Assembly (NCBI GenBank): GCA_043781235.1
Contig: JAYWBT010000174.1
Location: 113 to 64,112 of the forward strand
Source of the DNA: Deltaproteobacteria bacterium
GTDB taxonomy: Bacteria > Myxococcota > Myxococcia > Myxococcales > 40CM-4-68-19
Length of the DNA: 64,000 nucleotides
Reading direction: 5' to 3'
This document shows, piece after piece, positions 1 to 64,000 of the stretch. The position numbers and the translations under genes were made by a program. The first letter of the stretch is position 1, and each line of letters starts with the position of its first letter. The notes beneath the pieces are model-generated. The model did no database searches and had not been told where the DNA came from. It saw only the letters and a program-made list of their open reading frames with translations.

Positions 1-2
1 GC

Positions 3-167
3 ACCCGCCTGGTCAAGGCGCGCGCGCGGCTCAACTTCGCGCTCGACCGCATGGACGAGGCCGAGCGCCGCGAATGGGACGCCCTGCAGGCGAGCGCGCG
101 CGCCGAGACGCACGGCCAGCTGGCCGACGATCCGCTCTTCCAGAAACCTCCTGGTGAAGGGACCTAG
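3..167 (+). CDS. 3' end of a CDS entering from the left edge (unknown product)
   Basis: Open frame 3 with GC3-rich codons (TRLVKARARLNFALDRMDEAERREWDALQ...PPGEGT), TAG at 165-167, overlapping the next start. Confidence 0.6.
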   Translation, partial: TRLVKARARLNFALDRMDEAERREWDALQASARAETHGQLADDPLFQKPPGEGT

Positions 168-834
168 AGCGCTGCGGCTCGCGATCCTGTGCGGCGTGCT
201 GCTCGCGCTCTGGATCGCGGTGCGGCAGCTGCCGGTCCTGCGCTGGGTGGTGCTGGGCGCGGAGCTCGCGCACCGGTCGGGAATCGAGGGCGCGCTGCTC
301 GCGGCGGCCGGCATCTATCTGCTCACGCTGCTCTTCCTGCCCATCGTCCCGCTGACGCTCGCCGCGGGCTGGGTGTACGGCTGGTGGGGCGCGCCGATCG
401 CCCTGCTGCCGGCGGTCGCGAGCGCGGCCACCGCGTTCTCGATCGCGCGCTTCTTCGGACGCACCGCCGCCGCGCAGGCGCTGCTCGACCGGCCGCGAAC
501 GCGCGCGCTCGCCGAGCTCGCCGCGCAAGGGGGCGTGCTGACGGTGATCCTGCTCCGCGTCTCGCCGGTGCTGCCGTACACGCCGAGCAACGCGGTGCTG
601 GGGCTGACAGGCATGCGGCTGCGCGACCTGGTGATCGGCACGGCCGTGGGCATGGCGCCCGGGACCCTGCTCTACGTCTGGGCCGGATCGCTACTGCCGA
701 GCGCCGAGTCGATCGGGCGCGGCGAGGGACTCCGCGGCGGCCTTGTCTGGGTGCTGCTCGCTCTTGGCGCGTTGGCCGCGGCGTTCCTGGGCGCGGCGGC
801 GGCGCGCAAGCTGCGCTCGCTGCCGAAGCGCTGA
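154..834 (+). CDS. TVP38/TMEM64 (DedA/VTT, SNARE-associated) family membrane protein
   Basis: Multiple TM helices; motifs LPIVPLTLAAGWVYGWWG and LLRVSPVLPYTPSNAVLGLT. Confidence 0.85.
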   Translation: MKGPRALRLAILCGVLLALWIAVRQLPVLRWVVLGAELAHRSGIEGALLAAAGIYLLTLLFLPIVPLTLAAGWVYGWWGAPIALLPAVASAATAFSIARFFGRTAAAQALLDRPRTRALAELAAQGGVLTVILLRVSPVLPYTPSNAVLGLTGMRLRDLVIGTAVGMAPGTLLYVWAGSLLPSAESIGRGEGLRGGLVWVLLALGALAAAFLGAAAARKLRSLPKR

Positions 835-1053
835 CTCGCGCAGCTCGCGGGCGAGGAGCAGGCTGTCGACCATGTCGGCCACCAGCAAGAGGACCGCGTC
901 GGGCGTCGGCCCGTCCACGATGGGCGTGTCGCCCTCGCCGAAAACGAAGCGACCGCACACCGACCCGCCGGCGTTGCGGAAAAAAAGAACGGGGATCCGG
1001 CGGCCTCCGGCTTGGAGGTGGCGGACTGCGATGGGCTCGTCGTCGTTGGTCAC
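691..1053 (-). CDS. small hypothetical protein
   Basis: Protein-like beta/alpha pattern in the first ~72 aa (RIPVLFFRNAGGSVCGRFVFGEGDTPIVDG) filling an otherwise empty gap; the C-terminal tail overlaps the convergent gene. Confidence 0.55.
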   Translation of the reverse strand: MTNDDEPIAVRHLQAGGRRIPVLFFRNAGGSVCGRFVFGEGDTPIVDGPTPDAVLLLVADMVDSLLLARELRESALRQRAQLARRRRAQERRGQRAKSEQHPDKAAAESLAAPDRLGARQ

Positions 1054-1296
1054 GGTCTCTAGCGCTTCGCAAGTTCGGGGCCATCCGGACGGCTCGCGTT
1101 CGAGCCCGATCGGCCCGATCTCTGGCCAGGGCGGATTTCGCCGCGGTTGCCTCTGAACCCGGCCGCGTGGGCCGCGTCGCGCTAGCGATCGGGCTCACTT
1201 TCAAGCCACTCCGCTTGCGCAAACGCCGGCTCAATCGCTGGCCCAGGGCTCGAAATCCGGCCACCTTTCCTCGGGAACGCAGAGATCGCATCGCGC

Positions 1297-1311
1297 TGGC
1301 ACCAGCATTGC
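1297..1311 (+). promoter_or_regulatory. sigma54 (RpoN) -24/-12 promoter
   Basis: TGGCACCAGCATTGC matches TGGCAC-N5-TTGC with exact GG-N10-GC spacing, directly upstream of the radical SAM gene. Confidence 0.8.
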
Positions 1312-1326
1312 GTAGAGGATGTGCGA

Positions 1327-2676
1327 ATGGAGCTTTCGCGATTCGTTCTCACGTACAAGGATGCCCGGGCCGGCGAGCACGTCCTCTACAGCGTGATCGA
1401 GGACCGCTACCTGGGCGTGGACGACGCCACGCTGGCCGCGGTCGAGCGGTGGAAGACCACGGGCGACGACCCGCGGGACGGTGCCGAGCAGGAGGCGCAG
1501 GAGGTCCTGCTCGAGGAAGGCTTCCTGGTCAAAGACCGCGCCGCCGACGACGAGCGCCTGCGCGGCTATCTGGACAAGGCGAGCGAGGGCGTGCCGGGCG
1601 CGATGTTCGTGACGCTGATGCCGACGCTCGCCTGCAACCTCGCGTGCACGTACTGCTTCCAGAAGGATCACCCGGGCGTGGCCAAGATGCCGCCGCCGGT
1701 CGAGGACGCCACGCTCGAGTGGATCCTGCGGCGCGTGGACGAACGCGGGCTGCGCCACCTCAGCATCCACTACTTCGGCGGCGAGCCGCTCACGCGCAAG
1801 GACTTCTGCCTGCGCACGGCCGAGGTGCTCTCCGCCTCGATGGCCGCGCGTGGCGGCACCTTCTCCTGGCAGATGACCACCAACGCCATCGGCCTCACCG
1901 TGGAGTTCGCCACCGCGATGAAGAAGTTCGGTGACGGCGTCTTCAAGGTCACGCTCGACGGCGACAAGGAGACGCACGACAAGATGCGCGTCTGGCGTAG
2001 CGGGCGCGGCACCTTCGACGAGATCTTTGCCAACGTGCTGGCGGTGGCGCCACACGCGCGGATACGCGTGGGCGGTAACTTCCTGCCCGACCAGGCGGCG
2101 TCGTTCGAGAGATTGCTTGAACGCCTCAACGCCGCCGGGGTGCCGCTTGACAGCGTGCACTTCAAGCCGATCGTCGACACGCAGCACCGCGAGCAGGGCA
2201 CCTGCACGAGCTGCAGTGACAAGGCCGAGACGCAGACCTTCGTGCAGCTGAACAAGGCAACCGAGCGCCGCAAGCTGCCGACACGCGCGGACGCGGCACC
2301 CGGGTCGCTCGAGTCCCTGCTCGGTCCCTGCGAGCTGCACTGGAAGAACAACTACACCATCGATCCCGAGGGCAAGGTCTACAAGTGCCCCGCGGTCGCG
2401 GGCCTGCCCGGGCTCGAGGTGGCGAAGGTCACCGCGGGCGACGCGGCCGAGAAGGTGGCGCCGCTCCTCGTGCTGCGGCCGTGGGAGCAGTGCGGCGACT
2501 GCGCCTTCATGCCCGTCTGCGTCGGCGGCTGCCTCGGCGGCAAGTTCCTGCAGACCGGCCGCAGCGATCAGGTGAGCTGCAAGAAGGATCTGTTCGAGCA
2601 GAGTTTCCGCGAGAGCACCCTCCAGCGCTTCCTCGCGGAGTTTCCTGAAGACGAAGGGCTGGACCACGCGGCCTGA
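1327..2676 (+). CDS. radical SAM/SPASM domain protein, probable RiPP maturase
   Basis: CNLACTYC (CX3CX2C), YFGGEP, 7-Cys SPASM motif C-X13-G-X4-C...CX2CX5CX3C...C, and an RRE-like N-terminal extension; start is ATG 1327 or GTG 1321. Confidence 0.92.
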   Translation: MELSRFVLTYKDARAGEHVLYSVIEDRYLGVDDATLAAVERWKTTGDDPRDGAEQEAQEVLLEEGFLVKDRAADDERLRGYLDKASEGVPGAMFVTLMPTLACNLACTYCFQKDHPGVAKMPPPVEDATLEWILRRVDERGLRHLSIHYFGGEPLTRKDFCLRTAEVLSASMAARGGTFSWQMTTNAIGLTVEFATAMKKFGDGVFKVTLDGDKETHDKMRVWRSGRGTFDEIFANVLAVAPHARIRVGGNFLPDQAASFERLLERLNAAGVPLDSVHFKPIVDTQHREQGTCTSCSDKAETQTFVQLNKATERRKLPTRADAAPGSLESLLGPCELHWKNNYTIDPEGKVYKCPAVAGLPGLEVAKVTAGDAAEKVAPLLVLRPWEQCGDCAFMPVCVGGCLGGKFLQTGRSDQVSCKKDLFEQSFRESTLQRFLAEFPEDEGLDHAA

Positions 2677-2708
2677 ACAAGGCCGCATAAACCATACGGA
2701 GAGACCCG

Positions 2709-2783
2709 ATGAAGATCAAGCGAAGCATTCGGAAGTCATCGCGCAAGATGCTGCCCTGCAGCTGGTTCTGCGACAATCCTTGA
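2709..2783 (+). CDS. 24-aa putative RiPP precursor peptide MKIKRSIRKSSRKMLPCSWFCDNP
   Basis: Read by hand (absent from the ORF track): SD GGAGAG at 2698-2703, ATG 2709, TGA 2781-2783; basic leader plus Cys/aromatic core; 32 nt after the rSAM stop. Confidence 0.8.
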   Translation: MKIKRSIRKSSRKMLPCSWFCDNP

Positions 2784-2815
2784 CGCCGGGAACCGCGTAG
2801 AGGATTTCAAGGCCC

Positions 2816-4078
2816 GTGCGCTGGCCCCTCGCCTTGGCAGTCCTCGCCGCCTGTGGGGGCCATCGCTCGACCCCTCCGTTCTCGCTACGGATTGCTCTGG
2901 CAGGGCCGCTTCTGCCGATCACTTCCGAGGCACGTGAGAGGCCAACCAGCTCGGTCGCGCAGACCTGGGTGTTCGAGCCGCTCGCGTTGTTCGACGAGCG
3001 GGGGGCATTGGTCCCCAAACTGGCGGCGCAGGTCGAGCGCATCAGCCGCCGCAAGCTCCGTGTCCGGCTACGGCCGGAGCTCTTCAGCGATGGTGCGCCA
3101 CTGACCGAAGCCGACGTCATCCGGAGTCTGGCGCTGCACCATCTGCGCGCCTTGCACGTGGGCGACGCGCTGGAGATCGACGCGGACGACAACGTGACGC
3201 CGGTCGATCTGCTGCTGGTGCGGACGCTGATCGCCCGCCCCACCCCGGGCGGCGAAGTGGGAACGGGACCTTTCTCGGTCACCTCGCAGAGTGCTGAGCA
3301 GATCGTGCTCGCCCGACGCACGCCGCGCGAAGGCTTCATCAACGAGGTCGTGCTGCGCGCTTTCGCCACCGAGCGCGAAGCCTTCGTGCGCACGCTGCGC
3401 GGAGACGCCGACCTCTTGCGCTTGCCCGAGCCCCGCGATCTAGAGTTCTTCGACGGCGTCCCGCGGCTACGGGTGATCCGCGCACCGGGACCGGCGGTGC
3501 ACGCAGTGGCGTTCAACCCGCGCCGGCTTGGGCGCGAGGAGCGCTCCGCGCTGGTGCGCGCCCTGCGGCCAGACTCGATCAGCAGCGTCGCTTATGGCGC
3601 GGCCTGCGTTCCGGTGCTTTCGCGCGCCACCGGAGCTCCTCCGCCGCCCGGTCGCCGGCTCGACATCCTCGTGCCGCGAGAGATCGACGACAAGCTTGCC
3701 TTGGCGGTGCGGCGGGCCCTGGGCGGTCGCGGCGGCGAGGTGCGCGCGCTCGATCTGGGGGCGTACTTCGATGCGCTCAAGGCCGGCGACTTCGACCTGG
3801 CAATCGCGCGTCCGCTGATCTGGCCGCCGTCGGCCGCGGCGCTGAGCTGGAGGTCAGCCGCGCCCACCAACTATGTCGGATATTCGAATCCACGCGTGGA
3901 CGCCGCGCTCGACGAGGCCGACTGGGACGGCGCGCAGCGCGAGCTCGACGCCGATCCTCCCGCCGCCTTCTTCTGCACCCAGGAGCGCCTGGCGGTGGTG
4001 GACGCGCGCGTGCGCGACGCACGCCTCGGGCCGTACGACTTCTTTGAGACGCTGCCCGAGTGGCAGGTATCGCCATGA
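2816..4078 (+). CDS. family 5-like (peptide/nickel) extracellular solute-binding lipoprotein
   Basis: Lipobox LAAC; VFEPL...G.LVP.LA, FSDGAPLTEADV, GTGPF and YSNPRVDAALD motifs typical of OppA/DppA-like proteins. Confidence 0.8.
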   Translation: MRWPLALAVLAACGGHRSTPPFSLRIALAGPLLPITSEARERPTSSVAQTWVFEPLALFDERGALVPKLAAQVERISRRKLRVRLRPELFSDGAPLTEADVIRSLALHHLRALHVGDALEIDADDNVTPVDLLLVRTLIARPTPGGEVGTGPFSVTSQSAEQIVLARRTPREGFINEVVLRAFATEREAFVRTLRGDADLLRLPEPRDLEFFDGVPRLRVIRAPGPAVHAVAFNPRRLGREERSALVRALRPDSISSVAYGAACVPVLSRATGAPPPPGRRLDILVPREIDDKLALAVRRALGGRGGEVRALDLGAYFDALKAGDFDLAIARPLIWPPSAAALSWRSAAPTNYVGYSNPRVDAALDEADWDGAQRELDADPPAAFFCTQERLAVVDARVRDARLGPYDFFETLPEWQVSP

Positions 4079-5646
4079 AGCGCCGCGACCTCTCGGTTCG
4101 GCTCTCACTGCTGGTCGCGTTCTCGGGCCTGCTGCCCATCGCGCTGGTCGGCGTCGCCTCGATCGAGATCCTCCGCCGCCGCAGCGAGGCGGCGTCGCTC
4201 GAGGCGCTGCACGCGGTCGCGGAGCAGGCCGCCGCGCGCATCGGCGACTACGTCGAGCAGCAGCGCGAGACGCTGCGCACGGTCGCCGCCGCGGTCGGCG
4301 ACGAGCCCGATGCCGCGCGCCGCCTCGAGGAGGTGCCGCTCGACGCGCCCGCGCTCGGCCACGTCGCCATCGTCGATGCCGACACGGCCGCAGCAGCCCT
4401 GCCGCCGGCCATCACCCGGGAGCAGCTCGCGCAGGCGCTCGCGGGCCACGAGGTCGCCTCGCCCACCTACCTGTCCGGTCTCTCGCCGGCGATGGACGTG
4501 TGCGTTCCCGCCGTGCGCCGGCCCGGTCGCACGGTGTGCGCGACGCTGGACCTGCTCGAATTGCAGCGGCAGGTGCAGCGCATCCGCGTCGGCGAGTCCG
4601 GGTATGCCCTGGCCTTCGACTCCAGCGGCCGGCTGATCGCGGCGGGCGCCGGCACCCTGCGCGCCGCGGTGCTCGACGGCGAGCGCGTGCCTGAAGCCGA
4701 CGCCGCGCTCGACCTGTCGCAGGGCCGGCCCGCGCGCACCCAGGTCGGCGATCGCGTCGCGGGCTGGGCGTTTCTCAAGTCGCTCGGCTGGAGCATCGCC
4801 GTCGAGCAGTCGTCACAGGAGGCGCTGCGCGCGGCGCACACGGCGCAGTTCGCGCTCGCGCTGGTGGCGATGCTGGCGCTCGCGGCCTCGATCGCGCTCG
4901 GCGCGGCGCAGGCGCGGCGAATGCTGACCACGCTCGAGATCGAGGAGCGCTGGCGCACCGCCGGGCAGATCGCGAGCGGCATCAGCCACGATCTCGGCCA
5001 CCGGCTCGCCATCCTCCAGCAGACCGCGGCGCTTGCCGAAGACGGCGACGCGAGCTACCTCCCGCTGATCCGCGACAACCTGCGCAGCGAGGTCTCGACC
5101 CTGCGCAAGTTCGTCAGCGACTTCGCCGACCTCACGCGGGAGGTAAAGCCCGGCGATCTGCTCCCGCTCGAGCTGGGCGGCTTCGCCGACAGCGTCGGCC
5201 GCACCGCGCAGCCGCACGCCGCGCGGCACGGCATTCACCTCGAGGTGGAGAAGGCGGCGGACGAGATCTGGGTGCTTGCCGACCGCTACCTGCTCGAGCG
5301 CGCGACGCTGAACCTCGCCTACAACGCCATCGAGGCGTCGCCGGGCGGCGCGGTGGTGCGGCTCTCCGTGGAACGCACCGACGGGCCGGAGCCGCAGGCG
5401 CTGCTGCGGGTCGCGGATCGCGGCGGCGGCATTGCTCCCGACCGGCTCGCGCGCCTCTTCGACGCCTTCTCCTCCACCAAGCGGACCGGCGCGCACGTCG
5501 GAATGGGGCTGCCCAACGTCCGCCGGATCGCGCGCGCGCACGGCGGCGAGGTCTCGGTGCTGAGCGTGCCCGGCGTCGGCAGCGACTTCACCCTGGCACT
5601 TCCGATCGCGAAGCCGGGACCGGGGATGACCCCGGCAGCGCCGTGA
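4075..5646 (+). CDS. membrane sensor histidine kinase with Cache-like periplasmic domain
   Basis: TM-Cache(GESGYA)-TM layout; H box SHDLGH, N box NLAYNAIEA, G1 DRGGGI, F box LFDAFSSTK, G2 GMGL; ATGA overlap with the upstream gene. Confidence 0.92.
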   Translation: MKRRDLSVRLSLLVAFSGLLPIALVGVASIEILRRRSEAASLEALHAVAEQAAARIGDYVEQQRETLRTVAAAVGDEPDAARRLEEVPLDAPALGHVAIVDADTAAAALPPAITREQLAQALAGHEVASPTYLSGLSPAMDVCVPAVRRPGRTVCATLDLLELQRQVQRIRVGESGYALAFDSSGRLIAAGAGTLRAAVLDGERVPEADAALDLSQGRPARTQVGDRVAGWAFLKSLGWSIAVEQSSQEALRAAHTAQFALALVAMLALAASIALGAAQARRMLTTLEIEERWRTAGQIASGISHDLGHRLAILQQTAALAEDGDASYLPLIRDNLRSEVSTLRKFVSDFADLTREVKPGDLLPLELGGFADSVGRTAQPHAARHGIHLEVEKAADEIWVLADRYLLERATLNLAYNAIEASPGGAVVRLSVERTDGPEPQALLRVADRGGGIAPDRLARLFDAFSSTKRTGAHVGMGLPNVRRIARAHGGEVSVLSVPGVGSDFTLALPIAKPGPGMTPAAP

Positions 5647-5656
5647 GCGCCGCGCC

Positions 5657-7030
<1,374 letters not shown>

Positions 7031-7039
7031 GCCGCGACT

Positions 7040-7633
7040 CTACCTCAAACTTCGCCTTGCCCAGTGGACGATGCGGATAGCGAAGAGGAGGACCAGGATC
7101 GAGGCGTAGATGCTGGTCTCGGTGTTGAGGGTCTTGAAGCGCCAGGTGAAGTGGACGAGCGCGCTCACGCCCGCGACGTAGACGAGGCGGTGCAGGCGCT
7201 TCCACTTCCGGAAGCCCAGGCGCTTCTGAAAGCCTTGCGTCGAAGTGACTGCGAGCGGCAGCAGCAGCACCCAGGTCGCCATCCCGACGGTGATGAACTT
7301 GCGCTTGACGAGATCCTTGCCGATCTCCGCCCAATCAAAGAACTGGTCGACGCCGACGTACGTCGACAGGTGCAGGCACGCATAGAAGAACGCGTAGTCG
7401 CCGAACAGCTTGCGCAGCAGCAGCGGCCACTTCCACTTGAAGACGATCTGCGCGGGCGTGCACGCGAGCGACAAGAGCAGCATGGAGAAAGCGTAGAAGC
7501 CGAGCCGGTTCTCCAGCTCCGAGATGGGGTTGGCGCCGAGGTCGTTGCGCAGGTACCGGCTTCCAAGCCACGCGAGCGGCAGCAGGCAGGCAACGAACGC
7601 CGCCGGGACGAGCACCCTTCGCGGGAGCGTCAG
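7040..7633 (-). CDS. msrQ: methionine sulfoxide reductase heme-binding subunit
   Basis: Ferric-reductase-like TM domain ([21 protein letters not shown]), downstream of msrP; start is GTG 7615 or CTG 7633. Confidence 0.92.
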
Positions 7634-8565
7634 AAAAACTTCTTCAGATCCATGCCGGCGTACATCGACGCAACCTGATCGCCGTAGCCGTTGAACGGCG
7701 GCGTCTTGCGCTTGAGGAACTCACCGATGCGCCGCTCGTGAGCCTGGCTCCAGCGGGGGTGGTCCACGTCCGGGTTCACGTTGGCGTAAAAGCCGTACTC
7801 GGTGCCGCCGCCATATTGCGACCAGGTGGTGGGCGGCTGCGTTTCCTGGAATTTGATCTTCACGATCGACTTGATGCCCTTGAACCCGTACTTCCACGGC
7901 GTCACCAGGCGGATGGGCGCGCCGTCCTGTTTGGGCATGGCCTCGCCGTAGATACCGACCGCGAGCAGCGTGAGCGGGTTCATTGCTTCATCGATGCGAA
8001 GACCTTCGAGATAGGGAAAGCCGATGCCGGAGAAGCCTTTTACGCCGGGCATGTTCTCCGGCTGCACCGCGCTCTCGAAGGCGAGGTACTTCGCCCGGCT
8101 GGTCGGCTCGAGTTTGTTGATCAGGTCGCCGAGCGGAAAGCCGTCCCAGGGGATGACCATCGACCACGCCTCGACGCACCTCATGCGGTAGACGCGCTCT
8201 TCGATGGGGAACATCTTCAGCAGCTCGTCGAGGTCGTACTTGCGCGGCTTCTTGACTTCGCCCTCGACCGAGATCGACCACGGCCTGGTTGCGAGCTTGT
8301 GCGCATTGGCGGCCGGGTCGTCCTTGTCGGTGCCGAACTCGTAGAAGTTGTTGTAGCTGGTGATGTCTTCGAACGAGGTCTTCTTCTCGCTGGTATCGTA
8401 CTTCGACATCGCCTTCACGCCGACGAGCTTTTCGGAATGCTCAGCGCCCTTGGCCCTGGCGGCGGCCCCGCGCGCGAGCAACCCGACCGTGCCCAAAGCT
8501 CCCAGCGCGCCAAGCTCCAGGAACCGGCGGCGCTGCAGATAGAGATGCTTCGGCGTGACCCTCAT
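7630..8565 (-). CDS. msrP: periplasmic methionine sulfoxide reductase catalytic (Mo) subunit
   Basis: Tat signal RRRFL; [45 protein letters not shown]. Confidence 0.96.
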
Positions 8566-8616
8566 GCGTACCTCCCTCCGTCTACCTACGCGGGAGCCGC
8601 AAAATCGGTTTCGCTT

Positions 8617-9240
8617 TCAGCCTTCGGCGGACTCCGCCTTGCGGACGATCGGCGGCACCGCAACGGCCTTCGGCGGCGCCTCCTGCACCGGCGCAGCCAG
8701 GCCCTTGCGGCGCGCGTTCCAGCGCCCGCGCGCCTGCAGCTGCTCGTCGGGAGAGAGCTCGGCGCGGTGCTGATCGCAGATGAAGCCGGCGCGCGGCCCG
8801 CGCGAGCGGTTGAGGCAGCCGTCCACCCGGCAGCTCATGTCGAGCGTGCGCGGCGCGCGCGGCTGCCTGGTCGGCAGCCGGACGATGCGCTGGGCCGGCA
8901 CCTGGGTCGGCAGCTTGCCCTCGGCGGCGAGCCGGCGGTTGCGCTCGAGAATGCCCTTCTGCTCGGTGGTCGAGAGCTTCCGGGCGTGGTCGCGGCAGAA
9001 CCAGCGATTGCGCGGACCCGCGCCGGGCTTGCCGCAGCCCGGGACCGGACAGAGCCTTCCCGAGCGCCGGCCGTCAGCCTTGCCCGATGAGGCGCGCGCG
9101 GGCGGGGCGCCACCCAGCTGGATGCGGGCCAGCATTGCGCTCACCCGCGCTTCGACCTGCTGCTGAATCGCGGCGCTGAGCTCGCTCGTGAAGCGCTCGA
9201 CGAGCGCACGGAACGGGACTTCATTGTTTCGTTTAGCCAT
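8617..9240 (-). CDS. basic protein with two C-X4-C...C-X2-H putative Zn fingers (resembles myxobacterial vegetative-protein-like family)
   Basis: CPVPGC...FCRDH and CRVDGC...ICDQH repeats; Arg-rich; N-terminal helix. Confidence 0.7.
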   Translation of the reverse strand: MAKRNNEVPFRALVERFTSELSAAIQQQVEARVSAMLARIQLGGAPPARASSGKADGRRSGRLCPVPGCGKPGAGPRNRWFCRDHARKLSTTEQKGILERNRRLAAEGKLPTQVPAQRIVRLPTRQPRAPRTLDMSCRVDGCLNRSRGPRAGFICDQHRAELSPDEQLQARGRWNARRKGLAAPVQEAPPKAVAVPPIVRKAESAEG

Positions 9241-9363
9241 GGTTTCGGAGTTGCCTTTTGTTTTGTTGGATTTGCTCGAGCTGAATCGAAGGGGCGTTCG
9301 CGAGCGCTGTTTGACTTACTTCGTGTCCACGCGAAAGGCGAGCGAAAATGGAGCGGTCGTTAT

Positions 9364-11889
9364 TTATTTTCCGAATAAACCCTTGAGCCGGTTCGCCGCC
9401 TCGTCCTGGATCTTCTGCGCGCGCTGCTGCGCCTGCTGCTCGATCTGCGCCTTCTTCTGATCGAGGTTGTCGACGCCGAGCGCCTTGCCGAGCAGGCTCG
9501 CTCCGGCTTCCTTCATGATCTGCGCGATCGCCGGCTTCAGGTCCAGCTCCTGCACCTGCGGGCTCCACGCCGGCCCGGTCAGCCGCACGCTGAAGGGAAT
9601 GTTCTGCTGCACCTTCACGCGGCCGGCGGTGATCTGCGAGACGGTCGCGGGCGTCAGCTCGATCTTTCCCGGCAGGTCGAGCATGCCGTCGAGGTGGATG
9701 CCGCCGGTGAAGCTCATCACCGCCTCAGGCCGCGTCACCGAGATGGGCTTCGACAGCTCGGCTACACCATTGGCGAAGCGGATGCCCATCGGCAGATCGT
9801 GGCCCAGCGTGGTCGTCCCGCCTTCGGTCACCTTGCCGCCGAGCTGCGCGGGCAGCGCCTTCACCAGCGGTCCCGTCACCGAAGCGATCAGGTCCTTGCC
9901 GAAGAAGTTGCCCTCGAGAACGTGGCCGTCGAGCTGACCCGCGAGCGTCTTGAGCAGCTCGGCCTTGAGCTGCCCCCCGCCCTTGAGGTCGAGGTCGCCG
10001 TTGAACTTGCCGGAGAGGAGCTTGTGCGGCGTGAAGAGCGCGACCGCGTTTTGCAGCTCGATGTCCTTGAGGCGCGTCACCACGTGGAAGGGCTCCTGCG
10101 GATGCGCGAGCTTCAGCTCGGTGCCACTGGCGTCGGCGCTGCCGCCGAACGCGGTGAGCTGCGCCTTGGTCACCTTGACGTCGTCGTCCTTCATCACCAC
10201 CTCGGCGACGATGTTGGTCATCACCTGCTTCGACATCGTCAGCTTGTCGATGCGCACGCTGGCATGGCCGTCGATTCCCTCGAACGTCTTCGGATCGAGC
10301 GGCGGCTTGTCCTGCTTCGGCTTCGACGGCAAGAGCAGCTTGTCGAGATCGAGGTGCGAGCTCGCCAGAGCCAGATCGAACTTCTTCTTGCCGCCGGAGA
10401 GGTCGGCGCTGCCGTGTCCCTCCAGCTCGCCATCGAGGAGGTGCAGCTTCAGATCCGCGATCTCGAGCTTCTCTCCCACGCGCGCTCCGCTGACCGACAG
10501 GTCGAGCCGCTGCCCCGGCCCCTTGTCCACCGACTCGCCCGGCCGCAGATCGACGCCGGCGAGATCGGCCGCCAGGTCGAACCGGATCGGCCCGTTGCTC
10601 GCCGCCGCGCCCCGCAGGTGCGCGACCAGCGTCAGCACGCCGCCGGTCGCCTTGGTCAGCACCGCGGGCAAGCTCAGCCGTGCATAGGTGAGATCGACGC
10701 GCAGCTCGAGCGCCTGCGCTTCCTTTCCGCCGGAGCCCTTGACCGAGAGGCCGATGGGCCCCGCGATCTTGCTCCCCAGCGTTTTCTTCAGCGGCGGGTA
10801 GTACGCCGCGAGCCTGGCCGGATCGAGATCGTGGCTCACGATCTCGAGCCCCTCGATCTGCGGCGCCGCGGTGTTGATGCCGTGCGCGCGGCCGGTCCCG
10901 CTGATGCCCGCGGGCCCCAGGTCGAGCCGCAGCTTGTCGATGGCGAGGTCGCCCTTGTCCGCGTCGCCCTTCACGTCGGCGTCGAGCACCACGTCAAGCG
11001 CCTTGCCGCCCTCGGCGCCGGCGAAGCGCAGGCCGAGCGCGTGCACGGCGCCCTTCACGCTGGTGGGGCCACTGCCACCGGGCACCGCGCCGCCAAGCTG
11101 CATGTCGAAGTCCGCGTCGAGCTTGCCCGCCTCGAGCCCGACCTGCTTGCCGAGGAAGGGCCCGAGGGGCGCGAGATCGATGGGTTGCACCTTCAGCGTC
11201 AGCGAGGTGGGCGTCGGCGTCAGCGTCTTCGGCAGTGGCTCCGCCTTGAGGTGCAGCTCGAAGTTCTGCTGCGCGGCCAGCACCGCCGCCTTGACCGTCA
11301 ACTGGAGCGGACTTCCTGCGCGCAGGTCGTCCACGGTCACGTCGAGGTGATCGATGGCGAGGTCCTTCTCCGGCCCGCCGCTCTTGTCGAGCAGCGCCAC
11401 CCGACCCTCGCGCAACGCGAGGTGATCGACGCGCAGGAAAGAGAGATCGGACGGCTCCTGCTTCGGCTCCGCAGCCCCCGGCGCCGCCTGGGACGCGATC
11501 TTCTTTTGCAGCCGCTCGAGGTTGGTGGTGCCGTCGGGCAGGCGGACGAGGTTGACGGTGAGGCCGTCGATCACCGCCGAGCGCACGTCCACGTCCTTGC
11601 CGCGGGAGAAGGCGGCCTTGAGCAGGGCCAACTTCACCTCGAGGCGCTTGACCTGTGCGAGAGGGACGCCTTCGCCCTCGCCCGCGCCAATCTCCACCTC
11701 CTCCACCTTGACGCCGAGGCCGGTGAGGAGCTTGACCGACACCGACCCGATCGAGATCGGCCGGCCCCACTCCTTCGAGAGCGTATCTGCCTGCTCGCGC
11801 GCCTGCTTGGTCGCGACCTGATCGATGACCAGCAGCAGCGCGAAGAGGAGGACGGCGATGCCCGCGAGGACGATGCCGATTTTCTTCAT
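9364..11889 (-). CDS. AsmA-family (bridge-like lipid transfer) protein
   Basis: N-terminal TM anchor MKKIGIVLAG..., long beta-rich body, LDLDKLL and C-terminal IPFSVRLTGPAWSP; ATG 11889 preferred. Confidence 0.8.
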   Translation of the reverse strand: MKKIGIVLAGIAVLLFALLLVIDQVATKQAREQADTLSKEWGRPISIGSVSVKLLTGLGVKVEEVEIGAGEGEGVPLAQVKRLEVKLALLKAAFSRGKDVDVRSAVIDGLTVNLVRLPDGTTNLERLQKKIASQAAPGAAEPKQEPSDLSFLRVDHLALREGRVALLDKSGGPEKDLAIDHLDVTVDDLRAGSPLQLTVKAAVLAAQQNFELHLKAEPLPKTLTPTPTSLTLKVQPIDLAPLGPFLGKQVGLEAGKLDADFDMQLGGAVPGGSGPTSVKGAVHALGLRFAGAEGGKALDVVLDADVKGDADKGDLAIDKLRLDLGPAGISGTGRAHGINTAAPQIEGLEIVSHDLDPARLAAYYPPLKKTLGSKIAGPIGLSVKGSGGKEAQALELRVDLTYARLSLPAVLTKATGGVLTLVAHLRGAAASNGPIRFDLAADLAGVDLRPGESVDKGPGQRLDLSVSGARVGEKLEIADLKLHLLDGELEGHGSADLSGGKKKFDLALASSHLDLDKLLLPSKPKQDKPPLDPKTFEGIDGHASVRIDKLTMSKQVMTNIVAEVVMKDDDVKVTKAQLTAFGGSADASGTELKLAHPQEPFHVVTRLKDIELQNAVALFTPHKLLSGKFNGDLDLKGGGQLKAELLKTLAGQLDGHVLEGNFFGKDLIASVTGPLVKALPAQLGGKVTEGGTTTLGHDLPMGIRFANGVAELSKPISVTRPEAVMSFTGGIHLDGMLDLPGKIELTPATVSQITAGRVKVQQNIPFSVRLTGPAWSPQVQELDLKPAIAQIMKEAGASLLGKALGVDNLDQKKAQIEQQAQQRAQKIQDEAANRLKGLFGK

Positions 11890-11988
11890 GGCGCGGAACC
11901 TAGGCCACTCGCGCGGCGATGTCAGCCGTCTGCCGCCGAATCTGCCCGGTGGAGGAAAGAGGACGCGGGGCAATCGGCTCGCATCGCC

Positions 11989-13050
11989 TCAGCTCTGCCG
12001 GCGGGCGCCCGCGAGCTGCCCACAGGCGCCGCCGATGGACTGGCCGTGCGGCATCCGCAGCAGCGCGCGCACGCCCTGATCGGCGAGACGCTTCTGGAAG
12101 GCGCGGCAGCGCTCGAGCGGCGGGGCGCGCTGGGCGGCGACCGGCCCCGGGTTCAGCGGAATGAGGTTCACCCGCGCGCCCTCGAGGCCAGCAGCAAACC
12201 GCGCCAGTAAATCCGCGTCCCGGTCGGAGTCGTTCTGGCCTTCGATCAACGTCCACTGGAGCAACACCGGCCGCGGGGACCGGGCGATGGCGGCGCGCAG
12301 CTCCTCGAGCGGCCACTTGCCCGCCACCGGCAGGAGCGCGCGGCGCGTCGCGGGCTCGATCGCGTGCAGGCTGACCGCGACGTTTGCGCGGGTGCGCGCG
12401 TAGAGCTCGTCCAGCTTCGGCACGATGCCGACCGTGCTCACGGTGACGCGCCGCTCGGGCACGGCGAAGCCCGACGGATCGGTGAGGACCTCGATGGCCC
12501 GCAGCACCTGGTCGAGGTTGTCGAGCGGCTCGCCCATCCCCATGAAGACGACGTTGCCGGGCGCGTCGCCGAGGGCCCGCGCGGCGCCCGCGTTTGCGGC
12601 CGCGAGGTGCCGCGCGGCGATCGCGTACTGCACCACGATCTCCGCGGCGGTGAGGTTGCGCCGCAGGCCCAGGCGCCCGGTCTCGCAGAAGCTGCAGCCG
12701 CGCGCGCAGCCGACCTGCGAGGAGACGCAGATGGTGACGCGCGCGCGCCTGCGCGTGTCGCTCTCGGGCTGGTGGATGAGCACGGTCTCGATCAGCGCAC
12801 CGTCCTCGAGGGTGACCGCGAAGCGCACCGTGCCGTCTGGATCGCGCACGGCCTCGGCCTGCGGCAGCGCCTGGTCGAACTCCGTCGCGGCGTCGAGCAG
12901 CGCCTGCGACGGCCGCGCTTCGCTCGCACGGCCAGCGCAGCGTGCTACCAGCGCGCGCCCCAGCGCCTTCGCTGCGCCCTCGCTGGCGCCGCGCTCGCGC
13001 GCCCATCCCTCCAGCGCCGCCCGCGTCTGTCCTGCGAGATGCATGCGCAC
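11989..13050 (-). CDS. rlmN: RlmN/Cfr-family radical SAM RNA methyltransferase
   Basis: TICVSSQVGCARGCSFC, VFMGMGEP, VSTVG, SLHA, NLIPLN, GACGQL; may be a paralog. Confidence 0.85.
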   Translation of the reverse strand: MRMHLAGQTRAALEGWARERGASEGAAKALGRALVARCAGRASEARPSQALLDAATEFDQALPQAEAVRDPDGTVRFAVTLEDGALIETVLIHQPESDTRRRARVTICVSSQVGCARGCSFCETGRLGLRRNLTAAEIVVQYAIAARHLAAANAGAARALGDAPGNVVFMGMGEPLDNLDQVLRAIEVLTDPSGFAVPERRVTVSTVGIVPKLDELYARTRANVAVSLHAIEPATRRALLPVAGKWPLEELRAAIARSPRPVLLQWTLIEGQNDSDRDADLLARFAAGLEGARVNLIPLNPGPVAAQRAPPLERCRAFQKRLADQGVRALLRMPHGQSIGGACGQLAGARRQS

Positions 13051-13264
13051 GATCTACTCTGCCCTGGCGCCGCCCGCGCGGTCGAATCGCCCTTCCCGCA
13101 AAGCGGAAGCGGAAGCGGAGCAGCTCGGGGCGCCCGCGCCGTCCCGGACTCCGTCGGTGCGGCCGTCCGCGTACGGCTCATGGCTTGCCTCCCGCCAGCG
13201 CCTTTGCGAGCGATCGGGTCATCGCGATTCCCTGCGGCAAGGGAGTGAGGGGTCGCGCGGCTCT

Positions 13265-13343
13265 CGTACGGAATGTACGTTTCGTGCCTCGGGCGAGCCT
13301 GTTTTCTCTCTCCTGGAACGTACGTTTCGTACGTTTCGTACGG
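13265..13343. repeat. intergenic array of CGTACG(TTT) repeats with 9-nt periodicity
   Basis: cgtacggaatgtacgtttcgtgc (13265-13287) and cgtacgtttcgtacgtttcgtacgg (13319-13343). Confidence 0.8.
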
Positions 13344-13418
13344 GTCCCGCCAGAGGGACGCGCCTCCCCTCGGCGAGGCTACGCGAAGGTGGCGGCGACC
13401 GACGGCAGCGGCCAGCGC

Positions 13419-14130
13419 TCAGCGCTCGTGCGTGCGCAGCGCGCGGTAGGCGCGGCTCTCGTGCCAGGCCGGGACGCCCGTGGGCCGTTCCTTCCAGAAG
13501 TTCACCACCAGCGTGATGCGCAAGCGACCGCGCGGGCCGGAGAGCGGGCGAGGCCCCGGCGCGCGACCCTCGGCGTCGAGCACGCCGTGCAGGAGATCGC
13601 CGTCGAAGATGGCGTAGCGGTTGCGGCGCGGCTTCACCGCCTGGAGCCGCGTGGCCTCGCGCAGGCCGGGTCGCTGATCGGTGATGGCGAGCTGCCCGCC
13701 GCGCACGGAGTTGAAGAAGAAGACGCTGGACAACAAAGGGTGCCGCACGCGCGCGCCCTTCACGTCCTCGTCGAAGTGGAAGTCAATCGGCAGCGCCGTC
13801 GTGAACGAGCGGCCGATCCACCACTCGGCGCCGCAGGTGTCGGCGACCGTTGCGCTGGTGCGGGTGCCATGCCCGGTGCGGCTTGCGGTCGTAGCCTGGG
13901 GCGCGCCCGCGATCTCAGCCAGCGCGAGCACGGCCTCCTCGATGGAGTGCGCGGGGGCGGCGCCGCGCGCCAGCCAGAAGGTGGTGAAGTAGCTCTCGCG
14001 CAGCCGCTCTTCACCGAGCCGCGCGATCTCTCTGCGCGCGCGCCGCACCAGCGCGTCAGGGAGCGCGCCGTCGACCACCCGCGCAAGCCCCGCTTGTGCC
14101 CCGCGCCTGCGATGTGGCAGATCGGCGCGA

Positions 14131-14138
<8 letters not shown>
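13419..14138 (-). CDS. putative 2OG-Fe(II) oxygenase-like protein
   Basis: HFD...H...R pattern (FHFDED, GDLLHGV, RITLVVNFW), GGQL; start uncertain, possibly GTG 14078. Confidence 0.6.
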
Positions 14139-16053
<1,915 letters not shown>

Positions 16054-16056
16054 CGG

Positions 16057-17430
16057 CTACCTCTCGGCGCCGCGCAGCCCCAGCAGGTCGAGCTTGCGGA
16101 TCAGGCTCGAGCGCGCGATGCCGAGCTCTTCCGACATGGCGCGGCGGTTGCCGCCCAGGCGCTCGTGCGCGGCGCGGATGGCCGCCTCCTCGAGCGACGC
16201 GAGCGTCCGGCCACGCAGGTCCAGCACCTCGGCGGCCTCCGGCACGGGAAGCGACGCGAGCGGCTCCATTGGGTAGTCGGCGGTGGCCTCCGCGCAGTGC
16301 GGTTGCCACGCCGGTCCGCCGTCGAAGCGGATGGAGCTCCCGCGGATGAGCGGCGAATCGCTGAGCAGCACCGCGAGATGCACGGTGTGCCGCAGCTCGC
16401 GCGCGTTGCCCGGCCACGGATGCGAGAGCAGCGCGGTCCGCGCATCTGGCGCGAAGCCGCGCTGGATGCCGTCGGAAGGGGACGAGAGGAAGTGCTCGGC
16501 GAGGGGCAGGATGTCGTGCGGCCGCTCGCGCAGGGGCGGCAGCACCAGGGTCACGCCGCGCAGCCGGTAGTAGAGGTCTTCGCGAAAGGCGCCGTCGCGG
16601 ACCCGCGCGCGCAGATCGTGGTGCGTGGCGCAGACGATGCGCACGTCGATGGTCCGCGCCCGCGGCGCGCCCACCGGCTTCACCTCTCCCGATTCGAGCG
16701 CGCGCAGGAGCTTCACTTGCAGCGAGAGCGGCAGATCGCCGATCTCGTCGAGGAAGAGCGTCCCGCCGTCGGCCGCGCCAAACGCGCCAGGAGCGCTGCA
16801 GACGGCGCCGGTGAACGAGCCCTTCTCGTGGCCGAACAGCTCCGCCTCGGCGAGCTCTTGCGCGATGGCGCCACAGTTCACCGCCACGAACGGCCCCTGC
16901 GCGCGCGGCGACAGGTCGTGCACGGCGCGCGCGGCCACCTCCTTGCCGGTGCCACTCTCGCCCAGGATGGTGACCGGCAGCATGGAGGGGGCCGCGCGCC
17001 GCAACAGCTCGAGCACCGGCGCGAGCGCGGGGTCGCGCGAGATCACGCCCGGCAGCGAGACCGGCTTGCGCAACAGCTCGCGATCGACGGCGAGCTGCTG
17101 GCCGCCCACCCGCAGCACCGAGCCCACGCTGAGCTCCGCCTCGGAGACCCGCATGCCGTCCACGCGCGTGCCGTTGGTCGAGCCCAGGTCGCACACGAAG
17201 AGGCGGCCGTCGCGCGGCTGGATCCGGCAGTGAAAGGAGGAGACGAAGCGATCGTCGAAGACGACGTCGTTGCCCGCGTGCGCGCCGACGGTCACCGGGT
17301 CGGGGCCCAGCGCGCAGCTCTGCCGCGCGCCCCAGCGCAGCACCAGTCCTTGGGGCGGCAGCGCCTCGGGCCGCCCGGCGGCGGTCACTCGCGACGGCAT
17401 CTCGTCCAGCACCAGGATCGCTTCGGCCAT
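16057..17430 (-). CDS. FHA-domain sigma54-dependent transcriptional activator
   Basis: FHA motifs ([13 protein letters not shown]), AAA+ ([22 protein letters not shown]) and Fis HTH. Confidence 0.93.
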
Positions 17431-17577
17431 GTCCGGTATCTCCCGCGAGGTCTGCAGTGATGGACGGCGCGGGCCGCCGCGCGCCGCCGCGTATCGGATC
17501 GTTGCCGATCTCCGTCAGCCGGCGGATGGGGCGAAGCGGGCGTTCGGCGGATCGAGCCGGCTGTGCGACGCGGGGCC

Positions 17578-19086
17578 TCAGCGGCATGCCTCGGTCAGGT
17601 CTTTGATCAGCGCGGCGACCGACGGCTCCGCGCCCAGCTCGGCGAAGAGGTCCGCCACTGAGGGCCGGCCGCCGCGGTTCCACATTCCCTGCAAAGGCAG
17701 GAGCGCGCGCGGGTTGCGCCAGAAGTCCTCGTCAAATTTCTCGCGCAGCGCCGCACGGATCTGTGAGGCGAGCGCGAGGCCGCGCAGCTCGGCCCAGGAA
17801 GACATCCACGGATCGATTTCGCGCAGCGCGAGCCCCGCCGGCAGGTCGGCGCCCGTCGCGCGCAGATAAAGGTCGCGCATCGTCTGCCCGGCGCGCGCGC
17901 CGAAGCCGGTCGCGTGCGCCTCGAGCGAGCCGAGCGTGCGCGCGGCGGCGAGGCGCGCGTCGAGCACGAAAGCGTAGGCGATGGCGCGCTCGTCGTCGCG
18001 ACGCAGGTCGGTGCGGGCGCAGCGCCGCAGCCACTCGGGCTCGCGCACCAGCGAAGCAAGCACGGCGCCGCAGGCGAACGGCAGCCCGGGATCGTCGAGC
18101 CACAGATCTTCCGGAGGCGCGTCGCCCGGCGGACCCGCGCGCAGCTGCGCGACCGACAGCGCGGCCAGGAGCTGCGCCAGCGCGCGCGGCCCCTCCTCGG
18201 GCGCGAGCACCACGCGGATCTCATCGGGCGGATCGATGGCCACCGCGCGGGCGCCGGCGGGCCGCAGCGGCGCGTCGTCGTCGTCGAGGCGGACGGCGCG
18301 CTGGGCGTCGAGATCGAGCCGCAGCATTTCGGCCCAGCGGCGGCAGGTGCGCCCCAGCTCGCCGCGCGGGAAGGCGCTCGCGCAGCGGGGCGCGTGCACC
18401 AGGTGCAGCAGGTCGTGGCGCTCGGCGCCGCGCTCCACCCCCGCGTTCCGCTCGAGCAGCCAGCGGCCCAGATCGTCCGCGATGGCGTCGGTGGCACTCA
18501 AGAGGTTCTCCGCCGCTGCGCGTGGCGCCGCGTCGCTCCACCCGCGTCGCTGCAACGCCACCGCGGCCACCTGCGGGTCGCCCAGCCGCAGCTCCCCGAG
18601 CGCCGTCTGCGCTGCGTCGAACACCGCACTGCGCGCCTGGTCCGAAGCAGAGACCGCCTCCGCGAGCGCGCGCTCCAGTTCGCCCCGCCGGCTCCTGTCG
18701 CGCAGCAACGGCAGCGCACGCTCGACCTGCACCGGCGGCAGCGCGCCGTGAAGTCCGGCGTCGCCGGGCGGCCGCACCGACGGGCGCCGCTCGAGCTCGA
18801 GCAGCTCCTGGGCGGCGCCGGGCTCGAGGCCCAGCGCTCGCGCGCACACGAGGAAGTCGCGCAGGCTCGACAGGCGCGCCGCGCGGCCCGGCTTGCCCTC
18901 CGAGCTCGCCAGCTCTTCGCAAGCCTGCGCCAGCCCATCGCCCGAGGTCGCGAGCCGGTGCTCGCGCGCGATTGAAGTCAGCGTCGCAGGAAGTGGCCCG
19001 CCCGTCGCGCGCGCCAGCTCGACGTGCGCGAGCGCCGCCGCAAGCGCGACGGCGGCGGTCCGCAACTCTTCCAGTTCCTGCAGCAC
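17578..19086 (-). CDS. M3-peptidase-like helical protein lacking HEXXH
   Basis: Recalled similarity of ARAVAIDPPDEIRV and LREKFDEDFWRNPRA to myxobacterial M3-like proteins; no HEXXH present. Confidence 0.55.
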   Translation of the reverse strand: MLQELEELRTAAVALAAALAHVELARATGGPLPATLTSIAREHRLATSGDGLAQACEELASSEGKPGRAARLSSLRDFLVCARALGLEPGAAQELLELERRPSVRPPGDAGLHGALPPVQVERALPLLRDRSRRGELERALAEAVSASDQARSAVFDAAQTALGELRLGDPQVAAVALQRRGWSDAAPRAAAENLLSATDAIADDLGRWLLERNAGVERGAERHDLLHLVHAPRCASAFPRGELGRTCRRWAEMLRLDLDAQRAVRLDDDDAPLRPAGARAVAIDPPDEIRVVLAPEEGPRALAQLLAALSVAQLRAGPPGDAPPEDLWLDDPGLPFACGAVLASLVREPEWLRRCARTDLRRDDERAIAYAFVLDARLAAARTLGSLEAHATGFGARAGQTMRDLYLRATGADLPAGLALREIDPWMSSWAELRGLALASQIRAALREKFDEDFWRNPRALLPLQGMWNRGGRPSVADLFAELGAEPSVAALIKDLTEACR

Positions 19087-19095
19087 GCGCCCTTG

Positions 19096-19692
19096 TTACT
19101 TGTTCAGCCGCGCCTCGCAAGCCCGGTAGTCGAGGTTCCGGAAATACGCCTCGATGTATTTCGCGCGCTCGGTCGGCTTGTAGTCAGGGACGAACGCGTG
19201 CTCCCAGCAGTCCATCACCACGATCGGCCGATAGCCTGCGGGGTGACCGTCGTTGTGCAGCTCGATCCAGCGATTGGTCATCATGCCGTTGCCCGGATCC
19301 TGGAACGCAACCGCCCAGCCGACCCCGCGCATGGCCGCAATGGCTTTGAAGTCGGTGAGCCAGGCCTCGGTCGAGCCGAACGATTGGATGAGCGCGCGGC
19401 CGAGCGGCGTGTCCTTCGCCAGCGGCTCCGGTTCGGGCGCGAGGTTGGCGAAGTAGAGCTCGTGCAGGATGACCCCGTCCGTCTCGAAGCCCAGCCGGCG
19501 GGTCAGCTCGGCATAGGCGAGGTTGGTCCCGGCTGCCTTTCCGGCCTTGGCCATTCCCTCGAGCTCCTCGATGATCAGGTTCGAGTTCTTGACGTAGCCC
19601 TGGTACAGCTTGAGGTGGTCCTGCAGGAGCGCATCGGAGATCCCCGAGAGTCCCTTGAGCTTCGGGAACTGTCTTGCTTCGTATCGTCTCAT
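19096..19692 (-). CDS. Fe/Mn superoxide dismutase family protein
   Basis: HLKLYQGYV, LHELYF, DCWEHAF metal-ligand motifs; ATG 19692. Confidence 0.9.
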   Translation of the reverse strand: MRRYEARQFPKLKGLSGISDALLQDHLKLYQGYVKNSNLIIEELEGMAKAGKAAGTNLAYAELTRRLGFETDGVILHELYFANLAPEPEPLAKDTPLGRALIQSFGSTEAWLTDFKAIAAMRGVGWAVAFQDPGNGMMTNRWIELHNDGHPAGYRPIVVMDCWEHAFVPDYKPTERAKYIEAYFRNLDYRACEARLNK

Positions 19693-19798
19693 GCAGCGAA
19701 CCTGAGCACGGTTGCGGCCATAGCAATGGGCTTTCGTTTGCGCTCGAATGAAAACGAAACTAAGGTGCGCGCCGACCGACCTGCCGAGGGAGCGCACG

Positions 19799-20581
19799 AT
19801 GGATCCGATTCTGACCGAGTGGCTGAACCTGATCTTCCGCTGGATCCACGTCGTCGCTGGCGTGATGTGGATTGGGCACCTCTGGTTTTTCAACTTCGTG
19901 AATTCGCAGGTCGCGAAGAGCTATACGCCCGAGGGCAAGAAGCAGGTCCTGCCTGAGCTCATGCCACGCGCGCTCTACTGGTTCCGCTGGGGCGCCGCGT
20001 ACACCTGGATCACCGGCATCCTGCTCCTCTTCCTCATCTACTGGATGGGCGGCGTAATGGCCGCCGAGTCGGCCGGCATGGGCCCGCACGCGCTCGGAGG
20101 CATCGGCCTGGTGGCCATCCTGGTCGGCTTCGCCATCTACGACTTCATGTGGAAGTCGATGAAGAACGAGATGGCCGGAGTGGTGATCTCGTGGGTGCTC
20201 ACCGCGCTCTTCGCGCTGGGCCTGGTCAAGCTCGGCATGTCCGGCCGCGCGGTCTTCATCCACGTCGGCGGGCTCTACGGCACCATCATGGCGGCCAACG
20301 TCTGGATGCGGATCTGGCCGGCGCAGCGCAAGATCATCGCCGGGGTCAAGGGCACCGCGCCGGCGCCTGATGCGTCCGTGGGGGCGATGGCGGGCCTGCG
20401 CTCCAAGCACAACACCTATATGAGCGTGCCGCTGATCCTCACCATGATCTCGAGCCACTTCCCCACCGTCTACGGCAACGAGTACGGATGGGCGATCCTG
20501 ATGGTGCTCATCGCCATCGGCTGGGCGGTCACCAGGTTCCTCTACAACAAGGCAGCGTCGGCGGCGCCAGCGCGGTATTAG
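19799..20581 (+). CDS. PuuD-like (urate hydroxylase/DUF989) membrane protein
   Basis: WLNLIFRWIHVVAGVMWIG, FRWGAAYTWITG, GTIMAANVW.RIWPAQRK, RSKHNTY, MISSHFP. Confidence 0.85.
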   Translation: MDPILTEWLNLIFRWIHVVAGVMWIGHLWFFNFVNSQVAKSYTPEGKKQVLPELMPRALYWFRWGAAYTWITGILLLFLIYWMGGVMAAESAGMGPHALGGIGLVAILVGFAIYDFMWKSMKNEMAGVVISWVLTALFALGLVKLGMSGRAVFIHVGGLYGTIMAANVWMRIWPAQRKIIAGVKGTAPAPDASVGAMAGLRSKHNTYMSVPLILTMISSHFPTVYGNEYGWAILMVLIAIGWAVTRFLYNKAASAAPARY

Positions 20582-20587
20582 GACACC

Positions 20588-20938
20588 ATGCAGAGCGTGA
20601 ACCTGATCACCGACGCCCGCTTCACCGACGACAAGCCCAACACGCTGCACGCGGTGAAGACCGATCAGCTGCTGATCGACGGCCTCTACCTCAAGCCGGG
20701 GCAGCGGACCGGCTGGCACAAGCAGCCCGACGCCGACCGCGCGTTCGTCTGCGTGCAGGGCACCGGCGAGCTGGTGCTGGAGACTGTCGCGGTGGGCAAC
20801 GAGCTGCGCATTCCCCTGGCAATCGGCGCGGTAGCGCTGGCGCCGCGCGGCGTCTTCCACGAGGTGGTCGCGGGCGCGCAGGGGATGGTCTGCTCGGCGC
20901 TGTCGAAGTTTCCGGTGCGGGTGATCGAAAAAGGTTGA
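20588..20938 (+). CDS. cupin domain protein
   Basis: LKPGQRTGWHKQ...VQGTGEL...PRGVFHEV. Confidence 0.8.
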   Translation: MQSVNLITDARFTDDKPNTLHAVKTDQLLIDGLYLKPGQRTGWHKQPDADRAFVCVQGTGELVLETVAVGNELRIPLAIGAVALAPRGVFHEVVAGAQGMVCSALSKFPVRVIEKG

Positions 20939-20942
20939 GCGC

Positions 20943-21839
20943 TTGAGCCGGCCGCCGCCTTCGCGGCTCAAGCTGTCCGCGCTGCACGGCGACGCGGGCC
21001 TCACGCTGGTCGCGTTCCTGATCGCGCGCGGCGGGATCTCCGATGCCGAGGCGCGCGCCGCCATTGTCCGGGGTGGCGCGTTCCGGCGCGGGCGCCGCGA
21101 GAAAGATCCGCTGGCAAAGATAGCCGAGGGCGACCGCGTCGAGGTGCAGCTGCGCGCGCCCGGGCCGCCGGCACCGCTGGGACGCGAGCGGATCCTGCAT
21201 CTCGACGAGCAGGTGGTCGCCATCGACAAGCCGGCGGGCGTGAGCGCGCAAGAGGACCGCGCGGGCGGCGACGCGCTGCCGGAGCTGTGCGCGGCGCTGC
21301 TCGGCGCGCCGGTCTTCCTCGTGCACCGGCTCGATCGCGGCACCACCGGCGTGACGCTGCTCGCGCGCACGCAGCGCGCCCACGCCTTCCTGCTCGAAGA
21401 GTTTCGCGACCGGCGCGTGCGCAAGGAATATCGCGCGCTGGTATTGCAGACGCCCCGCGAAGGCGTGGTCGATCTCGCGCTCGGCCCCGACCCGCGCGCG
21501 CCTGGGCTGCGCCGCGCCGATCCCGCGGGAGACGAAGCGCGGACCCGCTTCTCCGTGCTGGAACGGCTGCGCCACGGCGCCCTCATCGCCTGCTTTCCGG
21601 AGACCGGTCGCACGCACCAGATCCGGGTGCACCTGAAGGAGCTGGGGTCTCCGCTGCTCGGCGACCCGCGCTATGGCGGCGCGGCGCAGGTCACGCGCGC
21701 GGACGGCGCTCGCCTCGAGCTTTCGCGGCCACTCCTGCACGCCCGGTCGATCGAGCTGCGCCATCCGGACGGCGGCAAGCTCGCCGTCGAGGCGCCCGAG
21801 CCGGGCGACTTTACCGCCGCGGTCGCCTGGCTGCGCTGA
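20943..21839 (+). CDS. RluA/RluD-family pseudouridine synthase with S4-like N-terminus
   Basis: DKPAG, HRLDRGTTG, TGRTHQIRVH, LGDPRYG, LHA; TTG start. Confidence 0.93.
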   Translation: MSRPPPSRLKLSALHGDAGLTLVAFLIARGGISDAEARAAIVRGGAFRRGRREKDPLAKIAEGDRVEVQLRAPGPPAPLGRERILHLDEQVVAIDKPAGVSAQEDRAGGDALPELCAALLGAPVFLVHRLDRGTTGVTLLARTQRAHAFLLEEFRDRRVRKEYRALVLQTPREGVVDLALGPDPRAPGLRRADPAGDEARTRFSVLERLRHGALIACFPETGRTHQIRVHLKELGSPLLGDPRYGGAAQVTRADGARLELSRPLLHARSIELRHPDGGKLAVEAPEPGDFTAAVAWLR

Positions 21840-21842
21840 CGG

Positions 21843-21871
21843 TTGAAAGACCGGAAAGCCTCTGTTAAGAG
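21843..21871 (+). promoter_or_regulatory. putative sigma70 promoter of the histone-like gene
   Basis: TTGAAA-N17-TAAGAG with TG extended -10. Confidence 0.5.
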
Positions 21872-21919
21872 CACGCCGCGTCATCGGAGCCTGAGAACCT
21901 GCTTTGCGGAGGGCGTCAT

Positions 21920-22132
21920 ATGAGCGAGACGAACGAGGGCGGAGAGAAGAAGGAGCCGCAGGGGCTGCTCATCGTGCAGAGCAAGGTGCGCGACGAGATC
22001 CGTGGCAAGGAGAAGCGCGTCTCCGACGAGTTCATCAACGCGCTCTCGGAGCACGTGCGCAAGACCATCGAGAAGGCGGTCGCGCGCGCCACCGCCAACG
22101 GACGCAGCACGCTCCGCCCCGAGGACATCTAG
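21920..22132 (+). CDS. prokaryotic histone-fold protein (short-alpha3, Bd0055/face-to-face-like)
   Basis: LIVQSKVR..I...RVS.EF...L...V...IEKAV.RA.ANGRSTL...D; SD GGAGGG upstream. Confidence 0.88.
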   Translation: MSETNEGGEKKEPQGLLIVQSKVRDEIRGKEKRVSDEFINALSEHVRKTIEKAVARATANGRSTLRPEDI

Positions 22133-22135
22133 CGC

Positions 22136-22948
22136 TTGCTGCAGGAGCTCGCCCTCGCGGCGATGCGCAAGCTGGTCGAGCGCGGCGGGCAGTCCGGTTG
22201 GGCCGCCACCCCCGCGGGCGCCCTGCGCTACGTGGTGCGCGGGCCGCGCGATGCGCCGCCGCTGCTGCTCCTGCACGGCCTGGGCGATTCGCTGGCGGGC
22301 TGGGCGCAGGTGATCGGTCCGCTCTCGCGCGACCGCCGCGTGCACCTGCTCGACCTGCCGGGCCACGGACTTTCGGCGCGCCCAGCTGACTGGCGCTTCG
22401 AGACGCTCGTCGCGGCGGTGCGCCACTACGCCGCCGGGCTGCAAGCGCCGGTGGTGGCCGGGCATTCGCTGGGCGGCTGGATCGCGCTGCGGCTCGCGCG
22501 CTCGCTGCCGCTGTCGGGCCTGCAGCTGATCAACCCTGGCGGCGCCATGCTCGACCGCGCGCTCTGGGCGCCGTTTCGCGAGCTGATCTCGGCGCGCGAC
22601 CGGCGCTCTGTCGAGCGCTATCTCGAGGCTGCGTTTCACCGGCCGCCGCTCGCTCTGAGGCTCTTCCCTGGCGAGGTGATCCGGACCATGTGGAGCGAGA
22701 GCGCGCAGGGGATCCTCGACGCGGTGACTGAGGCGGACTTTGTCAGCGAAGCGGAGCTTGCGGCGCTGCGGCTGCCGGTGCGGCTCATCTGGGGCGCGCG
22801 CGACCGGCTGCTCCCGGCAGGGACGCTCGACCACTTTCGCCGCGGCATCCCCGACGCCGACTTCGTCGAGCTTCCCGACACTGGTCACCTGCCCCATCTG
22901 GAATCGCCGCGTGCTCTCGCACGAGCGCTCGCGCTGCCGCTCGGATAG
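22136..22948 (+). CDS. alpha/beta fold hydrolase
   Basis: LLHGLG, DLPGHG, GHSLGG nucleophile elbow, WGARD, GHLPHLE. Confidence 0.92.
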   Translation: MLQELALAAMRKLVERGGQSGWAATPAGALRYVVRGPRDAPPLLLLHGLGDSLAGWAQVIGPLSRDRRVHLLDLPGHGLSARPADWRFETLVAAVRHYAAGLQAPVVAGHSLGGWIALRLARSLPLSGLQLINPGGAMLDRALWAPFRELISARDRRSVERYLEAAFHRPPLALRLFPGEVIRTMWSESAQGILDAVTEADFVSEAELAALRLPVRLIWGARDRLLPAGTLDHFRRGIPDADFVELPDTGHLPHLESPRALARALALPLG

Positions 22949-22961
22949 ACAAGCGCATTCC

Positions 22962-23090
22962 GTTCCCCTAAAAGGGCTTGATGTCGGGGACCAATCGCCA
23001 TTCCTCGGCGGCCAGGTCGATTACTATTGGCTCCCCGAGCTTCAATCTGGCGATTGGATACAAGCTCTCTTGAGCTGCGTTGAGGAAGAC
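22962..23090. ncRNA. candidate structured non-coding RNA (family and strand unknown)
   Basis: Lower-GC intergenic segment with several nested and mutually exclusive inverted repeats. Confidence 0.45.
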
Positions 23091-23146
23091 ACAGCGCGCG
23101 AGGCGGAAAGCCGGACGCGCCCCGGCGGAGTTGTTAGGCTCGGGGA

Positions 23147-25780
23147 GTGAGAACCCAACTGCCCAACGGCCTGACCGTCCTCGTCGAGGAGAACCACGCC
23201 GCGCCCGTCGCGGCCATCCAGGTCTGGGTGCGAGTCGGCAGCGCCGACGAGCGGGACGACGAGGCGGGCCTCGCCCACCTCCATGAGCACATGCTCTTCA
23301 AGGGCACCGCGCGCCGCGCGCCGGGCGAGATCGCGCGCGCCATCGAGGCGGCCGGCGGCGAGATCAACGCCTGGACCAGCTTCGACCAGACCGTCTACCA
23401 CGTCGTCGTCGCCAGCCAGTTCTTCGCCGAGGGCATGGACGTCCTCGCCGACGCGGTCACCAGCGCGGCATTCGATCCCGAGGAGCTCAAGCGCGAGATC
23501 GAGGTGGTCTGCGAGGAGATCAAGCGCAGCGCCGACTCGCCCACGCGCAAGCTTTCCAAGGAGCTCTTCGCCGCGTCGTTCCTGCGCCACCCCTACGGCA
23601 AGCCGGTCATCGGCACCGAGGAGAGCGTGCGCAGCTTCACGCGCGAGGGGATCCTCCGCTTCTACCGCCGCTGGTACCAGCCGCAGAACTGCGTGGTGGC
23701 CGCGGTCGGCGACGTCAGCGAGGCCGAGGTCGTCCGGCTGGCGGAGAAGCTGTTCGTCTGGCCAGCCGCCGGCTTCGAGCCCGCGCCGCAGAGGCCGTCA
23801 GAGCCGCGGCGCGAGCAGCCGGTGGCGCGCCTGCGGAAGGAGCAATTGAAAGAGGGTTACCTGAGCATCGCCTGGCCCGCGCCGCCGCTCGCCGCCGACG
23901 ACGTCGCCGCGCTCGATGCGCTCTCCATCATCCTCGGCCACGGCGAGGCGTCGCGCCTGCACCGCGCCATGAAGCGCGACCGGCTCCTCTGCACCGAGGT
24001 GCAAGCGAGCTGCTACACGCCGGTCGATCCCGGCCTCACCATCGTCGGCCTCACGCTGCAACCCGGTCAGGTGCGCGACGCCGTCCGCGAGGCGCTCGCG
24101 CAGGTCTACAAGGTGCGCCGCGAAGAGGTGACGCGCGAGGAGCTCGGCCTCGCCTGCCGGCTGCTGGAGAGCGACGCGGTCTACCAGCGCGAGACGGTGC
24201 AGGGCCAGGCGCGCAAGCTCGGCTTTTACGAGTCGAGCGCCGGCGGCCTCGAGTTCGAGCAACGCTATTTCGATAACGTCGCGCGCCTGACGCCCGCGTG
24301 GGTCCGCGAGGCCGCCGAGCGCCACATCGATCCGTCGGCCGCGGTGATCTCCGCGCTGCTGCCGAGTGAAGGGACCGACATCACCGAGGCCGAGTTGGTC
24401 GGCCTGCTCGAGGAGGCGGCAAAGGCCGAGCGCGCCCGGCCGCGCACGCCGCGCAGCGAGGCGCAACTGGCGCAGACCGCGGAGAAGCGCGAAAAGGTCC
24501 GCATCCTCGGCAGCGCGAAGACCGGTCCTCTGCTCCGGGAGCCGCTCCCCGGCGGCGGGACGCTGCTCATCAAGGAGGAGCGCGCGGTGCCGCTCATCGC
24601 CATCCGCGCCGCATGGCTGGGCGGCATGCGCGCCGAGACCGAAGCGAATGCCGGAATCAATATGATGCTCGCGCGGCTCGCTTCGAAAGGCACCAGGACG
24701 CGCGGGCCCGAGCAGATCGTGCGCGAGATGGAGTCGATGGGCGGTTCGCTCGGCGGCAACTCCGGCCGCAACAGCTTCGGCCTGCGCGCCGAGTTCCTCT
24801 CGCGCCACCTGCCGGCCGGGTTCGATCTGTTCTCCGAGGCGCTGATCGATCCGGTCTTCGCCGCCGAGGAGGTACAGCGCGAGCGGACGCTGCAGGTCGA
24901 CGAGCTGCGCTCGCGCGACGACAATCCCGCGGGCGTCGCGTTCCTGCTCTTCGGCCAGACGCTGTATCGCACGCACCCGTACCGCTTCGATTCGCTCGGC
25001 AACGAGGCGAGCGTGCAGCAGCTTGACCCGGACCGGCTCGCCGCTTACCGCGCCCGCCAGTACCAGCCGGCCGCGGTGACGCTCGCGGTCATGGGCGACG
25101 TGGATCCGGGCGAGGTTCGCGATCTCGTGCTCTCGCGCTTCGGCAAGCTGACGAAGGTGGAGCGGCCTCTGATCGCGCCGCCGCGCGAGGAGCCCATCGC
25201 GGCGCCGCGCCAGGCGGTGCGCAAGCTCGAAAAGGCGCAGGCGCACCTGGTGCTCGGCTTTCCCGGGGTGTCGCTCGCGGACGACGAGCGCTGGACGCTC
25301 GAGGTGTTGAGCGCGGTGCTCTCGGGCCAGGGCGGGCGGCTCTTCGTCGAGCTGCGCGACAAGCGGAGCCTCGCGTACAGCGTGACCAGCTTCTCGATGG
25401 AGGGCGTCGATCCGGGCTACTTCGCGGTCTACATCGGCTGCGGACCGGGCAAGACCCAAGAAGCGCTCGACGGCATCCGCGCCGAGCTCGACAAGTGCCG
25501 CTCGTCGGCGCCCAGCGCGGCCGAGCTCGATCGCGCGCGCACGCACCTGATTGGCGGACACGCCATCGGCATGCAGCGCAACTCGGCGCGCGCGGCGATG
25601 GTGACCTTCGACGAGTGCTATGGCCTCGGGGCCGACGCGTCGTCGCACTATGCCGAACGCATCGGCGCGGTGACCGCCGATCACATCCTCGCTGCCGCGC
25701 AGCACATCCTCGACCCGCAGCGCGAGGTGATCGCGCTGGTGGCGCCCGCGAGCGCGGTGCCCAAGGAGCTGCGGGAGTGA
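23147..25780 (+). CDS. M16 (insulinase/pitrilysin) family zinc protease, two-half fusion
   Basis: LPNGL, AHLHEHMLFKGT (HXXEH), INAWTS.DQT.Y; second half with GGRLFVELRDKRSLAYSV. Confidence 0.94.
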   Translation: MRTQLPNGLTVLVEENHAAPVAAIQVWVRVGSADERDDEAGLAHLHEHMLFKGTARRAPGEIARAIEAAGGEINAWTSFDQTVYHVVVASQFFAEGMDVLADAVTSAAFDPEELKREIEVVCEEIKRSADSPTRKLSKELFAASFLRHPYGKPVIGTEESVRSFTREGILRFYRRWYQPQNCVVAAVGDVSEAEVVRLAEKLFVWPAAGFEPAPQRPSEPRREQPVARLRKEQLKEGYLSIAWPAPPLAADDVAALDALSIILGHGEASRLHRAMKRDRLLCTEVQASCYTPVDPGLTIVGLTLQPGQVRDAVREALAQVYKVRREEVTREELGLACRLLESDAVYQRETVQGQARKLGFYESSAGGLEFEQRYFDNVARLTPAWVREAAERHIDPSAAVISALLPSEGTDITEAELVGLLEEAAKAERARPRTPRSEAQLAQTAEKREKVRILGSAKTGPLLREPLPGGGTLLIKEERAVPLIAIRAAWLGGMRAETEANAGINMMLARLASKGTRTRGPEQIVREMESMGGSLGGNSGRNSFGLRAEFLSRHLPAGFDLFSEALIDPVFAAEEVQRERTLQVDELRSRDDNPAGVAFLLFGQTLYRTHPYRFDSLGNEASVQQLDPDRLAAYRARQYQPAAVTLAVMGDVDPGEVRDLVLSRFGKLTKVERPLIAPPREEPIAAPRQAVRKLEKAQAHLVLGFPGVSLADDERWTLEVLSAVLSGQGGRLFVELRDKRSLAYSVTSFSMEGVDPGYFAVYIGCGPGKTQEALDGIRAELDKCRSSAPSAAELDRARTHLIGGHAIGMQRNSARAAMVTFDECYGLGADASSHYAERIGAVTADHILAAAQHILDPQREVIALVAPASAVPKELRE

Positions 25781-26631
25781 GCTGGGCACTGGTCGTCACC
25801 GCGCCCGAGGAAGAGGCCGAGCTCGTGGCCGCCGAGCTGTTCGACTCCGGCGCGCTCGGCGTCGAGGTGCAGGACCACTCGCTGCCGCTGATGCCCGGCA
25901 CGCCCGCGCTGCCCGACGGCCGCGCGCGGCTGATCGCGCACTTCGCCTCGCGGGAGGCGGTGCTGGAGCTGGCGCAGCTCACCTCGGGCGAGCCGCTCGA
26001 GATCGCCGAGCAGGACTGGAACATCTCCTGGCGCGCGCACCACAAGACCATGCGGATGGGCCCGCGCTCGTGGGTGCGCCCACCGTGGGAGGAGCTCAAG
26101 CTGCCGGCCGGCGAAGTCGCGGTGGTCATCGATCCCGGGATGGCCTTCGGCACCGGCAGCCACCCCACCACCTCGCTGTGCCTCGAGCGCGTGGACGAGC
26201 TGCTGCAGCTCTTTCCCGGCGCGGACGTGCTCGACGTCGGCACCGGCAGCGGCGTGATCGCGCTGCTCGCGGCGAAGCTGGGCGCGGGCCGCGTGGTGGG
26301 CACCGAGAACGATCCGGTCGCGCTCGACGTCGCCCGCAAGGGTGCGACCCTGAATGGCGTCGACTCGGTGCAATGGATGCTGGCGGACAATCCCGACGAC
26401 GTGCCGGGCGAGTTCGGCATCGTGATCGCGAACATTCTCTTGAACACGCTCGAGGAGCTGTCGGTGCAGATCGCGCAGCGGGTGGCGCCGGGGGGGCGGC
26501 TGGTGCTCTCGGGGCTGCTGGCGGCGCAGGGCGACGCCGCGGTGGCCGCTTATGTCGAGCACGGATTGCGTTCCGTCGGGCGCAAGGAGCGCGACGGCTG
26601 GTGCCGCGTCGAGCTCGAGCGGTCGATCTAG
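25777..26631 (+). CDS. prmA: ribosomal protein L11 methyltransferase
   Basis: IDPGMAFGTGSHPTT, LDVGTGSG, ANIL, SGLL; GTGA overlap; precedes rsmE. Confidence 0.93.
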   Translation: MSWALVVTAPEEEAELVAAELFDSGALGVEVQDHSLPLMPGTPALPDGRARLIAHFASREAVLELAQLTSGEPLEIAEQDWNISWRAHHKTMRMGPRSWVRPPWEELKLPAGEVAVVIDPGMAFGTGSHPTTSLCLERVDELLQLFPGADVLDVGTGSGVIALLAAKLGAGRVVGTENDPVALDVARKGATLNGVDSVQWMLADNPDDVPGEFGIVIANILLNTLEELSVQIAQRVAPGGRLVLSGLLAAQGDAAVAAYVEHGLRSVGRKERDGWCRVELERSI

Positions 26632-26640
26632 CATCGCCAC

Positions 26641-27345
26641 ATGCGCCGCCTCTTCGTTCCTCCCGCGCAGCTCGAGACCCCGAGCGTGCGGCTCAACCCC
26701 GAGCAGGCGCGCTACCTGACCGCGGTGCTGCGCCTGCGCAAGGGCGACGCGCTGGAGATCTTCGACGGCTGCGGCGGCCGCTACTCTGCTGAACTTGAAT
26801 CGGCAGAGATCCTCCGCGTCGGCGCGCGGCTCGCCGAGGAGGTTCGCGCGCTCGACGTGGTGCTCGCGCAGGGGCTCGCCAAGGGCGAGAAGATGGATCT
26901 GGTGGTGCAGAAAGCGACCGAGCTGGGCGTCTCGCGCATCGTGCCTTTGATCGCCGAGCGCTCGGTGGTGAAGCTGTCGGCCGAGCGCGGCGCGTCGCGA
27001 ACGGAGCGGTTCCGCCGCATCGCGCAGGAGGCAGCCCGGCAGTGCGGCCGCGCGGACGTGCCCGTTATCGACGAGCCGCAGTCGCTCGCCGGCCTGCTGC
27101 AGACCGACCGGCTCTGCCTGGTGCTCGATCCGGCGCAGTCGCTGCGGCTCTCGGCGGCTGCGCGCGGCATCTCGCGCCTGCTGCTCGCCATCGGCCCCGA
27201 GGGCGGCTTCTCGGCGGCCGAGCTCGAGCTTTCGCAGCACGCCGGCGCGCTCACGGTCGGGCTGGGACCGCTGGTGCTCCGCACCGAGACCGCCGGCCTC
27301 GCCGCGCTCGCCGTGCTGCAGCATCTTCATGGGCAGCTTGGGTAG
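26641..27345 (+). CDS. rsmE: 16S rRNA m3U1498 methyltransferase
   Basis: VLRL, KGEKMDLVVQKATELG, EAARQCGR, IGPEGGF, LRTETA. Confidence 0.95.
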   Translation: MRRLFVPPAQLETPSVRLNPEQARYLTAVLRLRKGDALEIFDGCGGRYSAELESAEILRVGARLAEEVRALDVVLAQGLAKGEKMDLVVQKATELGVSRIVPLIAERSVVKLSAERGASRTERFRRIAQEAARQCGRADVPVIDEPQSLAGLLQTDRLCLVLDPAQSLRLSAAARGISRLLLAIGPEGGFSAAELELSQHAGALTVGLGPLVLRTETAGLAALAVLQHLHGQLG

Positions 27346-27477
27346 GCCGCCCCGGCAGAAACTTCGCTGCCTGCTCCGAGCGAGCAACGGAACCGCTCAC
27401 CGCGCATCACACCAGGCGCAAGCGGCTTGACGGCGAGCTTCGCCGGGTGTCCGCTCGCTGCAGCAGCGGAGGTCGCC

Positions 27478-27864
27478 ATGAGCAGGCTCGCGTCAGTTGC
27501 GGTCGCGTTGCTCTTCTCCCTTTTCTCGCTCCAGGCCCAAGCCGATCCGCCGGGCGTGTCGACCCGGTTGCGAGGCGCGCCCATCCGCGCGCTCGAGGCG
27601 GCGCCCGAACAGCAGACGTGCACGACCCCTTCGCTCGCGCCGGTCGGCTGGGTCGATCCGTCGGACGCCCTCGCCATCGCTACGCACCCCACCGCGCGCC
27701 TCGATGCGGAGGAGCTGCACAGCATCACGCTGGCTTCGCTCGTGCAACTGCGGTTCGGCTTCGGCGGCGTCACGTTGTTCGTGATCGGCGCGCCGGCCCG
27801 GGCGGGTCAGCAGCTGACGCTGGGGCCGCAAGCCGGCTGGCGGCCGCGCTGGCCGTTCTGCTGA
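27478..27864 (+). CDS. hypothetical secreted protein
   Basis: SD GGAGG; signal peptide MSRLASVAVALLFSLFSLQAQA. Confidence 0.55.
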   Translation: MSRLASVAVALLFSLFSLQAQADPPGVSTRLRGAPIRALEAAPEQQTCTTPSLAPVGWVDPSDALAIATHPTARLDAEELHSITLASLVQLRFGFGGVTLFVIGAPARAGQQLTLGPQAGWRPRWPFC

Positions 27865-27917
27865 TTCTCAATCCAGCTTGAGCCGCGCGATGCCACCGGG
27901 TAGCAGGCAGGCAAGCC

Positions 27918-28709
27918 TCAATGCGCCCGCGCGTGCTCCAGGCAGAACTCGGTGAGCTTGCCCTGGCACTTCGCGGCGCAGTCGCAGACGCGGAACTCGA
28001 GCGTCTTGTCGTCAGCGTCGCTCTTGCCGCACAGCGCGCAGACCCGGGCCTTGCGCGCCGCGGGCTGCCATTTCGAGGTTGCTTGCCGCTTCCGGACGCG
28101 ACCGCGGAGCTTGTCCACCAGCGGGCCGGCGAAGAAGAGCAGGTAATTCAGCATCGCCACGGCGACGGCGGCGCGCGTGGGGGCTGAGCCGGTGACGAAG
28201 CTCCAGATCAAGAGCCCGCCGCTGAAGAAGCCGAGCCATTTTACTTTGAGGGGGAGGATCAGGAAGGCGAGGATCTCGAAGTCCGGGAACTCGGTGGCGA
28301 AGGCGAGCAGCAGCGAGAGGTTGAGGTACTCGTTGGTGACGCTGCCGACGAAGAGCGCCGCGGCGACGGTGCCGCACACGCCGAGCAGATAATAAACGTC
28401 GAACCGCAGCGCGCCCCATTGCGCTTCGAGCGCGCTGCCCATCAGGTAGAGAAACCAGAGCGCGAAGATGGTGAAGAGCGGCCCGAGAATGCCGCGACCG
28501 CCGCCCCACGGCAGGAAGAGGAAGGTGACCAGGCGCCACACCTCGCCGGCGCGCACCGCGTCGAGGTCGAGCGCCAGCAACCCGAGCGCCTCGGGCTTGA
28601 GGTACGTCATCAAATACACGAGCCCCGAGCCGCCGACGATGAACAAGATCAGGTGCGCCGGCGCGTACCGGCCAAAGCGGCGCTCGAGCCGGGCGAGGAA
28701 GCGATCCAT
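27918..28709 (-). CDS. rhomboid-like membrane protein with C-terminal Cys/His Zn-binding tail
   Basis: GEVWRLVTFLF, GSALE..WG, LPLKVKW; CALC...CDC...C...FCLEH. Confidence 0.75.
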   Translation of the reverse strand: MDRFLARLERRFGRYAPAHLILFIVGGSGLVYLMTYLKPEALGLLALDLDAVRAGEVWRLVTFLFLPWGGGRGILGPLFTIFALWFLYLMGSALEAQWGALRFDVYYLLGVCGTVAAALFVGSVTNEYLNLSLLLAFATEFPDFEILAFLILPLKVKWLGFFSGGLLIWSFVTGSAPTRAAVAVAMLNYLLFFAGPLVDKLRGRVRKRQATSKWQPAARKARVCALCGKSDADDKTLEFRVCDCAAKCQGKLTEFCLEHARAH

Positions 28710-28746
28710 GGCGGGCTCTTAACACGGGTGTTAGCTTCCCGCGCCC

Positions 28747-29328
28747 ATGGACCCATTTCTGCGCTTTGCCGAGTTGTTCGCGACCGCCCGGGAGAACCCG
28801 CTCATCACCGATCCCACCGCGATGACGCTCGCGACCGTTGGCGACGACGGGCGACCATCGGCGCGCGTCATGCTCCTGAAAGGCGTCGATGCGCACGGGT
28901 TCGTCTTCTATACGAATTACCATTCGCGCAAAGGCCGCGAGACGCTCGCGCATCCCGACGTCGCGTTGGTCTTTCATTGGATCCCGCTGGAGACGCAGGT
29001 GCGCGTGGAGGGCCGCGCCGCGCCGGTGACCGCTGCCGAGGCCGATGCGTACTTCGCCGGGCGGCCGCGCGGCAGCCAGCTCGGCGCGTGGGCGTCGGAC
29101 CAAAGCTCGACACTCGAAGACCGCGCGACGCTCGAGGCGCGGCTCGCCGAGGTGACAGCGCGCTACCAGGGGCAGCCGGTGCCGCGGCCGCCGCACTGGT
29201 CGGGGTTTTGCGTGACGCCGGTCGCGATCGAGTTCTGGAAAAACCGCGTTAGCCGCCTCCACGAGCGCGAGCTATACACGCGCGCCTCCGCCAACGCGCC
29301 GTGGACCATGCGGCTGCTGAATCCTTAG
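28747..29328 (+). CDS. pdxH: pyridoxamine 5'-phosphate oxidase
   Basis: PSARVMLLK, FYTNYHSRKG, QVRVEG, SQLGAWASDQS, PRPPHWSG, EFW, RLHER. Confidence 0.96.
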   Translation: MDPFLRFAELFATARENPLITDPTAMTLATVGDDGRPSARVMLLKGVDAHGFVFYTNYHSRKGRETLAHPDVALVFHWIPLETQVRVEGRAAPVTAAEADAYFAGRPRGSQLGAWASDQSSTLEDRATLEARLAEVTARYQGQPVPRPPHWSGFCVTPVAIEFWKNRVSRLHERELYTRASANAPWTMRLLNP

Positions 29329-29343
29329 CCTTCGGAGCAGCGG

Positions 29344-30738
<1,395 letters not shown>

Positions 30739-30848
30739 GAGCTTGCCTTTCGCGAGTGGTTTGAAGCGCTGCATAACGCTTCACACTCCGTGCGACAAGC
30801 GGCGCGCGGATTACTTGACCGGGAGTTGAACGGTCGTAGCGTGCGCGG

Positions 30849-31613
30849 ATGCTCTGCACCAGGTGTTCCTACCCGTTGGCGTCGCGCGCCAACCGCTGTC
30901 TTCGCTGCTTTGCGCTCAACCCGCAGAATTTGCCTCCGCCACCGGCGCGCACGGTGAATGTTGGGCCGCAGGCGCCCGGGGCTACGGGAGCGCCCGTGGC
31001 TCCGGTGGCGATGTCGATCGCGTCGGACCCACCGGTCGGCGCGACGATGGAGTTCACCGATGAGCGCGCGGGGACGGTGGATCCGCAGGCGGCGGTGACC
31101 GAGCCCCAGCTCGTCGCCTCCGCTGCACGCTTCCCCGCGGACGACCCCAAAGCTTCCTCTTCCCGCGCCCCGGCGCTCCCCGCGCGGCTGATCGCCTGGT
31201 CCATCGATCTCGCCGTCCTCGCCGGCTGCGCCGCTGCCCATGTCTGGCTCGCGGCCGCCATCATCGGCCCCGCCCGCCTCGCGCCTCATGGCGCCGGCTC
31301 CCCCGACTACTGGCTCGATCTGCTGCTCGCCCCGAAGCTGATCCCGCTCTGGGCGGCCCTCGCCGCCTGCCTCGCTGTCTCCTACTCGTGGCTCTTCGCC
31401 ATGCTTGGCGGCCGAACCCCCGGCATGGCGCTCGCCCGCCTCAAGCTCGTCACGGTGAGAGGCGGCGCGCCGACGCCGGCCGAAGCGCTCGCCCGCGCCG
31501 CCCTCTCGCTCGCCTCCGCGGCGGGCCTGCTGGGCTTCGCGCTGGCCCTCTTCGACGAGCGCGGCCAGACGCTCCACGACAAGCTCGCTCGCACCGAGGT
31601 CGTCCCGGAGTAG
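30849..31613 (+). CDS. RDD family membrane protein with N-terminal zinc ribbon
   Basis: CTRC...CLRC; RLIAWSID, GRTPG, QTLHDKLART.V. Confidence 0.88.
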   Translation: MLCTRCSYPLASRANRCLRCFALNPQNLPPPPARTVNVGPQAPGATGAPVAPVAMSIASDPPVGATMEFTDERAGTVDPQAAVTEPQLVASAARFPADDPKASSSRAPALPARLIAWSIDLAVLAGCAAAHVWLAAAIIGPARLAPHGAGSPDYWLDLLLAPKLIPLWAALAACLAVSYSWLFAMLGGRTPGMALARLKLVTVRGGAPTPAEALARAALSLASAAGLLGFALALFDERGQTLHDKLARTEVVPE

Positions 31614-31698
31614 CCACCGCGGCCGGTTCTTCACCCTGCGAGATCGCCGCTTGCGCCAGCTCCGAAGCGCCCGTAGAACACGCGCGGAGGCATCCGCC

Positions 31699-32028
31699 GT
31701 GCCCGAAGAAAAACAATACGTCCTCCCCATGCCGCAGAAGCGCGGCGTCTACTTCTTTCTGATCGCGAACCTCTTCGCGTTCGCGCTCTGCGGCGCCATC
31801 TGGGCGCTCATCTGGTACGGCGACTTCTTCACGCCCGCCGCCAGCGCCGTCTGGGGCTTCCTCGCGCGCAACTCGGGCTGGACGGTCGGCGCCGCGCTGT
31901 CGCCGCTCTTCGCCGCGCTGGTGCTGGGCTACGGTTACGCTCGCCGCGCGATGGCCCGCCGCGCCCGCGAGAAGGCCGAAGCGCTCTCGATCGCCGCGCT
32001 CTCCCGCGGCACCCAGCTGCCCGGTTGA
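31699..32028 (+). CDS. small membrane protein
   Basis: SD GGAGG then GTG 31699; two TM helices. Confidence 0.65.
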   Translation: MPEEKQYVLPMPQKRGVYFFLIANLFAFALCGAIWALIWYGDFFTPAASAVWGFLARNSGWTVGAALSPLFAALVLGYGYARRAMARRAREKAEALSIAALSRGTQLPG

Positions 32029-33347
32029 TCCTCGCCGCGCTCCTCGTCTCCGCTGCCAGCAGCGCGGCGGCGCTGGTCCCCACCGCGTCGCACGCCGCCG
32101 TCTTGCTCGACGGCGCCGCCGCCAGCAGCGGCTTCCGCGCCCTGCTCCAGACCGCGGGCACGCACACCGGCATGTTGAGTCCGGACGCCGTCGGCAGCGA
32201 CCTGCGCAGCGCCATCGGCGTCGATCTGCTGACCGACACAGCGCCGTGGGGTCTCGCTCCCCAAGGCCCGCGCGCCATCGTGTTCTCCTCGGGCTCGGTC
32301 GCCCTCTCGGCGCCGGTGAAAGACGCCAAGGCCGCGCGGAAGAGCCTCGACGCCTGGCTTGCGGAGGCCGGTCCGGCGCGTCCCACGCGGCCCGCCCCGC
32401 TCAAAGGCCCCGCCGCCGCGGGCCAGCGCGCCGCGCTGATCGATCACGGCCGCCTCTTCATCGGCTCCGGCCCGCACGCCACCGCCCTGGTCTCCACGCT
32501 CGCGCACCTGAACACCAAGGCCTCGCTGGCCAGGGACCGGCCGTTCGCCGCCGCCATCGCGCGCGCCACCGGCCCCGCGGCGTTCTTCTTCCGCGGCGAC
32601 ACGCTGCTGAAGGGCGGCGTTCTCGCGCTCGACGCCAGCGCCTCGGGCCTGGTAGCGCGCGGCCTCGTGCTCCCCGAAGGCGACGCGCCGCTGCTGGTCG
32701 GCGAAGCGCCGCAGGAGTGCGGCGCGGGCACTCTCGCCTGCCTCCGCGCCGAGCTTGGCGGCGCCGGCCGGGCGCTGCTCGCCGCGGCGGTGCGCGAATA
32801 CCTCTGGTCCGCGCTGCCCCCCGCGCCGCGCGATCTCTTCGACGCCATCGCGCAGCGCGCGAGCGCGACGGCCGGCAAGCTCGCGTTGAGCGTCGCCGGC
32901 CTCGACGCGGACCTGCTCGGCGACGGCCGAGACTCCATCTGGGCGCTCCGCTTCTCCGGCGCCGCGGAGGCCACCGCGACGCTTCCAGAGCGCGTGCCGA
33001 ATGGCGTGGCCCGCACGGCGACCGGCCTCTCGGTGAACCGGGGCCAGCGGCCGCTCTGCCTCGAGGTCGCCGCGAAGACCATCGCGCTCTCGTCCCCCTG
33101 CGCTCCCGCGCCCGAGTTGAAGGGCGGCTCGGACGACGCGCTCAACGCGTCGATCGATCTGGTGGCCATCGACCGCGCCCTCTCGAAGCTCTCGCCGCTC
33201 GACGCGCTCAAGGGTCCGGTCGCGGCGGGCGCTTACGGCGCGCACCTGATTTGGGGCGCCTTGGTCCGCAACGCGGGCCCGCTCACGCTCACCGGCCGCC
33301 CCGCGGGCGCCGCCGCCGCCATCGAGCTGCGCCTGCCGCTGCGCTGA
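32025..33347 (+). CDS. hypothetical exported protein
   Basis: Signal-peptide-like N-terminus, TTGA overlap with the upstream gene, host-like codon usage. Confidence 0.7.
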   Translation: MILAALLVSAASSAAALVPTASHAAVLLDGAAASSGFRALLQTAGTHTGMLSPDAVGSDLRSAIGVDLLTDTAPWGLAPQGPRAIVFSSGSVALSAPVKDAKAARKSLDAWLAEAGPARPTRPAPLKGPAAAGQRAALIDHGRLFIGSGPHATALVSTLAHLNTKASLARDRPFAAAIARATGPAAFFFRGDTLLKGGVLALDASASGLVARGLVLPEGDAPLLVGEAPQECGAGTLACLRAELGGAGRALLAAAVREYLWSALPPAPRDLFDAIAQRASATAGKLALSVAGLDADLLGDGRDSIWALRFSGAAEATATLPERVPNGVARTATGLSVNRGQRPLCLEVAAKTIALSSPCAPAPELKGGSDDALNASIDLVAIDRALSKLSPLDALKGPVAAGAYGAHLIWGALVRNAGPLTLTGRPAGAAAAIELRLPLR

Positions 33348-34934
33348 TTACTGCCCGGTATAGATGCCGACCGCGCCGAGCTGGAACGCCACCAGCACCT
33401 CGCGCTTGCCATCTTTCCTGATGTCGACCTGGATGTTGTTGATGACGCTGGTCGTGAGCTGGTTGCCCAGCACATCAGACTTATAGTGGCGCACTGACCC
33501 ATCAGCCATGAACCGGCTGAGTCCAACCTCGGAGTGGTAGGCGACCCACACGCTCCCATCGAGCGGGTCGGCGGCGACGGCGCCAAGGTGCTTGTCGAGA
33601 AGCTGCGGCGTCAAGTCACGAATGAGGCCACCGCTGCGGTTGGTCACCCGCAATCCTTTCTCCTGTGAACCGAACCACACCTCGCCGTTTGCCAGAGCCG
33701 CGAGGCCCGAAATGGCGTCGTCCACGCGGTCCTCCTTCGCGAGGTTGTCAGGTACCCTGTCTGGCCAGATATCGAGCTTGTTCGAGGCGTCATCCTCGGT
33801 GGCCGTCTGCGCCCTCCAGTAGCTGCCGGTCGTTCCATACTTGAAGCGCGTGCTCCGGATCAGTCCGCCGAACCAGACGTCATGGGGCGCCAGCGGATCC
33901 AGGCTGACGCCAAAGTAATTGTCGGTCAGGATCTCGCCGCGGGAGCCGGAGACCGCCGGGTGCACGTGCTCAAAGGTACCGGTGCAGGAAAGCTGTCCCG
34001 CGCAGGTCGGGTCCCCGGCGAAGTCGGCGCGGCCCCAGGCGAAGCCGTGGTTGCCGCCAAACCAGACGTTGTTGGTCCCGTGCTCGTAGACGACGCGATA
34101 GATCGTGCAGACCTTTTCCCGCCCTCGAAGTTCGTTTGGCACGACGTTCGTTCCCGAGAAGATGTCGTAATGAGCCACGCTGATGCTATTTCCGACCAAC
34201 GAGACCTTGTCCGCGTCTCCCGATTTGTAAATGCTCGGGTCGGTCGGAGCACCTCGATTGTAGTCGTAGTCCCATTCGTCTTCGCAGCCCGGCTGTCCTG
34301 GCGCGATACCGTCTGATGCATCCAGGCGTCCCCGATAGCCGATGAAGGCAATGCCTCGCGTGCCGCCGGCAACCGAAATCGCGTTCAGGTAGGGGTTGCG
34401 ATCGGCCGGGCTTCCGTCGGGCATATAGCCATAGGGATGCAATCCATCCGCGAGCGAGAAGCGCTGGAAGGCCGTCGCGGTGCTCTTCAGAACGAAGACC
34501 CCTGCTCGACCTCCGGCGACCCAAAGGTTTCCGTCTTCATCACGCGAAACGTCCTGCACGTCGTTGGCCGGCAGGCCGTCGCTGGTGGTCAGGAACTTCC
34601 AGCCGGCGCCATTGCCGACCACGATCGTGCCGGCGTCCGTGCCGCCGTCGGTCGCGGTGCCGCCATCGGTCCCTGCGTCCGTGCCGCCATCGGTCGCGGT
34701 GCCGCCGTCGGTCCCTGCGTCCGTGCCGCCGTCGGTCGCGGTGCCGCCGTCCCTGGCAATCCCCCCATCGACCCCGAGGCCGCCGTCAGCCACAGGTCCC
34801 GTGCCGGCGTCCGCGCCCGCATCCGTTCCGCCGTCACTGCTGATGTCCGGCGTCTGAACGTTCTTTTCGGATCCGCCGCACGACCAGACCGCAACCGCCA
34901 ACGCTCCCGCCACCCACGCAAAGCTTGACCGCAT
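33348..34934 (-). CDS. lipoprotein with DGG/T low-complexity linker and beta-propeller-like domain
   Basis: Lipobox VWSC; DGLPANDV...DEDGNLWVAG, DGSVWV propeller-type blades; ATG 34934. Confidence 0.75.
   Translation of the reverse strand: MRSSFAWVAGALAVAVWSCGGSEKNVQTPDISSDGGTDAGADAGTGPVADGGLGVDGGIARDGGTATDGGTDAGTDGGTATDGGTDAGTDGGTATDGGTDAGTIVVGNGAGWKFLTTSDGLPANDVQDVSRDEDGNLWVAGGRAGVFVLKSTATAFQRFSLADGLHPYGYMPDGSPADRNPYLNAISVAGGTRGIAFIGYRGRLDASDGIAPGQPGCEDEWDYDYNRGAPTDPSIYKSGDADKVSLVGNSISVAHYDIFSGTNVVPNELRGREKVCTIYRVVYEHGTNNVWFGGNHGFAWGRADFAGDPTCAGQLSCTGTFEHVHPAVSGSRGEILTDNYFGVSLDPLAPHDVWFGGLIRSTRFKYGTTGSYWRAQTATEDDASNKLDIWPDRVPDNLAKEDRVDDAISGLAALANGEVWFGSQEKGLRVTNRSGGLIRDLTPQLLDKHLGAVAADPLDGSVWVAYHSEVGLSRFMADGSVRHYKSDVLGNQLTTSVINNIQVDIRKDGKREVLVAFQLGAVGIYTGQ
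34626..34751 (-). repeat. 3 x 42-bp coding tandem repeat (DGGTATDGGTDAGT)
   Basis: Three identical 14-aa units with near-identical DNA. Confidence 0.92.
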
Positions 34935-34992
34935 AGAAATCCCCGCCCCCAAAATCCCCGCCCACCACCCGGACTGCCCCGGGCTGACGGAG

Positions 34993-35008
34993 AGCACGGC
35001 GCGTGCCA
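34993..35008 (-). promoter_or_regulatory. sigma54 -24/-12 promoter for the lipoprotein gene
   Basis: Minus strand TGGCACGCGCCGTGCT with GG-N10-GC spacing, about 60 nt upstream of the ATG. Confidence 0.65.
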
Positions 35009-35070
35009 GTTACGAGCCGGGAGAGCGGGCGGATGTAAGGGAAAAGCTTTTCCCGATCGAGACAATCGAA

Positions 35071-36498
35071 GTGTCAGATCCCAGGTCCGCGGACGGCCAG
35101 CCAGGGCAGGACCTTCGTGCTATCGATATCGCCGTGGATGCCGAGAGCTGCTATCGCGCGGTCGAGAGCCGGGACGCCCGCTTTGCAGGCAAGTTCTATG
35201 TCGCCGTCGCGACCACCGGCATCTACTGCCGGCCCGGCTGCCCGGCGCGGACTCCGCGGCGCGACAACGTCCGCTTTTATCCATCCGCCGCCGCCGCCGA
35301 GGGCGCTGGCTTCCGCGCCTGCCTGCGTTGCCGCCCCGAGGCAGCGCCCGGTACATCAGCCTGGTCCGGCACCGAGGCGACCATCGCGCGCGCGGTCCGC
35401 CTGCTCGAGGAGAGCGGCCACGCGAGCGGGCTGGCCGACCGGCTCGGCGTCGGCGATCGGCATCTGCGCCGCCTCTTCGCGCGCCACCTGGGCGCCTCGC
35501 CCGCGGCGGTCCTGCGCACCCGGCGATTGCACCTCGCGCGGCAGATCATCGAGAGCTCTGCGCTGCCGATGATCGACGTCGCGCACGCCGCCGGCTTCAC
35601 CAGCCTGCGCCGCTTCAACGAGGCGGTGAAGCGCGGCTTCGGGCGCCCGCCGACCGAGCTGCGCGCGAAGGTCGGCACGCGAAGCTCGCCTTCGTCGCCC
35701 GGCACTGCGCTTTCGCTGCGGCTCCCCTTCCGCCCGCCGCTCGACTTCGCGCGGCTGCTTGCCTTTCTCGAGCCGCGCTGCATTCCGGGGATTGAAGCCA
35801 TTCAAGCTGGCGCGTACCTGCGCACCGTGCGCGAGGGCATCGTCGAGGTGCGGCCCGGCGGCGCGGCCTACCTCGAGCTGCGCCTGCCGCTCGCGCTCTC
35901 GTCGCAGGCGTTCGGGATCGTCGCTCGGGTGCAGCGCCTCTTCGACCTGCGCGTCGACCCGCAGCCGATCGCGCGGCACCTCGCGACCGACCCGCTGCTC
36001 GCGCCGCTCGTCACCCAGGGCCTGCGCGTGCCGGGCGCGTGGGAGCCTTTCGAGATGGCGGTGCGGGCCGTCCTCGGCCAGCAGATCTCGGTGCAGCGGG
36101 CGCGCGATCTGGCGCGGGAGATCGCGCTCGAGCACGGTGAGGTGCTCCCGCACGGGTTGCTCTTCCCCCCGGTCGAGCGGCTCGCGCAGGTCGAGCTCAA
36201 AGGCATGCCCGGCGCGCGCGCCCGATCGATCCGCGCTCTCGCGCAGGCGGTCGCCTCGGGCGCACTCACGCTCGACGCCGCGACCACCATCGACCAGCTG
36301 CGCGCGGTGCCGGGCATCGGGCCCTGGACGGCCGAGGTGATCTCGATGCGCGCCCTCGCCAGCCCCGACGCGTTCCCCTCCGGCGACCTCGGCCTGTGCA
36401 AGACGATGCAGCTGGACCCGCGCGCGCTCGAGGCGCGCGCCGAGCGTTGGCGACCCTGGCGGAGCTACGCCGCCGCCGCCATCTGGAGCGCACCATGA
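35071..36498 (+). CDS. alkA: Ada Zn-domain/AraC-AlkA fusion (DNA-3-methyladenine glycosylase II)
   Basis: TTGIYCRPGC, GFRACLRCRP, AraC HTH, LGQQIS, HhH VPGIGPWTA, WRPWRSYA; start may be GTG 35134. Confidence 0.92.
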   Translation: MSDPRSADGQPGQDLRAIDIAVDAESCYRAVESRDARFAGKFYVAVATTGIYCRPGCPARTPRRDNVRFYPSAAAAEGAGFRACLRCRPEAAPGTSAWSGTEATIARAVRLLEESGHASGLADRLGVGDRHLRRLFARHLGASPAAVLRTRRLHLARQIIESSALPMIDVAHAAGFTSLRRFNEAVKRGFGRPPTELRAKVGTRSSPSSPGTALSLRLPFRPPLDFARLLAFLEPRCIPGIEAIQAGAYLRTVREGIVEVRPGGAAYLELRLPLALSSQAFGIVARVQRLFDLRVDPQPIARHLATDPLLAPLVTQGLRVPGAWEPFEMAVRAVLGQQISVQRARDLAREIALEHGEVLPHGLLFPPVERLAQVELKGMPGARARSIRALAQAVASGALTLDAATTIDQLRAVPGIGPWTAEVISMRALASPDAFPSGDLGLCKTMQLDPRALEARAERWRPWRSYAAAAIWSAP

Positions 36499-36977
36499 CG
36501 ACCGCACGGATCGAGACGCCGCTGGGCCGCATCTTCCTCCGCGTCAGCGCCGGCGCTTTAAAAGAGCTGCGCTTCGAGGACGGCGCTCTCCACGAAGAGC
36601 CGGGTGCGAAGCCATTCGCCGATCGCCTCCGCGAGTATTTCAAAGGCGACCTGCGCGCCTTCGACGGCGCGCGCCTCGAGCCCGCGGGAACGTTCTTCCA
36701 GAAGTCCGTCTGGGAGCAGGTCCGCAAGATCCCCGCGGGCCAGACGCGCGCCTACGGAGACCTCGCGCGCGCCCTCGGCCGCCCCACGGCCTCGCGCGCG
36801 GTCGGCGCCGCCAACGGCGCCAACCCGGTCTGCCTCGCCATCCCCTGCCATCGCGTGATCGGCAAAGGCGGCGCGCTCACCGGCTACGCCTGGGGCCTCG
36901 AGCGCAAGCGTTGGCTGCTCGAGCACGAGCGCACCCAGCCGCGGCTTCTGCTTCCAAGCGAGGGCGCGCCGCAGTAG
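36495..36977 (+). CDS. ogt: methylated-DNA--protein-cysteine methyltransferase
   Basis: GTFFQ..VW, RAVGAANGANP, IPCHRV; ATGA overlap. Confidence 0.95.
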   Translation: MTTARIETPLGRIFLRVSAGALKELRFEDGALHEEPGAKPFADRLREYFKGDLRAFDGARLEPAGTFFQKSVWEQVRKIPAGQTRAYGDLARALGRPTASRAVGAANGANPVCLAIPCHRVIGKGGALTGYAWGLERKRWLLEHERTQPRLLLPSEGAPQ

Positions 36978-36989
36978 GTTGCGCGCGCC

Positions 36990-38621
36990 ATGAGCGAAGC
37001 CAAGGTCACCGACACGCAGCTTCCACCCGAGCCCCACGGCGGTATCTCCTCCGCGGCCCGCGCCGAGCGCCTCTCTGGTCTCGACGCTTTTGACAAGCTC
37101 GCCGCTTTGAACGCGCAGGCCGAGCTGGGCGGCGGCCAGGACCGCATCGAGAAGCAGCACCAGGACGGCAAGCTGACCGCGCGCGAGCGGATCGATCTGC
37201 TGCTCGACCCCGGCTCGTTCGTCGAGATGGACAAGTTCAAGACCCACCGCAACGACGACTTCGGCATGGCGTCGAAGAAGATCCTCGGCGATGGTGTGGT
37301 CACCGGCTACGGCACCGTCGAGGCCCGGCAGGTGTTCGTCTTCGCGCAGGACTTCACCGTCTTCGGCGGCAGCCTGTCGGGCGCCTACGCCGAGAAGATC
37401 TGCAAGGTGATGGACCTCGCGGTCTCGACCGGCTGCCCGGTAGTGGGCCTCAACGACTCGGGCGGCGCGCGCATCCAGGAGGGCGTGGTCTCGCTGGCGG
37501 GATATGCGGATATCTTCCTCCGCAACGTCTCCAGCTCGGGGGTGGTCCCGCAGCTCTCGGCCATCCTCGGCCCCTGCGCGGGCGGCGCGGTGTATTCGCC
37601 GGCCATTACCGACTTCATCGTGATGGCGAAGCAGACCTCTTATATGTTCATCACCGGCCCCGACGTCATCAAGACGGTGACGCACGAGGAGGTCAGCAAG
37701 GAAGACCTGGGCGGCGCGCAGGCGCACAACTCCAAGAGCGGCGTGGCGCACTTCGCGGCCGAGGACGAGGCCGGGGCTCTACGGATCCTGCGGGAGCTAT
37801 TGAGTTACCTGCCGTCGAACAATCTGGAAGACCCACCGGTGGTGGCGACCGAAGACCCGCCCGACCGGCGTGACGACTCCCTGAAGACCGTCGTTCCCGC
37901 CAACGCGAACAAGCCTTACGATATCAAAGACGTGATCCGCGCGGTGGTCGACGACAAGCACTTCTTCGAGGTGCAGGAGCATTTCGCGAAGAACATGGTG
38001 ACCGGCTTCGCGCGGCTCTCCGGCCGCACCGTGGGCATCGTCGCGAACCAGCCTGCGTTCCTCGCCGGCGTGCTCGACATCGACGGCTCGCGCAAAGGCG
38101 CGCGATTCGTCCGCACCTGCGACGCGTTCAATATCCCGCTGCTCACTTTCGTGGACGTCCCGGGCTTCTTGCCCGGCACCACGCAGGAGTGGGGCGGCAT
38201 CATCACGCACGGCGCCAAGCTGCTCTATGCCTTCGCCGAGGCGACCGTCCCCAAGCTGACCGTCATTACCCGCAAGGCCTATGGCGGCGCCTACGACGTC
38301 ATGTCGTCCAAGCACATCAAGGCCGACGTGAACCTCGCCTGGCCGACGGCGGAGATCGCGGTGATGGGGCCGGATGGCGCGGTGAACATCGTCTTCCGCA
38401 AGGAGCTCGACCAGGCGACCGACAAGGAGGCGACGCGGAAGGAGCTGGTGCAAAAGTATCGCGATACCTTCGCCAATCCGTATAAAGCGGCCGAGCTGGG
38501 ATATGTCGATGAGGTGATCGCGCCGGAGGACACCCGGCCGCGCCTCTGCCGGGCGCTGCAGATGCTGCGCAACAAGCGCGCCGAGGTCCCGCAGCGCAAA
38601 CACGGCAACATCCCGCTCTAG
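36990..38621 (+). CDS. pccB: acyl(propionyl)-CoA carboxylase beta subunit
   Basis: [54 protein letters not shown]. Confidence 0.92.
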
Positions 38622-38663
38622 CATCCCCACCCCGAATGGCCCTCTTCAGGGCAAGGAGACTTT

Positions 38664-39233
38664 GTGATTCGTCATCTGGCAGCTGCCATGGTTTTCGGCG
38701 CACTTCTCACCTCTGGAACCGCTTTCGCAGCAGACGCCGTTGCAGCGCGCGGTGAGCCGAACAGCATCATGGATACCAGCGCCCACGTCCGTCCCACGGA
38801 CCTGAGCGTGCTGGGGTTCCTTCCGTTCTACGGCTATGGCTTCGGACTCGGCGTGGAGGGCCGCTACGAAATTCCCGTGGTGAGGAGCGGCTTCATCCCT
38901 TCCCTCAACAACTCGATCAGCATCGAGCCGAGCTTCGGCATCTCGTACAGCGGCTCTGGCGTGTCGGGCAGCGACTACCACCTCACCGTCTTCAGCCCGG
39001 CGGTCTACGGCATCTGGTCCTTCTGGTTCTCGGAGCAGTTCCGCGCCTACGGCGGCCTGGGCCTCGGCTACAACATCGCCGTTGTCTCCGGCTTCAACGC
39101 CGGGACCGAGAGCTTCAGCTCCTTCTACTGGGATCCGGTGATCGGCCTCTTCTACCGTTTCGCGCCGGCCCTGGCCTTCCGCGCCGAGGCTGGCCGAGAA
39201 GCCATCAAGGCGGGCGTGTCGTTCTTCTTCTAG
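38664..39233 (+). CDS. putative outer-membrane beta-barrel protein
   Basis: Signal peptide (AFA), aromatic/Gly-rich amphipathic strands, C-terminal Phe. Confidence 0.7.
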   Translation: MIRHLAAAMVFGALLTSGTAFAADAVAARGEPNSIMDTSAHVRPTDLSVLGFLPFYGYGFGLGVEGRYEIPVVRSGFIPSLNNSISIEPSFGISYSGSGVSGSDYHLTVFSPAVYGIWSFWFSEQFRAYGGLGLGYNIAVVSGFNAGTESFSSFYWDPVIGLFYRFAPALAFRAEAGREAIKAGVSFFF

Positions 39234-39252
39234 CCCTGCCTCGGAGTCCTTC

Positions 39253-40521
39253 CTGCAACCAGCCAGGCGCCTCTCGCTCGTCGATGCCATCGGCATCGGC
39301 GTCAACGGCATCGTCGGCTCGGGCGTGTATCTTTTAATCGCGCCGCTCGCGGCAGTGGGCGGTGGCGCCAGCGCGCTCGGGGTCATCGCCTGCGGCATCC
39401 TCTGCGTGCTGATCGCGCTCTGCTTCGCCGAGCTGTCGAGCATGTTCGACCGCAGCGGCGGTCCCTATGTCTACGCCCGGGAGGCGTTCGGCAGCGTGGT
39501 CGGCTTCGGCGTCGGCTGGTTCGGCATGGCGACCGGCCTCCTCGGCCTCGCCGCCGTCTCGGTCGGCTTCGCCGGGGCGCTCGCGCGGTTCGTGCCGGCA
39601 GCCTCGACGGCCAAGGTCCCCATCGCGGTCGGGCTCATCTGCGCGCTTGGCGGCATCAACTATCTCGGGGTCAAGGCTGGAGGCCGCACCTCGACCATCT
39701 TATCGGTCGTCAAGATCGCGCCGCTCGTGCTGCTCGCGCTCTTCGGCCTGCGCTTCGTGAGCTTCCAGCATATCCACCTCGGCTTCCAACCAATCGTGCG
39801 CTCCGCCTTCCTGGCCATCTTCATGATGTCGGGATTCGAGTACGCAGCCGTCCCCGCCGGCGAGGTCAAGGATGCCAGGCGCACCGTCCCGCTCGCCATC
39901 GTCGGCAGCCTCGCTTTTGCGTGCCTGCTCTACGCCTTGCTCCAGCTGGTCTCGGTCGGAGCGCTCCCCGATCTGGCCCAGCGCGAGCAGCCGCTACCCG
40001 ACGTCGGCGCGCTGCTCTTTCCCCACGGCGCGCGCATCATCGGCATCACCGCGGTGATCTCGATGGCTGGCTTCTGTTCGAGCGTGGCGCTGATCGCGCC
40101 GCGCTACTTCCTCGCGCTCGCCGAGGACGGCTACCTGCCGCAGGTTCTCGCGCGCAGCTCGCGCCACCAGACGCCCGGCGCGGCCATCCTCGCCTCGACC
40201 GCCTCCGCTTCGGGCCTCGCCATCCTGCTCGGCTATGCCTCGCTGGTCGATGTGGCGAATGTGGTCATCCTCTCCGGATATGCCCTGACCTCGCTCGCCT
40301 GCCTGGTGCTGCGCTTCCGCCTGCCGGACGCGCCGCGCCGCTATCGGCTGCCGTTCGGGCCGCTGATTCCCCTGCTCGCCACCGCCAGTGCCGTCGCGCT
40401 GCTGGTCTCGGCGCGGCCGCGCGCGGCGGAGTTTCAGTTCTCCGGAATGCTCCTGCTGATCGGCTTCGCCGCCTGGCTTGCCACCTGGCTGGCAAGGCGC
40501 GCGCTCCCGCGGCAGCGTTGA
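39253..40521 (+). CDS. APC-family amino acid permease
   Basis: RRLSLVDAIGIGVNGIVGSGVY, FAELSSMF..SGGPYVYA, GFE, AGEVKD; TM1 lies upstream of GTG 39325, so CTG 39253 is proposed as start. Confidence 0.9.
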   Translation: MQPARRLSLVDAIGIGVNGIVGSGVYLLIAPLAAVGGGASALGVIACGILCVLIALCFAELSSMFDRSGGPYVYAREAFGSVVGFGVGWFGMATGLLGLAAVSVGFAGALARFVPAASTAKVPIAVGLICALGGINYLGVKAGGRTSTILSVVKIAPLVLLALFGLRFVSFQHIHLGFQPIVRSAFLAIFMMSGFEYAAVPAGEVKDARRTVPLAIVGSLAFACLLYALLQLVSVGALPDLAQREQPLPDVGALLFPHGARIIGITAVISMAGFCSSVALIAPRYFLALAEDGYLPQVLARSSRHQTPGAAILASTASASGLAILLGYASLVDVANVVILSGYALTSLACLVLRFRLPDAPRRYRLPFGPLIPLLATASAVALLVSARPRAAEFQFSGMLLLIGFAAWLATWLARRALPRQR

Positions 40522-40551
40522 GCGATCCCTGATTCTGGTACGCTCGGCGGC

Positions 40552-41016
40552 ATGAAGACGATCGAGTTCTCGACGCTGCTCGCCTCGAGAACCGGAGCGC
40601 CGGTGCTGCCGGTGCCGCGCGAGGCCAGCGCGGCGCTGGGCGCACGCGAGCGCGTCGAGGTGCGCGGCACGCTCAACGGCCACCCGCTGCGCGGGGCTGC
40701 CATGCCCGACGGCAAGGGCGGTCACGTCATTCCATTGACGCCGGCCGCCGCCGGCGCGGCGGGCCTCGAGCCGGGCGATCGAGCGATCGTGGTGCTCGAG
40801 CTCGACTCCGCCACCGGCGAGCTCGCGGTGCCGCCCGATCTGGAAAAGGAGCTGCAGCGCAACGTCGCCGCGCGACGGCTCTGGGCGAAGCTCAGCGCCG
40901 ATCAGCAGAAAGCGTTCGTCGAGTGGGTCGCGTCGTCGCGAGGTTCCGCGCTGCGCTTGCGACGCGTGGTCGAGGTGGTGCAGCGCATCGCGATGGGCAA
41001 GACGACCGCCCTCTGA
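40552..41016 (+). CDS. DUF1905 + YdeI/OmpD-associated domain protein
   Basis: VEVRGTLNGHP, VPPDL...L, W.KLS...QK.FVEWV. Confidence 0.8.
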   Translation: MKTIEFSTLLASRTGAPVLPVPREASAALGARERVEVRGTLNGHPLRGAAMPDGKGGHVIPLTPAAAGAAGLEPGDRAIVVLELDSATGELAVPPDLEKELQRNVAARRLWAKLSADQQKAFVEWVASSRGSALRLRRVVEVVQRIAMGKTTAL

Positions 41017-41630
41017 TGCAGCGGCTGCGCTGGCTCCTGGTGCCGCTGGGCTTGTGCGCGCTGGTCGCGGTGGGCGCGCACGCCAGCGCCGACGTGCTGG
41101 GCGACCGCATCCTCTGGGCGGTCGATGGCGTGGACGCCTTCTTCGACGCTCTCTTTTCGCGCTGGTCGGTCACGGCACCGCTCGTCGATTGGGTGGGCTT
41201 GAGCCAGCGGGTCTTCTTCGCGCGCGGGGTTGCGCTTCTCTGGGAGCTCGCGGCCGACGCGCTCCTGGTGCTGCCGCTGGTCGGCTACCAGGAGCGCGCG
41301 GTGCCTGCGGAGCTCACCCTCGCCCGCAAGCTCCTGCGCAAGACGGCGCGCAAGCCGTTGCCGATCCGCATCGTGCTGCCGCTCTGCACCGCGGCGATTG
41401 CCGTCGGCGGCGCGCGCGCGGTGGCGCACCTGGTCCGCAGCTCGCTCTTCAAAGCCCCCCTGATCGCGCACGCTCTCGGCGCGGCGGTGCTCTTCCTGTT
41501 GGTCGCGCTCTTCGCCTCGCGCGCCACGCTGCGTAGCCTGGAGCACGCCGACTCCCGCAAGCCGTCCAGGGCGTACGGCCTGCTCGCCTCCTTGATCCTC
41601 ATCCCGCTCGCCATCGCAGCGTTCGCATGA
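41016..41630 (+). CDS. hypothetical membrane protein
   Basis: TGATG overlap, 4-5 hydrophobic helices, coupled to the M23 peptidase. Confidence 0.7.
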   Translation: MQRLRWLLVPLGLCALVAVGAHASADVLGDRILWAVDGVDAFFDALFSRWSVTAPLVDWVGLSQRVFFARGVALLWELAADALLVLPLVGYQERAVPAELTLARKLLRKTARKPLPIRIVLPLCTAAIAVGGARAVAHLVRSSLFKAPLIAHALGAAVLFLLVALFASRATLRSLEHADSRKPSRAYGLLASLILIPLAIAAFA

Positions 41631-42526
41631 AGCGTGCGCTGCTCTGGACCGAAGGCGCGCTGGTCGCGCTCTGCCTCTGGGCCGCGTGGTATCGCACGCC
41701 GGCGGGCGCTCTGTTGCGCACGCTCGCCGCGCGCGTTCTCGGCATCCGCACCAGCGCGCGGCCATTGCTCGCGTATTACTCGGCGGGCGCATATGCGGAG
41801 AAGCCTCCCGCGCCGTTGCAGCTCCGCGGGCCGGTGCCTCCCGGCGAGGCGCTCGCCTACGGCGCCGCGCAGCTGCAGGGGCGCGCGCCGCGCGAGGTGG
41901 CCCGCGAGCTCGACCGGCTGCGGCGCGAGCTGGGCTCCGACGAGGCGGCGGTGCTCGCGCTCTTCTGCGGCGAGGAGCCCGCGCGCTGGGCGTCGCTGCG
42001 CGCCGACGGGCGCGATCTCGAGTCGCTCGCGCGCGAGCTGCCGCCGACCTATGCGGACCAGGTCGCGCGCGCATCCCAGGCGATCATGCTCGGCGCCGCC
42101 TATTCTCTCGCCTGGCCGCTCCCGGCCCCGACGCCGGTGACCTCGCCCTTCGGTCCGCGCGAGCACCCGGTGCTCGGCGGCACGCGGATGCACAACGGCG
42201 TCGATCTCGGCGTGCCGGAGCGGACGCCGGTCCGCGCGGTGGCGGCGGGCGTGGTGCGCCGCGCCTCGAGCGACGACTCCAACGGCCGCATCGTCATCCT
42301 CGACCACGGCCGCGGCGTCACCACGCTCTATTGCCACAATGACGAGCTGCTGGTGCACACCGGCGACCGCGTCGAGCGTGGCCAGATCATCTCGCGCTCG
42401 GGGAATACCGGCCGCTCCACCGGCCCGCACCTGCATTACCAGCTCGAGCTCGCGGGCCAGCCGGTCGATCCATTCCGGTATCGGGTCGCGCACGCGCCTC
42501 CGGTCTCGGCCGGCGCCAGCGACTAG
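41627..42526 (+). CDS. M23 family metallopeptidase
   Basis: TSPFGPR, HNGVD, GNTGRSTGPHLH. Confidence 0.92.
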   Translation: MKRALLWTEGALVALCLWAAWYRTPAGALLRTLAARVLGIRTSARPLLAYYSAGAYAEKPPAPLQLRGPVPPGEALAYGAAQLQGRAPREVARELDRLRRELGSDEAAVLALFCGEEPARWASLRADGRDLESLARELPPTYADQVARASQAIMLGAAYSLAWPLPAPTPVTSPFGPREHPVLGGTRMHNGVDLGVPERTPVRAVAAGVVRRASSDDSNGRIVILDHGRGVTTLYCHNDELLVHTGDRVERGQIISRSGNTGRSTGPHLHYQLELAGQPVDPFRYRVAHAPPVSAGASD

Positions 42527-42592
42527 GAGCGCGGGCGACGGCGGGCGCGAGATCGAGCGCGCTGATCAGGCGCCGTGATAAGACGCGCGGCC

Positions 42593-45201
<2,609 letters not shown>

Positions 45202-45205
<4 letters not shown>

Positions 45206-46731
45206 CAATCCGCAAGATCCTCATTGCCAACCGCGGCGAGATCGCCGTGCGCGTCGCGCGGACCTGCCGCGAAATGGGCATCAAGACGGTGGCGGTCTAT
45301 TCGGACGCGGACCGCACCGCCCTGCACGTCCGCTCCTGCGACGAGGCGGTGCGCATCGGGCCAGCGGCGTCGCGCGAGAGCTATCTCTTGATTGAAAACG
45401 TCATTGCGGCGGCGCGGCAGGCCGGCGCGGACGCGATTCACCCGGGATATGGTTTTTTGTCCGAGAACGCGAAGTTCGCGCAGGCCTGCACGGACGCGGG
45501 CATCAACTTCATCGGCCCTCCGCCGCAGGCCATGGTCGAGATGGGCGAGAAGACCCGCGCGCGGCGCAAGGCCATCGAGGCGGGCGTGCCGGTCGTGCCC
45601 GGGCTCCAGGAGCCGATTCCCAAGGGCGGCGAGGCCGAGGCAAAAAAGTTCGCGCGCGAGATCGGTTATCCGATCATGCTCAAGGCCGCGGCGGGCGGCG
45701 GCGGCAAGGGCATGCGGCTCGTCACCGATCCGAAGGACTTCGACGCCTCGCTCGCCACCGCGCAGCGCGAAGCGATGGGCGCGTTCAACGATTCGCGCGT
45801 CTATATCGAGAAGGCCATTACCCGGCCAAGGCATATCGAGATCCAGGTCTTTGCCGACAAGCACGGGGGATGCATCTGGCTCGGCGAGCGCGAATGCAGC
45901 GTGCAGCGCCGGCACCAGAAGGTCATTGAAGAGACGCCGAGCGCAATCATTACGCCGGAACTGCGCGCGCAGATGGGCGAGGTGGCGGTGAAGGCCGCGC
46001 TCGCGGTCGACTACGTCGGCGCAGGAACCTGCGAGTTCCTCGTCGATGGGAATACCAAAACTTTTTACTTCCTCGAGATGAATACGCGCCTGCAGGTCGA
46101 GCACCCGGTGACCGAGCTTTGCACCGGCGCGGACCTGGTGCGCTGGCAGATCGAGATCGCCGACGGCGCCCGGCTGCCGTGGACGCAGGAGGAGGTGCTG
46201 CGCAACCTGCGCGGCCACGCCATCGAAGCGCGCATCTACGCCGAGAATCCGGCGAAGAACTTCCTGCCCTCGCCCGGGAACATTTCCGAGCTGCGCCTGG
46301 CCGACGGGCCGGGCGTGCGCAACGACTGCGGCGTCGAGAGCGGGTCGGAGGTGCCGCGCTATTACGACCCGATGATCGCCAAGGTCGCTTGCTGGGCCGA
46401 CACGCGCGAGCACGCCATCGCCAGGCTGCGGCGCGCGCTGGGCGAGACGGTGATCAAGGGCATTACGACCAATACGCAATATCTGAAGCGCGTGCTCGAG
46501 CTCGACGAGTTTCGCCGGGGCGATTACGACACCGGATTGCTCGCCCGCGGGCAGGATCGGCTGCTGGCCGAGGACACCACAGACCAGGAGATCGCCATCG
46601 CCGCCGCCGCGATCTGGCAACTCGGGCAGGATCAGAGGACCGCGCTGCGGGCGCCGGCGCAGTCCGCCGAGGACTCCCCCTGGGCCAGAGCGGGGCGGCT
46701 CGCGCAGATGCGGAAAGGATTCTCGCGATGA
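45202..46731 (+). CDS. accC: biotin carboxylase subunit of an acyl-CoA carboxylase
   Basis: [52 protein letters not shown]. Confidence 0.93.
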
Positions 46732-47288
46732 GGTACCACGCCCTGATCGGAGGCGAGGAGCAACTGGTCGAGGTGACGCCGCGCGGGTCGCCGCACGGCT
46801 CGGCCCCCGGCTCCTCCGGCTCCAACTTCCGCGTGGCCATCCACGCGGGGCCGCGCGAGGCGCCGAACCCGCGCGTGCTCGAGGTGGACGCCGTCCAGCT
46901 CGCGGGCGGCTCCGTTTCGCTGCTGGTCGACGGCCGCAGCGCGCGCTGCGACATCGAGGCCGGCAAGGACGGGGCGCTCTCGGTGCTGGTCAACGGCAGG
47001 GTGCACAGGCTCGAGCTGCTCGACGAGCGCAAGCTGCGGCTGCGGCAGGCGACCGGGAAGTTCTCGCTCGAGGGCCCGCAGCGCGTGGACGCGCCGATGC
47101 CGGGCAAGATCGTGCGCGTGCTGGTGAAGGCCGGCGACGAGGTGGCCGAAGGCCAGGCCCTGGTGGTGGTCGAGGCGATGAAGATGGAAAACGAGCTCAA
47201 GAGCCCCAAGGCGGGCAAGGTGCAGGAGCTGCTCGCGGTCGAGGGCGCCGCGGTGGAGGCCGGGGCCAAGCTGGTCGTGGTCGGCTGA
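46728..47288 (+). CDS. biotin carboxyl carrier protein
   Basis: APMPGKIV, EAMKMENE; ATGA overlap. Confidence 0.93.
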   Translation: MRYHALIGGEEQLVEVTPRGSPHGSAPGSSGSNFRVAIHAGPREAPNPRVLEVDAVQLAGGSVSLLVDGRSARCDIEAGKDGALSVLVNGRVHRLELLDERKLRLRQATGKFSLEGPQRVDAPMPGKIVRVLVKAGDEVAEGQALVVVEAMKMENELKSPKAGKVQELLAVEGAAVEAGAKLVVVG

Positions 47289-47298
47289 CCGCCCGGCT

Positions 47299-48399
47299 TC
47301 AGTGCACCTCGAGCGGAGAGCCTGAGTCGCGCTCGATCATCCGCATCAGCGAGACGAAGAACGAGACGATCAGCGGTCCGAGGATGACGCCGAGCAGGCC
47401 GAAGACCTCGAGTCCGCCCAAGAGCGCGAGAAACATCAGGCCGGTATGCATCTCGCCGCCGCTGGTGCCGCGCAGGATGAGCGGCTTGCCGATGTGCTCG
47501 ACGCCGACCACGCCCACCGCGCACCAGGCGGCGAGGCCGATGGCCGCGCCGTTGTGGCCCGACAGCGCGAGCAGCGCCACCGCGGGCACCCAGACAAGAG
47601 CGGTGCCGATCACCGGAATGAACGACGCCAGCGCGGTGAGCAGGCCGAAGAAGAACGCGTGCGGCACGCCGAAGATGGCGAACCCGATCCCGGCGAGCAC
47701 CCCCTGGATGACGGCGGAGGCGACGGTGCCGATGATCGATCCGGTGGCGACGTCATGGAACTCGCGCAGCAGCTCCTCGGTCTTCTCCGCCTGCAGCGGC
47801 GAGACGTTCCACAACCAGCGGATGACGCGGCGGCCGTCGACCAGCAGGAAGTAGAAGGCGAGCAGCATCAGCACGGTGTGAAAGGCCATCCGACCCGAGC
47901 TGGCGAGCACCTCGGGCGCGACCTCCTGCACCTGGGCGCCCACCTTGCCGGCGCCTTCCTGCACCTGCGCCCGCGTCAGGTGCAGCAGGCCGAGCGTGCG
48001 ATCGACCATGGCCTGCGCGGCCGGCGGCAGCTGCGCGGTCTTCAGCTGCTGCACCGAGGTGACTCCGAGGGTGTCGCGGAGGTACTCAAAGCCAGTCACC
48101 GCCTGGTGCGCCGCGAACCCCGCGACGCTGGCGAGCGGCAGCACGATGACGAGCAGAACGCCCGCGGTCACCAGCGCCGCGGCGGTGCGGCGGCGGCCGC
48201 GCAGCCGGGCCACCAGCGCTTCGAGCGGACGCTGCAGCACCGCCGCCAGCACGGCCGCGAGGAAGATCGGCGCACGGAAGGGCCACACCACATAAAGGAA
48301 GAGCGCCGTGGCGAAGATGGCGAGGACGCCGAACCAGAGCCGTGCGCTGCCGGGCGCAGGGGCGCGGCGCGACGACTCGGACGGCACTTGCTTGAGCAT
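47299..48399 (-). CDS. AI-2E family transporter
   Basis: FYFLLVDG, IQG.LAGIGF, SFIPVIGTALVWVP, FGLLGVILGP; ATG 48399. Confidence 0.9.
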   Translation of the reverse strand: MLKQVPSESSRRAPAPGSARLWFGVLAIFATALFLYVVWPFRAPIFLAAVLAAVLQRPLEALVARLRGRRRTAAALVTAGVLLVIVLPLASVAGFAAHQAVTGFEYLRDTLGVTSVQQLKTAQLPPAAQAMVDRTLGLLHLTRAQVQEGAGKVGAQVQEVAPEVLASSGRMAFHTVLMLLAFYFLLVDGRRVIRWLWNVSPLQAEKTEELLREFHDVATGSIIGTVASAVIQGVLAGIGFAIFGVPHAFFFGLLTALASFIPVIGTALVWVPAVALLALSGHNGAAIGLAAWCAVGVVGVEHIGKPLILRGTSGGEMHTGLMFLALLGGLEVFGLLGVILGPLIVSFFVSLMRMIERDSGSPLEVH

Positions 48400-48616
48400 T
48401 GGATAGACGTAAGCACCGGGCGGACCGTGCGCGAGCCCCGCCGCAGCCTCTTTTGCGCTAGAAGCCAGAGCGCATGGACTCGACCTACCTGCATGGCACC
48501 GCCCCCCTCGAGCAGGACCGTCTCTCGCAGCTGACCCGCGCGATGGCACGCGTTGCAGGCACGCGCGCCGGCGCCGCGCTCTGGTACGCAATCTTCTGGG
48601 CAGAAGGGGTGCGCCG

Positions 48617-50272
48617 ATGACTTCGCCAATGACTCCAATGGAGAAATGGGCCCGCGAGATCTACGCCAGGGCGGCCGCGAAGCCCGGCGCCCTCCGGCAG
48701 TCGGAGTTCCGCACCTCGAGCGGCATTCCGATTGCGCCGTTGTATGGCCCAGGTTCCGGCCCCGGCGATTCCGATAACGACGCCAGGCTCGGCTTCCCGG
48801 GACAATATCCCTATACCCGCGGCGTCCAGCCGACCATGTATCGAGGTCGCTTCTGGACCATGCGGCAATATGCCGGCTTCGGCAGCGCCGAGCAGACCAA
48901 CGAGCGCTTTCGATATCTGCTCGCTTCGGGCCAGACAGGCCTGTCGACCGCCTTCGATCTACCCACCCAGATGGGCCACGACTCCGACAGCGCCAAGGCC
49001 CGCGGCGAGGTGGGCCGCGTCGGCGTCGCCATCGACTCCATCGACGATCTGGAGCGGCTGTTCCACGGAATCGACCTGGGCAAAGTATCCACGTCAATGA
49101 CCATCAACGCGACCGCTGCAACGCTGCTCGCGCTCTACCAGACAGTGGGCGAGGCGCACGGCAGCAAGGCAGCCGATCTTTCCGGGACCATTCAGAACGA
49201 TATCCTCAAGGAGTATATCGCGCGCGGCACCTATATCTATCCGCCCACGCCGTCGATGCGGCTGATCACCGACACCGTCGAATACTGCGGGCGCGTCCTT
49301 CCGAAATGGAATCCCATCAGCATCAGCGGCTATCACATTCGCGAGGCCGGCTCGACCGCGGCGCAGGAGATCGCCTTTACGCTGGGCGACGGCATCGCCT
49401 ACGTGGAGGCGGCCCGGAAGCGCGGCCTCGACGTGGACGGCTTCGCCGGGCGGCTCTCGTTCTTCTTCAACGTCCACAACAATTTCATCGAGGAGGTGGC
49501 GAAGTTCCGCGCCGCGCGGCGGCTCTGGGCGCGCACCATGAAGGAGCGCTTCAAGGCAAAGGACCCGAAGAGCTGGATGCTGCGCTTCCACGCGCAGACC
49601 GCCGGCTCCACGCTCGCCGCGCAGCAGCCGGACAACAACGTCGTCCGCGTCGCGTTGCAGGCCTTCGCCGCGGTGCTGGGCGGCTGCCAGTCGCTCCACA
49701 CCAACGGCCGCGACGAAGCGCTGAGCCTTCCCACCGAAGCGAGCGCGCGCATCGCCCTGCGGACTCAACAAGTCATCGCTCACGAGAGCGGCGTCTGCGA
49801 CTTCATCGATCCGCTTGGCGGGTCGTGGGCGCTCGAGGCGCTCACCGACGAGCTGGAGGGCAAAGCGGTCGAGTACCTGCGCCGCATCGACGAGCTGGGC
49901 GGCATGGTCGAGGCCATCAGCCAGGGCTACCCGCAGCGCGAGATCGAGGAGGCGGCGTACACCGCGCAGCGCGAGCTGGAGGAGAAGAAGCAGATCGTCG
50001 TCGGCGTCAACGCGCTCACAGTCTCAGGCGAGCCGCCCTTCGAGACGATGAAGATCGATCCCGGGCTCGAGGCGCGGCAGGTCGCGCAACTCGCGGCGTT
50101 CCGCGCCGCGCGCGACGGCGCCGCCGCCAGCGCCGCGGTCTCCACGCTGCAGCGCGCCGCGGAAGGTAGCGAGAACCTGGTCCCGCTGATCGTCGCCGCG
50201 GTCAAGGCGCGCGCCACGCTGGGCGAGATCGCCAACGGCCTCCGCAAAGTCTTCGGCGAGCACGGCCATTAG
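48617..50272 (+). CDS. methylmalonyl-CoA mutase catalytic (substrate-binding) subunit, lacking B12 domain
   Basis: [59 protein letters not shown]. Confidence 0.93.
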
Positions 50273-50295
50273 GAACCAGGGACGACCGCGCTGCT

Positions 50296-51030
50296 TCAGC
50301 GCAGCGCACGGCGGACGGCGCGCGCCACTTCGCACCTGCGCCACCGCTCGAGCACGATCGCGAGCGCAGCGGCCTTGGCCTCGCGCGGCTGCAGATCGAA
50401 GGCGGGATTGAGCGTGCGGCGAAAGTCGAGATCGTGCAGCTCGCCCAGCGCCTCCTGCAGCGGCTCCAGCTCGTCAAGCAGGCCCTCGAGCTTCTTCAGG
50501 GGGAGCAATTCGGCGCGATAGCGGAGCTTCTTGACCGCGATGCGCAGGCGGTGCGCGCCCTTTGGATCCAGCGGATGCCCCATCAGGTCCTCCACCGCGC
50601 GCAGCTTGCGCCGCAGCTGCCTGCGCATGCGATGCCCGCCCAAACGGCCCCGCGGCGCGAGCTCGAGCTGCGCCACGCGCCCCGCCGTCTCCGCGCGGAA
50701 CCTGCGCATCGCCGCCGCAAGCCCCGCTGTCCGCTGCCGCAGCTCGCTGCCCAGCCAGCGCGCGTGCAGCTGCGCATCGCGCACCGCGCCCAGCGCGTCC
50801 TGCAGCTCTTTGAGCTCGCGCGACAGGTCCTGCGGCGCGCCAAAGAGCTGCAGCGCGGCGCGCAGCCTCCGCGTCGCCACGCGCATCGCATGCACGCTCT
50901 CTTTTGATGGCGACGCTGCCGCGACCGCATCCTGGTGCTCGCGAACGTCGCGCAGCCGCGCCGCCAGAACCCGCGGAGCCGCCGCGGCGAGCGGAGTCCT
51001 GCGGCCGAGTCCTTTCACTTTCGTGGCCAT
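50296..51030 (-). CDS. CHAD domain (polyphosphate-binding) protein
   Basis: VHAMRVATRRLRA, LGAVRD, HRLRIAVKKLRY, LQEALGELHD; ATG 51030. Confidence 0.9.
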   Translation of the reverse strand: MATKVKGLGRRTPLAAAAPRVLAARLRDVREHQDAVAAASPSKESVHAMRVATRRLRAALQLFGAPQDLSRELKELQDALGAVRDAQLHARWLGSELRQRTAGLAAAMRRFRAETAGRVAQLELAPRGRLGGHRMRRQLRRKLRAVEDLMGHPLDPKGAHRLRIAVKKLRYRAELLPLKKLEGLLDELEPLQEALGELHDLDFRRTLNPAFDLQPREAKAAALAIVLERWRRCEVARAVRRALR

Positions 51031-51060
51031 GGCGCGGACGATAACGCTACGCTCGGCCCC

Positions 51061-52050
51061 GTGCTGATCAGCGTTCTCTTGCCGGCGCGCAACGCGGCCG
51101 CGACGCTGCCCGAGGCGCTCGCGGGAGTGCTCGCGCAGCAGGGCGTGGAGCTCGAGGTGGTCTGCGTCGATGACGCCTCGACCGACGGCACGCGCGGAAT
51201 CCTCGAGCAGGCGCAAAGGCGCGACGAGCGCGTGCGCGTGGTGCCGGGCGCAGGCCGCGGGCTGGTGGCCGCGCTCAACCTTGGCCTCGCGCACTGCCGC
51301 GGCTCGCTGGTCGCGCGGATGGACGCGGACGATCTGGTGCGCCGGGATCGTCTGCGGCTGCAGGCGGACCTGCTCGCGCGCGCGCCCGCGCTGGGCGCGG
51401 TCGGGAGCCTCGTCCGCTGCATCCCGCGTCCCCTGACTCCGGGGCTCGCGCGGCTGGAGGCCTGGCTCGATTCGCTGGTGACGGCGCAGCAGTGCCACGA
51501 CGCGCGCTTCATCGAGGCGCCGCTCGTGCACCCGAGCGCGACCTTCCGGCGCGAAGCGCTCGAGGGCGTCGGCGGCTGGCAGGACCACGGCTGGGCCGAG
51601 GACTGGGACCTCTTCCTGCGCCTGATCGAAGCGGGCTTCGAGCTCGCGAAGGTCCCCGAGATCCTGCTCTGGTGGCGCGACAGCCCGGAGAGGCTCACGC
51701 GCACCGGCGCCGCCTACCGGTCCGAGCAGATGGTCCGGCTCCGCGCCCACTACCTCGCGCGCGGGCCGCTGCGCGACCGGCCGTTCGATCTCTTTGGCGC
51801 CGGACCCACCGGCAAGCGGCTCGCCCGCGCGCTCGAGCCGCACGGGCTGCGACCGCGCTGCTTCTATGACGTCGATCGCGGCAAGCAGGTCGCGCGCGGC
51901 GCGCGGGTCCTGCACGCAACCGAGCTGCCGCCGCCCGGGGAGGCGCTGCTGGTCTGCGCCGTGGGGGCTTCGGGTGCGCGCGAGGAGATCCGGGCGATGG
52001 TCGGTGCGCAGGGCTACGTCGAAGGACGTGATTACCTCTTCGCCGCCTGA
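51061..52050 (+). CDS. glycosyltransferase family 2 with C-terminal Rossmann-like domain
   Basis: ISVLLPARN, DDASTD, ARMDADD, EDWDL; C-terminal FGAGPTGK. Confidence 0.9.
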   Translation: MLISVLLPARNAAATLPEALAGVLAQQGVELEVVCVDDASTDGTRGILEQAQRRDERVRVVPGAGRGLVAALNLGLAHCRGSLVARMDADDLVRRDRLRLQADLLARAPALGAVGSLVRCIPRPLTPGLARLEAWLDSLVTAQQCHDARFIEAPLVHPSATFRREALEGVGGWQDHGWAEDWDLFLRLIEAGFELAKVPEILLWWRDSPERLTRTGAAYRSEQMVRLRAHYLARGPLRDRPFDLFGAGPTGKRLARALEPHGLRPRCFYDVDRGKQVARGARVLHATELPPPGEALLVCAVGASGAREEIRAMVGAQGYVEGRDYLFAA

Positions 52051-52078
52051 CGAAATCCCGTGCTACTGTCCCGCGCCC

Positions 52079-53458
52079 GTGGCGGGACTGGACGACATCG
52101 GACGGCTGCTGCTCTCCCGCGGCCTGATCGCCGAAGCTGACCTCACGCGCCTGCGCCAGGGCGTCGCCTCCCGCGCGCGCTTCCTGGGCAGCCTGATCGC
52201 GCACGGCATCCCCGAGCCCGAAGTCGCTGGCATCTGCGCCGAGCTGCTCGGCATGCCGGGCGTAGACCTGTCGTGCACGGTCATCGACCTCGAGGTGCTG
52301 CAGCTCGTGCCGCGCATCGTCGCGGAGAGCGATCTGATCCTCCCGCTCTCGTCCGAAGGCGCGCGGCTGCACGCCGCCATCAGCGCGGCCGAGGAGGACC
52401 TGCGCGTCCTCGACGAGGTGCACTTCATCACCGGTCGCGAGGTCTCGCCCTATGCCGCGGTGCCCGGCCCGCTGGAGGAGACCATCGCCGCCGCGTACGA
52501 CGCCAAGGAGCGCGGAGAGAAGTTCTGGCGCGGCGCAGGCGCCACCGCCGGCTCTCCCGCCATCATCGGCGTGGTCCAGCCCCGCGCGGCGGCGCCGACC
52601 GAAGAGGTGCTGGTCCTCACGCCGGATGACATGGTCGCCATGGAAGTCGGGGACGATGACGCCGCGGGCGAAGAGGTGCTGCTCAGCACCCAGGTGCGGG
52701 TCGGCCCGCGCCGCATCCTGGTGGTCGACGACGACCCGGACATCCTCCGACTGCTGCAGAAGGCGCTCACCGCCAGCGGCTACCTGGTGGACACCGCCTC
52801 CGATGGCCGCGAGGCCGAGAAGAAGCTCGCAGGCCCGTTGCCGGATCTGCTGCTGCTCGACGCCATGCTGCCGCACGTGCACGGCTTCGAGATCTGCGGG
52901 CGGATCAAGGCGAGCCCGCGCACAAGCTCGCTGCCGGTGATCATGATCAGCGCCATCTACCGCGGCTGGCGCTTCGCGCAGGACGCGAGAGAGACGTACG
53001 GCGCCGACGACTACGTCGAGAAGCCGTTCCACCTGCCCGACCTCTTGCGCCGCATCCAGCAGCGGCTGGTCGAGGGGACGGGCCAGCCGCCGCCGCAGAA
53101 GGAAGCGGCCGAGAAGTCGTACCAGGAGGGCCTGGCGCTGCTCGAGGCGCATCGTCCGCTCGAGGCGCGCAAGCCGCTCGAGCTGGCGACGCGAATGGAT
53201 CCGTTCTCCGCGCGGGCACACTTCGCGCTCGCTCGCGCGATGCACGAGCAGGGGGACCTGTTCCACGCCATCAGCTCCTATGAGAAGGCGGTCGAGCTGC
53301 GGCCCAACCTCTTTCCGGCGCTGCGCGCGCTCGCCGAGCTGTACCTGGAGAAGGGCTTTCGCCGGAAGGCGGTCGAGACGCTGGAGCGCGCGGCGCTCTC
53401 GGCTCCCGACGCGCCGACGCGCGAGCGGGTCCGCGCCAAGCTCCTGCGGCTGCTCTAG
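52079..53458 (+). CDS. MshEN/GSPII_N-like + receiver + TPR regulator
   Basis: IGRLLLSRGLI, LGMPGVDL; ILVVDDD, LLDAMLP, GADDYVEKP; C-terminal TPR helices. Confidence 0.85.
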   Translation: MAGLDDIGRLLLSRGLIAEADLTRLRQGVASRARFLGSLIAHGIPEPEVAGICAELLGMPGVDLSCTVIDLEVLQLVPRIVAESDLILPLSSEGARLHAAISAAEEDLRVLDEVHFITGREVSPYAAVPGPLEETIAAAYDAKERGEKFWRGAGATAGSPAIIGVVQPRAAAPTEEVLVLTPDDMVAMEVGDDDAAGEEVLLSTQVRVGPRRILVVDDDPDILRLLQKALTASGYLVDTASDGREAEKKLAGPLPDLLLLDAMLPHVHGFEICGRIKASPRTSSLPVIMISAIYRGWRFAQDARETYGADDYVEKPFHLPDLLRRIQQRLVEGTGQPPPQKEAAEKSYQEGLALLEAHRPLEARKPLELATRMDPFSARAHFALARAMHEQGDLFHAISSYEKAVELRPNLFPALRALAELYLEKGFRRKAVETLERAALSAPDAPTRERVRAKLLRLL

Positions 53459-54154
53459 ATGGCGACCGAACCGCCCGGGATGGGTGCCGCCTTTCTGGGA
53501 CTGGACCCGGCTCGCCTGGAGCGCCGCCGCAGGCAGAACCTCGCCGCCCCGCGCACCGACGCGCGTGCAGTCGTCCCCAGCATCCGCAACTTTGCCCAGG
53601 CCATCGATCGCCAGCGCGCACAGGTGGAGCGCATCCCGGTGCTGCGCGCGACGCGGCCCGATCTGGTCCCGGTCGCCGCCGCGCTCGACGCGGCCGAGGT
53701 GGCCGCGCTCGCGCTCAGCGTGGACGATCCGCAGGCCGAGCTGCGCGCCTTTGCCGAGGCGGCGCGCGCGGTCACCGTTCCGGTCCTGCGCACCGACCTC
53801 ATCCTCGAGGAGTTCCAGATCTACCAGACGCGCGCGGCAGGCGGCGATGCCGTGCTGCTCGTCGCGGCCGCTCTGCCGGGCGAGCTGCTGGCGCGCCTCT
53901 GCTCGATCGCCGCGTCGACCCATATGACTTCCTGCGTGCTCTGCGAGGACAGAGCCGAGCTGGAGCGCGCCATCGCCGCGCGCGCGTCGGCGGTGGCGCT
54001 GCGCGATCTGTCGCTGCCGGTCCCGCGCCGCACGCTGGTGGTCGCGCTCGCCGACGCTGCCAGTGGCGCCGACGCGATGCTCGACGCATCCTTGGGCGAC
54101 GCAGCGGACCCCGCGAGCGAGTTCAGGAGGCACCTCGATGGCTCCGCCGTTTAA
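53459..54154 (+). CDS. degenerate indole-3-glycerol-phosphate synthase (TrpC)-like protein
   Basis: PVLRTDLILEEFQIYQTRAAGGDAVLL resembles TrpC PVLRKDFI.D.YQI.EAR..GADA.LL. Confidence 0.7.
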   Translation: MATEPPGMGAAFLGLDPARLERRRRQNLAAPRTDARAVVPSIRNFAQAIDRQRAQVERIPVLRATRPDLVPVAAALDAAEVAALALSVDDPQAELRAFAEAARAVTVPVLRTDLILEEFQIYQTRAAGGDAVLLVAAALPGELLARLCSIAASTHMTSCVLCEDRAELERAIAARASAVALRDLSLPVPRRTLVVALADAASGADAMLDASLGDAADPASEFRRHLDGSAV

Positions 54155-54461
54155 GAAGCACGTCTTCGTCTGCCTGCACGAGCGCGCTGCCGGCGATCCG
54201 CGAGGAGACTGCACCTCCAAGGGAAGCCCGGAACTCCTCAAGGCGCTCAAGAAGTCGCTCAAGGCCCGCGGCCTCTCGGACGAGATCCGCGCCAACAAGG
54301 CCGGCTGTCTCGACAACTGCGAGCGCGGCTGCTCGGTGGTCGTCTATCCGGAGGGCGTCTGGTACGGCGGCGTCCAGCTCGGCGATATCGAGGAGCTCAT
54401 CGACAAGCACCTGATCGGCGGCACCCCGGTCGCGCGCCTGCGCCTCTTCGACAAGCCCTGA
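54138..54461 (+). CDS. thioredoxin-like [2Fe-2S] ferredoxin
   Basis: HVFVC...C...GCLDNC...VVVYPEGVWY; SD AGGAGG. Confidence 0.92.
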   Translation: MAPPFKKHVFVCLHERAAGDPRGDCTSKGSPELLKALKKSLKARGLSDEIRANKAGCLDNCERGCSVVVYPEGVWYGGVQLGDIEELIDKHLIGGTPVARLRLFDKP

Positions 54462-54717
54462 AACAGCCGCTCCTCACAGCAGGAGGGCGGTCGCGTTGGT
54501 GCCGCGGCCTTGCTCGCTCTCGTAGTCGAGCGAGCCGCCGGGCTGGATCAGCGCGGCGCGCGCCATGGCTACGCCCAGGCCAGCGCCCTCGTGGTACGGG
54601 GTCCGCCATGGACCAAGTTTCCGTCGATCGCGGCCCGGAGTCAGCATTGCCGGAACGGCGGTCTCCCCCTGTACGCCGGCGCAGCAGGTGCCTGGCCTTG
54701 CGGGAGGGCGCGGCGGC

Positions 54718-54733
54718 TGGCACGCCGCGTGAA
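54718..54733 (+). promoter_or_regulatory. possible sigma54 promoter of the RND operon
   Basis: TGGCACGCCGCGTGAA: perfect -24 element, -12 is GA rather than GC. Confidence 0.4.
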
Positions 54734-54745
54734 CGGGAGGCCTGG

Positions 54746-56089
54746 ATGAAATTGCGCGAGCTCTGGTCCGTTCCTGCAGGTTCCGTTCGTCGAGGGATCA
54801 TGCGGATTGGGTGCGTGCCGGCACTGGCGTTGTTCCTTCGGTCGATGCCCGCGCTCGCGCTGCAGCCGCTGGAGGTGTTCGTCGCCGCGGCGAGCGCGCA
54901 CAATCCCGACGCGCTGGAGTCGCGGGCCAACGTCGAGCTGCAGCGCGCGCAGGCCGACGTGGCGATGGGGCGCGTGCTCCCGGGCATCTCGGCGCGCGGC
55001 GCGTTCACCCGGAACGAGTACGACTCGGTCATCGACCTGGGGCCCGGCCAGGGGCGGCTGACCGTCGTGCCGATCAACCAGCGGGACGCCGCGGCCACGC
55101 TCACCGTGCCGCTGTTGGACCTCGCGGGCTTCCAGCGCGTGGCGGCGGCGAAGACCGCGGCCAGCGCCGCCGGCGAGCAGCTCGCCTCGACGCAGCTCCA
55201 GGTCCAGGCGGTGGTCGCGCAGGACTATTACCAGCTGGTGGCGAACCTCGCGCTTGTCACCGCCGCGCAGAAGGCGCTCGACGTCTCGCGGGAGAGCGCG
55301 CGGCTGGCTCAGAACCGGATGAACGCTGGCGTGGCGCCGGAGCTGGACCTCGACCGCGCGCGCGCCGATGTCGAGCAGCAGAGCCAGCAGCTCTCGGCGG
55401 CTGGCCTCCAGGTCGCGCTCGCCAGCCGCGCGCTGGAGTCGGCCTCCGGGGTGACGCCGGAGGCGGCCGCGGGGATTGCGCTCGACGACGATCTGCACGC
55501 CGAGCCGGCGCTCGCCACGGCCGAGGCGGGTGTCGAAGGCCTGCCCTCGGTGGCGGCAGCCGCCGCGAGCACGCGCGCCGCCGGGCAGCAGCTCGACGCG
55601 CAACGCTTGTCGCTGCTGCCCACCATCGCCGGCACCTTCACCGAGCGCGGCACCAGCTCGCCCGGCTTCACCGGCCACAACTGGTCGTGGCAGGCGGTGC
55701 TGGGCTTCAACTGGGTATTCGACCTGACCGCGCCGGCGAACATCCAGGTTCAGGGCGCGTCGCTCAGCGCCGCTCGGGCCCGCGAGCTGCGCGTGCGCCT
55801 GGCCGCCAGGGACGCCGTCCACCGGCAGTGGGCCACCGTGGAGGCATCGATCGCCCGCAGCCGCTCGGCGCGCGCGGGCCTCGCCGCCGCCAACCGCGCC
55901 TCCGGCTCTGCGCGCGACCGATACCAGGCCGGCGCCATCACCCAGCTCGAGCTCCTGCAGGCGCAGCGCGACGCCTTCGCCGCCGAGGTCTCTCGCATCC
56001 AGGCGGACGCCGATCTGGTCAACGCCCGCGCCCAGCTTCGCCTTGCCACCGGAACCTCCCTCCTCAACACCAACGGTAAAGTGCCATGA
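54746..56089 (+). CDS. TolC-family outer membrane efflux protein
   Basis: Repeated OEP helices, RYQAGAITQLELLQAQ; first gene of the RND operon; start 54746 or 54800. Confidence 0.9.
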   Translation: MKLRELWSVPAGSVRRGIMRIGCVPALALFLRSMPALALQPLEVFVAAASAHNPDALESRANVELQRAQADVAMGRVLPGISARGAFTRNEYDSVIDLGPGQGRLTVVPINQRDAAATLTVPLLDLAGFQRVAAAKTAASAAGEQLASTQLQVQAVVAQDYYQLVANLALVTAAQKALDVSRESARLAQNRMNAGVAPELDLDRARADVEQQSQQLSAAGLQVALASRALESASGVTPEAAAGIALDDDLHAEPALATAEAGVEGLPSVAAAAASTRAAGQQLDAQRLSLLPTIAGTFTERGTSSPGFTGHNWSWQAVLGFNWVFDLTAPANIQVQGASLSAARARELRVRLAARDAVHRQWATVEASIARSRSARAGLAAANRASGSARDRYQAGAITQLELLQAQRDAFAAEVSRIQADADLVNARAQLRLATGTSLLNTNGKVP

Positions 56090-57279
56090 CCAACCCAGTG
56101 CTCCGCAGTGCCCCCGCCGAGGAGGTCGTCCTGGAGACACCTTCCGCTCCCGTCCAGACACGCAGAGGCCGCGTCTGGCTCCTCTCCGTCGCCGGCATCG
56201 TCCTGGTCCTGGTCGCGCTGGCCGGCATCAAGGCCAGCCAGATCGGCGCCATGATCAAGGCGGGCAAGTCCTTCAAACTGCCGCCCGAGTCGGTCACTTC
56301 CGCCAAGGTGGACAAGGTGCAGTGGCAGGCGTCGCGCGCGGCCATCGGCACGCTGGTGGCGGTGCACGCGGTGACCATCAGCTCCGAGCTGCCAGGCTCG
56401 GTCCGGCAGATCGGCTTCGAGTCCGGCGCCTTCGTCCGGCGCGGCGATCTTCTGATCAAGCTCGACACCACGGTGGAGGAAGCGCAGCTGGCCGCCGCGC
56501 AGGCCGACGCCTCGCTGGCGAAGACCGGCGTGCGCCGCGCCCGGGTGCTGCGCGAGCAGAATTCCAACGCGCCGGCCGACCTGGACGCGGCCGAATCGCG
56601 CGGCCAGCAGACGACCGCGAACGCTTCGGTGCTGCAGGCGACCATCGCCAAGAAGACCATCCGCGCGCCGTTCGATGGGCGCCTCGGCATCCGGCTGGTC
56701 GAGCTGGGTCAGGTGCTCGCGTCCGGCACGCCGGTCGTGTCGCTGCAGTCGATCAGCCCCATCCAGGCCGAGTTCTACCTGCCGCAGCAGTCGCTCGCCG
56801 ACCTGCGCGTGGGGCTGCACTCCCGGCTGCACACCGACGTCTATCCAGGCGACAGCTGGACCGGCGCCTTGACCACCGTCAACCCCGAGGTCGACGTGAG
56901 CACGCGCAACGTCCGCGTGCGCGCCACCTTCCCCAACACCGACGGGCGCCTGCGGCCCGGCATGTTCGCGAACGTCGAGGTCCTCTCGAACGACGAGCGA
57001 GCCGCGCTGGTGATTCCGGCGACCGCGGTGATCTACGCGCCCTACGGCGACTCGGTCTTCTCGATCGAGCAGAAGGACAAGGCGCTGGTCGCGAGGCAGA
57101 AGTTCGTCCGCCTCGGTGAGCGGCGCGGCGACCTGGTGGCGGTGGTCACCGGCCTCAACGCGGGCGAGACCATCGTCTCGAGCGGCGCCTTCAAGCTGCA
57201 CAACGGCAGCGAGGTGGTGGTCCACAACGAGCTGGCTCCCGCGGCCGAGGTCGCGCCGAAGCCCACGGACGACAAATGA
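56086..57279 (+). CDS. RND efflux periplasmic adaptor (MFP)
   Basis: TM anchor, IRAPFDGRLGIR, LRPGMF, GERRGD.V.V..GL. Confidence 0.94.
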   Translation: MTNPVLRSAPAEEVVLETPSAPVQTRRGRVWLLSVAGIVLVLVALAGIKASQIGAMIKAGKSFKLPPESVTSAKVDKVQWQASRAAIGTLVAVHAVTISSELPGSVRQIGFESGAFVRRGDLLIKLDTTVEEAQLAAAQADASLAKTGVRRARVLREQNSNAPADLDAAESRGQQTTANASVLQATIAKKTIRAPFDGRLGIRLVELGQVLASGTPVVSLQSISPIQAEFYLPQQSLADLRVGLHSRLHTDVYPGDSWTGALTTVNPEVDVSTRNVRVRATFPNTDGRLRPGMFANVEVLSNDERAALVIPATAVIYAPYGDSVFSIEQKDKALVARQKFVRLGERRGDLVAVVTGLNAGETIVSSGAFKLHNGSEVVVHNELAPAAEVAPKPTDDK

Positions 57280-60200
57280 AGTTCACCGATCTTTTCATCC
57301 GGCGGCCCGTCCTCGCCGTCGTCATCAACCTCCTCATCGTCATCGCCGGCGCGCAGGCCATACGCTCGCTCAACGTCCGCCAGTACCCGCGTAGCGAGAA
57401 CGCCGCCATCACCGTGACCACCGCGTACGTGGGCGCCACCGCCGAGCTGGTGCGGGGCTTCATCACCACGCCGCTCGAGCGCGCCATCGCCGCCGCCGAC
57501 GGCATCGACTACATCGAGTCGGAGAGCCACCAGAACGTCTCGATCATCCGCGCCCGCCTGCGCCTCAACCACGACGCCACCCGCGCGCTCTCGGAGATCT
57601 CGTCCAAGGTGGACCAGGTCCGCGGCGACCTGCCGCCGTCGGCCGAGGTACCCATCCTCAACATCGAGTCGGCGGACAGCCAGTTCGCCTCGGCGTACCT
57701 GAGCTTCTCCTCCGAGTTCCTCAAGCAGAACGAGATCACCGACTACCTGGTCCGCGTGGTGCAGCCGCGGCTCTCGGCCATCCCGGGCGTGCAGCGCGCG
57801 GATCTCCTGGGCGCGCGCACCTTCGCCATGCGCATCTGGCTCAAGCCCGACCGCATGGCGGCGCTCAACGTCAGCCCCGCGCAGGTGCGGCAGGCGCTCG
57901 CGGCCAACAACTACCTGGCGGCGGTGGGGCAGACCAAGGGCCAGCTGGTGCAGGTGAACCTGACCGCCAACACCGATCTCAAGTCGGCGCAGGAGTTCGA
58001 GCAGCTGGTGGTGCGGCAGGGCAGCGCCGGGAGGGTGCGGCTCAAGGACGTGGCCGACGTGGTGCTGGGCGCCGAGGACTACGACACGCAGGTGAACTTC
58101 AGCGGCCAGACCGCGGTCTTCATCGGCGTCTGGACGCTGCCCAACGCCAACTCTCTCGACGTGATCAAGAAGGTGCGCGCGGAGATGGGGCTGCTGCAGA
58201 AGGAGTTGCCCGAGCAGATCAAGGGGACCATCGCCTACGACGCCACCAAGTACATCAGCAGCGCCATCAGCGAGGTGGTGCAGACCTTGCTCGAGACGCT
58301 GCTCATCGTCGTCATCGTCATCTTCCTCTTCCTCGGCTCGCTGCGGTCGTCGCTGGTGCCGGTGATCGCCATTCCCGTCTCGCTGATCGGCGGCATCTTC
58401 CTCATCCAGGCTTTCGGCTTCACCATCAACCTTCTCACCCTGCTCGCCATCGTCCTGTCGGTGGGGCTGGTGGTGGACGACGCCATCGTGGTGGTGGAGA
58501 ACGTCGAGCGGCACCTCGCCGACGGGCTCTCTCCGCTCGAGGCCGCCCTGCGAGGCGCGCGCGAGCTGGTGGGGCCCATCATCTCGATGACCATCACGCT
58601 GGCGGCGGTCTATGCGCCCATCGCCTTCCAGGGCGGCCTCACCGGCTCGCTCTTCCGCGAGTTCGCGCTGACGCTGGCTGGCGCGGTGACCATCTCGGGC
58701 ATCGTGGCGCTGACGCTGTCGCCGGTGATGTCGGCCTACCTGCTGCGCCCCCCGAGCGAGGAGAGGGGCCTCGCGCGCATGATCAACCGCCACTTCGACA
58801 TCATCCGCGCCGCCTACGGCCGCACGCTCGATTCGTTGCTGCGCACTCGCGGACCGCTCTACGCCGCTTGGGTGGTGGTCTCCATCCTCGCGCTGCTGAT
58901 GTTCTCGCAGTCGCCCAAGGAGCTGGCGCCGGCCGAGGACCAGGGCATCATCTTCGGCGTGGTCAACACGCCCGCAAACTCCACGCTGGAGCAGGTGGCG
59001 CCGTCCCAGCGCGCCATCAACCAGGCGCTGTCCACCGTCGCCGAGACGCAGTTCACCTTCCAGATCACCACGCCGGGCGGCGGCTTCTGGGGCGACGGCC
59101 TCAAGCCCTGGGACGAGCGCAAGCGGACCGCGGCGCAGATCCTGCCCGAGGTCTCCGGCAAGGTCGCGGCGATCCCGGGGGTGCAGACCTTTGCCATCGT
59201 CCCGCCCGCGCTGCCGGGCGGCGGAAACTTCCCGGTCGAGCTCGTCATCGCCTCGACTGCCGACGCGAGCGAGATCCTCGGCTTCGCGCAGAAGCTGCAG
59301 CAGAAGGCGGCGACCAGCGGCATCTTCGCCTTCCCGCCGCTGATCGACACCAAGATCGATCAGCCGCAGTCGGAGATCACCATCGACCGCGACAAGGTGG
59401 CCGAGCTGGGGCTCAACCTCCAGACGGTCGGGCAGGACCTGGGCGCGGCGGTGGGCGGCAACTTCGTCAATCGCTTCAGCGTGGCGGGCCGCAGCTACAA
59501 GGTGATTCCGCAGCTGCTGCGCACCGACCGGCTCAACCCCGAGCAGCTGCAGGACCTGCAGGTCACGGGGCCCAACGGCCAGCTGGTGGCGCTCAGCACC
59601 GTCGCCACCCTGCGCGACTCGGTCACGCCGCGCGCGCTCAATCGCTTCCAGCAACTCAACGCGGTCAAGCTCAGCGGCGTCGCCGTCCGCCCGCTCGATC
59701 AGGCGCTGAAGTACCTCGAGGACGAGGCGGGCAAGATCCTGCCCAGCGGCTACGTCATCGACTACACCGGCGAGTCGCGGCAGCTGCGCGCCGAGGGCGA
59801 CACGTTCCTGTCCGCGTTCCTGCTCGCGATCGTGCTCATCTTCCTGGTGCTGGCGGCGCAGTTCAACAGCTTCCGCGACCCGTTCGTCATCCTCGCGGGC
59901 TCGGTCCCGCTGGGCATGTTCGGCGCGTTGGCGCTGACCTTCCTCAAGATGCCGAACCCGAACCTGCACTTCCTCACCGATGGCTGGACGACGACGCTCA
60001 ACATCTACTCGCAGGTGGGGCTGGTCACGCTGGTGGGGCTGGTTTCCAAGAACGGCATCCTCATCGTCGAGTTCGCCAACAAGCTGCAGGAGGAAGGGCA
60101 CTCGAAGCTCGACGCCATCCGCGGCGCGGCCGTCACCCGCCTGCGCCCGGTGCTGATGACCAGCGTGGCCACCGTCTGCGGCCACTTTCCGCTCACGCTG

Positions 60201-60383
60201 GTGACCGGGCCGGGCGCGGCGGCCCGCAACAGCATCGGGCTCGTGCTGGTGGCGGGCATGGCGGTCGGCACGGCCTTCACGCTGTTCTTCCTTCCGGCCA
60301 TCTATGTGCTGCTGGCCAAGGACCACCGGGCGCACCAGACCGCGCAGCAGCCGGCAGCGACCCAGATCGAACCGGCCGTCTAA
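57276..60383 (+). CDS. RND efflux permease (AcrB/MexW-like)
   Basis: FIRRPVLA, GLVVDDAIVVVEN, KNGILIVEFA, RLRPVLMT. Confidence 0.96.
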   Translation: MKFTDLFIRRPVLAVVINLLIVIAGAQAIRSLNVRQYPRSENAAITVTTAYVGATAELVRGFITTPLERAIAAADGIDYIESESHQNVSIIRARLRLNHDATRALSEISSKVDQVRGDLPPSAEVPILNIESADSQFASAYLSFSSEFLKQNEITDYLVRVVQPRLSAIPGVQRADLLGARTFAMRIWLKPDRMAALNVSPAQVRQALAANNYLAAVGQTKGQLVQVNLTANTDLKSAQEFEQLVVRQGSAGRVRLKDVADVVLGAEDYDTQVNFSGQTAVFIGVWTLPNANSLDVIKKVRAEMGLLQKELPEQIKGTIAYDATKYISSAISEVVQTLLETLLIVVIVIFLFLGSLRSSLVPVIAIPVSLIGGIFLIQAFGFTINLLTLLAIVLSVGLVVDDAIVVVENVERHLADGLSPLEAALRGARELVGPIISMTITLAAVYAPIAFQGGLTGSLFREFALTLAGAVTISGIVALTLSPVMSAYLLRPPSEERGLARMINRHFDIIRAAYGRTLDSLLRTRGPLYAAWVVVSILALLMFSQSPKELAPAEDQGIIFGVVNTPANSTLEQVAPSQRAINQALSTVAETQFTFQITTPGGGFWGDGLKPWDERKRTAAQILPEVSGKVAAIPGVQTFAIVPPALPGGGNFPVELVIASTADASEILGFAQKLQQKAATSGIFAFPPLIDTKIDQPQSEITIDRDKVAELGLNLQTVGQDLGAAVGGNFVNRFSVAGRSYKVIPQLLRTDRLNPEQLQDLQVTGPNGQLVALSTVATLRDSVTPRALNRFQQLNAVKLSGVAVRPLDQALKYLEDEAGKILPSGYVIDYTGESRQLRAEGDTFLSAFLLAIVLIFLVLAAQFNSFRDPFVILAGSVPLGMFGALALTFLKMPNPNLHFLTDGWTTTLNIYSQVGLVTLVGLVSKNGILIVEFANKLQEEGHSKLDAIRGAAVTRLRPVLMTSVATVCGHFPLTLVTGPGAAARNSIGLVLVAGMAVGTAFTLFFLPAIYVLLAKDHRAHQTAQQPAATQIEPAV

Positions 60384-60427
60384 AGAGCGCGCCCGGGCCC
60401 ATTGCCGGGAGCGGGCTATGCCGCCGC

Positions 60428-61261
60428 CTAATTGAGCAGCGCGCCGGTGCCGCGGAGGCGGCGGACGTGGGCGCGGAGGGCGGCGGCGTCGGTGGCCTGC
60501 GGCTCGAGGGCCAGGACCTTCTCGAGGTCGGCGGCGGCAGCGCCCGGACCGCCGAGTTGCTCGCAGAGTTGGGCGCGGTCGCGGAGGCTGCGGACGTTTT
60601 CGGGCGCGAGGAGCAAAAGGCGGTCGACGGCGCTGAGCGCGCGCGGCATGTCGTTTCGCTCCTGGTAGACGGTGCGGAGGTTCTGCAGCATCCGGATCAG
60701 GATCTCGCGAGGCCGGGCGGCGCGCAGGACGCGGGCGTCGAACTTGACCCTCTCGCCCACCGCCGCGGCGAGGCGGCGCTTGATCTCCTCGAGGCCGAGG
60801 AGCTGCCCTTTGTGGAAGGGATCGACCACCAGCTCACCGCCGTCGAGCGTGACCTTGCAGAGGAAGTGGCCCGGAAATCCGACGCCGTCCACGCGCAGAC
60901 CGCAACGGCGCCCGACCTCCAGATAGAGGATCGACAGCGTGATGGGGATGCCGGTCCGCCGGTCGATGACGTCGTTGAGGAAGCTGTTGCGCGGGTCGTA
61001 GAAGTCGGTGCGATTGCCGCTGAAGCCGAGATCGTGGAAGAGGAACGAGTTGAGCCGCCCGACCTTGCGCTCGGGAGAGGCGCCGGAAGGGAGGCCGCGC
61101 ATCGCGCCCGCCGCGAGCTCGTCCAGGGCGCGGAGGTAATCCACGTCGTTCAGATCGGGATACTCCTCGTGGGCAATCGCGAAGCACCCGCGCGCGAGAT
61201 CGGCTGGCTCCTGCGCGCCGAAGCGCAGCAGGAGCCTTCGCGATTCTTCGGCGCCGTCCAT
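60428..61261 (-). CDS. SirB1-family transglutaminase-like/TPR protein
   Basis: GFSGN..DFYDPRNSFLNDVIDRRTGIPITL, GVGFPGHFL, DPF, C-terminal TPR. Confidence 0.9.
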   Translation of the reverse strand: MDGAEESRRLLLRFGAQEPADLARGCFAIAHEEYPDLNDVDYLRALDELAAGAMRGLPSGASPERKVGRLNSFLFHDLGFSGNRTDFYDPRNSFLNDVIDRRTGIPITLSILYLEVGRRCGLRVDGVGFPGHFLCKVTLDGGELVVDPFHKGQLLGLEEIKRRLAAAVGERVKFDARVLRAARPREILIRMLQNLRTVYQERNDMPRALSAVDRLLLLAPENVRSLRDRAQLCEQLGGPGAAAADLEKVLALEPQATDAAALRAHVRRLRGTGALLN

Positions 61262-61313
61262 TGCCAAAGCGTAACACGGTGATCGGTCTTCCGCCCCCGC
61301 TCGCGACGGCTCG

Positions 61314-62462
61314 TCAGAACGCCTCGTTGATGAGCCTCTCGAAGTCCACCTGCGTGACGGGCCGCGGGTTCGACTGGTGGCAGGCGTCGGCCATCGCTTT
61401 GTCGACCAGCGTGGGGATCATCTCGCGCTTGACGCCCGCCTGCGACAGCTTGCGCGGCAGCCCGCAAGCGACGCGCAGGTCGTCCACCAGCTCGACGCAG
61501 AGGTGGGCGCGCTCCTGCTGGCTCATCCTGGGATCGGCGCCCAGTGCAACCGCCGCCGTGCCCAGCCGCTCCTCGGCCACCATGCGGTTGAAGTTGATCA
61601 CCACCGGCAGCATCAGTGAGTTGGCGAGCCCGTGGTGCGTTCCAGCGACGGGCGACAGAGCGTGCGCCACCGAGTGGCAGGCGCCCAGCCCCTTCTGGAA
61701 CGCGATGGCCCCGAACGCCGACCCCAGCAGCATCTGCTCGCGCGCCTCGAGATCCTTGCCGTTCGTGACCGCGCGCTTGAGGTTCGCGCCGATGCGGCGC
61801 ATGCCATCCACCGCGATGGCATCGGCGAGCGGATGATCGCCCTTGGCCACGTAGGCCTCGAGGTTGTGCGTCAGCGCGTCCATGCCGGTGGCGGCGGTGA
61901 TGAAGGGCGGCAGGCCGGTGGTGAGCTCCGGGTCGAGGATGGCCGCTCGCGCCAGCAGCGACGGGTGGAAGATGACCACTTTGGTTCCGTCGATGACGAG
62001 CACGGTGGAGCGGCCCACCTCGCTGCCGGTGCCCGCCGTGGTCGGCACCTGGATGATGGGCGGCACCGGCCTGGTGATCAGCGCATCGCCGCCCTTCGCG
62101 TCGTCGTACTGCGCGAGCGGCGGCTCGTGATTGACCAGCAGCGCCACCGCCTTCGCCATGTCGAGCGAGGCGCCGCCACCCACGCCGAGCACCGCGTCGG
62201 CCTGCGCCGCGCGATAGGCCTCGACGCCGCGGATGGCATCACCATCGGTCGGGTTCGCCTCGAACTCGCTGAAGAGCGCGCTCTTGATGCCGGCCTGCTC
62301 CAGGAGCGGCGTCACGAAACGCAGCAGACCCGCCTGCAAGATGCCCTTGTCGGCGACCAGCAGCACCCGGGTCGCGCCGGCACGCTTCAGCTCGTTGGGC
62401 AGCTCCTTGATCGCACCTTTGCCGTGCACGATGCGGGTCGGAAAGCTCATCACGTTGGCCAT
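61314..62462 (-). CDS. iron-containing alcohol dehydrogenase
   Basis: GGGASLD, PTTAGTGSE, DPELT, DALTH, HSVAH, HHG. Confidence 0.94.
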   Translation of the reverse strand: MANVMSFPTRIVHGKGAIKELPNELKRAGATRVLLVADKGILQAGLLRFVTPLLEQAGIKSALFSEFEANPTDGDAIRGVEAYRAAQADAVLGVGGGASLDMAKAVALLVNHEPPLAQYDDAKGGDALITRPVPPIIQVPTTAGTGSEVGRSTVLVIDGTKVVIFHPSLLARAAILDPELTTGLPPFITAATGMDALTHNLEAYVAKGDHPLADAIAVDGMRRIGANLKRAVTNGKDLEAREQMLLGSAFGAIAFQKGLGACHSVAHALSPVAGTHHGLANSLMLPVVINFNRMVAEERLGTAAVALGADPRMSQQERAHLCVELVDDLRVACGLPRKLSQAGVKREMIPTLVDKAMADACHQSNPRPVTQVDFERLINEAF

Positions 62463-62490
62463 GCTGTTCTCCTCGGAGGAGATGAGATGA

Positions 62491-63897
62491 TCAGATGATC
62501 TCGAAGTACCGCTCCAGCTCCCACTTCGATACCGCCGCCTCGTGCTGGCGGCATTCCCAGTCGCGCGTCCGCGCGTAATGATCGACGAAGGTCTCGCCGA
62601 GGATCTCCTTCACTTCCTTCGACGCCGCGAGCTTCTCGGTCGCCGCGCGCAGCGAGTACGGCAGCGGCTCGGCCTTGGCGTCGTAGCCGTTGCCAGAGGT
62701 CTCGGGTGGTAAGGGCAATTCCTTCTCGATGCCATAGAGCCCCGCCGCGACCGACGCGGCCATGGCGATATAGGCATTCATATCGGCGGCAGCGAATCGA
62801 TATTCGACGCGCGTCGCCGCGGGCGAGCCCTGGATCACGCGCAGCGCGGTGGTGCGGTTCTCGACGCCCCAGGTGGCGAGCGTCGGCGACCAGGCGCCGC
62901 GCACCATCCGCTTGTAGGAGTTGATGGTGGGCGCGATCAGAGCCGTCATCGCGGGCATCAGCGCGAGCTGGCCGGCGACGTAATGCTGGAAGATCTTCGA
63001 CATGCCCTTGGGCCCGCGCGCGTCGAAGAAGAGCGGCTCGCCCTCCGAAGCTCCGCCCGAGGCTCCGCCTGCGGCTCTGGCAACCGACCAGAGCGACTGG
63101 TGCAGGTGGCCGCTGCAGCCGGGAAGATCTTTTGCGACCTTGGCCATGAAGGTCGGCATGACTCCATGACGCGCGCAGATCTCCTTGGCCGCCGTCTTGA
63201 ACAGCGAGGACTTGTCGCCGGCGCGCAGCAACGAGTCGTACTTGATGGCCGCCTCGTAGACGCCGGGGCCAGTCTCGGTGTGGAACCCCTCGAGCTCGAT
63301 GTCGAAGGCGTTGAGCCCGTCCTGCAGCGCGTGGACCAGCGGCGCGTTCTCGGAGGCACGCAGCCAGGAATAGCCGAACATGCCGGGCGAGAGCGGCGTC
63401 AGGTTCGCGTAACCCTTGGCGCGCACCGACTCGGGCGTCTCCTTGAAGATGAAGAACTCGAACTCGCTCGAGCACTTCACCGCGTAGCCCATCGCGCGCG
63501 CGTGCGCGTCCACCTTCTGCAGCAGCTGTCGCGGCGAAACTTGCAGGGGCTTGCCTGCCTCGGCCTCGAAATCGAGCAGGAACGCCGCGGTCCCCGGCTC
63601 CCAGGGGATCTTGCGATAGGTGGAGAGATCGATCGTGCACCTGGCGTCCGGATAGCCGGTGTGCCAGCCGGTCACTTGCGCGTTGTCGTAGAGCTGGTCG
63701 GCCAGGTCCCAGCCGAAGACCACGTCGCAGAAGCCGAGGCCCCCCGTGGCCGACCCCCAGAACTTGTCGAGCGAGACGTACTTGCCGCGCAGGATGCCGT
63801 CGATGTCGAACCCGCCCAGCTTGACCTTGCTGATGCCGTCCTTCTTGAACTGATCGCGGAGGGCGTCGATCTGCTTTGCGCGCGCGTCGTCGGCCAT
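62491..63897 (-). CDS. glutamine synthetase-like (gamma-glutamylamine ligase) protein
   Basis: DIDGILRGK, EFEF, HTETGPGVYE, TFMAK, GCSGHLHQSL, NSYKR, WGVENRT, RVEYR; ATG 63897. Confidence 0.9.
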   Translation of the reverse strand: MADDARAKQIDALRDQFKKDGISKVKLGGFDIDGILRGKYVSLDKFWGSATGGLGFCDVVFGWDLADQLYDNAQVTGWHTGYPDARCTIDLSTYRKIPWEPGTAAFLLDFEAEAGKPLQVSPRQLLQKVDAHARAMGYAVKCSSEFEFFIFKETPESVRAKGYANLTPLSPGMFGYSWLRASENAPLVHALQDGLNAFDIELEGFHTETGPGVYEAAIKYDSLLRAGDKSSLFKTAAKEICARHGVMPTFMAKVAKDLPGCSGHLHQSLWSVARAAGGASGGASEGEPLFFDARGPKGMSKIFQHYVAGQLALMPAMTALIAPTINSYKRMVRGAWSPTLATWGVENRTTALRVIQGSPAATRVEYRFAAADMNAYIAMAASVAAGLYGIEKELPLPPETSGNGYDAKAEPLPYSLRAATEKLAASKEVKEILGETFVDHYARTRDWECRQHEAAVSKWELERYFEII

Positions 63898-64000
63898 GGC
63901 TCGAGAGCTCCTTCGGTGCAGGAGGGCAAGCGTGGATGCGAGGGGCGGGCGCGTCAAGCCCGCGCGGGTTAGATTGCCTTTGGAGACGCGCCCGACATGT

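What the first reader, a model, noticed from the sequence alone, without database searches (positions are those of the whole stretch)
2668..2783. Unannotated 24-aa precursor peptide with CSWFCDNP core
Seen: SD GGAGAG 5 nt before the ATG; 7 K/R in the first 13 residues (leader-like); core MLPCSWFCDNP with C-x3-C, Trp-Phe, Asp and Asn. A 7-bp hairpin (gcggcct-gaaca-aggccgc, 2668-2686) lies just upstream. Established: short basic peptides with C-terminal Cys next to SPASM enzymes occur in Deltaproteobacteria (the 'geopeptide' type, from recall). Inference: possible products are Cys thioethers (sacti/ranthipeptide) or aromatic three-residue cyclophanes (W-F-C or F-C-D). The hairpin could stabilise a peptide-only mRNA.
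Basis: partly seen in the sequence, partly recalled or inferred. Interest (0 to 1): 0.85.

Follow-up and report, generated by a model that had tools for sequence, protein, structure and literature searches.

The report
Conserved radical-SAM peptide precursor with sensor genes
The 24-codon reading frame is a real, conserved gene for a small peptide that a neighbouring radical-SAM enzyme probably modifies, and it sits in a tightly conserved unit with its own sensor and switch genes, which suggests, but does not show, a self-sensing peptide signal in uncultured soil myxobacteria.

Summary
Observation confirmed. ORF 2709-2783 (MKIKRSIRKSSRKMLPCSWFCDNP), its Shine-Dalgarno site and the hairpin are all there.

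The ORF is a real gene.
- It follows the radical SAM/SPASM gene (1327-2676) in 15 of 19 same-family loci; the 4 misses are cut by contig ends.
- It follows it in 25 of 26 GenBank MAG loci that have at least 500 nt downstream.
- A peptide-first search finds it only beside the enzyme.
- Codon use shows protein-level selection.

Conserved in the peptide are the leader MKIKRSxRKSxR and one Cys (Cys17). The second Cys, Trp and Phe are peculiar to this window. A cyclophane is therefore rejected as the family chemistry, and a Cys thioether is the best guess.

It is not a geopeptide by model: the maturase scores 238 bits against a cut-off of 400, and the peptide gives no hit.

New here is a conserved module:
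- five dyad sites and a sigma-54 promoter (1297-1311);
- the rSAM gene, then the peptide;
- a peptide-type binding lipoprotein and a dCache histidine kinase;
- a convergent NtrC-type regulator.

This module recurs in three Myxococcota families. A model supports docking of the binding protein on the kinase (score 0.63, best control 0.00). An autoinducing peptide loop is plausible but unproven.

The parts
1091..1262 (+). Cluster of five 16-bp dyad sites (GGCYNR-N4-CNRGCY) at 1091, 1112, 1192, 1228 and 1247. Putative upstream activator sites for the NtrC-type regulator.
   Evidence: 25 matches in the 64-kb window against 8.8 expected, five of them here; 2-5 sites in the 250 nt before the promoter in each of 32 distinct loci (16.4 per kb against 0.25 per kb in the rest of those loci), with conserved spacing; the only sigma-54 match of 10 in the genome that has such sites. 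Binding by the regulator is inferred. The pattern was derived from these same loci.
1297..1311 (+). Sigma-54 (-24/-12) type promoter TGGCACcagcaTTGC, 15 nt before the rSAM ATG. It implies a nearly leaderless mRNA.
   Evidence: the only match in 64 kb (expected 0.13); present at -28 to -31 in 29 of 30 distinct upstream regions (the miss has almost no upstream DNA); present in 9 loci of a second family; rpoN is present in the genome. The transcription start is inferred, not measured.
1327..2676 (+). Radical SAM/SPASM peptide maturase (449 aa from the ATG at 1327). It has an N-terminal beta3-alpha3 (RRE-like) region, the CNLACTYC cluster motif and a full SPASM Cys set.
   Evidence: TIGR04280 238.5 bits (cut-off 400); SPASM TIGR04085 39.8 bits (cut-off 27); next best TIGR04463, CefB and PapB. 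PF04055; all cluster cysteines invariant in 9 orthologues; closest solved sequence 5wgg (E 1.1e-16); model topology E7-14, E17-22, E27-31, H33-44, H52-63, H71-85 (pLDDT 64-89 there, 67 overall).
2668..2686 (+). 7-bp hairpin around the rSAM stop codon.
   Evidence: present here and in one group of related loci (L049, L009, L010, L011, L014, L006), absent in the others. No T-run follows. No function is assigned.
2698..2703 (+). Shine-Dalgarno site GGAGAG of the peptide gene.
   Evidence: GGAG-type sites 5-9 nt before the ATG in most of the 15 orthologous genes printed; a few read GGGG or lie further off.
2709..2783 (+). Precursor peptide gene, 24 aa: leader MKIKRSIRKSSR, linker KMLP, invariant Cys17, variable tail SWFCDNP.
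2816..4078 (+). Family-5 (peptide/nickel/opine type) solute-binding lipoprotein (lipobox LAAC) with no ABC transporter genes beside it.
   Evidence: PF00496 38 bits (cut-off 32.4); model pLDDT 90.6. TM 0.74-0.80 to 5u4o, MppA and AppA; conserved after the peptide; the fastest-evolving part (42% mean pairwise identity).
4060..5646 (+). Sensor histidine kinase: two membrane helices around a periplasmic dCache domain, then the His box and HATPase domain. It overlaps the binding-protein gene by 19 nt.
   Evidence: Conserved in position; its residues 38-268 are modelled to dock on the binding protein.
5657..7030 (-). NtrC-type sigma-54 activator and response regulator (receiver, AAA+ with GSFTGA, HTH_8), convergent on the kinase gene.
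   Evidence: Convergent copy right after the kinase in 17 of 18 GenBank loci that carry the whole kinase gene; the miss (L051) has only 276 nt left after the kinase, and L046 has its own kinase and regulator in another arrangement. Also in two second-family genomes (66-67% identity) and one third-family genome (49%).

Best explanation
The ORF encodes the precursor of a ribosomally made, post-translationally modified peptide.

Shown:
- It is a conserved coding gene.
- It always sits directly after a radical SAM/SPASM enzyme gene.
- No promoter or terminator consensus lies between the two genes.
- A conserved sigma-54 promoter with upstream dyad sites precedes the pair.

Inferred:
- The fixed basic leader (M-K-I-K-R-S-x-R-K-S-x-R) is held by the enzyme's N-terminal RRE-like domain.
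- The one invariant core residue, Cys17, is joined through its sulfur to a carbon of one of the 5-10 variable residues behind it, giving a single small thioether ring. This is what the nearest characterised relatives (PapB, the 5wgg enzyme) do.
- Expression is switched on by the neighbouring dCache kinase and NtrC-type regulator through the sigma-54 promoter.
- The kinase works with the co-encoded peptide-type binding lipoprotein.
For: Gene reality and pairing:
- The ORF is present in 15 of 19 same-family loci; the 4 misses have 91 nt or less downstream.
- It is present in 25 of 26 GenBank loci with at least 500 nt downstream.
- A peptide-profile search of 401 Myxococcota genomes gives 14 hits at E<=1e-4. 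Thirteen lie within about 200 nt of the rSAM gene on the same contig. The fourteenth (G007) lies on the contig that carries the gene's 3' end.
- The peptide was not found in the three same-family genomes that lack the enzyme (G005, G011, G015).
- Synonymous share is 31% in frame against 12% and 6% out of frame, with Ser codon-family switches at conserved serines.

Enzyme:
- rSAM plus SPASM, with all cluster cysteines invariant.
- The best characterised relatives are thioether formers: PapB model E 8e-32, and 5wgg is the closest solved sequence.
- PapB links Cys to the carbon next to a carboxylate and tolerates many sequences (PMC12373016, abstract read).
- beta3-alpha3 N-terminal topology.

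Core: Cys17 is the only invariant core residue.

Regulation:
- Sigma-54 promoter in 29 of 30 distinct upstream regions and 9 second-family loci.
- Dyad sites enriched about 65-fold.
- rpoN is present.
- The regulator has all three domains and GSFTGA.
- The module is conserved at 35-51% rSAM identity in two further families.

Binding protein and kinase:
- Complex model score 0.63, best of 3 controls 0.00. That mark was reached by 58 of 80 solved complexes and 2 of 110 mismatched pairs. Runs agree in at least 91% of contacts, and the partner's pLDDT is at least 87. My own alignments were used, so the counts hold only roughly.
- The modelled interface on the binding protein is more conserved than the rest of it (0.58 against 0.38; 5 of 10,000 random sets reach it).
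Against: - No chemistry was observed, so the thioether is an analogy. The enzyme is far below the cut-offs of every named maturase family, so it could do something else to Cys.
- No acceptor residue is conserved. Asp or Glu occurs in only about a third of the tails (by eye). Tail length varies from 5 to 38 residues.
- No protease or exporter gene is in the conserved unit.
- The rSAM model is of modest quality (pLDDT 67).
- The promoter, the start site and regulator binding are sequence inferences.
- The dyad pattern was derived from the same loci in which it was then counted.
- One 58%-identical locus (L047) shows no peptide downstream, and one second-family locus (L087) has neither peptide nor promoter.
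- On the kinase side the modelled interface is not significantly more conserved (0.66 against 0.59; 1541 of 10,000).
- The complex model is the model's own confidence, not a measurement.
Confidence: 0.6

Rival explanations
1. The modified peptide is itself the signal: an autoinducing loop. After export it is bound by the peptide-type lipoprotein, which docks on the dCache kinase. The kinase phosphorylates the NtrC-type regulator, which binds the dyad sites and fires the sigma-54 promoter of the same operon. This extends the best explanation rather than contradicting it.
For: - Maker, precursor and receptor genes sit in one transcription unit, with the cognate activator beside it. The unit is conserved across three families.
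- The binding protein has a peptide-binder fold and no transporter partner in the unit.
- The docking model passes (0.63 against 0.00; 58 of 80 solved and 2 of 110 mismatched pairs reached the mark).
- The peptide tail is hypervariable. The binding protein is the most divergent protein (42% identity, against 68% for the rSAM and 60-62% for the kinase), as expected for a diversifying ligand-receptor pair.
- The gene logic matches agrBDCA and comQXPA (recalled, not tested).
Against: - No exporter or leader protease was found.
- There is no specific co-variation of peptide tail and binding protein beyond shared descent (partial Mantel r 0.11, p 0.15, 15 loci).
- Periplasmic proteins often evolve fast anyway.
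- L046 keeps a kinase and regulator but has no binding protein.
- The binding protein could bind some other ligand.
Confidence: 0.35
2. The peptide is an ordinary secondary metabolite (antimicrobial, metal-binding or similar). The binding protein, kinase and regulator only sense an outside cue and regulate the cluster.
For: - Cluster-linked two-component regulators are common (general knowledge).
- The cationic leader plus hydrophobic tail resembles membrane-active peptides.
- No co-variation with the binding protein was seen.
Against: - There is no immunity, exporter or protease gene in the conserved unit.
- The receptor genes lie inside the same operon as the product genes, in three families.
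Confidence: 0.3
3. The enzyme performs another Cys-centred or backbone reaction rather than a thioether. Examples are oxidation to a formylglycine-like aldehyde, epimerisation, or a link to the C-terminal residue only.
For: - The enzyme is below every family cut-off.
- The anaerobic sulfatase maturase is among the sequence matches.
- No conserved acceptor residue exists.
- PapB can link Cys to a C-terminal residue in vitro (PMC12373016, abstract read).
Against: - The higher-scoring relatives are peptide cross-linkers that act on Cys-rich peptides.
- The two long-tailed variants (55 and 43 aa) argue against an obligatory link to the C-terminus.
Confidence: 0.2
4. One reading: an aromatic three-residue cyclophane (W-F-C or F-C-D), or a two-Cys product.
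For: - Trp19, Phe20 and Cys21 exist in this window's copy.
- Cyclophane-forming maturase models appear among the weak hits (YhhB E 2.6e-15, FxsB 7e-14).
Against: - Most orthologous cores have no aromatic residue at all (for example CGMIVISPPVA, CTSIVG, CASAGS).
- None but the window's copy has a second Cys.
- The cyclophane models score far below the Cys-peptide maturase models.
Confidence: 0.03
5. It is not a modified peptide at all, but a short upstream ORF that only tunes translation of the binding-protein gene, or a chance ORF.
For: - It lies 32 nt before the binding-protein gene.
- Strong hairpins that hold that gene's start codon follow the ORF in many loci.
Against: - There is amino-acid-level conservation with synonymous change and Ser codon-family switches.
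- It co-occurs strictly with the rSAM gene.
- It is retained in L046, where no binding-protein gene follows.
- Tandem duplicate copies occur in L091 and L092.
Confidence: 0.03

Closest known systems
Geopeptide system of NCBIfam/TIGRFAMs (precursor TIGR04229, maturase TIGR04280; both uncharacterised models)
   Same: - A short (22-27 aa) basic peptide with a Cys near the C-terminus, next to a radical SAM/SPASM enzyme.
- TIGR04280 is the enzyme's best model and aligns over nearly its whole length (profile positions 1-423 of 428, E 1.3e-70).
   Different: - The enzyme scores 238.5 bits against a cut-off of 400.
- None of 401 sampled Myxococcota genomes reaches the cut-off.
- None of 19 peptides tested matches any NCBIfam model at E<=10. 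A six-frame TIGR04229 search of the own genome finds nothing at the ORF.
- I could not fetch true geopeptide loci, so their gene context is unknown to me.
- No paper on geopeptides was found.
PapB/PapA ranthipeptide (freyrasin) system, and the thioether maturase of PDB 5wgg (CteB, name recalled)
   Same: - rSAM/SPASM enzyme with an N-terminal peptide-binding domain, acting on Cys in a short peptide.
- PapB model E 8e-32; 5wgg E 1.1e-16.
- PapB is tolerant of sequence around Cys and of the acceptor (PMC12373016, abstract; PMC9413430, abstract start in the search listing).
   Different: - The score is far below the PapB cut-off (110.7 against 340).
- There is one Cys, not six.
- There is no conserved Asp or Glu acceptor.
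- The chemistry here is untested.
agrBDCA and comQXPA peptide quorum-sensing operons of Gram-positive bacteria (recalled)
   Same: - The precursor peptide, its modifying enzyme, a membrane histidine kinase and a response regulator are encoded together.
- The promoter of the unit appears to be under the unit's own regulator.
- The peptide is hypervariable.
   Different: - The organism is a Gram-negative-type myxobacterium.
- The modifying enzyme is a radical SAM protein.
- A separate periplasmic binding lipoprotein is added.
- The regulator is a sigma-54 activator.
- Export and sensing of the peptide are not shown.
Binding-protein-assisted sensor kinases: LuxP-LuxQ, TorT-TorS, and AioX-AioS-AioR (the last with a sigma-54 activator) (recalled)
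   Same: - A periplasmic solute-binding protein without a transporter is encoded with a sensor kinase.
- In the Aio case a sigma-54-dependent regulator completes the system.
- The docking model passes here.
   Different: - The binding protein here is of family 5 (peptide type), a different class from those examples (the classes of the examples are recalled).
- The kinase has its own dCache domain.
- The ligand is unknown.

Membership tests
Geopeptide precursor (TIGR04229) | Score of at least 30 bits against the 22-position model | tested here: not met
   none of 14 plus 5 peptides matches any NCBIfam model at E<=10; a six-frame TIGR04229 search of the own genome gives no match at the ORF; the best elsewhere is 13.4 bits.
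Geopeptide maturase (TIGR04280) | Score of at least 400 bits | tested here: not met
   238.5 bits, full-length alignment; 0 of 401 Myxococcota genomes over the cut-off; the best is 261.8 bits.
Radical SAM superfamily with SPASM extension | CxxxCxxC cluster motif; SPASM domain with its Cys set for two auxiliary clusters | tested here: met
   PF04055 51.5 bits (cut-off 29.5). TIGR04085 39.8 bits (cut-off 27). C103/C107/C110 and C293, C296, C335, C354, C389, C392, C398, C402, C418 are invariant in 9 orthologues.
RiPP precursor-maturase pair | The short ORF co-occurs with and lies beside the enzyme gene across genomes; conserved leader, variable core | tested here: met
RiPP precursor-maturase pair | Enzyme carries a leader-recognition (RRE, PqqD-like) domain | tested here: inconclusive
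   beta3-alpha3 topology in residues 7-85, pLDDT 64-89. No RRE profile search was run.
Sactipeptide / ranthipeptide | Cys sulfur-to-carbon thioether in the product | not testable with these tools
   Only analogy is available: the PapB model at 110.7 bits is below its cut-off of 340, and the SCIFF maturase model scores 68.9 bits.
Three-residue cyclophane RiPPs | Conserved aromatic residue in a repeated three-residue motif of the core | tested here: not met
   most cores lack any aromatic residue.
Sigma-54 promoter | TGGCAC-N5-TTGC (-24 GG, -12 GC), with rpoN and an activator present | tested here: met
   Activity was not measured.
NtrC-type response regulator | Receiver domain, sigma-54 interaction AAA+ domain with a GAFTGA-type loop, and a Fis-type HTH | tested here: met
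   PF00072, PF00158 (232.7 bits) and PF02954. GSFTGA and Walker A GESGTGKE.
Family-5 solute-binding protein of an ABC importer | SBP_bac_5 fold | tested here: met
   PF00496 38 bits (cut-off 32.4). Foldseek E 9e-27, TM 0.80 to 5u4o.
Family-5 solute-binding protein of an ABC importer | Permease and ATPase genes beside it | tested here: not met
   the neighbours are the peptide gene, the kinase, the regulator and msrPQ. No transporter gene lies within window 1-12,000.
Autoinducing peptide circuit (agr / comQXPA type) | Precursor, modifying enzyme, kinase and regulator encoded together | tested here: met
Autoinducing peptide circuit (agr / comQXPA type) | The peptide is exported and activates its own kinase | not testable with these tools
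   No exporter was found. Co-variation is inconclusive.

The most novel reading that the evidence does not exclude
A peptide-based, self-inducing signalling circuit in a Gram-negative-type lineage (uncultured soil Myxococcota). A radical-SAM-cyclised mini-peptide with a hypervariable tail would be secreted and captured by a transporter-less, peptide-type binding lipoprotein. That lipoprotein docks on a dCache kinase, and the signal is fed back through an NtrC-type activator, five dyad sites and a sigma-54 promoter onto a nearly leaderless operon that encodes both the signal and its receptor. The tail variation would define strain- or species-specific 'pherotypes'.
Probability: 0.33. Interest if true: 0.85.

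Novelty: new variant of a known kind. Interest (0 to 1): 0.66.

Why it matters
Radical SAM/SPASM-modified peptides are a known kind. This precursor family, however, matches no curated model, and its enzyme falls below every named family's cut-off. It is abundant in soil metagenomes, where it is named only 'radical SAM protein' or 'uncharacterized protein'.

The unit is very compact: a 22-27 aa precursor with one invariant Cys. That makes it an easy target for finding out what the uncharacterised geopeptide-like maturases do.

The fixed link to a binding protein, a kinase, a sigma-54 activator and clearly readable cis-elements turns the question 'what is this peptide for?' into a testable circuit. 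If the peptide is the ligand, this would be a peptide autoinducer system outside the Gram-positive bacteria, in a lineage known for social behaviour.

Tried and rejected
Searches and tools that gave nothing usable:
- Geopeptide membership was tested by model and not met.
- Literature: 'geopeptide' returned only gageopeptide papers. 'TIGR04280' returned 0 papers. 'geopeptide' plus 'radical SAM' returned 0. SPASM/sigma-54/precursor/kinase returned nothing relevant. Myxobacteria/radical SAM/RiPP/SPASM returned nothing on this family by title and abstract start. Supplements were closed and not seen; the rSAM compendium of PMC10288494 (search listing only) may list this family in its supplements.
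- No RNA holder was listed for the locus.
- Protein Atlas for the enzyme returned only generic rSAM clusters.
- True geopeptide loci (Geobacter type) could not be fetched.

Analyses that were inconclusive:
- Co-variation of peptide tail and binding protein: partial Mantel r 0.11, p 0.15 given the rSAM distance; r 0.22, p 0.045 given the kinase distance; 15 loci. Judged inconclusive.
- Conservation of the modelled interface on the kinase side was not significant.
- The rSAM structure model came out at pLDDT 67. It was used only for N-terminal topology and was not sent to fold search.
- Regulon search: of 10 strict sigma-54 matches in the genome, only this one has dyad sites. Three other dyad clusters exist (C87, C124, C140). 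The C124 cluster has three near-perfect repeats before an unknown secreted protein, but no Pfam family was found there and no sigma-54 site.

Ideas rejected:
- The hairpin as a stabiliser of a peptide-only mRNA. It is not conserved, and no promoter or terminator consensus lies nearby.
- Cyclophane, C-x3-C product and uORF readings (see rival explanations).
Full report
OBSERVATION

GGAGAG lies at 2698-2703 and the ATG at 2709. The 24-aa product is MKIKRSIRKSSRKMLPCSWFCDNP, with its stop at 2781-2783. A 7-bp hairpin lies at 2668-2686; it encloses the TGA stop (2674-2676) of the upstream gene.

That upstream gene (ATG 1327 to 2676) is a radical SAM/SPASM enzyme. It matches PF04055 and SPASM TIGR04085 above its cut-off. 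Its best NCBIfam model is the geopeptide maturase TIGR04280 at 238.5 bits, below the cut-off of 400. The next best are TIGR04463, CefB and PapB.

IS THE ORF A GENE?

Orthologues of the enzyme (59-85% identity) occur in 20 of the 24 other genomes of the same GTDB family, plus a fragment in a 21st. They also occur in 31 GenBank loci (L024-L054) from uncultured 'Myxococcales' or 'Deltaproteobacteria' MAGs. One of these loci is labelled Polyangiaceae, one Archangiaceae and one Terriglobia.

- Of the 19 loci, 15 carry a homologous short ORF 20-200 nt after the enzyme gene. The other 4 end 91 nt or less after it.
- Of the 26 GenBank loci with at least 500 nt downstream, 22 were found by pattern and 3 more by eye: L036, L052, and L046 with a longer leader. 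One locus, L047, has none.
- The two sets overlap in genomes. Together with a second family they give 35 distinct gene sequences.
- A profile of 14 peptides hits the own genome once (E 2.8e-12; next best 0.26).
- In 401 sampled Myxococcota genomes the profile gives 14 hits at E<=1e-4. Thirteen lie next to the enzyme gene on the same contig. The fourteenth, in G007, lies on the contig that holds the gene's 3' end.
- The three same-family genomes without the enzyme show no hit.
- Seven weaker hits (E 5e-5 to 1e-3) in another family cover only part of the profile. They were not followed up.
- In the 16 codons up to the Cys, 31% of differing codon pairs are synonymous in frame, against 12% and 6% in the shifted frames. 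The conserved serines alternate between AGC and TCN codons.

The ORF is therefore a protein-coding gene bound to the enzyme.

WHAT IS CONSERVED IN THE PEPTIDE?

The alignment gives M-K-I-[KNR]-R-S-x-R-K-S-x-R, four variable residues (often ending in Pro), an invariant Cys, and then a tail that is variable in sequence and in length (5-10 residues).

- Two long variants (55 and 43 aa) look like stop-codon loss.
- The window's second Cys, Trp and Phe are unique to it.
- A second family (46-51% enzyme identity) has M-[TS]-[ILV]-K-[IT]-S-x-R-x-S-x-R-x3-P-C plus 5-7 residues. Two of its loci carry tandem duplicates.
- A third family (35% identity) has MVKKPLNKRNRKRIPCDALAGF.

This pattern rejects an aromatic cyclophane or a two-Cys product as the family chemistry. 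It points to a reaction centred on the single Cys.

WHAT THE ENZYME IS LIKE

- All radical-SAM and SPASM cysteines are invariant.
- The closest solved sequence is 5wgg (E 1.1e-16), followed by 8vpo, ChlB and the anaerobic sulfatase maturase. That 5wgg is the thioether maturase CteB is my recollection.
- PapB makes Cys thioethers to the carbon next to a carboxylate. It is sequence-tolerant, even linking Cys to a C-terminal residue in vitro (PMC12373016; abstract and introduction read).
- An AlphaFold model (pLDDT 67) shows three strands and three helices before the catalytic barrel, which is the topology of a leader-binding RRE.

From this I infer that the leader is bound by the N-terminal domain and that one thioether forms from Cys17 to a residue in the tail. 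The chemistry is not shown.

NOT A GEOPEPTIDE BY THE MODELS

- None of the 19 family peptides tested matches any NCBIfam model at E<=10.
- A six-frame TIGR04229 search of the own genome finds nothing at the ORF.
- No sampled Myxococcota genome reaches the TIGR04280 cut-off (0 of 401).
- No paper on geopeptides or TIGR04280 was found.

This is best described as a sister family of an uncharacterised model family.

THE SURROUNDINGS

Fifteen nt before the enzyme's ATG lies TGGCACcagcaTTGC (1297-1311). It is the only match to the sigma-54 consensus in the 64-kb window (expected 0.13).

- The same element sits at -28 to -31 in 29 of 30 distinct orthologous upstream regions, while the bases around it vary. 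The one miss has almost no upstream DNA.
- It is also present in 9 second-family loci.
- The third family has TGGCAC-N5-CTGC further upstream (by eye).
- The spacing implies a transcript that starts a few bases before the ATG. Other sigma-54 matches in this genome also sit 13-15 nt before an ATG. This start site is inference.

Upstream of the promoter are five copies of a 16-bp dyad (GGCYNR-N4-CNRGCY) at 1091-1262.

- In 32 distinct loci there are 2-5 copies within 250 nt of the promoter, with conserved spacing. That is 16.4 per kb, against 0.25 per kb in the rest of the loci and 0.13 per kb genome-wide.
- I derived the pattern from these same loci, so the enrichment is partly circular.
- The genome has rpoN.

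After the peptide come three further genes.

- A lipoprotein (2816-4078) with the family-5 solute-binding fold: PF00496, model pLDDT 90.6, and TM up to 0.80 to peptide, murein-tripeptide and nickel binders.
- A dCache histidine kinase (4060-5646), overlapping the lipoprotein gene by 19 nt.
- Convergent on it, an NtrC-type sigma-54 activator (7030 to 5657) with a receiver domain, an AAA+ domain with GSFTGA, and an HTH. On its strand this gene follows msrP and msrQ.

No sigma-70-like promoter or terminator consensus lies between the enzyme gene and the kinase gene. There is no ABC transporter, protease or exporter gene in the unit.

The order enzyme - peptide - binding protein - kinase, with a convergent activator, holds widely.

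- It holds in the same-family loci with enough DNA.
- It holds in two genomes of the second family: binding protein 37%, kinase 57%, activator 66-67% identity.
- It holds in one genome of the third family, where the binding-protein region looks frameshifted; kinase 28%, activator 49%.
- L046 keeps a kinase and an activator but has no binding protein.

DOES THE BINDING PROTEIN WORK WITH THE KINASE?

A complex model of the kinase's periplasmic part (residues 38-268) with the lipoprotein (18-420) scored 0.63, 0.65 and 0.63, against 0.00 for all three controls.

- The mark was reached by 58 of 80 solved complexes and 2 of 110 mismatched pairs.
- Runs agree in at least 91% of contacts, and the partner's pLDDT is at least 87.
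- My own alignments were used, so those counts hold only roughly.
- The model supports binding and does not show it. Binding-protein/kinase complexes of other classes have been solved (recalled), so some likeness may be remembered by the model.
- The modelled contact residues of the lipoprotein are more conserved than the rest of it (0.58 against 0.38; 5 of 10,000 random sets). Those of the kinase are not significantly so (1541 of 10,000).

IS THE PEPTIDE THE LIGAND?

Among 15 complete loci the lipoprotein is by far the most divergent protein: 42% mean identity, against 68% for the enzyme and 60% and 62% for the two halves of the kinase. That fits a receptor following a hypervariable ligand. 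However, a partial Mantel test found no tail-receptor co-variation beyond shared descent (r 0.11, p 0.15). No RNA data were found. The autoinducer reading stays a hypothesis, at about one in three.

COMPARISON AND VERDICT

In mechanism the pair most resembles thioether-forming rSAM/SPASM RiPP systems (PapB; the 5wgg enzyme). By sequence it is nearest to the uncharacterised geopeptide maturase model, but it fails both geopeptide models.

The circuit resembles agr and comQXPA in gene logic. It resembles binding-protein-assisted kinases (LuxPQ, TorTS, AioXSR) in sensor design. All of these comparisons are from recall.

I rate it a new variant of a known kind. The gene and its pairing are secure, the regulatory architecture is well supported by sequence conservation, the chemistry is inferred, and the signalling role is open.

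Noticed in passing
G000 contigs C157, C170, C155; window 1297-1329: Several strict sigma-54 promoter matches in this genome lie only 13-15 nt before an ATG. Leaderless or nearly leaderless sigma-54 transcripts may be common in this organism.
   Followed up: partly
L102 (G000:C124) about 3310-3365; downstream ORF 3467-4435: Three near-perfect tandem copies of the same dyad (GGCTCGAAATCGAGCC type, 21-nt spacing) lie before a gene for a secreted protein that starts with a CSVCGC motif. No sigma-54 site and no Pfam family were found. It may be a second target of the same or a related regulator.
   Followed up: partly
Loci L002, L004, L005, L007, L008, L025, L032, L033, L036 and others, between the peptide stop and the binding-protein start: Most loci have a 100-250 nt spacer with a conserved TTGAC(T) element and a strong GC-rich hairpin that contains the GTG start of the binding-protein gene. 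This could be an internal promoter or a translational control element. The window, L030 and L040 have only 23-32 nt here.
   Followed up: no
window 2811-2826: A sixth match to the dyad pattern (GGCCCGTGCGCTGGCC) overlaps the GTG start of the binding-protein gene.
   Followed up: no
L091 and L092 (second family): Two tandem copies of the precursor gene follow the enzyme. The two copies differ by four residues in L091 and by one in L092.
   Followed up: no
L015/L039 and L050: Precursors of 55 and 43 aa have first 26 residues that align with the short forms. They look like stop-codon loss that extended the tail.
   Followed up: no
L101 (G298:C2) about 6140-7500, minus strand: In the third-family genome the region between the peptide and the kinase reads as three frames. 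One has a lipoprotein signal and one has a binding-protein-like stretch. This is either a decayed binding-protein gene or assembly indels.
   Followed up: partly
window 7040-8565, minus strand: msrQ-like (ferric reductase type) and msrP-like (molybdopterin oxidoreductase) genes lie directly upstream of the sigma-54 regulator on its strand, so the regulator may be co-transcribed with them.
   Followed up: no
L047 (contig labelled Terriglobia) and L087 (second family): Two enzyme orthologues (58% and 46% identity) have no peptide ORF downstream, and L087 has no sigma-54 site. They may be decayed or rearranged copies, or, for L047, a binning error.
   Followed up: no
window 1-834: A DedA/VTT-domain membrane protein gene lies upstream on the same strand in nearly all same-family loci. 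It is probably synteny only, but it is the one membrane protein near the unit.
   Followed up: no

Follow-up and report, generated by a model that had tools for sequence, protein, structure and literature searches.

Bacterial histones have been recognised recently, and a short open reading frame in a 64,000-nucleotide stretch of myxobacterial DNA (hereafter the window, always taken at its full length) raises the question of whether it encodes such a protein and, if so, to which of the described kinds of prokaryotic histone that protein belongs. A preliminary description, made from the sequence alone, had proposed a bacterial histone gene with its own promoter in a myxobacterium-like host. The assignment of the host stands, as the closest named records to the encoded protein are Myxococcales MAGs.

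The first part of the question is whether the frame is a gene at all. It occupies positions 21920..22132 of the plus strand, stop codon included, starts with ATG and encodes the 70 aa of the preliminary description, and every motif named there is found in the translation: LIVQSKVRDEI at residues 17-27, RVS at 33-35, GRST at 61-64 and the spaced motif R62-x-T64-x4-D69, with the C-terminus one residue past D69. Spurious ORFs are abundant in high-GC DNA, and two minus-strand frames (21916..22128 and 21881..22897) overlap this one, which would fit a chance open frame that is no gene. The way in which the sequence is conserved rules this reading out, and we assign it next to no probability: within the frame, the GC content of third codon positions is 0.96 and that of second positions 0.40 (GC3 and GC2), the pattern expected of a coding frame in high-GC DNA; dN/dS of the 55-codon core ranges from 0.10 to 0.51 in 11 pairwise comparisons with orthologues and lies far under 1; 133 homologues turn up in a protein database search at E ≤ 0.001; solved histones, as described below, are matched significantly both in sequence and in fold; and a Shine–Dalgarno sequence is conserved upstream. 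The frame is a gene under purifying selection, and the overlapping minus-strand ORFs are mirror artefacts. Two of the collected relatives, P0134 and P0145 (166 and 264 aa), share the histone start and continue into Arg/Pro/Gly-rich sequence; they look like frameshifted or mis-called genes in high-GC contigs and not like true fusions.

To which protein family the product belongs is indicated by its matches to solved structures. Searched as a single sequence against the sequences of the PDB, it retrieves the archaeal histone HTkC (9f2c) at 4.3e-7, the Leptospira histone HLp (9qt0) at 1.1e-4 and the Bdellovibrio histone HBb, also called Bd0055 (8cmp/8fvx), at about 8e-3. A profile of 42 relatives strengthens these matches to 1.5e-18 for HLp, 7.4e-17 for HTkC and 4.6e-12 for HBb and adds archaeal histones at 7e-4 to 9e-3; all nine matches of the profile search are histones. 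The family libraries give the protein no name, because its best matches stay under their cut-offs (CENP-S in Pfam with an E value of 0.12; archaea_histone in NCBIfam with 19 bits against a cut-off of 50), and for the same reason NCBI records label the relatives as hypothetical. The commonest weak Pfam matches among the 42 relatives are DUF5805 and CBFD_NFYB_HMF with 18 members each. JGI labels many of the relatives 'histone H3/H4' and some, wrongly, 'lactoylglutathione lyase'.

The predicted structure leads to the same family. The AlphaFold2 model has a mean pLDDT of 80, with values of 90-94 over residues 21-70 and below 50 at residues 1-3 and 6-13, and DSSP assigns it two helices at residues 17-29 and 36-59 as well as a three-residue helix at 67-69, so that the chain would be built as follows: a disordered N-terminal tail (residues 1-15; 21920..21964, plus strand as for all parts of the gene), helix alpha1 with K22, R24 and R28 (residues 17-29; 21968..22006), loop L1 with R33-V-S35 (residues 30-35; 22007..22024), the long helix alpha2 with R56 near its C-terminal end (residues 36-59; 22025..22096) and, finally, loop L2 together with a truncated alpha3 (residues 60-70, comprising N60, G61, R62, S63, T64, D69 and I70; 22097..22129). 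Foldseek, a check that the preliminary description had suggested, finds the histone fold, with HLp, HTkC and HBb at the top of its list (TM by target of 0.76-0.80 at an rmsd of 1.6-1.8 Å); the lower rows, among the matches listed, are all histone-fold proteins. Judged by its sequence relatives and its modelled fold, the 70-aa protein is a histone, and the earlier reading of it as a prokaryotic histone with a truncated alpha3 is borne out by PDB matches, profile, AlphaFold2 model and Foldseek alike.

Which kind of prokaryotic histone it represents can be narrowed down from the length of its helices. The model displays the helix-loop-long helix-loop-helix arrangement of the alpha3-truncated histones; alpha3, which spans 3-4 residues in this group, comprises residues 67-69, and the chain ends at residue 70. 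Another trait of the group, according to Schwab et al. (2024, PMC11390915), is an alpha2 that is 4-5 residues shorter than in nucleosomal histones; here, alpha2 has 24 residues, and where the profile matches HMfA, its 40 positions extend over 44 residues of the HMfA chain, a difference in overall length that would be consistent with this trait. We rejected the assignment to the archaeal nucleosomal histones, which possess a full-length alpha3 of about 10 residues: HMfA, HMfB and HPhA (PDB 1B67, 1HTA, 1KU5) resemble our protein in their fold and in the motifs of both loops, L1 and L2 (weak but specific profile matches at 7e-3 to 9e-3), but their full-length alpha3 builds the four-helix bundle of the hypernucleosome, whereas the chain described here stops one residue past a three-residue alpha3. 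Likewise rejected was a pseudodimeric histone of the DUF1931 type, which has two folds per chain: the protein has a single fold within 70 aa, and PF09123 is weakly matched by four of the 42 relatives (best E value 0.032), the 70-aa protein itself being unmatched. Among the distant relatives are many proteins of about 120-150 aa, P0121, P0122, P0123, P0204 and P0213 among them, that match the query twice and hence are tandem alpha3-histone doublets; in P0123, P0204 and P0213 a hydrophobic, signal- or membrane-anchor-like segment lies ahead of the histone fold.

Schwab et al. (2024, PMC11390915) distinguish two groups of alpha3-truncated histones, face-to-face (FtF) tetramers on the one hand and 'bacterial dimers' of the HBb kind on the other. 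FtF histones have a conserved R48 and N52 (HMM numbering) at the dimer-dimer interface in addition to the motif R-x-T-x4-D, and PMC11390915 describes bacterial dimers as being without R48 and N52. For HLp, the tetramer residues are given as R49, N53 and R55, with R55 and D62 forming the so-called RD clamp (PMC12701072). According to the offset deduced from the pairwise alignment, R49, N53, R55 and D62 of HLp are R56, N60, R62 and D69 of our protein, and the placement of R56 and N60 on the FtF logo follows from the HLp and HTkC alignments together with the text of PMC11390915 and PMC12701072. Both elements, the R-N pair and the motif, are present: R56 and N60, as well as R62, T64 and D69, which make up the RD clamp and the L2 threonine, are invariant in the alignments of 33 close and of 42 wider sequences, and the R-N-R-T-D pattern recurs in 116 of 120 close homologues and in 91 of 100 distant representatives of 45-110 aa. 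In HBb, by contrast, S and D replace R56 and N60 in the profile alignment.

The modelling of dimer against tetramer that the preliminary description had recommended gives a consistent picture. Four copies of the chain were predicted to assemble with an ipSAE of 0.88 in three of three runs, compared with 0.00 for the best of three controls, although this score may echo the model's memory of the solved complexes 9F2C and 9QT0; the runs share at least 98% of their contacts, and the partner pLDDT is at least 83. In the calibration of ipSAE, 20 of 30 proteins with a solved structure as pairs of one chain came up to the mark, as did 1 of 23 solved as single chains; the present job differs from the calibration by its four copies and its own alignment. 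The scored chain meets its handshake partner over residues 15-70 and the other dimer via residues 55-56, 59-60, 62, 66 and 68-69, that is, through the end of alpha2, L2 and alpha3, in the manner of an FtF homotetramer; the output covers the contacts of one chain, from which a closed ring cannot be read.

The main competitor of a tetramer is a histone-fold dimer resembling HBb/Bd0055 that bends or coats DNA without wrapping it around a tetramer. HBb of Bdellovibrio bacteriovorus (PDB 8CMP, 8FVX, 9EZZ, 9F0E) is likewise alpha3-truncated, possesses the R-x-T-x4-D motif in L2 and coexists with HU (PMC10627809 and PMC11317129); it is a dimer and is reported to bend DNA and not to wrap it (PMC10627809, PMC11317129 and PMC11390915). 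Its kinship with our protein is significant (4.6e-12 by profile, TM 0.77-0.80), HU/IHF genes are kept in the genome as they are in Bdellovibrio (PMC10627809), and the tetramer is a prediction that may recall solved complexes. However, precisely the two residues whose absence defines the bacterial dimers in PMC11390915 are invariant in this clade as R56 and N60 and replaced by S and D in HBb; moreover, the FtF members HLp and HTkC outscore HBb in every search, and in the model a second dimer is packed, at low expected error, onto residues 55-69. We consider the dimer unlikely. The histone most probably belongs to the FtF subfamily and not to the Bd0055/HBb dimer type, and would operate as a tetramer by wrapping DNA, a reading based on sequence, modelling and analogy to which we attach a probability of roughly 0.75. 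Of the types named in the preliminary description, the prokaryotic, face-to-face histone is thus retained, whereas the Bd0055 type is abandoned.

A comparison with the two solved FtF histones makes clear what is shared and what is not. HLp of Leptospira perolatii (PDB 9QT0, 9QT1, 9QT2; PMC12701072), for which the FtF structure is established, as is its ability to wrap or bridge DNA over about 60 bp, has a single histone fold with a truncated alpha3 as well and is the best match both by profile (1.5e-18) and in Foldseek (TM by target 0.78, rmsd 1.8 Å, 37% identity). The residues of the tetramer interface and of the RD clamp as well as the basic alpha1 positions are common to both proteins. They differ in that S52 of HLp corresponds to A59 here and in that the DNA-contact positions T27 and G29 are not kept in kind, being V34 and D36 in our protein; furthermore, the tail is acidic here, three HU/IHF-family genes accompany the histone whereas Leptospira is described in PMC12701072 as lacking HU and Dps, and the neighbouring genes encode an RluA-like protein and a hydrolase instead of the SMC and MAP reported at the HLp locus. 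HTkC of Thermococcus kodakarensis (PDB 9F2C; PMC11390915), the best single-sequence match in the PDB (4.3e-7; 41% identity, TM by target 0.77), exhibits the same truncated fold and also has RVS in L1; it is archaeal, is devoid of an N-terminal tail and carries E at the position of N60.

Based on these relationships we propose the following mechanism. Two chains would associate to the usual handshake dimer, and two dimers would combine to a tetramer via the C-terminal end of alpha2, L2 and the three-residue alpha3, with R56, N60, R62 and D69 at the interface; such a tetramer would bind the DNA backbone irrespective of sequence, with about 60 bp being wrapped or bridged, as they are by HLp (PMC12701072). 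By analogy, the DNA-binding surface would be composed of the basic alpha1 residues K22, R24 and R28 together with the loops L1 and L2, to which R33, S63 and T64 contribute. The basic alpha1 positions, which align with DNA-contacting residues of HLp, are conserved in the close set of 33 sequences along with R33 and T64; R28, R33, S35 and T64 are invariant there, and S63 is nearly so. The histone would act as a nucleoid-associated protein beside the three HU/IHF-family proteins of the genome, while its acidic 15-residue tail would stay disordered outside the fold. The core of the protein has a charge of +3 and the tail of -2, which leaves the whole chain near-neutral (net +1, pI 8.1), and the acidic tail could weaken DNA binding. 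That the protein is tetrameric in solution and that it binds and wraps DNA is what we infer from these data.

The tail deserves a closer look. The preliminary description had mentioned a short charged N-terminal tail, and this is present as 15 disordered residues (MSETNEGGEKKEPQG), the charge of which turns out to be net acidic (-2). In the four-copy complex the tail makes no confident contacts, and in the alignment of 33 relatives it varies in length and sequence. Its net charge is below zero in 116 of the 120 close homologues. Where distant relatives possess a tail of at least 10 residues, it is positive in 42 of 60 cases and negative in 14 of 60, in agreement with the remark in PMC11390915 that bacterial FtF tails mostly carry a positive charge. 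It is chiefly by its acidic tail that this clade departs from the described FtF members; acidic, disordered and variable as it is, the tail is also unlike the tails of eukaryotic histones. One may speculate, at long odds, that the Myxococcales clade represents an 'acidic-tail' FtF variant in which a net-negative, disordered tail of 13-35 residues either folds back on the basic DNA-binding face as an intramolecular DNA mimic or recruits a partner. If this were true, wrapping would be tunable by ionic conditions or modification and not constitutive, and the histone could occupy the nucleoid together with HU/IHF and, in those sister genera that possess a further FtF paralogue with a basic tail, together with this protein too.

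With regard to the genomic context, the genes around the histone follow the order Urate_ox_N membrane protein, 116-aa ORF, rluA-like gene, histone, alpha/beta hydrolase and M16 peptidase. The rluA-like gene (20943..21839, plus strand; Pfam PF00849, 7.7e-25) encodes an RluA-family pseudouridine synthase and ends 80 nt before the histone ATG. The alpha/beta-hydrolase gene (22136..22948, plus strand; Pfam PF12697/PF00561) has a possible TTG start 3 nt past the histone stop and an alternative ATG at 22163. In all 11 other family genomes compared, the histone is followed by a hydrolase gene, and in 10 of the 11 it is preceded by an rluA-like gene. Outside the family, the rluA-like adjacency is found at four of five loci from other families of the order (L023, L039, L040 and L041, where, with protein identity down to about 40%, an RluA-family gene is still the immediate upstream neighbour in the same orientation) and at 0 of 11 loci in the remaining orders of the phylum. 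We interpret it as gene order retained by descent, and a functional link between the histone and its neighbours was set aside in view of this distribution. The 116-aa ORF between the Urate_ox_N gene and the rluA-like gene (20588-20938 of the window, plus strand) lacks a Pfam match at 1e-5 and is 80-95% identical across the family, conserved as strongly as the histone.

Within the gap upstream of the histone we found a sequence pattern that is plausible as a sigma-70-like promoter of its own with an extended -10 element. It consists of a -35-like hexamer TTGAAA at 21843..21848 (plus strand), which is aligned in most of the orthologous upstream regions, and an extended -10-like element TGtTAAGAG at 21863..21871 (plus strand), the hexamer of which (TAAGAG, 21866-21871) is preceded by TGt and follows TTGAAA after a 17-nt spacer. 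The TG and the next T are invariant in 15 of 15 aligned rows, and it is this conservation that suggests a function. The orthologous upstream regions diverge otherwise, yet keep TTGAAA, the fixed spacer and TGnTA, and 7 of 12 distinct genomes have an exact copy of TTGAAA-N14-TGnTA ahead of their orthologous gene (nine loci are listed with it, two of which duplicate others). In the 64-kb window, this pattern appears once, with 0.00 occurrences expected, and its slightly relaxed form TTGA[AC]A-N14-TGnTA has four copies in the 4.45-Mb genome (8.9 million strand-bases), all of them intergenic. The other three copies are situated at C65:31853-31877(-), C150:20402-20426(-) and C197:15751-15775(-); that on C150 lies 87 nt ahead of an HU-family gene (C150:20051-20314), and that on C65 precedes a 148-aa ORF. 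More distant orthologues of the phylum show, by eye, similar TTGAAT/TAGAAT-like pairs upstream. A consensus scan of positions 21500-22500 for sigma-70 promoters and terminators returned 0 promoter-like and 0 terminator-like sites; the TTGAAA/TAAGAG pair fails the sigma-70 rule because its -10 hexamer matches at 3 of 6 positions. Thus, of the sigma70-like promoter in the preliminary description the conserved upstream pattern persists, whereas the rule-based scan does not recover it; the good Shine–Dalgarno sequence noted there is a GGAGG at 21908..21912 (plus strand), 7 nt before the ATG, with GGAG aligned in 15 of 15 orthologous rows. A sigma-54 reading of the leader, considered by eye, was dismissed, since the GG/GC elements are missing and the orthologues do not contain the stretch in question. 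Rfam yielded for 21500-22500 a single match, isrG, at chance level with 15.5 bits against a gathering score of 100.

Transcription of the histone gene would most likely be initiated between the rluA-like gene and the histone, where the 80-nt gap contains the conserved promoter pattern (TTGAAA, a spacer of 17 nt, TGnTA) with a predicted start near 21878, and may continue into the alpha/beta-hydrolase gene; such read-through or co-transcription is possible since the hydrolase can start 3 nt past the histone stop and a terminator-like site was not found between 21500 and 22500. How abundant the protein would be can be approached via its codons. The codon adaptation of the histone gene falls on the 98.8th percentile of 3292 crude ORFs, an index that is equally high in 12% of random 70-codon windows and in 3.75% of 320 ORFs of 60-120 aa and that tracks GC3 (r = 0.94). 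As neither ribosomal protein L2 nor rpoB was found in the assembly, the reference set was limited to the genes of GroEL and of presumed EF-G and EF-Tu, the last of them a fragment, with 1539 codons in total; the labels EF-G and EF-Tu are a guess from a GTP_EFTU match. Codon adaptation is weakly suggestive of high histone expression.

These observations on context and expression also bear on another interpretation, namely that the protein has kept the histone fold but serves a specialised, non-architectural role at low copy, for instance as a local transcription regulator, a protein-protein adaptor or a factor connected with the genes for RNA modification and hydrolysis beside it. Such a role would fit the fact that four families of the order keep the histone next to an rluA-like gene, and it would also fit the near-neutral net charge and the acidic tail. 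Some prokaryotic histone-fold families, DUF1931 being the case described in PMC12701072, are without DNA-binding residues. The residues that align with the DNA-contacting positions of HLp (K22, R24, R28, R33 and T64) are conserved here, however, the absence of the rluA-like neighbour from all 11 loci of other orders speaks for inherited gene order, the promoter pattern is common to an HU gene, and codon usage is on the high side. On balance we regard a specialised role as improbable, and the FtF histone with an architectural function as the preferred reading.

As to the distribution of the gene, all but one of the 24 other family genomes have a match to it (23 of 24), as do 44 of 151 genomes of the order, where two large families account for 0 of 44 and 2 of 44, and 77 of 301 genomes of the phylum. 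The 4.45-Mb assembly that contains the window is 79% complete and harbours one histone copy and three HU/IHF-family genes; neither ribosomal protein L2 (Pfam PF00181) nor RpoB (PF00562) was found in it, which indicates that the assembly misses core gene clusters and that absences carry little weight. Sister genera of the family and one genome of another family encode another FtF-like histone, which is about 64 aa long and begins with a short basic stretch (L020:2001-2183, minus strand; L021:1995-2186, minus; L022:2001-2186, plus; L024:2001-2186, minus). It is 31% identical to the histone of the window and closer to HLp (3.5e-11), and it was not found in the genome of the window (79% complete) or in the other genome of the genus (98% complete).

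What has been identified here is an uncharacterised FtF histone of a kind already catalogued in bacteria and archaea, and the gene does not change the current picture of prokaryotic histones. Because FtF histones of Myxococcota have already been reported (PMC11390915 and PMC12701072), the histone is less novel than the preliminary description assumed. Our literature search found no paper devoted to a myxobacterial histone, and those that mention Myxococcota merely list the phylum; in the same literature, the bacterial histones with a biochemical study are HBb and HLp. What lends the finding a modest interest is that the tail is acidic, that HU/IHF proteins are encoded alongside the histone and that the putative promoter is conserved: within one uncultured family of Myxococcales, an FtF histone is highly conserved and near universal (23 of 24 other genomes), and its gene adjoins a conserved putative promoter of a kind that also precedes an HU gene. 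The clade would be a reasonable place to study how a histone and HU organise DNA in one bacterium and what role an acidic histone tail may play.
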